From Vitrella brassicaformis CCMP3155 (Eukaryota > Protista > Chromerida): 64,000 bases of DNA. Positions 1 through 64,000 of this stretch are shown piece by piece. The translations under genes and the position numbers were made by a program. The DNA is taken from positions 1-64,000 of the forward strand of contig CDMY01000295.1 in assembly GCA_001179505.1 (NCBI GenBank), in the 5' to 3' direction. Below the pieces are notes generated by a model. That model did no database searches, was not told where the DNA came from, and worked only from the letters and a program-made list of their open reading frames with translations. Every line of letters starts with the position of its first letter. Position 1 is the stretch's first letter.

Positions 1-182
1 GGGGGGGGGGGGGGGCCTGCGAGCTAAGCCAAATGAAGGGCACAGATCTCTCGCCGAGGTCTTCGGTGAGCACATCTGCACGAGAAGACAATGAGCAATG
101 GATCAGATTCCCACACTAGCTGCCTTCTCTCCCTTTGTTCTTTCTCTGTGGTGAGCCACGCAGGCAGGGCTGTCCAGAGCAG

Positions 183-2089
183 ATGGCCGCGTCCTCGTCC
201 GCATCACAAGGTTCTCTTCCGCCGGGCTGGCTGGCGCCGCGGGAGACCATAGTGTCGTGCTGCAGAAGTCAACTCGAGCTGACAGAGGCCATCATCCACC
301 GGACACTGACTGGTCCAGAACAGGTGGCGGGGCTGATACAGCGGGGAGCCGACCCAAACACCGAGCCACTGATGCGGAAACACAAGAGAAAGGCACAGCG
401 CTTTACGTGCTGGAAGAGCTCCGGCGGACGGCCCAGGGCCAAGTCCTGCCTAGCGCTGGCCATCGACAACAAGACGAGCCACGCCATCCCGACCGTCTGG
501 ACCACCCTGGTGGACTGCATGTGCCTTCTTCACCCCGTTGCCCTGCCTCGGTGGGCATCGCCTCAGTTGGAGGAGGCCATCATCAACGCACTGGTCCGTC
601 ACCAGATACGACAGACAGACAGACAGACAGACAGAAATGGCTCTTGCTTCTGTTGTTGTCGCAGATCAATGGTGGGGCGGACATCAATGGAGGAGGGGTG
701 GATTTCTGGACAGAAAACCCTCCTCCATTGGATCCAGAAAACAAGCCGATCAAGGTGGCCATCTCAGGAGGCAACGAGGCGGCTGTCAACATCCTGATGC
801 AGCGCCAGGTCAACCTGCGAGGGCTGATGGTGCTGGAACTGCCAGGGGGCGACGGCGTCTACTCCCATCCGCCAGGCCCTGACTACGAGAAGAAGCTGCT
901 ATCCTTCTTTCGGCGCCTGCTGCAGCACGACAGCACACTCGCGACTGAGACAGACAGATTCGGCCACAACAACCTGCTGCATCATGCGGCCGAAAACGGC
1001 GTTTGGTATTCACAGGCCTTCATCGACGCCTACATAGAGCTGCTGGTCGGCCACGGTGCTGACATGACGGCGGTGGCCGGCACATCCAGCGCCACCCCGC
1101 TGCATTGTGCGGCAGAATGCGCCTCCCACCGCGTGGCCGAGTCCCTCTGTCGCCGCCTTTCTGCTGACGACATCAACAGAGGGACAGCCAACGAGCCCAA
1201 CAACACACCCCTCGCTGCGGCTGCTCGGCAGCTCCCCTCCTACAATCTCGAACTGGAAAACGTTGACGATGAGCTCGACGACGAACGAGACGGAGGAGAG
1301 GATGACGATGACGATGACGATGACGATAGCGACGAAGAACTGGACCCAGCCGAGGAGGAGCGGATTCGCACCCGAGCCATTCCCAACATCAAGGCCACCA
1401 TCCGGACGCTGCTGCGGGGCGGGGCAGACATCACCCGCCTTCCCATGGCCACCGAGGAGCAGCGCCGCCAGCGTCAGTTCGTGCTGGCCGAGTATGCCAC
1501 AGTGCTGAATGAGCTGTCCGAGGCTGTCATGTCGGCCATCAACGCCGCCCTCGCCCCCCAGCGCGACCACTCGACGCTTCTCGCCCGTCTGCTGCCCCTC
1601 GCCCCCCACCACGACGGCGCCCACCCCCACCCCTCCCCATCCAACATGGCATTCGGACCACACGAGGCCGAGGGCATCGGCTGGAAGATCGCCGCCTTCT
1701 GCTTCGACTGGGATGACGCAGCGATGGCGATCGGTGAGAAGATCGGCCTCCGCAACAGCACACTGGCTCGGCGTGTGCGTGCGGCCATCGACCACTTCGT
1801 CAAGTCGGCGCTGTATGCGAGCAGCAATAGGGAGGTGGTGGGCGGGACGAGATACCAGCAGCAGGGCGACAAGCGCGTCAAGGTGACCGTGCCGCCGCTG
1901 CAATGCTTCGCCACCCGTGCCGCTGGCAACGGGGGGCAAGTGGTGGGCGTGCGTGAGGTGGTGCATCGGGCCCGGCTCGACGAGGTGGCGAAGTATCAGC
2001 TGACGGGCGTCGAGAAGGGCTTCAACGCGCATTTGGGCAATGAGGACTGCCAGTTCGGCTGGGGTCAGCTGGAGCTGGGCGTAGAGTGA
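183..2089 (+). CDS. Ankyrin-repeat protein of a lineage-expanded family (copy 1); at least 2 exons, with a phase-0 intron at 594-664
   Basis: ATG at 183. Frame of ORF 135..797 to ...IINAL, then a GT..AG intron containing (GACA)n, then the frame of ORF 257..2089 (INGGADIN, LLHHAAENG, TPLHCAAEC, TPLAAAA). Has a poly-Asp tract. The C-terminal block HPHPSPSNMAFGPHEAEGIGWKI is shared with 57972..59807. Confidence 0.82.
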
Positions 2090-2860
2090 GGGAGATGGGA
2101 TGGACGGGAGTGGAGGGATTTGATTGGTGGAGTGATTGGTCTTTTTCTGTCTGACTGACACGGGCAGTCGTTGTTGACCACCGATTGTTGGTTAGTTGGA
2201 CCAGGTGTGCGAGTACGTGTGTGACACTGTCCCTCCCCTGCATTCATGTCGATCGACGTTGATGTATGTGGCTGGCTGACGCACGTCAACTCGCTAGCTA
2301 TGCAGGCATACAGACAGACAGACATTGTCATGCACCACACCATACACGTGCAACACGCACGACTGACTGAACATGCACACAAATATTGCATGCACACACA
2401 CATATATACACAGACACATACACATGCAGCTGACTGACGGGGAGGGATGGAAGGAACCAAGGACGCACAAATAGCCAGCTAGACCCAGGCAAAGCATCCA
2501 CACAGACAGATGGGAAACCACTGTCCACCCAGCTAGCTAGGTGTGAGTGAGTGAGGGAGTTACATTACAAAAGATGGAACGGACATGGAATAAACAGACA
2601 AATGGGACCACGGTTGCAAAGACAGAGTGAGCGAGGGGATCAGTCGTGGGGTGGACACGAGACAATGAGACAGACAATGTGGAGCATCGAGGACTGGACA
2701 TCTCTTCCCAGCTACATGTCTGCGGCGAGAACACGCCCTTGTTGATGGAAACATCCATTTCTTCACTTTGACTTAATTTGTGGCTGCCAACACACGCACT
2801 AGACACATCGACCATTCGGCTGCACACAGAAAAGCGGGAGGAACACCCACAGCGACAGTG

Positions 2861-2865
2861 ACACA

Positions 2866-2900
<35 letters not shown>
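2861..2900 (+). repeat. Compound microsatellite (AC)n(AG)n, representative of the many simple repeats in introns and UTRs across the window
   Basis: Read directly. Similar (GT)n, (GACA)n, (GGAT)n and (AGCTG)n tracts occur in most introns. Confidence 0.97.
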
Positions 2901-2901
<1 letters not shown>

Positions 2902-3034
2902 TGGACGGATGAGACTTTGGGAGAGACACGGGTCGGGTCAAAGTAAAATCAGAAGACAATGAGTAATGGGGAGATAGGCGGCGCCACTATCTGTCTCTTC
3001 CTGATATGCCGCCACCCACCCACCGACAACTCAG

Positions 3035-6000
3035 CTAGTCGCACGCTTGAAACAGACACACAAGCCAGCACCAGCTGCTCTTGAGCTGGGTTCTCCCCCG
3101 ATACCCAGAGCACTCCCCTCCTCCCTCGTCGAGCCGACGGCCACCAGCTGCAGCTGCAGCAGCAGCCACCCTCACCCGGTCCGTCTGGGTCTTGGCCAGC
3201 TGCTCCAGTGCCGCCGTGCCGTTGACGAACCCATAGCCCGTCCTGTTGTCGAATCCTACCTGGAAACCCGGTTGGCCAGGGTCGTCCATGTCTTGTGCCG
3301 TCTCTTGCAGCAAGGCCTTGATCTCGGCAGGTGAGATGTGGGGGTCGTAGTCGATAATAAGTGCGGCGAGGGCAGCCACGTGTGGGGCGGAGGCGGAGGT
3401 GCCGAAGAAGTCTAGACAGAAAGGAAGGACGAAGGAGAACAGAACAGCCGCCCTCACGTGGCGTGGCTGCCGTGCCGTGTGTGTGCTATCTGCTTACTTG
3501 GGAGGCCGTCCCCCTCTCGGTCGCTGATGTTGCTCACTCTTGGAGGAAAGAAATTCGTGTTTGCACCGTCTTTCAGACACACACAGAAAGGGCAAGGGTG
3601 GGCCTTACGATGATTCCAGGTCTGTATATGTGTGTGTGTGTGTGTGTGTCATGTTGTCACCTGGTCCGCACACCACGGGAGATTCGCGAATCTCAGGCGA
3701 CTCGAGCCGTGTGCCATTCGGATGCCAGTAGATGGGGAACACACCTGCAGACTCACACAGAGACACAGAGAGCAGCTGCCTTCCGCTGCCGGCAGCCTGA
3801 CCAGTCACCCACCTCTGGATGAGAAGCCATTGACCTCTGTGGTCTTGTTGGTAAATGCAGTCGTGTTGAGGTACTCGGCTGCACAGCACGCCGTGTTGCT
3901 CGCCGCGTAGGAATGCCTAAGTGCGTGACACGGACAGCGACACACCTGTGTAGGTGGGTGGCTGGCTGCACGCCACGAGCTGTCGCTCTCACCCATATGT
4001 CGCCGGTCCGAAGAAGTCCTCATTCTTGCGTGTGAGGCTGTTGAGGCCAAAGAGCACGACACCGATCCAATTGGGGTCGGGCTTCTCGGGGGGATCGCCC
4101 CTGCATGACGCAGACAGACAGACAGACAAAGAGGTGCGAAAGGAAAATGCGTCCATGTATGGTATGGGTGTTTGGTAGTGAGTGGTGGGTGATGCCTTGC
4201 ACTCACGGCGTGGGCGAGACGAGCTTCCCAATGCGAAGGAAGAACTGATCTGACGGGCCCAAGTTCTGTCACGTGAGGTGCGGCGACAGACAGGGGGCAA
4301 TCGAACCGATAAGGCCTTTCTTCCCCTTGTGTCCTTCTGTCCTGTCCGCCTTTTGGCTTACTTTGTATGACATGATCTCAATGGGGTCGCCCAGCTTACT
4401 GCTGATGCCGAATTCCACGAGCGTCCTGTTCCTGCGCAGCGCATGTCAGGTCAGCCCAGCCGGCACTCATGTAAGCGATCCGACCGACGGACACAAGTGT
4501 GTGCCATTCGTGTGGTGTATAGCTCACTCGTCATACAGGAAGGTATCCATATCGGTGATGGCCCCATCACCTCCTGAAACAACCACACACACACACACGC
4601 AATACTGAATCCTCCCTTCTCCCTGCAGCCAGCCCTCCCTCCACGACTCACCGAAGACGGTGAAGTACCCCTGATCCCAATTGAGGACGCTCGTCAGAGT
4701 GCGGTTGATGGGCAGGGTGAAGGAGAAGTCGATGTCGCCCGTCTGGTTGAACAAGTGGAACTCGTATACGGTCTCAACTGAACGCATACAGACACAATGA
4801 ATGACTGCACCCGCCTAGGCGTCTGGTTGGAATCTTACATCCCCCAATCGAGATGGTATCATTGATGCCGCTGGGGTGGTACGCCTCAGATATGCCGCTG
4901 TCGCCGTAGTTGCCGGCCGATGAATAGTAGGCCCTTCCAAGCCCAGTGACGTTATCGACCGCCTGAGCGATGATCTGATAGGTCGAGACACATGTCACAA
5001 CAAACCAGCCGCATATGGATGGCTGAACGGTGCTGCCGTCCTCAGCTGCGTCATGTGCTACCCACCCCATCGACGAAGAACGGCTCTGCCCGATAGCGCA
5101 CGTCATCAGCAATGACCTCGCATCCCTCAGCAGCCAACAGCAAGATGCCTGACACGCACGCGCACATACGTGTGAATGCGGCCCCATATTGCAAGTGTGT
5201 GACACAAGGCAGGCCTACCAAGGGCGAAATCGGCCTGGCCCCAAAAGGCTGTGTGGAAAGCGAATTTGGGAAGCCCCGGGGCCACATCGTACCTGCACAG
5301 CCAACATAGGCAGAAGGGCCGGTGCTCTTTTTCTCGCCTATGTGTGTGTTGTGTGTGTGTGTATGTGGGCGCTTCGTGTGCGCACGCACATGAGCTCCAT
5401 CATTCCCTGGCCTTCATCGCTCATGCCCTCTACCCCCTCCTTCAGAACGGCCACATCTTCCGGCAGGTCACCGAGCTCCCTAAGGATTGCGGCATTTCCT
5501 CGTACGTCATAAGAGTCCGACAGTGCCCCAATACCTACACCAACCAGATCAATCAATCCATTGACACCAGGTATGGTATCGCCGGCCGTGTGGTGCTGTG
5601 TTGCAATCTTGCGTCGTACAAGTCAGACTGGATCCATCGACGTTGTATATCTGCCTCGCAAGGTCGGTGTCCATCGCACGGTCCCCCTGGGAAGTGACGT
5701 TGCCCACCAGACTCACTGCAATCATCGGATTCCCACCCGTCGGTAGCGTATCTCTGGGCGGCGAGGAAGGGATGATGTCTGCCATCGCTGTGCGAATCAC
5801 GCGAATCCCAGGTATCATGGTTGACACGAAGGCGATCTTGTCGAAAGGCAGCCTCGCCGAGATCACCCTCTGGAACTGTTTGATGCCCGTGAGCCCCAGT
5901 GAGGTGAGTTTCAAAGTGAGGCCCTTGACACCGCCCCGCTCCAGCCGCGACTCGTCGATGGCCATGTCCACAACAATGCCCTCGGTAGACACCTGTGTGG

Positions 6001-6529
6001 CCGTGTCTTTGGCGAACTGCCGCAGCTTGGTCCCGTCGCGGAAGAGGCCGCGCCAGTGGTGGAATGATTGGCCGAGGGCCAGCCGCATCGTGCCGTTGTC
6101 GGCGCTGAACGGGTCGTTCCTTGCGAGTGCCGCCGACACGCCCTGCCGTCGTAAGTCAAAGAGCCGCTGCTCGATGTGGAGGAAGTGCAGCTGGTAGAGC
6201 AGCGTGTCGAGCTGTATGTTGGAGGGCTTGAACAGCCGGCGGGCCGTCTCGGGGACGGATTTGACCAGCTGCGCGTACCTGACGTCCACAGCACCTGCAA
6301 CACCCACAACAAGAACAGCCATAAAACACTATCAGTCTGCCTGTCTGCCCTCTTCGTCCATACTCGGCAGGTCCCGTTCTGTGTCGTCCGCGACGTCGGT
6401 GTCGTTGCCTCCGCGGGTGTTGGGCTGCTCCACCCACAGCTCCGTCTGGGAGTCTTGCGGCTCCTGCCCGTCTGAGATCATGAAGACCATGGAGAGAACA
6501 AACAACGAAGGCAACACACCCGACACCAT
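3035..6529 (-). CDS. Secreted subtilase-clan peptidase of the bacterial 'S53-like' (DEG) type, copy 1; multi-exon
   Basis: Signal peptide MVSGVLPSLFVLSMVFMISDG and a long propeptide. Spliced catalytic motifs: GNVTSQGD..., GIGALSDS, DEGQGMMELMYDVAPG...AFHTA...ADFALG...IADDVRYRAEPFF.DG.IAQAVD..., YYSSAGN, FFGTSASAPHVAALAAL, TGYGFVN. Confidence 0.9.
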
Positions 6530-6785
6530 GAGACGGCTTCTTGTACTATTATTTCGTCGACGTCGGGTCTCAATTCTGGTGGATCCCGATTCCTGATCGT
6601 CGTGAGTCCAGCTGTCTGAGGGGCTGCCTGCATTTCTGCTGCCGTGCCGCCCTTCAAGCTGTCATCACCCATCCATCACATCTGGCGTCACACGAGTCCA
6701 TCCTGAGTAGACGAGTCCTTTTGATCTGCCGGTCCTTCTTGTAGCCACACACGAGTTCCGCTGTAGCTCCTGGTCCTCTTCCACC

Positions 6786-9268
6786 ATGCGCCAAGTCAGC
6801 ATGTGCCGCTTCCTACTGCCCGTCCCTCCCACGGACAAGGCGGATCAAGCGCCTCAGCAGCGCCACGCGGACACAGGTGAGATGGCTATCACGCCCACAG
6901 ATCTGCTTGAACATGCGCTGATGTGTTTTGCTTTCGATGCATGCCTTCAGATTTCACCACTCCCGAGGCGCAGGCCATCGCCGATGAGATCATCACTCAG
7001 CGACAGCTGGTGAGCCACACACCAACACCGACCAGACAACACATCCCTGAGGAATGTGGATGCGTTTGCTGTTGTTGTCAGGCGTCCCCTCCGCCGAATG
7101 CGTCACTGTGCGGCTTCCAGCCAGGGAAGCTGGCCGACGTGTGTGAGCACATGTACACCCACGAGGCCATCCGGCTGGCCCTCCTCAGCAAGAGCATCCA
7201 AGACACGTCCCAGTCGCCGTTCGTTATCCGCCATCTCAACGTCACCCCCGAGTCGCACAAGCTGTGGCGCAAAGCACAAAGGAGCGTCCTGGGGCAGCTG
7301 CGGGGCCGCCTCACCCGGCTGGAGACGGCCTCCATCATCACAGACGAGGATGTCTACTCGCGAGGGCTCAACGAGGACCGGCTGGGCGACGAGCCAGAGG
7401 CCAATGACGATGCACTCGAGACCGTACCCCTCGATACGTCAGAGGAGCGGCAGAGCCTGGGCCATGGCCATCGGTCCGTCTACGCGCGGCTGCTGGAGGC
7501 CTCAGCTGCGCGGCTCAAGGAGTGTCACCTACTCGAGGCCTGCCCTGGCGTGAGCGACGGTCCGGGGTCGATCTCCGAGATGCTGAGGCGACAGCCAAGG
7601 GTGACCTTCGAGTCGCTTCATGTAGTCGAGATAGATGGCAGCCTGTGGGCGGCGGTGGCATACAGCCGCCTGTGGCGGCTGCCCAGTCTGAAGGTCTTCG
7701 TCAGTAGCGGCTGCCATCCCCAGCTCATGATGAGGTGGCTGGAGCACACACCCCACCTGGCCCATTGCGAGGTGGAGACCGCCAACGCCCTGTACTTCAT
7801 CACCGTCTTGCGGGCCGTCCCCTCCCTCAAGAGCCTCACGTCGCTGGGCGTCATCGACATCGACGACAAGTTCGCCCCCTCTCTCGACACGTTTCTGCGC
7901 CTGCTGGAGGACAAGGGCGCCATTGGCCGCAGTGGCCACATCGAGAGCCTCAGTGTGCTCCCGTCGTTCAGCCGTGTGGATACCGACGAGGAGGGCCAGC
8001 AGCAAGAGGATGACCGGGACGTGCAGCGCGACCGCGTCCTCGCGGCCCTGCGTGCACTGGCCGTGTTTGTGGACCGCATCGCCGGCAGCGGCATCTCGGC
8101 TGGTCCCAACACCCAGGTGACGGCCATCCCGCGCTCATCATGGTACGACAAAGTCACCAGCAAGATGCTCAAGTCGACAGCGCAATCGGACAGCACGGGA
8201 CCAGCGGCCTCGTCGTCGACGGCTGCCGCTGACAACAGCGGGCAGACGGCCAGTCGCAAGGCGCCCCTCTTCCCCAACATGGTGCCTCGAGGTGATGCTG
8301 ATGGTGCGAGTACGAGCCAGCCAGTGGCTGAGATCACAACCACCAGGCGCCCCTTCCAGCTGCTCATCTACATGCCCCCACACTTCGACGACAAGCTGCT
8401 GCGTCTGGACCTGAAGGCGTCCGACGTGCTGCCCAAGAAGATCGTTCGCGAGATGGCCCGGGCGGCCGAGGTGATGGCGGTGGAGGCCACATCGAGCAGC
8501 GCGGCATCTGGCAGGGGCAGCTTCGGGGACTACGTCTTCGATTCGCTGGCCGGTCTGCAAATCTGCGACCCCGCGGAGATGACGGACGCCGTGCTGCCCC
8601 TGCTGCCAGACGCTCCCTGCAGCCGCTTTCCACGACTGCAGAGGGTCTTCTTCCGGTTCCCCTCCTTCCATCTGATCAGAGAGGGAGGGGTGAGGCAGCT
8701 GCTGTCTCCAGTCAAGGGCCAGCTGCCCAAGGCCGTCGTTTTCCTCATCGACGCGCCCAGCAGATACGACACCAATTACGGCACAACCGCCCAGCCGCCG
8801 GCTCGAGAAGCCGCTCCTGGCCTCCTTGCCCAACTTGCGGTCGAGTGCCTCGAGGCGACTGGTCAGGTGGACGAGGTGGAGCTCGACTTCATGCCTGTCA
8901 TCCCTGACGAGATCGACAGGGGGCTGCCGCACACGTCCCCCTTCTACCACCTGTACAAGACTCCCTCCCTCATGGCCCGCCTCCCCACCATGAAACACCT
9001 GACCATCGACTCCCCGTACTGCATCCATGGCCAGCTGGGCAACCTGCAGATCGACTTCATCATGGCCGTCATCACCAACACGCACGGCCTGCAGCAGGTG
9101 ACCTTCAGCGAGAGGATGACCGGGGCGGTCCACGACAGATATCCAAACCGGCTGCAGCACTACCCGGCCTACCTCGCGTCTGCTGCTGTCGATGAGACGC
9201 TCGCGTCGGCCGGGTCGCCGTTTGTGGTGGTGTCGGCTGATGACACCACACTCACACTCAAGCGATAG
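6786..9268 (+). CDS. Hypothetical protein of about 780 aa (lineage-specific, LRR/RNI-like periodicity); two short 5' exons and one 2.2-kb exon
   Basis: ATG at 6786, introns about 6878-6950 and about 7011-7081 (GT..AG), then a long GC3-rich open frame to TAG at 9268. LxxLxxL-type segments (LWRLPSLKVF, LKSLTSLGVIDI, FPRLQRVFF). Confidence 0.75.
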
Positions 9269-9822
9269 AGGAGAGACGGTGGGTGGGTGGGCGGCTGTTC
9301 GGTGGTGGGTGGGAGAGACTGAGAGGTAGACGTAGCGAGGATTGGATTGGATGGATGCAGTGTTTGCTTCGATGGGGGGGTTCGTTTACATGTAGCTGTT
9401 CGTGCCTTGGTGTACATATTCGCATCTGACGTGTCGCAGCCCAGCATTGCTGGCATGAATAGAGGCTGAGTGCAGCGTGCGGTGGGCATTTTGGGTTAAC
9501 AGTTTTGATGCATCTGGACGGTGCACAGATGGCTGTAAGCAGGGCTGTGTGTGGTTCTGAGCAACCGCCCTCCCATTGCAGGCAGACAGACTGCTCCAAT
9601 GCCTCACTCGCGTGGCTGTGGAGCACTGCTGTCGGTCTGTCTTCTTCGAGGCAGATTACTCAGAGCCAAGACACCATCGACACGAGACGGTCGGACGTGT
9701 CACACTGTGCATGCGTAGCTTGCTGATGAGAGGGCGGCCTGGACACGAACCATGCATGGCTCACTCATTCGAATGCAATCGCACCGTACCGAGTCTGGCG
9801 GACCGAAAAACTTGAGAGACAT

Positions 9823-9878
9823 GGATCCATGCCACATGTTTCTAATTATGGGATCCATGCCACATGTTTCTAATTATG
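9823..9878 (+). repeat. Perfect 28-bp tandem duplication (GGATCCATGCCACATGTTTCTAATTATG x2)
   Basis: Units at 9823-9850 and 9851-9878, read directly, in the spacer between convergent genes. Confidence 0.96.
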
Positions 9879-9984
9879 CCTGTGCGAACACACCGGCAGT
9901 CCAAGCACTCTAGTCACACCCAGTCAGCTAAACAAGCCGGCCCCCACTCTGCCCTCATTCCCTGGCTGCGAGCGCGGCAACTAC

Positions 9985-12900
9985 TCATCCGACCCTCATC
10001 AGCGTGAATGTGCTCCATAGCGAATCCTCCAGCCGATGTGTGGTGCTGGCGAGGTTGAAGAGCGCCATCGCACCAACGAACCTCTCGTGGAGCTTCTCGC
10101 GTAGTCGTTCCTCACAGCATAGCATGACACACGAGTGCTTGGTGTCCTGCAAGAACCGAGACAAACCACACGAGCACCCCGACGTCCCTCCACGCTGTTC
10201 TCCCGGTTGGATGCGATGCGCGAACCAACCCACCTCTGCCTTGCTGAGAGTGACGAGCATGGTCGTCAGCCGGCTGTAGAGACACTCGAAGAGCGAAGCG
10301 CGCGACAACGCACCTGTGCGCAGCAACACATGTAGCGGGAAACTCCATTTGCATTTCAACGGCCCATTGGATGCCACGGCCCTGACTGACCTTCAACGAA
10401 TATCTCCGTGGACTCGATGGCCGGCATCTTGCTCAGATAGTCGATCCATTGCTTGCTCCACATGGCAACCTCTTCGGGCCTCATGTCGACGAGGCTGTCG
10501 GCAGTTCGTCTCAGTCTGAATGAGGCCAGCTTCTTCTCCGGTGCGGCCGTATGCAATGCCTCCAAAAAAGCGATCGCCCACGCCCAATGTTCGCGACACT
10601 CAATGCGCTCCAGCCGCGGCATCTTGACGGCCACCTTCACAGCCCGCCTAACCTGCTCACAGAAGTGTGAGCGACGGCCTTGGGGCAGAATGAGGGTGGT
10701 GGCCTGGGGGAAGCTTGTGGGGGTCGCGGGGTTGGCGCCAGAGGCTTGTCGCCGCTCGTCGAAGATCACCCTGCGCACTCCCTTGGCGAAACCGGCCACG
10801 AGCTTCTTGACCGTCTTAGAGCGGTGCTGGCGGCTCCATGCGAGGACCTGGAGGCTGATTCCGCAATAGTCGCTGACGCACGGCATCAGCGACTTGGTGA
10901 GGGCATCAGGATGCATCACGGCGTCACTGAAAGAGAGACAACGAGAAGGAGAGGAACCAGAAGAGGTCATGAGTATTGTCGGCCCGCCCTCTCCGTGTTC
11001 CCTCCCCTGCTTACGAAAGCGCCGCTGCGCTTTCGATCAGCCGCCGCGTCTCGCTGGTGTCATCCAGGTCCCGCCCCATGTCGAGCGTCATCTCCTGAAG
11101 GCTCCTCACGCACCCCCGCCGCACCAGCAGCTGGCGGAACTGGTCCACTCCTGCCGCATCCCACCTCACCTGGCCGAGGAACTCCTCCACCGTCCTCACC
11201 CGGCCCAGTGACCGCAGGCCTGCCAGGCCCTGCCCCTCCGGCATGGCCGTCAGCAGACGCTCGTTGTCCCCCTGATTGCCCTTCGTATCGTACTCGAGCT
11301 TCTCGAGCCGACTGCATCCACCGATCCACTCCCGCGCCCCATCGTACTCGACCTCGTCGACGAACCGGCCGTCGAATGTGAGTGTGGTGACATTGGGCGT
11401 CACCCACCCCCGACCGGCACGTGCCCACGCGCTGTGGGCCGGGATGTTGGTGACGGTGGTGAGGGCCGGCAGATGGACGGGGGAGGAGGGGGGAGGGGGC
11501 CGGCGCTGGTACCAATCGTTCCGGCCTCCTGGGAGGCGACAGTCGACCTCCTCGAATCGGATGGTTTGCAGGGTGGCGTGAGTGGGGGGCGGGGAGGGGA
11601 GCGGGGAGGGGGGCGGCGTAGTGATTGCAGATGACGCTTCATCGCTGGCCTGGCGCTGTTGGTCGCCCGAGTGGCCGTGTGCATGGCCCTCGACTAAGGA
11701 CACCCAGGCCGGGACAGACCACTCGGTTTCCCATTGTGGATACCGCACCGTCAGCTCTTTGATGTTGCGAGCCCTCTGGCCCCACTGAAACGCCGCGTCG
11801 CACGACAGGTTCTCCCACATCCGCCTGGCCGATTGGTCGGTGCAGTCGAGGGTCAGCTGTGTGTACTGCTTGGCGGCATCGATCTCAAAGGCGGGGCCGA
11901 TGGCCGACCGCATGCGCGAGAACTCCCAGGGGTGGAAGTGGCTGAAGATGCACACGTGGTTGTCGCGCGACAGACGATGCACGGCCTGAACGCAGCAAGC
12001 AAACACATGGGAGAGAGCTGGGCGACATTCCCCTCCCTCTCTGCGTTGTGCAGATTGTGTACCGGTCCATCCTTTGGCTCGGGGTTGCCGCTCCTGTATA
12101 CAATACGATACGGCCGACTCGGCTGCCCGCCCTGGCACACCACATACATCAGAGAGGCCTTTGTATTGGGCGCCTTGCCTATCTCCACGTGTGCCATCCC
12201 ACCGACCCACCTCTGTGTATGTTGGAGTGGGAAACACGCCGCTGCCGTGCTGATGCTGGTGGTAGTGGTATGTGTCATATGCTGCTGCCGGCGTGCTGGT
12301 GGCGAGAGCTGCCGCCGCGGCGCGGTCGAGCGGGATCTTCAGCAGCGAGAGCTGTGTCGTCATGGCCGCCACATGTGAGGCCATCCAGGTCATCTGCTCA
12401 CCCACATCACGCGCCGCACGCAATGACGCCTGTACACACCGCAGCAACCGCCATAATGACTGTATATGCCATTCAAGCACCGCTGTGGTGTTTACCTCTG
12501 ACGTGGTTTGGGATGGCTGCCGCTGTTGAAAGGGAAACGATGTCCAGAAAACCTGAACACAATACCACACACACAACAGCGCGGCTGCAGGGAGGCACCA
12601 CCTGTCGGTCTGTGTAGGGTCACCTCAGCCAGCATGCCGCTCAGTTGATTTAGGCTGCCGTCCAGTGACTGTGCACCATGCCTCAGCTGACCGGCAGACA
12701 CACAGACAGCACACAATAAAAGCGGCCCCAGCAGTGAGAGCTTCTGCCCACCTGGGCTATGACTAATCTCCGCTTCATTGGCCTGGCCAGAGGGAGAGGG
12801 ATACGAGCTCACCTGCAAAGAGAGAATGGAATGGCTGAGTCAGCCTCCTCTGTCTTTGTCGCTGTGTGGCCTACGCACGTTGCCTTGAAGCTGCTGAGCC

Positions 12901-13051
12901 TCGCGGGCTCCGCGCACCTGACACACACACAGGAGGAGAAAGAGAGAGGGCCGGCACGGATGACGTCCGTGCTGTCTGTGCCCATAATCTATCCCTCCTT
13001 GCCCTCTGCCAATCCACCCATTCCGTCGGCTCTCACCTGCTCCAGGTCCAT
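9985..13051 (-). CDS. Multi-exon hypothetical protein of a lineage-expanded LRR-like family; start uncertain
   Basis: Chain of coding-like exons joined by GT-AG introns: MDLEQ..., IGKAPNTKASLMYVVCQGG..., a long exon AVHRLSRDNHVC...LPALTTVTNIP...LEKLEY...LRSLGRV, then DAVMHPDAL...MPRLERIEC..., ending ...TFTLMRVG*. Confidence 0.6.
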
Positions 13052-13307
13052 TCTGCCGGCGCACCAGAGAGCTTTCTGACGCCTCAGATCCAACACGAAT
13101 GGGACAGGAAGATCCTCGAGCTCGCAAACGACGGTTGGGAGTAAACGGCTGGGACGGAATCGCCATCAGGTGCTTGGCACAGCAGGGTGAATAGCCACTG
13201 AGATAGATCCGACGATGTTGTAATGAATTCGTCTGACCTTTGGTCCTGATTTCAGGCGCGGCGGCTGTACTTGTGGGATGCATCTCTGAGTCGGTTCACG
13301 TGTTACG

Positions 13308-14063
13308 ATGGGCTCGTCGCCTCGCGTCATGACACTGGAGGAGGCGGGAGATCAACTCATTCGAGCGAAGAGAGCCGCCAAGGGCAGCATCACCATCACC
13401 CTCCCAGCCTCTGGCGGCACCAACTGCCTGCTGTTCCTTCTATTGGTGGTGCTTGGCGGTGCCGCATGGGCTCACGTTGTCATTGGCGACATCAACCGTG
13501 TGCAACTGGTGGCTCAGGAGGCAACAATCAAGGCCCTGCAGCAGCACCTGCAGGACAACGACGCACTAATAGGCCAACACGAGGTGGCGATGGGTGAGAA
13601 GGAGGCGGCAAACGTGCTTCTCCAGGGTCAGCTGGCAACGGCCAGCGCGGATCTGAAGAATAAGACTGCCACAATCACGGCCTTCCACGAGCAGGTCGCG
13701 CGCCTCACGGAGGACCTTCACAACACCACAGAGGCCCTGCAGCAGAGAGACGAGGCCATCGTGGCTCTCGAGGACCGATTCCAGGCCACTGAGAGAGCCC
13801 TCGCCCGAGCGAATGGACTTCTGGACAAGTGGCCCCCTCTCGATCAGAGCTTTGTGACTCTAGGCGTGTGGCTCCTGCTCATCCTCAGCGCACTGGGATT
13901 CATTGCCAGCTGCCTCTTCATCGTTGCGCTGGTGGTCGATGGGGGCGGGGCAATCAACCTCGAATACATGATCATGGGTGGTGCCGCTGCGCTCGCCTTC
14001 TTCATTTGGGCAGTGCGCGCGACCTTCTCTTTCCTGGATGAGAACACTCGCTGTCCTGGATGA
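13308..14063 (+). CDS. Intronless 251-aa membrane protein: TM, coiled coil of about 110 aa, then two TMs
   Basis: Hydrophobic segments CLLFLLLVVLGGAAWA, LGVWLLLILSALGFIASCLFIVALVV and MIMGGAAALAFFIWAV flank a heptad-rich region (EATIKALQQHLQ...ALEDRFQATERALARAN). Confidence 0.75.
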   Translation: MGSSPRVMTLEEAGDQLIRAKRAAKGSITITLPASGGTNCLLFLLLVVLGGAAWAHVVIGDINRVQLVAQEATIKALQQHLQDNDALIGQHEVAMGEKEAANVLLQGQLATASADLKNKTATITAFHEQVARLTEDLHNTTEALQQRDEAIVALEDRFQATERALARANGLLDKWPPLDQSFVTLGVWLLLILSALGFIASCLFIVALVVDGGGAINLEYMIMGGAAALAFFIWAVRATFSFLDENTRCPG

Positions 14064-14075
14064 GAACACTCGCTG
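14032..14075 (+). repeat. Perfect 22-bp tandem duplication (TCCTGGATGAGAACACTCGCTG x2) spanning the stop codon of 13308..14063
   Basis: Units at 14032-14053 and 14054-14075, read directly. Confidence 0.96.
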
Positions 14076-15176
14076 AGCTGTGTGTATATCCATCCCCACC
14101 ATCGTTGGGCACTGAGGCGTCCATTTCCGCCCTTTTTCTACTTCGCCTACTGAGGCTGGACTGGGCTGTGGGCTGGGTAGCGTGTTGACGGCCAGGTGAG
14201 TGATGGCGTTTGTCTCTGACTTGACGGCCAAATTGGCTGTGTGGGCATCGGCTGGTCTGACTCGCCTAGTGTTTGACTGTTCTCACTCGCTTGGGGGCCG
14301 AGGGCGAAGGGGACATATACTGGTGTGCTGTCGGGAACGGCTGTGGGTTTGGGGCTCAGACAGACGTGATCCATCCATTCATCTGACACTCTGACAATCG
14401 GCTCTATTCATTCAATTGCGTGTGTCATATAGAGCACAGGCAGGAACATTGTCAATCTCCCCACGCACACAGCCAAACCATCACCACAGCAGTCACACAC
14501 GCGGGTGCAAGAGGGCCCTACGCTTGAGTCTACACCTCTCAAATCAATCAGCTACCTTGCGTCTCAAGTCGACATGGCCTCACTCTCGCACTTGTCACAT
14601 CGGCAAAGAAAGCCATTTTCCTGCATGCAGACCATCTGCATGCTCGTGTCCACGCACGTGAATGTCTGTGTGCATGAGACCATCTGTGTGGATCCAAGCG
14701 TGCGTTGATTGCATGCGTCGTCATGCGTCGTGCGGGATTCCCCGACTGACTCTTCTTTCGGGTTCCCTTCCCTCCCCTTCCTGCCCACCTATACCTCACA
14801 TCGACCGACATCACACCGCACACATAACATACATCACACGCGTGCGTGCACGGTCATCAATCCTCTCTACGAGCTTACACGTTGGGGGAGTCGGTTGACT
14901 GACATACCGAAAGGCACGTTCCGCATTAATGAAGCCATGCCATTTGTCAGTCAGGGACGCACGCACATACAAGTTAGTTCGTCAATCCATCAGGTCAACC
15001 TAGTTGACTCAAGCATGAATGAAAGGAAGCACGTGTCCCTCGCCTAAGCCGACCACCCATTGGCGCTGTCACTAATGTCCAGCTCACTGTGCACAGCACG
15101 AACCCCCGCATCCCACTTGCCATCACAATCTCAGCATCTTGTGATGCATAGGCATGCAGTCGTGGTTTGCCACTCA

Positions 15177-18094
15177 CTAGGCGGGGTCACTCGAAGACAC
15201 CGACAGACTTCCCCGAGACACAACCAGCTCCGAGAGGTCCTCAGCCGGGGGTGGTGCTCCGGCCGCTCCACTCTCGCTTCGATCAGTGGGGGGAGTTGGG
15301 AAATACGAGTCGAGTGGTGATGGTGTCGATAAACGGCGGCCGCGTGCATGCACAGGAGGCGGCTGCGTGCCGTCTCCGTCTCCCTGACTATCAGCAGCAC
15401 AAGTAGCATCAACGGCCGACAGCCGCAAGTCATCGAGCCCTCTGCTATGCAATTGCGGTACAGGCGAGCAGAACGGGCTCGTGAGGGGGGTGATGCAGGA
15501 ATCGCCGCCAGTGGACAATCGGATGTCCCGCCCCTCCGGCAACGGCTCCGGCCGCTGCCCCTCGGGAGGCGGTGGAAGCGATATCTCAAGAGAGAAGGCA
15601 AGCTCGCTTGGTCGTGGGCCCGATGTCGCTTTGTCACTGCCCGAATCGTCGCTGTCCTCCTTATTGCTGGAGCTCCCTCTTCTGCTGTCTCGCAGGGGGC
15701 TCACCACCGGTGACGACGAAGGATGACCCAGTGTGGCAGACCGGTAGAAGTGGGCGGTTTTCCGCCGCTGGGCTGGTGCTGGCGTCTCCAATGCCATCTT
15801 CGATAGCGGCTCGTTCCCCTTAGTCGAGTGCCACAGCATGTCAATCACAGCAGTCAGGAGGCGGACCTGATGACCACAGACAGACACGAGCGAAGCCAAT
15901 CTAGCAGCCTCCGGGCTTCCCGGCAAGGCGTACCAGGTATGAGAGGATGTCTCTGTCCACGGCCGACCTGCCCGTGTGGTGCTCGACAGCACCTCGGGGG
16001 TGGGCGACCTGCAGGCAGCCTTTAAGAGCTGCACTCGGATCATCCGTCAGCTTGATGGGCAGCACAGACATTCCCAAGGGCACATCAAGATCGACGCCTG
16101 GGTCAAATCTGCGCACGAGACATGAGACATGGTACGAGACATTGTTGACTACGATGCCTGTCAGTGCTTCATGCGGCGACCTGTCGTCGGCATTGGCCTG
16201 GGGCACACAGATTTGGCGACCGTCGTAGAGCACCGCCCCTGCGAGGCCTCTGAACTCATCAAAAATTACCCTCTCGCCGTCAGCAAATCTGCAACAATGC
16301 CACAGATACAGCTGATCCGCCGAAAGGGTCGACGCGTCCTGGCTCACCTGAAGAAGCGATCGATGTGGAAGCGGTCGACGCAGAAAAGACGGACAGCTGG
16401 GGTTTCAACGACGTGGGGCAATGACTTCTCGAGACAAGTGCAAAGTTCCTTGAAGGTCTTCGTGCTGGACAACTTCAAGGCAAGCTCTACCGCATCTTTC
16501 ATCCTGCAGGGCAAAGCGTGGAGAGAATGGTCTGTGGGCTCAACAGCACGTGCACACACGCACACACGCGTCCAGCCATCGTGCTTACTTTTGGTTCTGA
16601 ATCGTCGTTTTTTCGATAGCCTCCACCTTCTGCACCAAAACGCCGGCGGCCAACCCGAAACACCGCAGCAATTCCTCGTCTTCGCTCGTAAAGCCCTGCT
16701 CCCCCTCATGCGCCCCGCCCCACCCCCAGCCACCGACCGTCGCTCCCGACTTCTTCTGCGTTGCCATGATGACTCCCACCACTTTTCTGCTACGTGGGTC
16801 TGTGATCGGGGCCGAGCAGAAGGGCTCGCTGGGGGCGTCGAGGTAGGAACGGATAGTGTAGTCGCTAGTCAGTGTGGCGTTGCGGATACAGCGGCTGGTG
16901 GACAAGACACATCCGATGACGTCCGCATCGGTGACTTGGTGTCGCTGCTCCTCGACCTCTCTCTTCTCGTTCCGTGTGGTCTCCACATGCGTCCACAGGT
17001 CACCCCTCCTCTCATCCAGCAGGTATATCCGGCCGTGCAGGCACTGCACCACCTGCTGAATGCTGCGGCTCCCACGAACGAGTGCGTCGCTGAGCGTGGT
17101 GGCTTGCGACATCTCGTGGACAGCCACGAGCTCGTGTTTCAGCCTTTCTTCATGAGACAACAACAAGGGACCCAGTGTCTTTGCAGCAACAACCCGCTGA
17201 GTCTGTGCCTGCCATCCCACCTGTGAGCGAGGTGCGTCATCCTCCGCAGCCTCGCGCCTTGGGCCTGCAGCGACGTGACGACACGAGCCTGCTCCGCAGC
17301 AGGGAGGCCCAGCAGGTCTTTGACGAAAGTTGTCGGGTCCTTCCATTTCTCAAAAAGATCCACGTGGTCGACCATGTCTCGCCGAATCCCACGCTCGAAA
17401 TACGAACGGATGGAGACCGCAGAGCGAGCTGACGTTGGGGCGGCCGTGTGTGCCGTGCTGTCCTGCTCGGTCGGTGGTGAGTCGGCATGTCGACGGGGTG
17501 AGGAGTTGGCCAGGTCCAGGCCGATCTGGAGCTGTCTCTTCTCTTCCCTGAGGAGCCTGTTCTCAGCTAGGGCTTGTTTCAGCAGGTCGTCACGCTTTCT
17601 TATCCCCTCCTGCAGCAGTCTGTTCTTGTCCTCTGCCTTAGCGGCCCTCCTCTGCTCAGCTCTCAGGCTACCCTGGAGCCTGCGAATGGACAGTCATAGC
17701 ATAAGGGTCATATTTGCCGTGAGGAGGTGCATGCTCGTCTCGTGCGCCACCTGGAAGCAGTAGACAGCAGCTCGTTGAGTGCAGCATCCAGATCGCACCG
17801 GTCCGGCCTTCCCGACGTGCCCCTCGGTCCTCCTTTGTTTCCGAAAGAGCCACAAGAGCCCGAATCAATCACTGCCGCGGCCGAGGACGGGCGCCGCTTC
17901 CTCCCGCTCTTGGCCAGCTGACTCGGAGGGGGCGAGTCGAGCCCGTAGTCAGCAAGGCGGCGGTACAAAGGGCCTTTCTCCCATTGGATTCTGGCGACGA
18001 CCTGTCGGAGGTTCGAGAGGGCAGCATCCAGGTCAAGGGAGACATCTGACGGAGACGGCTGCAGATGAGCTCCGTCCTCGCAGGTTGCCTTCAT
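15177..18094 (-). CDS. Coiled-coil plus tandem-GAF (PDE-regulatory type) protein with a disordered Ser/Pro tail and no catalytic domain; multi-exon
   Basis: ATG at 18094. Coiled-coil exon (RLQGSLRAEQRR...RLLREEKRQL). GAF-A: GRIYLLDERRGDLW...IGCV...PFCSAPI...VVGVIMATQKK...FTSEDEELL. GAF-B: VRLFCVD...GLAGAVLYDGRQICVPQANADDR.FDPGVD...SVLPI...GCLQV. Stop at 15177. Confidence 0.8.
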
Positions 18095-18598
18095 TGTTGC
18101 ACTTTCCTTTCGAGGAAACTACAGCTTTCAGCGGCCTCAGCGAGCGAAGCTCGAGACGATCTGGGCGATCTCGCGCATGCTCGAATCAATAAAAAGCGCC
18201 TATTGAGTCATGCACAACTTGCAGCACAAGGGTTCGTTCAGTCAGGCACATGCACAACCATGCCGCTTCCTACGTTTGTCTACTGACAGGTGTACGTGTG
18301 TCGATGTATGCATGTATGTATGCAGAGCAGTTTCCTTTTCCTTGTGTACGACAGCAAGGATGATGCCCAGCCTACAGGGCCCACACAATGCAGCACAGAT
18401 AGAGCACACACAGGGAAAGCAAGCACGGCACGCCTCTTAATTTGCGGATGCCAAAGGATGACATCACGCTGCGCATGCATGTCTCTTTCCCCTCTCCCTC
18501 CCCCCTGCCCCCCTCCCACGCAAACAAGCACAGACATACAGCCCCCATTCAGCCCCTGTCCTTTCTCTCCCAGCTCCTCCCTGCCTCTCCCCCTCGAT

Positions 18599-19497
18599 TC
18601 ATTCCCGGATCAGCTTCTTGGCTTTGGGATTGGTTCTCAGGTACTTGGATGAGTTCTTGACGAGTTTGCTGACCTCAACACCGATGTCGTTGGTCGCCCC
18701 TTGCGCCACCCGCTGTGCCGTCTGGACGACCAGATCCGAATGGTTGGCAACGTTCGGGTCGATGCCCTTGTTGGTCACGTCGCACTGTACACCCACGAAG
18801 TAGAGTTTGCGGCCCAGCCGGAGGGGTGAGATGTGGAGGAGGTTTTCGAATATCTCGCCGGTTTTCCGCTTATTGACGAGTTTGACGATGAGATCCTCGT
18901 CGCACGAGTCGTTGCGGTAGACGCGCAGGACGTAGTCCTTGATCTTCTGCGTCGTGTTGCGGTCCGTCTCGTCACACTGCAACAGACTGAATTAAAGGAA
19001 CCGGCACCAGGAGGGGCGATGAGCAGAGCTAAGAAAGCACGAGACATGGAGCACTCAAGATAGGGCCTTGCTTCCTTGCCTTCTTCCTCCCATTCCCCCT
19101 ATGTGTTGCCACACTGCGGTCATGCAGCTGTTGTGAGGCCCCCCTGCTCACCGGCAGTTGCGTCCGATCAGCTCCCATGGCTCGAACTTGGTCAGGTCGC
19201 AGAAGCCCTTTGACACTGCAACGATTGGGCAGTCAGGCAGGTCCGGGTCGGCGATTGTGGTAGAGAACTCTAAGCTTGATATACCTGAGGAACAAGCGGG
19301 GCACAGATGTCAAGGACAACACCGAGAAATGGACACAGCTTCTCGAGCTCTGCAGCACCAAGCGCAGTCACTGACAGGCAGGCCATACCTTTGAGCATCT
19401 TGATATCAACCTCTTCTGACGCCGTTTCGAGCTTGGCATCCGAGTCTCGCAGGCACCCACAGAGGCATCGAAAGCAGCCAGACTCCTTCGTTGGCAT
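18599..19497 (-). CDS. Short LOV-domain flavin blue-light photoreceptor, 209 aa; exons 19497-19389, 19284-19152 and 18986-18599
   Basis: The exons total 630 nt and splice in frame. Product: MPTKESGCFRCLCGCL...FSTTIADPDLPDCPIVAVSKGFCDLTKFEPWELIGRNCRLLQCDETD...LVNKRKTGEIFENLLHISP...YFVGVQCDV. It keeps the NCR photoactive Cys and the N, N, Q flavin-contact positions. Confidence 0.93.
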
Positions 19498-19776
19498 GAT
19501 GATCGTGTCACGCAGTGGAAAGGGGTGGTGGTAAGACACGGCAAGATGCAATTGGCAAGACAAAGAACGAAACGGGGAGATGGAGGAAGGAGAAAGAGCA
19601 AGCACGGCGCTTCTTTGGGTCCTGGGGCCTAGAGAGAAGCTCGCAGTTCTCGGCCTTTGGTCACAATGACAACAGAAAGACGTTTTCGGCCTCGATGCAT
19701 CTTCGTTCCCTCTCACAGTCGCCTAGAGACTGGTTTTGACGATGACTGTCACATTTGCTGATCTTGCTGCGCCGTG

Positions 19777-22700
19777 ATGGTGATGCTGCCATCTGTCCTC
19801 TTTTTGGCCGTCTTATCGTCGGTGGCGGCGGCGTCGCCCCTGCAGCGGATCCTCCAGGCCGCCAATGAGACGGATCCATCCCCTGATCTCCCTCCAGGCT
19901 GGCGTGACCCAAAGAGGCTGAAGCTCCTCCAGCTCTCTCTCGTCTTCCGCCCGGCCGATGTGGTGACCGATGCAGTCGAGCAAGGCGACAACATCCTCCC
20001 CTACACCGAGATGGAAGAGCTCGTGAGCTGCGATTCGTGCCAAGAGGATGCGGCCGCATTGTTTGAGTGGTCTCACGAGGCCGGGTTGGCGCCCAACGAG
20101 ACAAGATCCATCTTCGAGGACAATCTTTGCGTCGTCCCCTTCATCACCTGCGTGCGGCTGAGCGAGGCGCTGGCGGACGGCGGCCCGCGAGAGGGCTACC
20201 TTATCGTTCTGACGGGGTTTCCCGGCGACAGAGAGATATCGGATGTGCCGGGGATCTTGCAGCAGCGACGGGGGAGGCCTCTCGTCTTTTCGGATGCTTT
20301 CTATCGGCTGCGGCACGTGATGTGCCTCTGGTCCTACCAGGTGCCCATGCAGGGGACGCTGTCCGATGAGCTTTCCAAAGTGACCTCTTTACGCGCCCTC
20401 TTCCTGTTGGGAGCGGTGAGCTGCATATCATACGCACATCCGCTCACTCATCCACCCACATGTTTGTGTCTGTGCTGTCTGTCATGCCAGGGCCCCTTGG
20501 CAGGGCCGCTTCCCAGCACCATCGGCGAGCTGCCTTATCTCAAGGGCCTGTACATTCAGCAGGAGATGGTTGCCATCAACGGCCCCATCCCACCCTCCAT
20601 CACCAGTCTACCGCGCCTCGAGGCCCTCACACTAACATCGACGAGCTTCTCAGGGTCCATCCCTGAAGACATCGGCAATCTCAGGAGGCTGCGCGCCCTG
20701 GAGATATGGGACAACAAGAAGATGAACGGAACCTTCCCCGCCAGTGTGACGTCTTGCCGCAACCTCACCCGACTGAAGCTCGATGGCACCGGCCTCTCGG
20801 GCCGTCTGCCCGGCGACCTGGGCACCCTCTCCCGCTTGGACGAGCTGACGCTGGCGAATAACGGGCTGAGTGGGGAGCTGCCCCGGTCGCTGGTGCAGCT
20901 GAGGCGGCTGCGGGTGCTGCTTCTGACCAACAATGGGTTCAATGGGTCGCTGCCGGACGGGCTGGGGACCAAGATGGACAGCCTGCGACAGCTGGATGTG
21001 TCGTTCAACGAGGTAGGCAGAGCACAACCAGCATGAGCGCGCAGATGCGTATTTGAGAATGCCTCTGTATGTCAACAACTGCCTGTTTCTCTCTCTGTCA
21101 CCAGTTTTCCGGTCCAGTGCCGGCTTCCTTGGGCAATGCGGCCAACCTGACGTTTCTGAGTCTGGAGAGGCAGGAGCCGGGCTTCAGCGGCCCGATGCCA
21201 CCGGAGCTGGGGCAGCTCAGCAAGCTGCAGCAACTCTCAATCGCTTACAACAAGGTACACACACACACACACACACACACGTATGACGCACTCTCCCTGT
21301 CCACAATTGTTGTTTGTGTGTGCAGCTTTCCGGTACGCTGCCGGACACGTTGAGTGGCTGGAGATCGGTCGAGTATCTCGACTTGCGCAACAACAACTTC
21401 TCCGGCACTCTGGAGCCGCTGAGCAACCTCACGTCGCTCGAGGCGCTGAGGGTGTCCAACAACTCGGTGAGCAAGAAAGGCACACAAAGGGGAAGGGCAT
21501 TTGGCAAATGCTTGTGTCTGTGCTGTTGGTGGCTGCGTGTCAGTTTGGTGGCCATCTGCCCTTCGGCTTTGAGAGCTTTGAGAACCTCACCAGATTCGAT
21601 GGATCCAACAACAGGTGCGTGCGGAGCGCACAACACGCGCCGACATACTGTGGATGGATGGATGGATGGATGGATGGATGGGGTGTCAGGCTGGTGGGTT
21701 TGGTGGGCCGTGATCACAGTGGTCCGGCCTACGAGAGCATCCGTCGGCTGGACGTCCACTCCAACCTTTTCGAGTTATCGCCCGACCTGTCCGTCTTCCC
21801 CAACCTCGAGTACGCCGATCTCCACAGCAACCTTATAACGGGATTCTCGGGCAATGGATCCATCCCACGATCGTAAGCCACCAGGCCAATGAACAGACAG
21901 ACAGACATGAGGGATGGATGGATGGATGGTGTTTGTGTGTCTTGATAAACAGGTTGCGTTACCTGGACTTGCGCGACAACCGGCTGACGGCGCTGCCGGA
22001 GGGCTTTCGGTCGATGCCCAGCCTGGAGACGCTCTACGTCGCCAACAATCGCATCAACCGGACAGGCTGGCCCATTTGGGGCCGCACCCCCGATGGATTC
22101 TGCCAATTGGGGCAACTCAGTGAGCTCCTGACACACACACATACACACGCGCGCACGCGCACACATACACACACAGACACACACAGAGAGAGAGAGAGAG
22201 GCAGAGGCGGGCAGGTCGTGATGCATGGTCATGTGTGTGATTCTAACAGACTCGAACGTGATGCGGCAGCTGCTGGATCCGCGTGTCGCCCCGCCCGACT
22301 GGGGCAGCTTGACCGACCTGGACGTCTCGAACAACCCCATCAATGTCGACGTCACCGACTTCCTAATGCCGCTCAAGTGGCAGAGAAAGTATGTTGCTTG
22401 CACGCAATCTTCCCTGGCATGTGGCCGTTCCCTCCAAATGAAATCGACCTTCTGCCTCTATGTGTTCTTGTCAGCTTGATGGTGCTCACTGCGGCGAATT
22501 GCAGCCTCTACGGCGCGATGCGTTGCGAGGCCTTCGTCGCGTTGAACCCCCAGGAAGTGCAGCGCTTCGATATCGGCACGCTTGACCAGGAGACATCGGT
22601 AACACCCCCGCCCCCCTCCTCCCACTCCTGCCCAACACACGCAGATGTCACGGCAAGGCGCTCTCCTGTCTGTGTGGGTTTGTTCCTTCATGCAGTTGTC

Positions 22701-25617
22701 GAACAAGATGCTGCAAACACACTGGGCTTTCCCCACCTTGACGTCAGTGCACATGAGGGACAACAGCATCACGGCCATCGACACGGGGGGCGTGAGGCTG
22801 GAAAAGCTCTACCACGCCGATTTCCACAATAACTCCCTCGTGACGATTGCTAGCGGCCACGGCAGTTGGGAAGTGTTCCATGTCGAGTACGCCCGCTTCA
22901 CCGAGAACCCCGACCTGAGGTTTGACGCGGTCACCGACATGGATATCGAGGTCAGTTAGTGAGTGATCCACACGCCATTTCCCTTCCTCTCCCCGCACTG
23001 CATTCATACCGTCCCTCTGTGTGCTCTACCTCTGCCTGCGTGTGGTACCTCTAACTAACAGAAATGTCAGGATTTGCGAAAGAACTTCAGCCGGATGAGC
23101 ACTGCGAAGCCCCTGGTGCCCGATCCACAAGGTATGTACGCCCTGCCCTCCTGAGTGCACTTCACTCACTGCGTTGGCATAGACGAGACACGGTCTGTGT
23201 GACGGGACGGGTGTGTGCAGGCTACCTGGTGCGTGACATCGAAGGCGAGGAGGACGAGTACGAATGCACCGAGTTCTGCTCCATTTTCCACCAGATTGAG
23301 GTCAGTCCGCCAGCCCCCGACACAGATCCTTCAATTGGTGTGGCTTGTTGTGTCTGTCTGACGCACGCGGACAACACAGGTCGACGACACCTTCAACTCT
23401 GAGAAGCTCTGTCGGTGTGTGGGCGGCTACGAGGGCGTCGGCACCAACTGCACCAAGTGCCGAGCCAACACCTTCTCCAACAGACAAATCGGCACCAAGA
23501 CATGCCAGGACTGTCCCACGGGCAGAGGTAGGTAAAAGCAGCCGGGACTCACATACATACCCACGAGCAAGCCAAGCTCACGTACCTGTCCTGTTTGTCG
23601 GCCTGCCTGCGTCCAGTGACGTCGAAGGAGGGAGCCGTGATCTGCGAGTGCGACAAGGGGTACAAGGCAGTGGGCGAAAGCGAATGCGCGCTGTGCGAGA
23701 AGGGTAAGAAGGTACACGCAGACATACAGAGCACTATGCGCCTGTGTGATTGCAGGTTCCTACAAGGAAGACACTGGTTCGACGCCGTGCACCCCCTGCC
23801 GCAACGAGAAGTTCTCCTCCCTGCCCGGTTCGCAATCGGAGAAAGACTGCTTCTGCAACGCAGGATACATCAAGTACGTCTGTCACGTCACAGCCCCCTC
23901 CCCTGCCCTCCCCCATCTAGCCAGGCAAGGCACACCTCTCCCTCTCTCCCTGTGTGTGCAGGAACCCCAATGACACTCAATGCATGGAGTGTCAAAGGGG
24001 TCTCAACTGCTCGGAACCCATCCTGTTCCACCCCCGGGTGGAAGAAGGCTTCTACCAGCTCGAGGTCAACCTCACCATCCTCCCTAAACACGCCCATTCA
24101 GATGGGCCTGAGGAGCTGCACACTGACGGTCAGAAGGGGGGTCGCAGGCGGCTGCTGGAGTGGACGTGGAACTCCAGCCATTACATTCCGATACCGAAGC
24201 TCACGGACCTGGGGCTTCCCCTTCTAGTCGACAACAACACACACAAACGGAGAATGACCTCGTAAGCAATCTGACAAGTGGTGTGAAGGAGCAGCCATCC
24301 ACACACAGTGTGTGCTGTTTTTGTGTTGGCGCGTTTGTGTGTGCAGGTACGACGCGAAAGTGACGGCGCTGCCTGTGGTCGTGGAGTGCCCTGCCCGCGA
24401 CGCATGCCTCGGAACCGAAAGAGAGACAGGCCTCAACAAGTGCAAGGTGCGTGTGAGATCTGCCTGTCTTTGTGTGGGTGTGTGCTGATCGAATTGGCCC
24501 ACCCCTCCCTCTGTCCGCATTATGTCTGGTCTGTGTGTTGCTTGCAGACGGGCGAGGGCGGGTTCCTGTGCGGCTTCTGCCTGCAGGGCTACACGCGCAC
24601 GAACCCCTTCACCGTGTGTGCCAAGTGCAACACGTATGCGCAGGACATGGCGACGGGAATCGTGTCGCTCTTCGTGGCGCTCATCTTCATCTTCTTCCTG
24701 ACATTCCTCTCGCAACGAGCCGCCGCGCTGCCGAGAGCCAACATCCACTCGATGCTCATCAAGATGGGACTCAACCACTTCACCGCGGTCAGTCAGAGAG
24801 AAAGAGAGAGAGAGAGAGAGGGGAGAGGGAGAGAGACCTCCCGTCTCACACACAACATCAACGCACACACGTACGTCATCCCGCCACATACGCATCCCTG
24901 TCTGTGCCTCCCTCCCTGTCTATGCCTCCCCCCTCCCTCTTTGTCCATTTCTTTCTTCAGCTGAGTGGTCTGGCCTACTTCAGTGCCTACAAGACCCGGT
25001 GGCCCTCCTGGGCAAAGGACACGCTGGATAGCGTGTTCTCGTGGGACGGGGGCATGCCGGTTTCCTACGGCAGCTCGGAGTGCATCATGCGGGACCGCCT
25101 GGGCGACGACGCCGTCCTCTGGAAACACGGCCTCTGGATCATCCTGCCCGCCATGTGGCTCCTCGCCGTCACTCTGCTTGGTGGGGAGTGGCATGTGGGT
25201 GGTGCTGGGGGCGGCGCGCATGGTTGTGTGTGGTGTGGTGTGGTGTGTGTTAGGTGGCATTGCGGTGTTGGTGCGGTATTACCTGTTGGGCCACGAGAGT
25301 CGGTACAGCCTTGGGGATTTGATCATGTTCCTGCTGCGGCCGTGGATGTGGACGAGGGCCTTCGACTCCGACTACCCCACACACCACACAAGACCCACAA
25401 CGCCCCACACACGCAGGTGTGTATCTATCGTAGCCAAACCACCATACACTCGTGACGCCCAAAGACAAACCATATCTCATTAACCATGTCATCTCCTTTC
25501 CTTTGCTCCTTTGTCTGTAACACGGTTGTTCCTTCTTTGACCCATTCAGCACGACGCCCACCCGATCCAAGACCCCATCTAAGCGCCCCTCCATCCACAG
25601 GAGCAAGCTCGAACAAG

Positions 25618-25648
<31 letters not shown>

Positions 25649-28600
25649 GCAGGCCGAGCAGCAGCACCGGCGCGAGTCGCTCGCATCTACCGCCGTCCCG
25701 CCCCTCTCCGAAAGCGAGACGCTCAACGCCCTGACCGATATACACGCCCAGGACCAGGCCCTGCGGAGCCGCAACACGGCTGACTTGGCGACAGTTGAGG
25801 AGGGCCGTGCGATGGGAGAGAAGGATGACGGTGGGAGCGGGAAGGTTGAGGTGGCGGTCGTGAAGTCGCGGGATGAGAGAGAGGTTCAGAAGCCTCCGGA
25901 GTCCGTCAAAGTGCTGGGCATCTTCCAGGTGGGGTGGGCTGGATGGTGTGGGGCTGGATCGGGGGCGTCTGAATGGGTGGAGAGGTCATGGTCATGTCAT
26001 GGGCGTGTGCAGATAAGCTGGAATGTGGGTACGCCCTGGTGGCACTCGATCTCCACTTTCCTCGGCCAGTGCGCGCCCCTGTGGATCGTCACGCTCACAT
26101 TCGCACACCCCAGTAAGCAATGCCATCCAGTCACAGCAGAGCAGGCCTGACGGCTCCATGATTGAGTGGGTGTCCTCCTTGCCTGCCTGTCTATCTGCCC
26201 GCCTCTCAGCTGTGACCAGGAACATGCTCGAGTTGCTACGGTAAGCGAGCTGAGCTGAGCTGAGCTGAGCTGACGAAAACTTCTTCTCAGGTGTACTTGG
26301 AGGCATCTGCCTGTCCGTCTCTCTGTGTGTCTGTTGTCTCTTCTTGCAGATGTCAGGAGTATCCCTGGCTGCAGCCCGAGTACACGACCAACACGAGATA
26401 CGTCGACATGAAGGATGAGGCCCACATCCAGCGCAGGCTGGTCATCAACCCAAACATCATCTGCTTGTGAGCCACTGCCCCCCTCCTCCCTCCCTCCTTC
26501 GCCCCTCCCCTATTTGATTTGACGCCTTCCTGCCTGCCTGCCCGTCTGTCTGTCTGTCTGTCTCTCTGTCTGTCTGTAAGCGATGACGCTCATGAGTCCT
26601 TCTGGATCATTGCTGTCGTGGGGTTTTGTCTGTGGTCGATCCTGCCGGTGTTTGTGCTGCTGACGGTGCTGTGCCTGCAGCGGTCCAACCTGCACCTTCC
26701 CGAGACCAGGGCTCGATTCGGCTTCCTGTACAACGTAGGCAGCCAACACACGCACTGAGCGACGGGAGGCATGGCGTCATCCCGCCCCTGTGGTGTGTGG
26801 GTCGCTCCTGTGTGCAGGGATACCGCCGCAACTTCTTTTTCTGGGACTCTGTCTTTGCGCTGCGTCGTGTGTTAGTGCTGATGATAGCGCAGCTGGCGGT
26901 GGGCGCCGCGCCGTTCCAGCTCGTGGCCTGGGCTGTGGTCGCCATCGGGTCCCTCACCCTACAGCTCATCGTACACCCCTTCGACCATCGCAACTTTGAT
27001 ATCCTCAATCGCATGGAAGTCCAGGGGTCAGTCAGCACACCCACACACGGACAGGCAACACCTGCCTCATAGAGATCATTCTCTCTCTGTGTTGGTGTTG
27101 GTGTCAGTTTGGCGATATGGACGGGCTCGATCCTGCTCATGCAGGTGGTGATTATCATCAACTGGAACAGCACGATCAACGCCGTGATTGTCATCATCGT
27201 GGCGGCCCTCAACATCGCCCACTACATCAACCTGGGCCTGCTCATCTCGCGACACTCGCTCGCACATGCCGCATACCAGTACACCAACGCCACCGCGGGC
27301 AAGCAGCGCGCTGCTGCTGGTACGAAGATGCAGTCAGTGTCTTCTTCATTCACTTCACATAGAAAGAAGAAAGACCCAACAGCAGGCAGCCATTGATATG
27401 GTTCAATGCTTGTGCAGGTCTGGGCATGATCAGCCCGCTGTTCGAGTACTTCATCCGTCAGGAGGAGAAGCGCCGCGAGGCCATGCCCAAGGTCTTCCTG
27501 GACTGGGCCACCGGCTACCTCGACCTGAGGCAGGGCCGCAGACGGTCCTCATCCGGCACTGGCACATCATCAGCCGCATCAGGGGTCGGCAGCGGGGGCG
27601 GTGGCCCGCCCAGCCCCACCCACAAAGACGACGTCACACCGAGGGCTAACACTCACTCCAACGGGAAGATGCCGACAGGGGAGCTGGGGGGCGAGACCAC
27701 CCGGCTGACGCAGACCGAGTCGATGGCCACCGCCCGCCCGTGGACGCCCTCGGCCGCGCTGGCCATGTGGCGACGAAACAGCGAGAAGAGCGCCATGACC
27801 AAGCTCGCGTGGTGGTCAGTGCACTGCCGTGCCTTCGCACACACAGAGAGAGGTAAGGATGGCCCGACGGTACTGTGTGTGTCAGGTGCCCCCATGGCTT
27901 TGGGTTCAGAGGTGGGCTGACGTCGACGACTCTGGGGGGCGAGGAGGGGGCGCAGGACGGCCGGCAGCGGACGATGCCCAAGCTGCATGGCGGGGGCAGC
28001 GCCGCTGACGTGCGGGTGGGGGTGACGGTCGTCCGCATGACCGCACACGCCATGCAGGATGCCATCGAACTTCTGCAGATACACAAGATTCCACCTGGTG
28101 CGTGAGACTTTTGTGTGTGTGTGTGTGCATTGTGTTGTCTTGCGGATTCAACTTGTGTGTGTTGGTGTTGGTTCGTCTGGACAGATTTGTCCGAGTTTTT
28201 CTGGAGTCAGGCGTTTCTATTCCACGCTCTGCGAATGAAGATCGTCCAGGACAGGGAAGACCCCAAGAGTGAGGGCTGGCACACACACAGCTGGACACCC
28301 GTCAGGCACTAAATGAATGGCTGCCACATCTTGTGTGTGTTGCCTCTCATCTCATCAGAGGAGCAGGTGATCGTCATGCCCCACCCTCTAGACGAGAACA
28401 CACAGGCAAGCAGACAGACAGACAGACAGACAGATAATGCGGGGGGCTCAGCCTTTCAAGGCATTCACATCCATGTCTCCCTCTCTCTCTGCTTTTGTCG
28501 CATGACATGGTCTGTCTCTCAGGGTCTGCGTCAGATGAGCAGTGAGGACCTCTCCCACGCCATCAAGGAAGTCGGCGGCACCGACCTCAAGCACGCCTCC

Positions 28601-30662
28601 CTCCTGCTCCAGGCCAAGAGCAACAAGATGAACAAATCAGAGGGACACCTCAGCCCATCCATCGCCCGCTCAAACCGACGCCGCGGCTCCTCACCCGCCA
28701 CGCTTCTCAGCTCCCAACTTAACAAGGCCAGGACCAATGTCGACTCGGGCGGCGTCAAGGGCGACAACACATCTTCAGAGGGCAGCCGCTCGCCCCACTC
28801 GCCAATACGGTCGCGCGACAGAAGGCACACGCTCGGTGGCGTCGACTCCAGCCAGATGCGGTCGATATTTACCGAGACCGAGACCATGTTCGACATCCCG
28901 GCCGCCGTCACCGAGTCCATCTCCAGCCTGCCCGAGTCGACGACGGCCGAGGGTATGAGGGCGCCGCATGGTACGCCCCACGCTGTGAGCCACGCAGTGA
29001 GCATCGTGGACAGTCGCCGGAGTGATAGCCATGGGAGCCACCTGGGCCACGACGTAGATACTGAGGGCGGGGGAAAGGAAGAGGCAGCGGGGGTGTCGAA
29101 GAGCCCGAGCGTTCCACCTGCACGGTCAGCCAGCGAGCCACTGGCAGGCAGGCAGGCGGGCAGACGGACAGGCATTCGATATCTCTGGTGACTCTCTCTC
29201 TCTCTCTGTGTCTGTTGTCTGTCTGCAGCCATGGGTCCATCTATGGCGTCCCTCTAGACGATTTCCAGGCAAGCGCCAAAAACAGGCCAGGCCATCACGC
29301 AAAAGGATGCGTTGCATGATGTCTTCCCCTTTTCTTCTGCGTGTATGTGCAGTTGAACCTGTCGTATGTGGTAGACGAGCTGGTGACCCGCCAGCACCAG
29401 TACGAGAAGACCCTGCGTGCCCGTCGTCGGCACGGCGAGGTGGTGGTCGAGGACAAGGATAAGCCGGGCGGATGGATGGGCCTCTACCTCGCCTTCAGAC
29501 AGGCCAAACAGAAACTCATTCAGGCCGGCACACAGCCGGTGAGGGAGAGAGAGGAACGAACAGGCATATCATGGCCATGAACACATTATTGGTTGGCTGC
29601 TTCAGGAGGATGTGCCGGCAGCGTTGGCGAGCTACGCGTCTCAGAAGGACTTCGCCCCCCCGAACATCGTCAACATTGCCATGCAGCAGTCGCCTCTCTC
29701 CCAGTCCTCACCTGCCGCAGCAGCGGCTGGCACTTTGGTCGGCACCAGCTACCCCGCCAGCGTCGCATCCAACGGCGCCAACGTCATCGAGCGCCCTCCG
29801 TTGGATGCGCGTTCCGTCTCGATGCCTCGACACCCCTTCTCCACGGTGCGGCTGCAGCCGACGTCCATGTCGTCCGACAACGTGGGCACCTACTACGGCA
29901 CCTACCCCAACGAGATCAGAGGCAGCCTCTCGGGCTCCAGCAGCGGCATCTACGTCCCCAGCCTATTCCACGCCGGCTCGTCCAGTGGCTTCACCGAGTT
30001 TGCAGAGGCCGTCTACCGTGACGTCGGGCGCTCGGCCGCCATGCGCACAGCGGGCCAGGCGCAGTCCGTCGGGCAGCACCCCAAACGGGGCGGGAGCGAG
30101 GAGCGTGTTGACGTGCTGCAGCAGAGAGAGAAGGGGAGGGGGCGTGGCAAGGTCATGACACGCGGCGCGAGTGAGCCGGTGCACCAGGCTACTGGTGAGT
30201 ACACCGACCAGGATGTGGCCGACGAGGACATGATCAAGTGGTCAGAGCTGGAAAGCGCGACAAAGGAAACTGAGGAGCCCGACAGCGGCCCCGCCAGCAA
30301 TGGCCACGTGCCACTGCCATCCGAGAGACACCCCACCGTAAGCAGGGAAGAGCATGCACAGCAGAGGAGTACAATGACTGATTGCATGGTGTCTGTCTGT
30401 GATGTCTGTGTAGGCACTGGCCAACATCGTGTTGGAGGGCCTTCAGAGATTCGTGCAGGATGCCGACCGTCAGCAGCTGCGGGACATCCTCGGCAGCCGG
30501 TCGAACAGCAGACGGTCGCATGAGTCGGAGGGCACCACCCAGGAGCAGCAGACCAGCGCCACCAGCAGCGGCAACCGACGCACGACACCGCAGCGGTCGC
30601 CGCCACCAACCACCAGGGCCAGGGAGAAGTCACCCAATCCGAGACTCTTTGGCGGTCCCTGA
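19777..30662 (+). CDS. Giant receptor-like protein: signal peptide, plant-type LRR array, Cys-rich (GCC2/GCC3, ephrin-receptor-like) repeats, about 9-TM TRP-like (FLC/Pkd2-type) membrane domain, and a long cytoplasmic tail; more than 30 exons
   Basis: Signal peptide MVMLPSVLFLAVLSSVAAA. LRRs such as LxxLxLxxNxLSGxLPxxLG. Cys-rich units CTKCRANTFS...CQDCP and CTPC...CFCNAGY. TM region with IKMGLNHF...WP, RARFGFLYNGYRRNFFFWDSV...RR, HPF...LNRME. Last exon ends PRLFGGP* at 30662. Confidence 0.88.
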
Positions 30663-31579
30663 TGAGCAAGAGGGAGGGTTGAGGGGTGAGGGGGGTGCGG
30701 CAGGGTGTTTTGCTGATATATGTCACTATGTTATTTGGTTAATGCCTGAGGGCAGGTTGGGAGGGAAAGGTGGCTCGGTTGTATGGGCGTGCGTCCCTCT
30801 ATCGATTGCTCTCAGAGCGATGCTTTTGTTGGTTATGGGGCAGGGGTGCCACACGCATAACCACATGCACATCTGTGCATCCACCCACATCACGATAGCA
30901 CGATATCATGACCGACCGACGGATCGATGTCGATGTTATTTGTCGTGTGGTGTGTCCGTCCTGTGAAGTGTTGGTGTCTTGTTTGTTGTCGTTGTTGTTG
31001 TCCGGATCGGATAGACAGCTCAGCTGTGATGGATGTGAGAGACGTGCGTCTCTTTTTGGTCACAGATCTATCTAGCTAGCTAGACAGACAGACAGACAGA
31101 CGAGAGAATATTATTGGTCATGCAGCGTGACGATGTGGTGTGGTGTGGTGTTGTGTGGCGTGCTGCATGTCAGGACAGCGCACACCACCTGTTGCATTTG
31201 TGCGGGCGGGCGCTGCGATGAGGGGCGGGAAGGCTTTAGGAGTCAGTGGTTTTATCGGATGGTGGATGTGCCATGGCGACTCAATTATACCCAAGACCGC
31301 GCGATACACTCGTATGAATGAATCAGATGATGACAGACAGAGGTCACAGTTACTAGTACGGTCAGGAAGGCATCAACTCCACGGGCACACTGATGCACGT
31401 CCGACAAAGCACACAGTGCACGCATGGCATGCACACATCCACCCACCCACCCACCCACCTACCCAGCTATCATCGACCGAAAAATCAGCCACAGAGGCCC
31501 ACAAATGAAGCACAAACATCTCGACACCCATCCCGCAACCACCGCAAAAACATATTGACACATACATTCGTGACATCCC

Positions 31580-33486
31580 TCAAAAATACCGCTTCCAGCC
31601 CCTCTCCCGCTTCACCATATCCCCTCTCAACCCAGCATTGCCTGCACGCCTCTCAAGAGGCCGTCTGCCTCTCAGCCCCCTCAGCCCCGTGTCCACCCTC
31701 GGCTTGGCATCCCTCACCGCCCCTCCCGCCCACTTGCCCCGCCATGTCCGCTCCTCCTGCCGCCTGAGCTCCTCGACGGTTGGGATGGCCGCCTTGCCCA
31801 GCGACTTGACCCAGGCCCGCCGCCCTGGCTGGAGGTAGTGGAAGAGCCCGACGAGGTCCTTCTCACCGCCCTCCAGTGTCCCCCTGTCCTCTGCCGCTGG
31901 GGAGGTCATGCGATAGGCCATATCGCCGAGGACGTTGATGGTGTGGGGCAGCCAGGTGCTGAGGGCTGGCTCATGCTGGCGGTCCTGGAGGAGGCTGCCC
32001 GCCCGCTGTCTGCTGCTGTCGGTGAGGACTGGGCCGGCCTTGCTGAAGTACCTCTGGTGGTGGCGGCTCCAGCTGAGGCTGCGCAGCATATCGAAGCTGT
32101 GCCACTTCTGCTTGAGCTGCTCCTTGTCCAGGTCGCTGAGGTGCCTCCAGCCGAGCAGCTTGTCTTGCAGGCCCTCCTCGCACATCACCGTCTTGATGAA
32201 GTCCTCGCCCCTCATCACGTCGCCCATGTCCATGCCCAGCCCCCACAGTACCGCGGCCTCGTCGATGTAGATGCCCTGCTTGCCCTCCGCGTCTCGCACC
32301 ATCACCCCCTTGAGCTTGAGGGTCTCCTCCAGCTCGTTGGCGGTTCTGATGGTAGCGAGGTAGCGTGAGTGCCACTCTCCGGCGGCGGAGCCGAGATGCG
32401 GTTGACGTCCTGGTGGCAGGAGCTCCCGCATCCGGTCGAGGAAGGAGTTGGCCTTCGCGCGGTTCATGCAGAGCGCCGTGTCGTTCCAGAGGTTGCCGCT
32501 GGTGTCCTCCTCGAAGCTGTGCTTGTACACCAGCTGCAGCTCGGGTGCGATGGCGCCGCAGGTGCCGACAGGCCATTGGTGGTGGTGCCGCTTGCCGCCT
32601 TCGTCGAGAGGGACGAAGGCCACCTTGGCCTTGTTGGCGAATGTCGGAGGGGGCGGGGGGAACGAGGGAGGGTGCCAGCCGAGGGATACCGAGTTGGCGA
32701 GGTCGATGAGCTTGGCACCCTCCGATGGGAGAGGGCCTGTCGATGTGGGGGTGGTGGCCGGGCGCTGGAGGCTGTGGGGCAGGTTGAGGTTGTCGAGCAG
32801 CTCTTTGCGGATGAACACATCCTTCTTGATGTTGTCCAGCCCGACGATGCCGTGCCGCACAGCCGCTCTGTGGGCGCGGATGGTGAGGAGGAGGGCGAGC
32901 ACGAGGCGGGAGAGGTCTTGCCGAAGTGTCGTGGCATCGCGATGGACCAGTGCCTTGAAGCTGTGGCTGCGCAGCAGGCGATTGAGGTTGACCCACTTGT
33001 CGCCTGAACACACAAACAGGATAGAGGAAAGAAACCAATGAGCTGCGTGTGTGAGTGCTGCCCACGTGTGAAAACATTACACGTACCTGACAGCAGCTCC
33101 ATCGCGATGGCCAGACACTTCTCCTCCCTAATCCTCCCTTGCTCATCTCGTGTGATGAGCGTGGCCGGCGGGTCCTTGGTGGTGTGTCTGTAGCTGGTGT
33201 AGATGGCCACGAATGGGCTGTGCTGTGACGAGAGGTGGCCGGCTCCTCTGACAGCCCTCAGCCGTCGCTCCTCCATCTGGGCTGATGTGAGCTGCTGCTG
33301 CGCCCAGGCGGTGGAGTGGTCATCCGGCAGCTTGAGCAGCTTGATGGCTGCGGGGATGGTGGTGCCGGTGGGGCCGGGGATGAAGGCTACATACACATTG
33401 GCACTCGAGCCGATGTCGAGGAGCTTGGTCAGCTCCAAGTCTGGGGTGTCGCCGGGCAGCTGAAGGATGGGCAGGGGGGCTGTCAT
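31580..33486 (-). CDS. Divergent protein-kinase-fold protein, probable pseudokinase or atypical kinase; intron at 33086-33004
   Basis: LLDIGSSANVY (Gly loop), AAIKLL, AIAMELL, HGIVGLDNIKKDV (degenerate catalytic loop), KLIDLA (DFG position), GTCGAIAPEL, VLWGLG. Confidence 0.75.
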
Positions 33487-34168
33487 CGTTGAGTGGATGG
33501 GGCTGAAGATCTCAGTCGTCGGTCGAGTAGAGGCGCTCGGACGACTCACAGATGAGCTCTTCTCGTCGAAAAGAGCCGAGACAAGAGCCCGAGCGATCCG
33601 GTGGGGGCGAAGCGCGCAGCAGACGACAAGGCAAGAGCGAGTTGAATGGTGTTGGAAGGCTGAGAGAGATGATTGGATGTGGTTCGGGTCGCCAACAGAT
33701 GGCAAGGATGGATGCGCAAGACCTTGGCCAAGAACGTCCGATGAGCGGTTGATTTGCCTGACGGACAGAAACAAACAGCATTGAGCCAAGGACGCTCGTG
33801 GCGTGGGTGTTTGCTGCTTTCCCGGCAGATGGAGGGCTCCGTGGCAATGAATGAGTCGATGACGACCAGACGATGGGCTCAGAGCAGCCACTGAACCAGC
33901 CAAACCTCAGAAAGGGCTGCCAGGCATCGAGCAGTGGTGCTGGAAGTCACCGCGGAACAGCCACTATCATCACTGCAAAAGGGAGTCAGTCATCAGTCAC
34001 TCACGCGCACGAAACCATCATTCACAGCATTGCGATGGTGTCTGTTCGTCTGTCCATGGTAAGCATCTTCACTACAAAGCAACGAAGGTGTCACTTGCAC
34101 CGCCCTGTCCGTCTGTGTCAGGCCATCGAAGCGACGAGCACAAGCAAACCATCGCTGAGTCAAGCACA

Positions 34169-34729
34169 ATGAGGTACGGCACATGGGAGGTGTGGCTGTT
34201 GCTTCACCAGTCGTCAGAGAGGCCGCCCGACAAGCACAAGCGACGGAGCTGCGTGAAAAAACCAAAGCAAAACGATGGTGATTCTTGTCTGACAGTGGTG
34301 ATGGTGTGTTGCATGATGTGTACAGACCGAGAGGAGGGCAAAAACGATGAAAACAACCCCAACGCCATCCTCGAAACAGTGATCGTCACTCGTAAACAAA
34401 AACGGTGAGTCACGAGGCCTTTTCTTCGCCCCAAGTGTGTTGCTTTGCTCTGTGTGTGTACAGGCCTGTGAGGTCGACTGCGTCGCTCACAAGAACGGGA
34501 AGCAAACAGACGAGGTACCACGAGATGGAGGCATGAGCGTGCGTGACGATGGGCAGTGCGTATACGCACTTATTCGCTCTCTCGCGACGTGTGTGTTCGT
34601 TTTGGTCTGTGTGCTGCTGCAGGAATACGCAGGAATACGTGTGCGAGCGTGCGCGAGTGGAAGCTGCCGCGTGTTCTTGAGGGTGGGGGTCGTGGGTCTT
34701 GGCGCATGAACGCACGAGTTCTTGTGTGG

Positions 34730-34761
<32 letters not shown>

Positions 34762-35900
34762 TGTATATGCGTTATATGTATTCAGGTGGCAGCCTGATCA
34801 TGACCCCATCTTCCTTCATCTTCCTTCGCGCGTCTTTGGATGCGTCACGGTGTTGCTGATCTGACGCACGGACGTATCCAAGATACCGGCCGACGTCGCG
34901 GGATGTGATTGCCTGGACGAGTAAAGAGCTTGCGAGTGCGGGTGTTGGACCCGATGCCGTCCCGGGCACACTGGGCGAGCTGCGGCCGATGGACCGGTTG
35001 GCCTTCGGGGCCTTGCGGCAGTTGGCGGCGGCGGGCAAGATCAAGATCAAGAATCCGAGGAGCATAGTGTGCCTGCTGATGACATGGAGGAGCTGCTGAC
35101 AGCCGTGGGTGGGGAGAGGGCTGTCGAGAGCGTGGATGTCAAGGTGCGCGGGAAGGGGCGGGAGCTGCCGTGGGGCGAGGACGCTGAGGCCATCCCGACC
35201 CATCACACAGATGTCTGTCGAGCTTACCGGTGGGTGGGATGGTGGAGGTGACAGACACAAACAATTACGGGCCGACAAATCGTTACATGCTTCCTCATCC
35301 ATCCATATCCCTTATGTGTGTGCAGTGCCGGATGATGCGAGTGCCGCCTCGTTTGTCCACCGGAGCCTGGCATCGATGGTCAACAACGTCCGCGGCCTGC
35401 AGACGGTCACCATCCAAGTCGGCTGCCTCGACGGCTTTGTCGAGCAGATGAAGGCCCTGTGCCCCACGCACACCATCGGCAACTTCGCCATCGAGTTGGG
35501 AATGGCCGGCACTGTCAACGCACACCTCAAGACTTGGTGAGTTGTTGGGTGGGTGGTGATTTGCCCCGTCGCTATCTGTCAGTGATCCTGGGTGTGTGTG
35601 CTTTCGCCTGTGTGTGCCTGCAGGACGGAGGTGCCTCTGCTGCATGTGTATCTGACGATTCGTTCCTGCATTGCACGTGAAGTGTTTCGTGTCAATAAGC
35701 TGCTGCCCCATCTAGATGGCGCAGGCATCCTCCTGCGCCCCAGTTGGCCACGCCATCGATCATGCTATACACACACCAATGCGCACGTCTGTCTGTCTGC
35801 AAACACCCCATGCGCTAACCATGACTGCGGCGCCCATCCATCCATCCATCCATCCAGTCATTCCATTTGGCCATCTAGACTACCTGCCGGCATCTGACCC
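34169..35900 (+). CDS. Possible multi-exon hypothetical gene or degenerate family member; the model is not resolved
   Basis: Several coding-like blocks are bounded by GT/AG (SSERPPDKHK..., DREEGKNDEN..., VIAWTSKELAS..., VPDDASAASFVH...), but I could not splice one continuous frame. Confidence 0.3.
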
Positions 35901-35974
35901 TCGCAAGGTGTAGGCAGTCCGTCATGCCATGCAGCCAGACACATGAAATGCATCCATCCCATCGGTCGATCACT

Positions 35975-39130
<3,156 letters not shown>

Positions 39131-39343
39131 AGGGAGGGCCCCACAAAGCCACCGCACGCCAGCAAAGAGGCAACCTCAGTCAGAAATCAGCGACTGGTCG
39201 GTGTCAGCAAGAAGCGACTTCAGAAGCCTGTCTGCCGCCCATCTCACAAGCTACCACATCCTCGCAAACGGCCGTATTCGACAGAATTGCCGGCTCATCC
39301 GGCGATCCAGCGGGCCGCCGCGTCGTCAAAACGGAACGTGATT

Positions 39344-39367
39344 CATCTACTTTGGCATCTACTTTGG
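39344..39367 (+). repeat. 12-bp tandem duplication (CATCTACTTTGG x2) just upstream of the ATG at 39375
   Basis: Read directly, inside the katanin/TL15B divergent promoter. Confidence 0.9.
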
Positions 39368-39374
39368 TCTGGAA

Positions 39375-40494
39375 ATGAAGTCACAACAACACAGGAACCA
39401 TCTCCCTTTTCGGCGGCTTTTCTTGATCTTCATCGCCACTTCATGGACTGCGGCATCTGCGTTCTCTTTCCCTGCTTCTCGCCCGCAGAGAGGCAGCTGG
39501 AGGCAGCTGACGATGCACAGCAACGTTCCGCCATCGGCAGAGGTGATGCCTCGAAGGCACTTGTTTGATCTGAAGACCGCTGCGGCACTGTCGGCAGTGG
39601 GCGGCGCGTTGCTGGGCGGGTCATCTGGTGCTGATGCAGCGAGGCGTGAGGGCGTCAACAAGCCCGAGCTGCTGCCCACTGGTGACAAGGTGAACGTCAT
39701 CGACCTTGCAGGGGTACCCCAAGCGGAAAGGCAGCCGTGACTGTCTGACTGTCCGGCTGGCTGCGAACTGACCGACACACGCGCATTCTCTCTCTGTGTT
39801 TTGTTGATGTGTGTGCAGTTTCTGACGTCTGGTGAGGAGAGGCGGCTGGAGCGTCTGACGAAGGAGATGGAGAGTGCCACGGGCATAAAGCTGCGGATCT
39901 TGTGTCAGGACTACCCACAGACGCCCGGCCTGGCCATCAAGGACTACTGGGGCGTGGACGATAAGACCATCGTACGACAAAACCATCGTGCTCCATGATG
40001 AATTCGCCTGTCTTGAACATGTCCCACCTGTGTTGATGACCCCCACAGGTGATGGTTGTCGACAAATCGTTCTCTGGTCGGTCACGCGGACACACACATA
40101 TGGGTGGATGGGTGGACGAATGCATGGATTGGTGAGGGTCCTGCTGAGATGTTTGATGTGTGTGAGCCTGATTCCAGGGAATCTGCTGAATTTCAATGTG
40201 GGTGGCGACCCTGATCTGCAGCTGAAGCTGCCGTACCGATTCTGGCAGAGGATACAAAACAAATACGGAAACAAGTAGACCGACATACAGAGAGAACACA
40301 GGGGGGCATAATGCACCGACCCAAACACACACACACACAATATTGGCCGTCTACGTGAGTGTAGGTACAACGTGGAGCAGATGGGTGGCGAGGACCGGGT
40401 GATCCTCAAGACGGCCACGGCCATCAACTACTGCCTGAGGTCTAAGGACTACTGCGTTGACATTCCTTCAGACTCGGAGCTGCCAAAGCTGTGA
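39375..40494 (+). CDS. Thylakoid lumenal 15.0 kDa protein 2 (TPM-fold) homologue with signal peptide, transit peptide and Tat presequence
   Basis: The mature region [10 protein letters not shown]...[16 protein letters not shown]...[31 protein letters not shown]...GNLLNFNVG...[11 protein letters not shown] matches the plant TL15B sequence as I recall it. Presequence has AASA/F, RRHLF and ADAA. Confidence 0.92.
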
Positions 40495-40526
40495 TGGAGG
40501 TGGGACAGCGACGTGTACTGACTGTA

Positions 40527-40659
40527 AGTGAGCCTACTCACAGCCTCTGCCTGTCTCTCGACCGCCATAGTCTCAGCTTGAGAGCACCGATCGAGCATTA
40601 ACAGAGAGACATGTCAGCACGGTTTTTCGGTAGCGGCATGGCAACTGTGGCAGGCCGTA
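40527..40659 (+). repeat. Dispersed repeat segment A (second copy at 45291-45388)
   Basis: ATCGAGCATtAACAGAGAGAcATGTcAGCACGGTTTTTCGgtAGCGGCATGGCAaCTGTGG at 40590-40650 versus ATCGAGCATgAACAGAGAGAgATGTgAGCACGGTTTTTCGtaAGCGGCATGGCAtCTGTGG at 45323-45383. Both copies are preceded by AGTGAGCCyACTCAC. Confidence 0.9.
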
Positions 40660-41318
40660 CTTGTGAGTGCATGTGACCAGTCTTATTGACGGAGACCGAC
40701 AGACGTATCCATGTCAGTCAATACATGAGCGTGTAGACACACCTACCTACTCAGACAGACACTGAATCATGTACGCCTACGATATATACGGCCAGTGAGC
40801 CACCGAGCGGATAGATAGAGAAACAGCAGCTTATCCATCAGATCAGGTACATAGCAGCGCAGTACACCCTTGCACTCATGGCATGGCTGCCCTGACACAG
40901 TGCGATCGATACACATGTGCGACGAATCAATCAGCCCACACACTTGCATGTAGACAGACCCACACAAAGACAAAGCGCAGAAGAGAAGAAGACATTCACT
41001 CCGCTCATCTTACTTACTGCTGGCTGACTCCGTCCGTGGTCGAATGAATCAACACACGACAGACAGACAGGTACAGACTACGCAAATACCGAGCTATTTA
41101 TTACACGAAGATACGTACGTAGTACTCAAATAGCGAAAAATGCGCACCACACTCGTGCAAACGGAAAAAGACACGCCTACATCGGAAAAAGTGTGCATAT
41201 CGTGGCATGCTCTCAGGGAAAATCGTGCATGCGATGGATGGCACGTACATATGTGGCCTGGTGGTTTCTGTCTCCAGCGGGTGCGATTGATCGATCGACA
41301 CACGTGTGTATGTATGTA

Positions 41319-44300
41319 TCAACCACGCCCATAGTCGAGCGACGAGGTCGCCAGCTCCGCTTCTTGTGGGTATGCCCTTCGGCTGCTCAGCGCACGGAAA
41401 GCTGCCGGGCCGTTGACGAATCCAGCACCTGTGGGCACGGCACACAGGGAGGGAGGGAAGGAAGGAGAGACACGAACGAACATTCAACACATCCACTATC
41501 TACCGACCGACAAGCCAGTCGACATACGTACGAACGTATGTACCTGTCTTTTCGTCAATGCCCACATCAAAGCCAGGGGTGGCGGGGTCTGCAGTTACAC
41601 ACACACATACACATATCCATCCATCCATCCATGTGTCCCTCCCTCTGGTCCTTTCACGCTGAGCATACATACCATTCATGTCGTCAGCCGTCTCCATCAG
41701 CAGCATCTGGATCTGTCTGGGCGTCAGGGATGGGTCTTTCTCTCGGATCAGTGCGGCCAAGGCAGCCACATGGGGCGCACTCGCAGAGGTGCCGGAGAAG
41801 TCTAGACAGAAAGAAATAACGAAAGAAGGATAACAGCCACACTCACGTGGCTTGGCTGCCCGGCCGTGTGTGTATCTGCGTGCTATCTGCTTACTTGGAT
41901 TGCCGTCGCCATCAAGGTCGACGTCAGGGAGGTAAGACCGAGAAGGGAAGAAACGCGTGTTGGCGCCTAGAAATGACGCGGCAAACACCACGACCAGTCA
42001 GGCAGGCAGGCAGGCACAGAAACACGTGCATGGGTGTCAGTGTCTCCGTTGGGCGCCTGTGAATCTACCTACCGTCGGGTCCAACGAATTTGACCACCTG
42101 ACGCTCGATGGGCGGGACGATGCGGCTGCCGTTTTTGCGAAAGACCAAGGGGAAGGAGCCTGACAGACGTACAGCATGAGGCCATTCGTGTGACGTGTTG
42201 ATCGATCGATCGATGCTCGGAATGTGTGTCCCTGCCTCGCGATGAGAAGTCGTTGACGAGCGGGGGAGCCGTGCCAAAGTTGGTCGTGTTCTGAGTCACA
42301 CCAGCACCCCCACACACATAAAGCATACCGAGACGCACGACTACTCCGAGTGCGCGTGTGTGTGTATGTATGTATGTAGGTGTGTGTGTGTGTGCATAAG
42401 CCCTTCAGGTACAGCCACTCACAGCGTAGAAGGACGCCCCGACGGCACTCGCGCCTTGTGCATTGCTGTGGCCAAAGGATGTGGGGCTGGTTGACCTCGT
42501 CGGCAGCACGGCGTCATTAGCCATGTCAACAAGGGCGATCAAATTGGGGTCCGGGCCAGGACTGCATCCATCCATCCATCCATCCACCACATGAATGGCC
42601 GTGCGTGTGTGTGCATGGGTGCTGTCTGTACGGGGTGCCAGCCTGCTTGGGAGGTATATATTTGCCGATGCGAAGATTCAGCTCCAGTGGGCTGACGAAC
42701 GGGTTGATGATGGGCAGTACCTCCACTGGATCCGCACCGAAACTAGTTTCCGCCCCAATAAACAGCAGCTGCAGCGGGCGGCTCCTGTCATATCTGATAA
42801 CAACCGTGGTGTGGGTGAGTGTGAGTGTGAGTGTGAGTGTGTGTCTGTGTGTGCACTGTGTCCGTTGCTCTTCACACATACACACATACATGAGAATGTC
42901 GAGGTCTGTTAAAGCGCCTGGGGGGCCAAACACCGTGAAGTGCGGCTGGTCCCACTGCAGCACAAACAGTGACATCACGCCGGGCCCGAGCTGCATACAT
43001 ACATACATGACAGCACAGCGCAGGGGTGTGCGGTTGGTCAGTGTCACTGTCATCATACATACCGTGAAAGGTAGGTCGATGCTCCCTGTCTCTTTGAAGC
43101 GATGGAATTCGTACGTCACCGTTGACCCTGAACGGACGAAAGAAGCCAGTGGGGAGGGAGAGGCTTGGCGCGACGCGCGAGAAGACGCGCATTCACACAC
43201 GTACCATCGGGCAAGGTGACATCCGTCCTCCTCCCAACGTTGTTGAAGCGCCCGAACAGACTGCAAGCATGTGCAGCATGCATGTGGCATCCGCCTTTCC
43301 CCCTGTTGGTGCTCACCCTGGAGTGCCCGTATTCCCCGCAGCCGAGTAGTATGCGGTGCCTTTGGCTGCCACCTTGTTGACGGCCTGCCCCACGATGCTG
43401 CAAGTGACATGATACACGGTGTGTGAGAGTCTGTGCGTGTCTGTGTGGGGATTCTGTACCCTGTTGCAAAAAACGGTTCTGCAGAATATATGATGTCGTC
43501 AACCGTCACACTGCTGGCAGACACACAGAGAGGCACATGTGTACCCAGAAAGCAAATGTGACGTCTCACTCACTCAGCTCAGTCCTTACCATTTCGATTC
43601 GGAGGTAAGCCGCTCGATGCCTGCATGCAGGTCGACACACTCCTTATGCACACACGTACTGTAGACCGATACATCACATCAAGTCAAGTGACGGCTGGTT
43701 GCCGTCTACCTCTGGCGAAATTAGCCTGCCATTGATCAATCCATCCATTCTCGGCTCAGCAGTGATCCGTGAGTGTCAGTCAGCGCACCTGCCCTCCCTG
43801 GGCTGTATGGAAAGCCAGGGCCGGGATGCCGGGCACCACGTCAAATCTGTCGGAACAAGAAGGTGTGCTCACATATGCCTAACTGCAGACATACATACAC
43901 ACACACATGCGTACATGAGTTCGGCAATGCCGCTTCCTTCATCGGTTGGCTCGACTCCTTCCTCCATATCGAGCACCTCATCGATGTCCTGTCATCACAC
44001 CCATGCCACAGACATACAGACAAACAGCATATGCACACCCTCACCCTTGACAGCATTTCTTTTACCTGCAAGACGATGATGTTTTCGGGCAGGTCCCCAC
44101 TCGCAATCAGCTTCTCCTGCCTCCCCAAAAAGTTGAACGAGTCGCTCAGAATCCCGATGCAGCGGAGCGTGGAGCCGTTGACGGCAAAGGTGTCCCTCAC
44201 AATATCGGTTCCCATCGCCTTGTCGCCCTCAGAGGTCACCAGACCGCTCTTGGAGCTCGGCGCACTCGGGCCACCACCACGCCCCTCTCTCCCTGCTCTC

Positions 44301-45133
44301 GGCTCTCTCGCCAGTGAGCTGACAATGGGGCGGGCGCCATAATGTGGGTGTGTCCGACTGGTTGGCCCGATTTTTGCCTGGGCAGCACGGAGCACGCGCA
44401 CGGCCTTGATCCTCGTGAGGTCGCCGATCTTGCCATACCTGCACGTGCGAACATGGCAGAAAGGCAGACAGACAAACACAAACAGGCCGACTGGATGGCT
44501 GGAGGTTTGTTTGTTCGTCTTGAGTACGGCAGCAAGGCGCTGATGACGTGCTGATATCGGGCGACCTTCGTGATGCCCATCCGCTGTAGCCGCCTCTCGA
44601 GGCTCTCGATGCCGCCCTCCTGCCTGAACACCCACGGCATGATGGTCATGTCCACGATCACGCCCTTCGTGGTCGCCTGCGTGTGGGTATCCCGCATGAA
44701 GCGCCGCAGCTTCTCGCTATCGCGGAAGAGTCCCCTGAATGTTTGGAAGGTGGTGGCGAAAGCCACTCCTTTGCTCACGGCGAAAGGGTCCACAGGCAGC
44801 TGCTTGCCCTTGAGAGCCTCATGAAGACGCTTCAGTGCACACAGACACAGAGAGACCAGACAGTCAGAGAAAGTGGTTGGCTCGCCTGCCTGCCTGTTCA
44901 AGATGCAAGAAATGTAGGGTATAGAGTGTGTTATCGATGGAGAGATCCTTGGCCTTTGTCAGCCGCTTCAAGTCCACATCGACAGTCTCAAGGACAGTCT
45001 TGGCAATAGGCGCCACCTCGTCAACAACCCGCTTTTTGCTTTGTGTGTCCGTGCTCGCAACAGGCTTTCGCAGCGTCTGTTGTGCGTGCGCCGTGATGCA
45101 GCAAGCAGCAAAGAAGAGACAGAGATGCCGCAT
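41319..45133 (-). CDS. Secreted subtilase-clan 'S53-like' (DEG) peptidase, copy 2; many exons, including a 16-nt micro-exon at 43725-43710
   Basis: Signal peptide MRHLCLFFAACCITAHA and a propeptide homologous to copy 1. Motifs GLVTSEGD, IGILSDSFN, DEGSGIAELIFDVVPG...AFHTA.GGQANFARG, DDIIYSAEPFF, YYSAAGN, FGHSNA.GA.AVGA, FSGTSASAPHVAALAAL, GFVNG. Confidence 0.9.
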
Positions 45134-45290
45134 CGGCGCCTTGTCGGCCGTTGGTGGCAGTTAGGCTGGTGAATCCTGGCCGACGACAGCCGAGCGAAGA
45201 AACGCAGGATGCCGGCTGCAAAGTGCGAGTGCGTTCAAGCGAGATGGCCTGAAGAAAACGCCGAGTGGACTCAGTGACGGCCACAGAATG

Positions 45291-45546
45291 AGTGAGCCCA
45301 CTCACGGTCTCTGGTTGTGAGCATCGAGCATGAACAGAGAGAGATGTGAGCACGGTTTTTCGTAAGCGGCATGGCATCTGTGGCCGTATTGATGATACGA
45401 ATGAGTCAAGACACACATACACACACTCTGGCTGTGTCTGACATGCACCGGCATGCCAATCAGAAACACACACACAGAGACCAATCATGGCAAAAGGACA
45501 ACCATCAGCTATCAAGCCATCAAGCAACCATCCGATGCACTCACTG
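45291..45546 (+). repeat. Composite dispersed repeat: segment A' (45291-45388) immediately followed by segment B (45394-45546)
   Basis: A' matches 40527-40659. B matches 48184-48412 and includes an exact 34-bp match, CACACACTCTGGCTGTGTCTGACATGCACCGGCA. Confidence 0.9.
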
Positions 45547-45636
45547 ATTGGAACATTCATGTCAAGCACACAGTGTGTACACAGCCACACAAGCTTGTCA
45601 GCCTCCCACTTACATCCCCTCCATCCTCCCCCGCGC

Positions 45637-46365
45637 TCAGAGCATTGGAATCAATCCGACCCGCTTCCTGAAGACACAGACACGTCCATTAGCTGTGCAT
45701 CCGAAGCATGAATGTGCCTCCCAGCCCTCCCTCCCTCCCCTCTCACCCGTCAGAAAGTAGGAAGGGCACGTGTACTTCAGTGACGTACCGAAAAGCACCT
45801 CTTGCTCATTCAGTGAGGGCACAATCCACGTGATGCCCGTATCTCTCTCCCTCCTTGTCATTGCCTGTGACGGTCTAGTCCTCCCCCCAGCCGCACCCCG
45901 CAGCCACACACACACTTGTACGATGGTGCTGGACTGCGGGTGGCCGAAGGATAGCTCACGGCGAGCTGCACATAGGTCGATCTTGTCCTTGTCTGGGTAG
46001 CGGGAGTCTGGCTGGGGAAGGACAGTGCCGCGCTTGGTGCACTGATAGCACCAAATCTCTTGCAGCCGGCCGTCCATCGTCACAGCAATGAAGAAATCGA
46101 ATGTCGGGAAAGAGTGCCCCTGCAATACGAATGCTGCGTGCCCCGTCTTGAGCTGTGTGTGCCACTCAAGATGAGTTGATAGCCATCCCGTTTCTTCGAG
46201 AGCTGAGCCGAGGATATCATCAGTGCTGCTCCAGGTGCCACTCGAAATGTGTCCTCCAAATTGACACCCCGGCTGCTGCACGACGACTTCGGGCAGGAGG
46301 TCAGTGAGCTCTGTGGGCATGGCTGGGAGGCCCTGAGAGCCTTGGCCCTTGAGCAACATATCACT

Positions 46366-46397
<32 letters not shown>

Positions 46398-47965
46398 GTA
46401 CGCACGCCCGCGCGCATGAACCATGTATATACCTTCCCCTGACCTGTATCAGTCGCAATAGAACCGCTGCCGCACAAGATCCCTCCCACTCCTTGCCCGA
46501 CTCATGGATGCTGATGAGACGCCCCAAATTGTGCGCGATGACATTTAAACCCTGACGCACATGCACGCCGAGCCTGCGTTCGAGGGGGTAGAGAGATAGG
46601 CTTTTGAAGACTCCAGAGAGATAGCATGCAGGCCACACGTGGAGGACAGGGCCCTTCTGTTGTCTGCTCGACGACTCCTCTTCAGCCTTGGTGCCCTCTG
46701 ACTGTTGCCTCTCCCCTTCCTTGAAGACGTCCAATAGCTTAGACCATTCCTTGACGGTATCGCAGCTTGGCTGGTTCCCGTTGACGGCTGTTGTCAGGAC
46801 GCACCGCAGGAGATTGACCGCTGCATCGGGTTCATTGGCTGCCGGGCTGCCCCATAGAAGCTGAACCTTTGCATCGAGGGGCTCCTTAGTGTGACGCCAA
46901 TCACAAATTAATCCAGGGGACCTACCGGCCCAGCAAACCTCGCCCGGCTTCGCGCGAAGGAGGCTCCGCACGTGGCTGAGGTCTTGTTCGTCGATAACAG
47001 GGAGCTGCGGTTGGAGCACTGGCCTGTTGCTGTCAGAGGCAAGGAAGTCGTTGAGGCTGCTCGAAGTGGCGGCGACGTGGGTGGTAAAGACAAAGTACCG
47101 GTTTTTTCTGAGCAAGAATGTGCTCTTCAGGTACTTGCCGAGTTCTTGGTACTCACTGCTGTCCCTCTCAGGACGCACGAACTCTAGAAAGAAACAAAAA
47201 GACACATGCATGAGCCGTGCATTCTAAACATACAGTGCACCCCTGCCATCCTTACGATTTAGCTCGTCGATCAGCAGCACACATGGATGAGACGACAGCC
47301 AGGCATCGACGGTCTCTTGATCGACGTTCGCGTGGCTGGCGAAGTGATCGAAGTAGAGATCAGCCACGTCTTCACCAGCTGCCTTGGCCACCTTCTCTTT
47401 CAACTCATCTTTTGCAGCAGCCCACGCAAGTCGCATGAGCAGCGGCCGTGTAGTGGTGCCTTCCCTCCGCTTAAGAGCGGTCTGGTCGCAGAAGCCTATG
47501 TAGATAGGGCTGAGGCCCTCTTCCTTCAGCTTGCGACCGACCTGTGCAATAAGCATGCGATCGAGTCGAGTCAAAAGGGAGGGGTTGCACGGCGGGACTT
47601 TGAGCGAATCGACTCAATCCGTGTACCTCCGTGAGCATGCGTGTCTTGCCGCCACGGGAGAAGCGGGTCAGGGACATTGGCGCCACGCGATGGTCGGTGA
47701 AGTCTGTGGCTTGTCGGTACTCAGGCAGCAGAAGTGCATACACCTTGTTGACCGCTGATGCCCCGATGAACTCCGGAGGCTCAGATATCTCCAATTCCGG
47801 CAGCGGGACATCAGCGGGGAGGTGAAGGTCGCTCACTGTCACTTGAACGGGCTCTGCACACACATGTCACACACACGTCCGTGACCTGCCCTGTCTGTAT
47901 GTGCCTTCTCGTGTCGTATACGTACCGTCCAACTTCCTTTTTTTGGACTGAGCAGCTTCACTCAT
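45637..47965 (-). CDS. Crinkler/RHS-type protein: N-terminal NLS, P-loop NTPase and C-terminal restriction-endonuclease-fold domain; about 5 exons
   Basis: Exon 1 MSEAAQSKKRKLD (47965-47926). Walker A-like TRFSRGGKT (about 47643-47669), Walker B CVLLIDE (about 47261-47282), nuclease-type HSFPTFDFFIAV...IWCYQCT (about 46116-46037). The exact 3' end is uncertain. Confidence 0.8.
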
Positions 47966-48183
47966 GCTGTACGTGGCAGGGAAAACCGGTTCACGCGTGC
48001 GTGATCTGGCAGCAGGAGATCTGCAAGATGCAGCAGTTTCAGACTCGCAGACAGAGGGTTTCAGACAGAGACCGTTTGCGAGCTTGGCTTAAGTTCTCGC
48101 CCGGACGACGTCTTCCATCGGCACACAACGCAGAGAGAGTGCGCGTCAGTCAATCAAACCACATCAACACCTTCATGATGATT

Positions 48184-48412
48184 GATACGACTGAGTCAAG
48201 ACACGCATATGCTGTGCGTATCCTGGCCGGATCTGCGTCGGTGTGTATGTGTCCTCACAGCTGTCGGCACACGTCCACACACTCTGGCTGTGTCTGACAT
48301 GCACCGGCACGCGAGTCAGAATAAACACACAAACAGACAGACCGCCCCAACAACGGCACCCATTACTCATCAAGCCGTCAAGCAATCACAATCCGATGCG
48401 ATGCACTCACTG
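48184..48412 (+). repeat. Dispersed repeat segment B' (direct repeat of 45394-45546, with an insertion of about 70 nt)
   Basis: GATACGAcTGAGTCAAGACAC (48184-48204), exact 34-mer (48276-48309), ATCAAGCCgTCAAGCAA (48369-48385) and GATGCACTCACTG (48400-48412), collinear with segment B. Confidence 0.9.
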
Positions 48413-48687
48413 CACTCACTTCACTCACTATATACCATCCAGTAACCAGACCTCTGTCTATCAGACTACCCTGCTCCTTCTCTCAGCCCTCTGCACAACC
48501 TATCTCTGTATCTATCTACATCCCGCCAGACAGAGAGAGAGGGGCATATCTTGCCCCATTGTCGCGCCGCTCCCTGGTGGCTGAACAGCACCTCAGCCGC
48601 CTGCTGGGTGCTGTGCTTGGAGAGGTCGGTCAGTTGCCGGGAGACGAAGGTCTGGTTCGCCCGCCTGATGACCACCATCATGTGCAG

Positions 48688-49736
48688 CTAAGCTGCCTCC
48701 TCCTCGGGCGGCGGGTACAGCGATGGGTTGATAAACGGGATCAGCGCCAGCGTGATCACGTGCGCACCGTACCTGCATTGCATTACATCCATCCATCCAT
48801 CTACGTCACCCAGCGAGAATGACACAACACACACGACAGACACATCACGGTGTGAGTGGTGTTCCTTACTGGATGCGGTCGATGGCACCGTGTGTGAGCA
48901 CGCCGACCACCCCCAGGCCCCGCTTGACGTCAGTAGTGCCGAAGACGTGGTCGCACGCATAGCCCAGCTCGACGCCAGCTTTGACCCGCTCCGCAATGCC
49001 TGCACACACAATCACACCACCGGGCCACCACAAAAGAAAATGGGCAAGGTGCGTCGTCCGCATCTGTGTCCACAGATGCAGCCATCCATCCATGTGTTGT
49101 GTGGTGTGGTGGGATGGAGTGCGTCCCTCAGGCTCTACGAGTAGCTCTCATCGACGAATGCGTCTCGGGTAGATAAAGAACCTTAAGTGTCTTATCATCC
49201 TCAGGACCACCCGCCCACCCACCCACCCACCCACCCCAGTGCACACACCCCACCCACTCACTTTGTGGCAGCGTGAAGCTCCCCGAGCGCGCCCATTTCG
49301 TGTTGTCTTTGTCGGCCACCACGCCCCATGAGAACACACACAGGCCCCACTCTTGCCAGAAACACCCGCCCTCCACCGCACACCAGTAGTCGGCGTCAGG
49401 CCGCTTGCGCTTGGCCTCACACACACGGTTCTTAGCGCCCTGCAGAGTCTCCTCGTCACCTGCAGGTCACGATGCATTGCATGCCAGCAGCCAAACAAAC
49501 ACGCCAGTGGATGGAGAAACGTGTTCGTGTCTGTGTTGATGCACTTCACGCAACCCACCGAACGGTTGATCTGCCACCCCGGTGTCCACAGCAATGCCCT
49601 CCACCTCGATAGATCTGCCGCTGAAGTGCTCGAGGGACGAGAAGGCCCGACGGACGGACTCTATCTTGGCGCTGTTGGTGGATCCTACTACGATGCGCAG
49701 CGGGGAAGGTGCTATCGACGTCTGATGATGGTTCAT
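48688..49736 (-). CDS. yjjX: YjjX-family non-canonical purine NTP phosphatase (ITPase/XTPase); 4 exons
   Basis: IVVGSTNSAKIESVRRAF...VDTGVADQPFGDEETLQGAKNRV...DADYWCAVEGG...SGSFTLPQ...VELG...GVVGVLTHGAIDR.QY...ITLALIPFINPSLY, collinear with E. coli YjjX as I recall it. Confidence 0.9.
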
Positions 49737-49759
49737 GAGGTTTCCTCAGGATACCATTC

Positions 49760-49789
49760 GGGTTTAGGGTTCCTAAACCCTAAACCCTA
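49760..49789. repeat. Interstitial inverted telomere-type repeat (TTTAGGG/CCCTAAA) forming a 12-bp perfect stem with a 4-nt loop
   Basis: GGGTTTAGGGTT (49760-49771), loop CCTA, AACCCTAAACCC (49776-49787); lies 23 nt upstream of the yjjX ATG. Confidence 0.92.
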
Positions 49790-51485
49790 TTCGCCTGAAT
49801 GCACTCTTCCCCGCTTTGGTCGACCGTGTGTCGGGAGGAGGAGAAATGCATCGCATTCATTGCATTCAGGGGTTCTCCCAGGCAGGCAGGCAGGCAGGCA
49901 GGCATGCACACTACCCACACACACCGACACATGCACGCAGACACAGACAGTCAGTGTCACAGTAAGTGTATATACTTGCAGCGTATGTGCATGGGGAACA
50001 CTGTCAGTCACTGTTCGTGGCGGGCCAACACAGGAGCAGCAGACAGGCAAGGCAAGGCAAGGCAAGAATGGTGGCAAAAATACATGCATTCATCCCCCCA
50101 GAGGGCGGCTGGCTGCCAACAGACAGACAGACAGACAGACAGATGGACGGACGGACGATCGATGCACGGCACGGCATGCAGGTCCTTTCAGGGCATTCAC
50201 ATGCACGTGACTCATGCATAAGTAAGGCGTGTAAGCAAGTACGTACCCATGTTGGTTGGTTTATATGCAGCCCAGCAGCCTACCAAAAAGCCCCGAGCGA
50301 CCGTCTGTGTGTGCACCAGCCAGGTAGTCTGTAGTGGAGAGAGATCATTGATCGACTCGACTCAAAATCGCAGCGGGGGGGCCGCCCCCGCATGTACGCC
50401 GACCGCCACGCCACCTGGATGTAGGTACACGCGCACTCACTGCTGTCTGCCTGACTGCCCGTCCTCTCTGTGGCACCGCAAAAATCGCAGCGGAGCGACC
50501 AAGGCAGTGGTGAGAAAGAGATGCGTGTCAGTCATGTGTACACTCACTGTGTGTATGGTATGTGTGCAGTCAAGAGATACATGTGACCATCGGTCAGCGA
50601 AGAGCAGGGAGGACGGCGGGACAGTGAGTGAGGAAGCGGCATTTCGTCATGTTGCGTCCAGATCCTGCTGGCTGTTGCTCGTGTGTGTGCTCTCCTGGCG
50701 TGTTGACGTCTTGTGAGCCTCCCCGCAACGAGATGGCTGTCCACTCAGACTTGGTGGGCAGCCAAGTCATTTCAGGCCGCGCCACGAGACTTCAACACAC
50801 CCGGAACCACGGGAACAAAACGGAGAGAGATCCTCACTGTCAGGTCACACACGAATGGGTGCACGTGTCTGAGTGTGTCTGTGCGTGTGCGAGTCGTAGC
50901 GTACCAGTCAGCCAGTAAGTACTTGCCCCCTGTCTGCCCTGCCCTTTACTAGTACACCCATACACAACCCTCTTCCCCTCTTCCCCTCCCCCACGCTCCT
51001 CCCTGTATGGTACTGCAGCCATCCACATATCATATGCCACCTCACCTCAGCTCACCTCACGTGTGTGTGATAGTCAGTCAGTGTATCTTTGTGTGACTGG
51101 TCCATCCATCACGTCAACAGCCGACACACCATGCAGTGAGTGCAAGTATCCACGACAACGACGCATAAAATGCCCCCCTCTGTCTGTCCTTCCTCACCAG
51201 CCAGCCAGGCATGGGCAGCCCCGCCACGGGCCTTCAGCTGCAGTACTGCACCAGTGAGGAAAAAGTCACGCTACCTCCCAACACCCAACACAACACAACA
51301 CGACAGCGCCCCCATCCGTCCCTCCGTCCATCCGGGCCTCAAATAACAAGGCCATCCATCCACCCCATCATGTATACCACCAAACCCTCTATGAAAAACA
51401 CTTTGCGCGTCCCCCTCTCCCCGCTATATGACGACAATACAAGAGAAGGCAAGGCAGGGCAAGGGAGACGACTGAGGCAGGCAGT

Positions 51486-52134
51486 CTAGTCGTCGATTTC
51501 GACCTTCATCCGTATGTTGCCCTCTAATCTGTCGTCGTCGTCATCGTCGTTGTCGTCGTCCATGAACTCGTACTCGCCCTCGGCCAACTCCCCATCACCC
51601 TGGAGGCGGTCCTCATCCGCCGCCGCCGGACGGTCACCGCCGGCGCTCGAATCGTCGGACATATCTGAGCATGGCATGGATGGATGGATGGAGGAAAGGC
51701 GAGAGGGAGAGAGGGAGAGAGGGTGGATGGGCGGTTTGGTATTGGATGTGTGTGCGTACCAACAGCATCGCTGTTCTCGGATTCGGACCGTTGTAACCGG
51801 GACAACTTGCTGAGAGAGAAGGGATGGATGAAAGGATACATACATACATACATAAGAACACACTCTGTCAGTCAGTGTCTTGACCTATCTATCACATCTA
51901 TCTATCCTATTTTATCACATGTATACACACGCTGACTGACGAACGCCCCTCACCTCTTGGTGGCCCAGGCCAGGACGAGAATGCGTCCCTGTGACTTATC
52001 GACAAAGAAGTAGTCGGTGGACCAGAGGAAAGCCGTGCCGAAGTTGAAGTTGACGTCCTCCTCGTCGGGCTGGAACCGATACACCTCCACGCTCGACAAA
52101 TCCACACAACTCTGATTGATTGATCGACACACCC

Positions 52135-52165
<31 letters not shown>

Positions 52166-52970
52166 AACAGACAGAGATTGGCCCGATAGATTGAAGCGTC
52201 AAGCCAAGGCAAGGCAGCACAGATTCTCACCCGCACGGCTGTCCAGAGTTCTCTCATAAAGTGGGGCCCGAATTGCCGCTCGAGGTGAATGGCGAGGTTG
52301 CAGTTGACCGAGTGGACCACCTGGTTCAGATCAGCCTCCAACACAAACTTGTCAGCCGTCAACGTACTGATCACACACACGCACGCACGCACGCACGCAC
52401 ACAGAGAGATGTTCCTCTTGCTGCGTGTGCCTGCTCTCGCTCTGTGACGGACCTGAAGTCATAGTCCGGGAAGGACTGATTGAGAGTGCTGATGAGATTG
52501 ACCAGCACCTCCTTGACATGCGACGGGTCCGAGTGCACCGTCAGCTTCGGCGACGACGACCCAAACTGACCCACGTCCTTCTCCCTCCCCTTCCGCACCA
52601 TCAACAACCCACCTTGACCCACACCGCCTCCAACACCACCGACACCACCACTAACACCAGCACTAACCGCACCACCGGCAGAGGCAGAGGCAGAAGCAGA
52701 AGCACTCCCACTGGCAGCAGTTGGGCTGGCATCACTCCGCCCGCTGATGCTCATGCCGCTGCCCCGCCGGAGCATACTGGTGGGTGAGGACGATGATGCG
52801 TCCGAGGATGAGGACATGCCGCTGCCGACTGTTTCGGACAGCCGCCGCTCCGATGCCGTCTTGGTGCACGAGAAGAGCTCCACCTTGCCGCGGATGACGC
52901 GGTCGCCGACGTCCACGTGACGCATTTGGGCTGACAGGTGCGCCAAGGTCGGGTTCTCCAGGAACTTCAT
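51486..52970 (-). CDS. MAF1: Maf1, repressor of RNA polymerase III transcription; multi-exon
   Basis: MKFLENPTL...IRGKVELFSC, LVNLISTLNQSFPDYDF, ELWTA...I.VDLSSVEVYRFQPD, FLWSTDYFFVDK...RILVL and an acidic C-terminus. Ser/Ala/Gly low-complexity insertion between boxes A and B. Confidence 0.95.
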
Positions 52971-53406
52971 CACCGAAGAAGCCTCTCCGAGACCGCTCCC
53001 ACACGAGGGATCGGTCTGTGGTCGAGGAACTCTGCCTCGACTTCACCAGCAGCACCAGCTGCCTCTCCGCGGCTGACAAGGCTGTCTGGCGGTGTGGTAC
53101 TTTCGAAAGTGATGAGGGAAGCAGCGGCTGAGGTCCTGGGAAGCTCGATTGATGCTGTACATGACGCTGGGTGATAAGAAGGCGAACAATATACTCTCTT
53201 CTCTCTATATAGAGAATTGAGCCACTGGGGAGGCCGCGAGGCAGAGGGGAAAAGCGGAAAGGCTGAGAGGCGCCAAAATCTTTGCAAGCTTGTGGATTTT
53301 CTGCGAGCTGAAAACTGCGCGCTTACCGGTGAAGGTGGTGAGGGAAAGAAGCGGTGAAGGTGAATATTCAAAGGAGGGCTTGACCGTCCTCAGCCCAATC
53401 ATCAGC

Positions 53407-55010
53407 ATGAAGAGAGGCCTCCGACATCTCGGATCTCATGTCGGATCTGCGCTGTGGTCCACGCCACTCCAGGCGAGGACGGCCGCCAGCTCCCTCGTGA
53501 CCGCCGGCCACCGAAGATGCGTTTCCATGAGTCGAGATGACAGCCGGCAGACCAGGGACTTCAGCAGCAATGCCGCCATGGCCAACCCAGCTGCTGCTGC
53601 GACAGATCCGAGCTCAACACCTGACCACCCAGCGATGCCGGCGAGTACCTATGGCTACAGCGCTGAGCAGCCCGACAGCTTCCCCATGGACGCATACGAG
53701 CCCGACACCTCACCCCCGTCCCCTCCCCACAACGGGTGGTCGCCTACCTCGCAGAACGGGCTGGCAGAGGATTACCCGTACCAGCAAGATATGAGCCCCC
53801 CCGCTGCCACCTCTGCCGACTCCTTCCACGACTCCGACACGGCATTCCCCGAGTCACAGCCCTTCGACCCTTATGAGTACGACAAAACCGGGATGTTCCC
53901 GCAGTACCGGCCTGCAGCAGTTGATCCAGAGAAGCTGCGAGCACGGAAAGGCGCGTCAGAGGTCATGAGTCGGCTGGAGGAGGACGCGAGGGCTCTGGGC
54001 GATGACGCCGGGCCGGGCAGCGATGCGGCACAGGGGTTCCTGGAGCGGCTGCTGGAGGCGTATGACGGTCACGGTGAGGAGTTCCGTGTGGACGACTATG
54101 TGAGGATGCTGCGGCTGATGGTGAGGTTCTCGTATGGTGCTGAGAACAGGGACAGCCGGTTCAACCGGGCCATCGAGGACGCCATGCGGATCAACGACAT
54201 TGCCACCATGGAAGAGGTGACAAACAACTGAGCTGAGGGGCAGGGCAGGACAGGGCACCACAGGCAGCGCAGCAGAGAAATATAATGTCTATATGTGTCA
54301 CTCTCCCTGCCCGTGTATGTGTCTGTTTGTTTAGGGTGTTGCATTGATGGAGTCGTATTCGAGCCTCTCCCTCCGCACCCCCCTCCGCGGCACCGCAGGA
54401 GTGCTCATGCGGTACACACACACACACACACACACGCAATGCACGTAGCCATGGCCATTTCTTTCTGCGTCTGTCTGGTGTCATGTCAGGCACCTTGAGG
54501 GCCAGAGCCCCCCCAGCGAGGAGCAGCTGAGCCTGGCCATGCATGGGCTGCACCAGCTGGGCAAGGGCATGATATTCCACGGGGGCCTGTTCGACCTGGG
54601 GGCGCAGTACATTGAGCAGATGAGTGCCGCCAGCGCCAGTCTGTATGCCTATGAGGGCGGCAGGCATGGACTGAGGTGCAAACACCTCATGGGTGAGCGG
54701 AGCGACTCAAAGGGTAGATGGGATGGATAGGGTAGACAGAAAGATGGGATGGATGCTGATTGATTCGTGGCTCGCTGGTCTGGCTGGTGAGTTCAGATCA
54801 TGCGTTGCCATACGTGATAGCCAAGGTGCCGCAGATGACGCTCGACGAGGTCATGCAGGCCGCCCAGGGATTCATCCGCTTCTGCAGAGACTGGATGACC
54901 TTCTTCGAAACAGCACTGCCTATCGTCAACGAGCAGGTACGCTGCCCATCTACGTACCCATCCACCACACGACACACCGCCATGAATGCCTTCTTCGGCC
55001 TTTCTTCTGG

Positions 55011-55049
<39 letters not shown>

Positions 55050-57514
55050 TCAGCTGGGCGAGTTGTCGGTTCCGCAGCTGCAGCTGGTTCTGCGGTTCTG
55101 CAAGGAGTTCCGCGGGCACGAGGACTTCACGGCCCTGCAGGAGGCGGCTGCAATGCTGCTGTCCAGCCGCCACCTGGCCGACATGTCGCTGCAGGAGGCC
55201 GCCAGGTGCTGCACCTACCTCGAGTGGCACCCCAAGGCTCGCCCGGGGACACGCAAGCTCGTCATCGGCATACACGCCAAACTCATGGACAAAAAGGTCT
55301 GTCTGGTCAGGCACGAGGGAAGATGAGATGGACGGCGGCACAGGAAGGGTGTGGGTGTGGGTGTGTGGTGTGTAGGATGACCTGTCGTCGTTGAGTGTGC
55401 TGGATGCGGTGGATGTGCTGGATTGTTTCGGAACGTGGCTGCTGCGGTCGGTGCTGCACCAGAAACTGGGGGACATTCTGGTGGAGAGAATCGCCGAGGT
55501 CAGTGAGTGGCACCCACACACACATCAACCCAGCACACGATGAGTAGGTATCCTGTGTATATATGGGTGTGGGTGTGAGTGCAGGTGCGCTATTCGCCCA
55601 ACATCGGCCTGTGGCTGATAGCCCTCGACAACTTCGCCAAGGCCGACTGGTTCCACGGCGGATATGTCACCGAGGCAATCAGCATCGCAAGGGTGAGTCG
55701 AGTCATCTCTGCACACCCACATCCACACCCACAGTCCTCCCTCCAACACAACACACGGACCAAAGTGATGTCGTGTGGTGTGGTGTGTCGGTCTCGTCTA
55801 TCCATCTGTGTGTAGGACGGCTACATGTTGGACCGGCTGTCGTACTTCCAGCAGTGTCGCTTCATCAACTGCCTCGCCAGGCTCAACTACTATGAATACG
55901 ATGTCTACCAGGTCTGTTGCTGCACACACACATGCCATCCCTCTGTGGCAGGCACCTGCACACCTGGGTATGGTGTTGGTGTGTGCAGAGCATGTCGGAG
56001 CGGCTGATAGGCGACCTGCCTCTGCTCAAGACGGTGGGGGAGCTGTCAGCGGTGGTGTGGGCCTTCTCCAAGGCCAACCACGTCCACACGCCCTTCTTCG
56101 ACGCCGCCTACAGCAACCTCCTCAACATGATGCACCAGCAGTCCATGAGGATGGAAACGTACTGAGCTGACACACACACGCACCCACCCAACACACAGAA
56201 CGAACACGCTGGCTGGACTTGTTGACTCCTTGTGCGATTCCTTCCCTTCATTCAGCAACAGCACGGCCAACGCCTTGGTGAGCCTGGCGTGGAGCTTCAC
56301 CGTGGCTGGCTACCACACGACTGAGTACTTCTCGAGCATTCTCGACTACGCCTTCTACAACAAGTGAGGGAGCCCATCTCACCTCAGCTAGCTGACTTGA
56401 CGGGAAACACTGTCGCCATTGTGGGTGGTGGTGTGTGTTGTGTGGCGTCTGAAGGGATCCCCATGCAAAGATGGGCTTCAAGCGACTGCAGCAAGTCGCC
56501 GATGTCTGCCTACTTGAGGTGAGTGGATGGATGGATGTCCGCAGACACAGGCAGGCACACTTGGTGCGCGTGTGTGCACCAAATGCAGATCCCTGACGAG
56601 GTTGAGAAGTGTGAGTCCAGGGACATCATCAAAGCCATACACACGTCGCCACTCGTCAGACAACTCAGGTGGGTCGGTCGGTGGCGGTGGGTGGGTGCGA
56701 TCCATCCACAAATCCATCCATCAAGCCAAGCGACAGCAGCCAGTGTCCATCTCGATGTCTGTACTGCACCGCATTCGTTTCACTGCAGGGACATTCCTCT
56801 CAACATGAGGCAGGGCATGTCCGACAAGGCATACAAATACCGCGGCAAAGCCATCGAAGAAATATCAGGTACCCCTCCCCTCCCTCCCCCCACCGCCCCC
56901 CATGCATTGGATGCATCACCACATCACCCTCTCCATCCCTCCTTGGCTGCTCTGCTTGTAGCGTGTTTATCTGAGCTGGGCATCGCCCACCAGATCGGCC
57001 TGGAGCCCGACCCCTCCTGCCCATACCTCATCGACGTGGCCGTGACGGGCCACACACGGGCGGCGCTGATCGTGGCTGGGCTGGACAGGGCCATGCGCAC
57101 CGCTGATGTCGGCACAGAGGGACAGCCAGGTGAGAAGGAGTGTGAGGGGAATGACATGAGCCTTTCTGGACGACAGGAATTGCTGTCTTTGTGTGTGTGT
57201 GTGTGTGTGTTGACTGTGTCCCTCCTTGTGTCGTGGGCAGGGTTGTTCAACCACACTGACACAGGGCTGATCAACATGATGAGGCGCTCATTCCAGAGAC
57301 GAGGATGGACGGTCAAACAGACAACCACACACCCAGACAGACAACCACGAGGCCACACGCAGGCACAGCGACGGGTGGCTCTGTCTTGGTGCGTGCCGTG
57401 CAGGTTGGCGTGATAACTCAGACGCAGTGGCGCGGCAACAAGGCGGACCGCCGCGAGCAGCTGCTGGACATTCTCACCGACATGGGCGTTGAGGTGCCCT
57501 TCCTGCAGTACTGA
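53407..57514 (+). CDS. Organelle-targeted helical-repeat RNA-binding protein with a C-terminal RAP domain (FASTK/HPR-like); multi-exon
   Basis: Arg/Ser-rich N-terminal presequence MKRGLRHLGSH.... Helical repeats (LSAVVWAFSKANH, LVSLAWSFTVAGY). RAP-like end ELGIAHQ...PYLIDVA...MMRRSFQRRGWTVGVI...QW. Confidence 0.83.
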
Positions 57515-57971
57515 ATCGAGAACTGAGTGGGTGTGAGTGTGTGTGAGGGAGAGGGAGGGAGAGGCGGTAAGGCCTCACCTTGTTTGCTTTTAATATTGCA
57601 TCGACTGACTGCCTGTGTGTGTGTGCGTGTGGGCGAGGGCATGCAAGCCTGCATCAGCCCCGCCGCCCTGCTTTGTGACGTCGACACTCGGACACGATTG
57701 ACTGCAGTGAAAGAATCCATGCCTTCATTCATCGTGAATCGGTCAGCACAGCACGTGACGTCCTCGAGAGAAACAGACTACATCTCGCTGAACCAGTCTC
57801 TTCCATATAGTTAACTGACGTGCAGTGTGCATTGTCTGCAAAAAAGTCATTCATGCACACCGTCAATGCAGGATAAAAAGTCTGCGACTGACTCACTCGC
57901 AGGCCAGCCAGCCATACACACCCGTCTGATGCCGCCTGTCCCCCTCCTCCCCGGCCATTTCTCCGCCTCAC

Positions 57972-59807
57972 TCATTCAATGCCCAGCGGGACGAGCAGCC
58001 GTGTCCTGGACAGGCGCCCGAGCTGCTGCCACTCAAACTGGCAGTCGTCGTTACCGAGGTGCTCGTTGAAGCCCTTCTGGACGCCCTCCACGCCGTGATG
58101 GGCCGCCTCGTCCATTCGAGCCTTGTGAACCACCTCACGCACACCGAGCTGCCGGGGCCGCACCCCACTGCCACGAATGGCGAAGCACTGCAGCGGCGGC
58201 ACGGTCACCTTGACGCTTTTGTTGCCCTGCTGCTCATATCTCGTCCCGCCCACCACCTCCCTGTTGCTGCTCGTCTGTGTGGCCGCCGATTTGACAAAGT
58301 GGTCGACAGCCGCCTTGACGCGACGTCTCAGCTGGGTGTCGCCGATGAGGTACTCGTCAGTGGCAGCGGGAGCAGCCGATGGCTCGTACAGGAAGGCCCC
58401 GATCTTCCATGCGATGCCCTCGGCCTCGTGTGGTCCGAATGCCATGTTGGATGGGGAGGGATGGGGGTGGGCGCCGTCGTGGTGGGGGGCCAGGGGCAGC
58501 AGACGGGCGAGGAGCATCGAGTAGTCGCGCTGGGGGGCGAGGGCGGCGTTGATGGCCGACATGGTGGCATTGGGCAGCTCGCTGAGCACCGTGCCGTACT
58601 CAGCCAGCACCAGCTGACGCTGACGGCGCTGCCTCTCGTTTGCCGTGGGCAGGCGAGTGATGTCTGCGCCGGTCCGCAGCAGCGTCCGGATGGTGGCCTT
58701 GATACTGGGAATGAAGGTTGCTTGATCCCGCTCTCGAGTTTCTCGGTCCAGTTCTTCGTCGTGCAGCCCCTCCACCGTGACGTGCTGCACCAGGCTCCGA
58801 CTGGCCGTGTCGACCCGATCGGCAGCCATGGCGAGGGGCGTCGCGTCGGGCCAAAGGGCTTGAGGGTGAGCTGGTGTCCGTATGTCGATGTCGCCGGCTG
58901 GGAGGCGGCGGCAGAGATAGTCAGCCGAGCAAGGCGACCCCATGAACACTGCGTCGTGCAGTAGCGTCCATTCGATGTTGCGAGTGACCCTGATGCTCGC
59001 CCCGTTCTCGACGACAAGGTCTAGGTAAGCGTCGATGAAGCCTTGAGAGAAGCATCCTCGCTCCTCCATGGCCGCCCGCTGCACCAGGTTGCCGCCCAGT
59101 GCTTGGTCCTCCTCCGTCGCCAGAGTGCTGTCCTGCTGAATGAGGCGCCGATACATGGCCAGCAGGGAGTGCTCGTAGTCAGAGGGAGCGCTTTTGCCGA
59201 ACCAGTCTGAGCGAGGCAGCTCCACCACCATCATGTCTTGCAGGTTGGCCTGATGCTGCATCAGCAGGTCAAATGCCGCCTCGTTGCCGGCCAAGATCGC
59301 CACACGGATGGGCATCGTCGGCTGGTCGTCATCCGAGTACCCCACGTTGACGTCTGCGCCTCCATCGAGCAGTGCGGTCATGATGTCACGCTCGAGCTGC
59401 GGCGACGACCACTGCGGAAGGACAACCGGACGTTCGAGCATAACTCCGTCCTCCTCGTCGAACATCATCCCGCCTTCCTCGTCGTCTTCATCTTCGATGG
59501 GTCGCGGTGCCCAGACCGATCCCCAGATGGATGGCATGCAGCTGCCACTCTTGTTGTCGATGACAAGGGAGAGCAGCGGGTAAAAGATGTGCTCCCGGTC
59601 CTCCGGGTTAGGGTCCTCCACTGAGCGCCGTAGCCGAAATGAGGACTGGACGCCCGGATCTGCTCCCCGCTGGATGAGCTCCGTCACCTCCTCAGGGCTG
59701 TTGAAAGTGCGGCGGATGACGCCTTGGGCCAGCTGTCGGCTGAAATCACCGTATACGAGCTCGTCATCGAACTCGATGTCGACTTCATCCAGCTGCCTCC
59801 AGGCCAT
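57972..59807 (-). CDS. Ankyrin-repeat protein of the lineage-expanded family (copy 2), with an intronless 611-aa CDS
   Basis: LIQRGADP, LLDGGADVN, TLLHDAV, TPLAMAA. The C-terminal block is nearly identical to 183..2089. Confidence 0.85.
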   Translation of the reverse strand: MAWRQLDEVDIEFDDELVYGDFSRQLAQGVIRRTFNSPEEVTELIQRGADPGVQSSFRLRRSVEDPNPEDREHIFYPLLSLVIDNKSGSCMPSIWGSVWAPRPIEDEDDEEGGMMFDEEDGVMLERPVVLPQWSSPQLERDIMTALLDGGADVNVGYSDDDQPTMPIRVAILAGNEAAFDLLMQHQANLQDMMVVELPRSDWFGKSAPSDYEHSLLAMYRRLIQQDSTLATEEDQALGGNLVQRAAMEERGCFSQGFIDAYLDLVVENGASIRVTRNIEWTLLHDAVFMGSPCSADYLCRRLPAGDIDIRTPAHPQALWPDATPLAMAADRVDTASRSLVQHVTVEGLHDEELDRETRERDQATFIPSIKATIRTLLRTGADITRLPTANERQRRQRQLVLAEYGTVLSELPNATMSAINAALAPQRDYSMLLARLLPLAPHHDGAHPHPSPSNMAFGPHEAEGIAWKIGAFLYEPSAAPAATDEYLIGDTQLRRRVKAAVDHFVKSAATQTSSNREVVGGTRYEQQGNKSVKVTVPPLQCFAIRGSGVRPRQLGVREVVHKARMDEAAHHGVEGVQKGFNEHLGNDDCQFEWQQLGRLSRTRLLVPLGIE

Positions 59808-59906
59808 TCCTGCAGATGGATGTGAGGAACCAAAATCATGACATGCTCATTCTTGACGCGTGCCTTGCTCTCTGCTCATCTCACCTGAGTGATCTCCCTC
59901 TCTCTC

Positions 59907-60146
59907 TCAGGCGCTGTCGGGGTCGAATCGTCTGATGTCGGTCATGATGCCGGCGTCGTACTGGCAGTCGAGGTACTTGACGTTGTAGAAGGTGGCCGAG
60001 AGGACCGCCAGCCGGTCCTTCTCGCGGATCTCCTTGATGGCCGCCTGCAGGAACCGGAGCCGCTTCTGCCACTGCTTGGTGCTCTCCCACTCGCTACGCT
60101 GACCCAACGTCGAAAACACCTCCGCCTCAAAACTTGTCGATGTCAT
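59907..60146 (-). CDS. Stand-alone XRN2-binding-domain (XTBD) microprotein, 79 aa
   Basis: RSEWESTKQWQKRLRFL...DRLAVLSATFYNVKYLDCQYDAGIM fits the XTBD pattern R..xES..QW..R..FL...DRL..LS..F.N..xL.C.Y of PAXT-1, CDKN2AIP and NKRF. Confidence 0.85.
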   Translation of the reverse strand: MTSTSFEAEVFSTLGQRSEWESTKQWQKRLRFLQAAIKEIREKDRLAVLSATFYNVKYLDCQYDAGIMTDIRRFDPDSA

Positions 60147-60440
60147 TTCCTTCGCTTGTTGCCTTCATGTTGGACTCATTCTGATCTCCCCTTTTCCTCT
60201 CTCTCCTTTCCTTCGACTGCGAGCTTTTGAACTTGGAGGTCTGCAAGCTTAGCCTCGCAAGAAGGAGGACGCCCGACAGGCTCTCGCTCTCGCCGCTATG
60301 ACCTGCAGGAGGCGACTCTCACCGCATCACTTGCGAAAACGGCAGTGATGCATGTGCCCGGCACACTTTACTTCTTGCTCCCATCCCCTGCCAGCCTCGT
60401 CGTCCTCCCTGCCATCCGCCGCTCTCTCGAGGCACTCGTG

Positions 60441-61200
60441 ATGCGAATCATGCAGTCCTTCACGGACAGCCAAGTGCGGGACGAGCACTACGACAAGATA
60501 GGTGATGCTGATGCCGCTGATGCTGATGGCGTGTCGTTGCCGTGCTCCCATCCTCTGCTAGGCAGCGAGTGTCACGTGGTGCTCAGCTTCCTGCCGACCG
60601 TTGAGGTCCTCCGCATGGCGCCGACCTGCAGGGATCTCTACTCCAAGTGCAGAGGGAGCGAAGCGGCGCCCTCGCATACACACCTCACCATGACGGTACG
60701 TGCACACGGGGGAGGCGTGGGCCACCTGGTGGTGTCTGATTGCCTCTCTCTGCATGCAGGAGCCGTGCTGGCGCAAGGCGGATCTGTCGAGCCAGCTGCC
60801 GCTGATCCGGTGTCTGCGGCACCTGCGAAGCGCCCGGCTGTCCACCACTGCAGTGCCGTGCCCTGATGACCTGCGGCGTGTCACTGAGGCCATCACACCC
60901 TCCCCAGCCGCCGCCGTTTCCCTCGAGCTCATATGCGACAAACGATTCGCCTTCCGGTTCGTCACCGAGCCCGTCAGCCTGTCACCGTCAGTGCGGCGAT
61001 TGCGTCTGGTGCTGTACGGCTGCACTCATACGCCTGGGAGGTTTTTGCCGGCGTTGCTGGAGAGCACCTACCCCTCTCTGGCTGAGATTGACATCCAGAC
61101 GGATAGCCTTTGCCTCACTGACAGCCTTGTGGATGGACATGTGGCGAGTGAAGAGCCCCTGTCGCCGTGTCGAAGGGACCAGTGGTTCGATGTCCGATGA
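60441..61200 (+). CDS. F-box-like plus LRR-like hypothetical protein; 2 exons, intron about 60696-60759
   Basis: CHVVLSFLPTVEVLRMAPTCRDL is an F-box-like helix pattern, followed by LRHLRSARL, VRRLRLVL and YPSLAEIDI. Confidence 0.55.
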
Positions 61201-61906
61201 GCCACTCGATCATACGGCTGAACTCGTGAGAGGCAGACAGAGAGGAGGGGTTCACTGACCATTCATCAGTGAGTTTGTTGCTGCTTTTGTGCCCGTGCCC
61301 CTGTGTGGTTTTTGAGAGAGAAGGGGAGAGGGGGGGTGAACGCATCAATCAATGCCCTTTCTAATTTATGAGTAGGTTTGTTAGTGTTCGTGCCCACATG
61401 GCCCGGCCCTTTATGCAGGCAGTCATCCGTTCGTGTGTGCGTGGCGACTTGGGTGTGATGCTGCAGAGAGGTGTGTGTGTGTGTGTGTTGAGAACCAAAT
61501 AGATGAGAGTGTTGCACTGTTCAACGAGAGGTCTCCCCTCCCTGCGTTCCTCCGTCACGTAATGAACATACACACAATAATACTTGCGAATGAGTCAGAT
61601 TGTCGATAAAGCCTACTCACACACACACATCCACGCGCAGGCACACAGACAAGCTCACGCACAGTCGCCTGCCGCCATCCATTCGCACACAGCGTGACAA
61701 TGCACGCGAACAGGCTCAGCCAATGCAACGCAGCCGAACACAACACTAGCACACGCGCGACAGATGCATCCGGCTGAGTGGACTGGATGGCTGGATGGCT
61801 ATACAAGTATATATCGCCACGCTACGTAGACTAGCTCAGCTGAGGAGACGCCCGCAATCCAACCGCAGGCCGACACGACACACCACCAGCCTCTGAGCAA
61901 ACCACA

Positions 61907-64000
61907 TCATGAGTGAGCATTCCCATCGCACCACGCGAGCCCGTCGTCACCCCGTGTGAGCTGCTTACACGGGATGACGATGGGCGCATTGGCAGCTGGA
62001 CCAGCTGCTGCAGGTCCAGGTCCGCCGTCAGCCGCCGCCGCTGCAGGTGCCGCCCGGTCCCTCTCGCCCTCCTCCATCTCGACCCCCCACACCTCCACTA
62101 ATTTGGGCGACAGTAGGGGGTTGCCGCCACGCTCCGTCTGGCGCTGCACGTTGAAGCCCATCAGGTACTGACGACACACACAACACACGCAGCGGTTCGT
62201 GAGAGAGTGAGGGAGGTCTGTGTGTGTGTGTGTGTGAATGTGGGATGCACCTCTCCCGCCGCTGCCTCGGAAGGCGCCGCCTGGTTGGCCGTGGGCTTGA
62301 CGGCCCGGTCGCCGGCCTCATAGAGGTCCAGGGAGCGGACGTCGGGGGGCGTCCCACGAGGCTGGCCTTGACGCCACCCCTGACACACACACACTCTTCT
62401 CTCCCCTTTCTGAGTGTGTGTGTGTGTGTGTGTGGTTGCATTGCACTCCTGACGTGGCAGCTGAACTTGAGCCTTGGGATGTTGAACCCCTTGGTCTTGT
62501 GGATCGTGATGTTGACTGTCTCCTCGTGGGTCCGCATCAGGACCCACTGGTCGACGCCCATCCCCAGGCTGTCGGCTGTGAAGTGGAACCCCGCATTCGG
62601 GCCGCCGACGTTGACGCCACCCTGCCGCGTGAAGTGCTCCCGCAAGCCAAACTCACGGCGGATCAGGACGCCCTGGAGCGATGGGGAGTCGCTGGGCCGC
62701 CAGAGGAGCAGCCGGGCAGAGTGGGGGGCGGGGAGGGGGGGGCTGACTGTGATGGCTGGGGCGTTGGGGTCGACGGTGGTCTGGCCTGCATACGGATGGA
62801 TGGATGGATGTGTGTGTGTGTGTGTGTCTGTCGCGTGTGTGTTGGGGAGGGGGCGTCTTACTGGCAGAGGTGGCTTTGGAGGCTTTGTCTCCGTCTCTGA
62901 TCCTGCGGTAGGACGCACCACCACGGAAGGCGCTCAGCAGGTTGCCGACGCTCTCACGGTGCCACGCGCGCCTGAGCCCACCACACCAACACGGCAATGT
63001 GGCTACCTGTTGGTGTGTGGCGTGTGAAGGGTTTTCTCACTTACTTGTAGAGGCATCTCATTTCCCGAATAGTGCACTTGGTCGAGTCCTCGATGGTCGT
63101 GACCTGCAGACAGACAGACAGTCCACAACACATACATACCAACAAATGCCGATTTCCTCCCTCTGTGTGGTGTGGTGTGGTGTGGTGTGGTGTCCTCCTC
63201 CTCTCTGTGTTTCTTACCACTTGCGTGAAGAGGTCTCGTTTGCCCAGCATGCCGTGGTGCTCGCCTCTGGTCATGTGGAAGGGCGCCACCTTCTGAACCC
63301 GCGACGTTATGCTGTACATGTCCAGACACATCTGCACCTGCACACATACATTCCGACACGCAGATAGACAGGCATCTCACAGGCAGGTGTAGGGGTGTGT
63401 GTGTGTGTGTGTGCTAAGTGGATCCTCACCTCTCGCTTGACGGCTTCGGCAGATGATGGCAGAAAGAGCGTGGCAGTGGGGTCGTATCTATTGCGGCGGC
63501 AGAAGTCCAGCACGTACGAGAACACGTGCGGCGCCACGTTGTCGATGTACCTCAACGCATACCTAACACACACACCACCACACCACCACGACGCTCAAAG
63601 CATCGCTTCCGCCTCCCCGTCTCCCCATGGCAAGTATGCTCACTTGTCGAACCGATTGTAGATTGCCGACTCCTCCCCACAGGCGATCAGGGTGGAGAGG
63701 CACGTGGCGAAGGGCCGGCCCACGACCACCAGCTTCAGCACCTCGTCCTCCCTCTCGCCCTCGCGCAAAGCCACCTTCTGCTGGAAGTACGGCTCCATCG
63801 CCTTCAGGGCGGCCTTCCACCGCTTCTTGAGCTCCGTCGCCTCCGCGATGGCCACGTCCAGCTGCGTCAGGCGGCTCTCTACAGTGCTCCTGATCTCCTG
63901 CACGCACCCACCACACACAAGCAAGGAAAGAGAGAGGTGTGAAGTGGTGTTTCGTGTGGTGTGGTTTAGGCGGCCACCTGTAGCTGTGCGAAGGCGTTGC
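61907..64000 (-). CDS. Coiled-coil, BTB/POZ (KCTD-type) and degenerate TLDc-like protein; the 5' end lies beyond the window
   Basis: VLKLVVVGRPFATCLSTL...SAIYNRF...YIDNVAPHVFSYVLDFCR (BTB). Later GFHFTADSLG...WVLMRT and LVEVWGV resemble TLDc motifs. Stop at 61907. Confidence 0.72.

Follow-up and report, generated by a model that had tools for sequence, protein, structure and literature searches.

The 64,000-nucleotide stretch analyzed here (the window) comes from contig CDMY01000295.1 of Vitrella brassicaformis CCMP3155 and carries, on its minus strand, a real and well-transcribed LOV gene. Its three exons, with GT..AG borders throughout, join into 630 nt that encode 209 amino acids followed by a TGA stop (Table 1). 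The translation begins with MPTKESGCFRCLCGCL and ends with KYLRTNPKAKKLIRE; the four N-terminal cysteines and the basic tail that the original prediction had described are present in this genomic 209-aa sequence. Within the GRNCR/LLQC motif, the coding sequence is interrupted by intron 2, a phase-2 intron. The gene had been called invisible, which holds for a plain list of open reading frames but not for the databases: the exon-3 translation retrieved a 100% identical V. brassicaformis CCMP3155 protein of 176 aa, “PAS domain-containing protein” (hereafter P0001), so that the gene is already in GenBank and UniProt, though uncharacterized. The public annotation has both introns as in the 209-aa model and starts the protein at Met34. 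Chromerids are photosynthetic relatives of apicomplexan parasites, and their LOV photoreceptors are uncharacterized; a literature search turned up no paper describing them.

Table 1. Features of the LOV locus and its downstream neighbor (positions in the window).
Feature	Position	Strand	Remark
5′ UTR, minimum extent	19498..19611	-	RNA contig ends at 19604-19611 in X1, X7, and X8
Exon 1, coding part	19389..19497	-	Met1 at 19497; annotated start Met34, ATG at 19398
Cys cluster (C8, C11, C13, C15)	19476-19453	-	In exon 1
Intron 1	19285..19388	-	104 nt, GT..AG, phase 1; joint in X1, X2, X7, and X8 contigs
Exon 2	19152..19284	-	LOV A-beta to start of E-alpha; ends with GRNC plus CG of Arg; Pfam PAS_9 on this piece
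Photoactive Cys80 codon	19156-19154	-	In exon 2
Intron 2 as removed in RNA contigs	19029..19151	-	123 nt, GT..TAG; joint 19028/19152
Retained 42-nt stretch	18987..19028	-	In observed mRNA; intronic in the 209-aa and annotated models; TAA at 18994-18992
Exon 3, productive model	18599..18986	-	LLQC to end of LOV core, then helix, tail, and stop
J-alpha-like helix (predicted)	18742-18683	-	In exon 3
Basic tail	18646-18602	-	In exon 3
TGA stop	18601-18599	-	In exon 3
3′ UTR, approximate	18190..18598	-	X7 continuous from 19028 to 18195; X1 piece 18485-18186
Downstream neighbor, separate 828-aa gene	15177..18094	-	Weak GAF match; no splice to LOV ORF

Transcripts and neighbors of the LOV gene

Contigs identical to the LOV locus were present in four runs (X1, X2, X7, and X8), and since they are spliced, they represent RNA; X1, X7, and X8 are runs from three studies. 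Intron 1 was confirmed in all four. No ATG occurs between 19611 and 19497, so that Met1, which has an A at −3 and precedes the Cys cluster, is the transcript's first AUG. The Cys-rich extension is therefore probably translated, provided that the mRNA is translated at all. At the other end of the gene, the contigs were colinear with the genome across the TGA without splicing, and they extended to 18195 in X7 and to 18186 in a separate X1 piece.

These transcript ends bear on whether the LOV ORF belongs, as the leading part, to a longer LOV-GAF gene or a two-gene transcript that also includes the downstream 828-aa gene, whose GAF match is weak (1.2e-3). The two lie on the same strand, 504 nt apart, and the spacer between them is covered when the runs are combined (X7 down to 18195, X8 up to 18513). 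However, no joint connects the two genes, the TGA is crossed unspliced, the coverage in X1 and X7 ends near 18190 with none over 16940-18103 (the first ~1.2 kb of the downstream coding sequence), and the annotation has two genes, which makes a joint gene or transcript highly improbable. The expectation that the LOV domain stands alone, without splicing into downstream exons and without an effector domain, was thus borne out, PAS_9 being the only Pfam match.

The downstream gene has a transcript of its own, an X8 contig covering 16909-18513 without differences, which was seen in X8 only. Over 18195-18513, the LOV 3′ UTR overlaps the 5′ UTR of this gene on the same strand; that is, the UTRs of two transcription units overlap while their ORFs are not fused. 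The promoter of the downstream gene would then sit within the LOV transcription unit, or else there would be read-through. On the middle exons of this gene (15932-16938), contigs from X1 and X8 carry 5-14 differences each, and the only X1 pieces downstream of the uncovered stretch have 5-7 each. One base is missing at 16380, 16938 forms a loose end, and these contigs apparently derive from an expressed paralog at another genomic site. A divergent neighbor on the plus strand, at 19774-21036 and beyond, encodes an LRR protein (LRR_14, 1e-17) with a signal-peptide-like start, annotated at 2553 aa with Ephrin_rec_like matches. RNA confirmed its intron at 20415-20489, and some contigs with 15 differences over 20490-20800 again suggest an expressed paralog.

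The LOV domain and its Vitrella relatives

The sole domain found in P0001 was Pfam PAS_9, at 38.8 bits against a cut-off of 27; when the exons were searched separately, exon 2 gave 1.3e-3, below the cut-off, and exon 3 gave no match. P0001 aligned with the LOV2 domain of oat phototropin (AsLOV2) at 36% identity (4e-22) over residues 7-145, an alignment that reaches into Jα, while aureochrome LOVs matched less well (7e-18). An AF2 model based on a 50-sequence alignment reached a pLDDT of 82.7, with ~96 in the core, compared to 35 from the single sequence. This model represents the 176-aa P0001 starting at Met34 and hence is without the first 33 residues of the 209-aa form. In it, a helix at residues 130-149 (pLDDT 66-77) is placed like Jα, and the helices at the end stay under 55; for the basic tail, a helix is predicted at low confidence. 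Foldseek matched the model to AsLOV2 structures with a TM of 0.84-0.86 over ~147 columns (2v0u, 4wf0, and 5dju) and to LOV structures overall with a TM of 0.84-0.90.

The photoactive cysteine proved intact, as predicted: the adduct cysteine is Cys80 of the 209-aa form (C47 in P0001), located in the motif GRNCRLLQ. Across 50 aligned LOVs, N46, C47, R48, N86, and N96 (P0001 numbering) are invariant, and Q115 is nearly so. The polar flavin contacts of AsLOV2, which we take to be N449, R451, Q454, R467, N482, N492, and Q513, with C450 as the adduct cysteine, are identical here in six of seven cases; R467 is replaced by Lys, which keeps the charge, and C450 is also identical. In the paralogs described below, the R467 position varies between A, K, H, and R. 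The protein is a genuine LOV domain with its adduct cysteine, and it is predicted to bind flavin. With no match to bZIP and 36 residues preceding the LOV domain, it is not an aureochrome, and with a single LOV and no Pkinase match, it does not have the LOV1-LOV2-Ser/Thr kinase architecture of phototropins.

A full HMMER search yielded 8358 matches, whereas the word-indexed protein search gave one non-self relative only. Nearest among the single-LOV proteins are four paralogs from Vitrella itself (CEM35433, CEM03295, CEM11163, and CEM37188), whose identity to the LOV gene is 43-47% when the full aligned LOV regions are compared and up to 53% within matched stretches, and which likewise match Pfam PAS_9 only. 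They have in common with the LOV gene the motifs NCR[F/L][L/M]QC, PDCP, and DVTxxxVDP as well as an insertion after Fα. The sequence NCRLLQC, originally presented as an oddity of this gene, turned out to be a family trait, because the paralogs carry NCR[F/L][L/M]QC and one of them, P0021, has the identical NCRLLQC.

In an IQ-TREE phylogeny, the five Vitrella LOVs formed one group (96/87), with a sister group (100/99) of ~15 proteins of 320-700 aa that have an N-terminal LOV, one cluster of which includes a protein of the dinoflagellate Polarella glacialis. The branch of the LOV gene (0.56) is no longer than those of the paralogs (0.29-0.84). The Vitrella clade holds at least five single-LOV paralogs, and the LOV gene is lineage-specific. 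In its paralogs, the N-terminal region is long and contains heptad-like stretches, and the C-terminus of three of them is ELCI or QLFI, whereas the LOV gene alone combines a 36-residue N-terminus containing four cysteines with a long basic tail; the intron positions differ as well.

Several of the proteins collected in this search are of interest in their own right. In P0021, P0011, and P0009 (L002, L004, and L006), the conserved ends (...SELCI or ...AQLFI) follow the post-LOV helix and contain no CaaX box. For another Vitrella LOV gene, P0151 (L005, 3001-4248), the annotated and transcript-derived N-termini disagree: the MMETSP ORF (P0050) begins 40 residues downstream of the annotated start. 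The top HMMER scores belonged to metagenomic giants (P0003, 4197 aa; P0004, 3055 aa; and P0005, 1611 aa) with 6-10 LOV-like stretches each. In the sister group, P0106, P0140, P0145, and their relatives carry a single LOV at the N-terminus, and their long C-terminal region gives only a weak He_PIG (Ig-like) match, which is an uncharacterized LOV architecture.

Acceptor choice at intron 2

The original prediction held that three exons splice to 209 aa and proposed to confirm this by cDNA. On the genome, this model stands, with its GT..AG borders, its open frame, and its annotated introns, and the RNA contigs agree with it at intron 1. At intron 2, however, the contigs use a different acceptor: in X1, X7, and X8, the intron ends at 19029 rather than at 18987, such that 19152 is joined to 19028 and not to 18986, with 129 nt on the shorter side of the joint. 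The retained nucleotides read SAHRPSWCRFL after GRNCR and then run into an in-frame TAA, whereby the mRNA from the proximal acceptor contains a 92-aa ORF with its stop in the middle of the sensor. The LOV-intact junction (19152/18986) was in none of the listed contigs of the four runs, which retain the commoner path and give no ratios, so that the productive junction could exist at some level. The X2 contig breaks off precisely where exon 2 does (19152), as would be expected of an unresolved fork. A 21-nt mini-intron within the 42-nt stretch was rejected, since contigs and genome are colinear over these bases.

We scored both acceptors with a matrix built from 23 Vitrella introns, for which the training scores ranged from 4 to 20.6 and 20 of the 23 acceptors read CAG. 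The distal acceptor (18987, tcag/T), which is intact and comes with a pyrimidine tract of its own, scored 9.8, within the training range, whereas the proximal acceptor that is in use (19029, ttag/C) scored −0.85, under all 23 training sites. The higher score explains why the earlier reader and the gene predictor both picked the distal site, and the normal appearance of this site makes it likely that some productive splicing occurs. Furthermore, exon 3 has an open frame of 128 codons with a GC3 of 0.77 and all key conserved residues, which argues that the full protein is under selection, now or recently. Conservation of the intron position was considered as further support for the distal acceptor and rejected, because the paralog introns differ: they lie 2 nt away (P0151) or five codons upstream (P0021), or are absent.

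Word-indexed protein searches returned neither a 209-aa nor an MMETSP-derived form of the LOV protein, while MMETSP ORFs exist for two paralogs. This lack of a transcriptome-derived form could reflect a 92-aa ORF that falls under the usual ORF-calling cut-offs, or alternatively low expression. A 32-mer from exon 2 and a 31-mer from exon 3 had no match in JGI metagenome contigs, a blank that carries little weight.

We consider it probable that the locus is an expressed paralog of the short-LOV type, that most of its mRNA results from unproductive splicing, and that the full-length sensor is a minor isoform or one made under certain conditions. Its coding capacity would be that of a LOV2-like blue-light sensor, composed of an N-cap, a LOV core with Cys80, a Jα-like helix, and a basic helical tail. 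The steady-state mRNA would be spliced mainly at the upstream 3′ splice site (19029), which keeps the in-frame TAA, and the main predicted product, a 92-aa fragment, would be unable to adopt the LOV fold. Only splicing at the distal acceptor (18987) would yield the intact 209-aa protein, either at a low level or under particular conditions. If made, it would most likely act like other short LOVs, where blue light would induce an FMN-Cys adduct and a flanking helix (or helices) would be freed, leading to changed self-association or partner binding; the basic tail might, together with the CxxCxCxC cluster, keep the protein on a membrane. Output mechanism, acylation, and the very existence of a productive isoform are all points that we infer.

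The same junctions could also be read as the mark of a decaying paralog, in which a newly effective upstream AG captured splicing and the full-length product was lost, with the open exon 3 reflecting how recently this happened. Consistent with such a loss, only the stop-containing junction was assembled in X1, X7, and X8, four or more further LOV paralogs are available to take over the function, and the word searches found no protein of this gene from transcriptome sources. Yet the 209 codons have no frameshift, stop, or loss of conserved residues, the branch is about as long as those of the paralogs, the distal acceptor and its pyrimidine tract are preserved, and the gene is still well transcribed, and we regard decay as rather unlikely. 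Quite improbable, in our estimation, is a regulated switch between the two acceptors 42 nt apart, by which other conditions (e.g., darkness or a life-cycle stage) would shift splicing to the distal site and yield an effector-less blue-light sensor of 209 aa, anchored to a membrane through S-acylation of its SNAP25-like CxxCxCxC cluster, its abundance being set by alternative splicing.

Whatever the fate of the full-length form, the locus calls for caution with gene models: the model predicted from the sequence equals the public annotation, yet the transcript that dominates the assembled RNA is a different one. Gene models built around a conserved motif can mask unproductive splicing.

The Cys-rich N-terminus and comparison with known LOV systems

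The cysteine cluster CFRCLCGC occupies residues 8-15 of the 209-aa form with the spacing C-x2-C-x-C-x-C. This spacing is identical to that of the S-acylated 85-CGLCVCPC-92 of SNAP25, as given in PMC7247313, where small or hydrophobic residues likewise lie between the cysteines. The SNAP25 cluster, however, is internal and needs a downstream zDHHC17-binding motif, whereas the cluster of the LOV gene sits near the N-terminus and includes an Arg. In alveolates, N-terminal acylation is a common targeting device, including for pellicle proteins (PMC2936552 and PMC7327484). S-acylation of CFRCLCGC, and with it membrane tethering, is a plausible hypothesis on the strength of the sequence. Other readings of the termini (signal or transit peptide, NLS, and metal binding) were weighed on sequence grounds as well, and none was supported.

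Taken one step further, the cluster would make the locus encode a stand-alone LOV photoreceptor of 209 aa that is produced constitutively, sits on a membrane through its S-acylated N-terminal cysteines, and acts there as a light switch. This account has in its favor an intact LOV core, the higher sequence score of the distal acceptor, and the position of Met1, with no AUG upstream of it in the transcript; the SNAP25-like spacing and the acylated pellicle proteins of alveolates also fit such an anchor. Against this, the productive junction was in no contig of the four runs and the stop-containing form was in three of them. Moreover, the 209-aa N-terminus has no Gly2 for myristoylation, 0 of the 156 fetched relatives have a CxxCxCxC or comparable N-terminal Cys cluster, the first 33 codons have a lower GC3 (0.64) than the rest (0.77), the annotators begin the protein at Met34, past the cluster, and the literature search found no paper that ties a short LOV to palmitoylation. 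A constitutively tethered photoreceptor is thus an unlikely account of this locus. Among the closest known systems are the following.

AsLOV2 (Avena sativa, PDB 2v0u/2v1a) is the best solved match, where alignment and model cover A′α, the core, and the Jα-like helix, and where GRNCR and the Q, N, and N positions are conserved. In contrast to AsLOV2, the LOV gene has the replacements F452 to L, G455 to C, N425 to C, and R467 to K, an insertion of seven residues after Fα (nine in the paralogs), and ~30 extra residues that make up the basic tail. Compared to phototropin, it has neither the kinase nor LOV1.

Short LOVs such as Neurospora VVD, Pseudomonas PpSB1-LOV, and Rhodobacter RsLOV are presumed to produce their output via helix rearrangement and association. 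The LOV gene resembles them in having a single LOV core and no effector, with predicted flanking helices only, and DsLOV (Dinoroseobacter, 4kuo) was among the Foldseek fold matches. By sequence, however, it is not close to the known short LOVs, with the Vitrella paralogs being nearest and the group that includes the dinoflagellate protein following next. It further differs from them in its Cys-rich N-terminus and in that its dominant assembled mRNA encodes only part of the domain.

BcLOV4 is a fungal RGS-LOV protein that shows light-driven membrane binding via a polybasic helix; it contains RGS and DUF domains, and its lipid binding is electrostatic and reversible. Both BcLOV4 and the product of the LOV gene have a basic segment beside the LOV domain, and membrane association is the output of BcLOV4. 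In the product of the LOV gene, by contrast, the tether would be covalent and constitutive. If true, this covalent attachment of a short LOV to a membrane would be unusual among natural designs, and the protein would offer optogenetics a compact scaffold.
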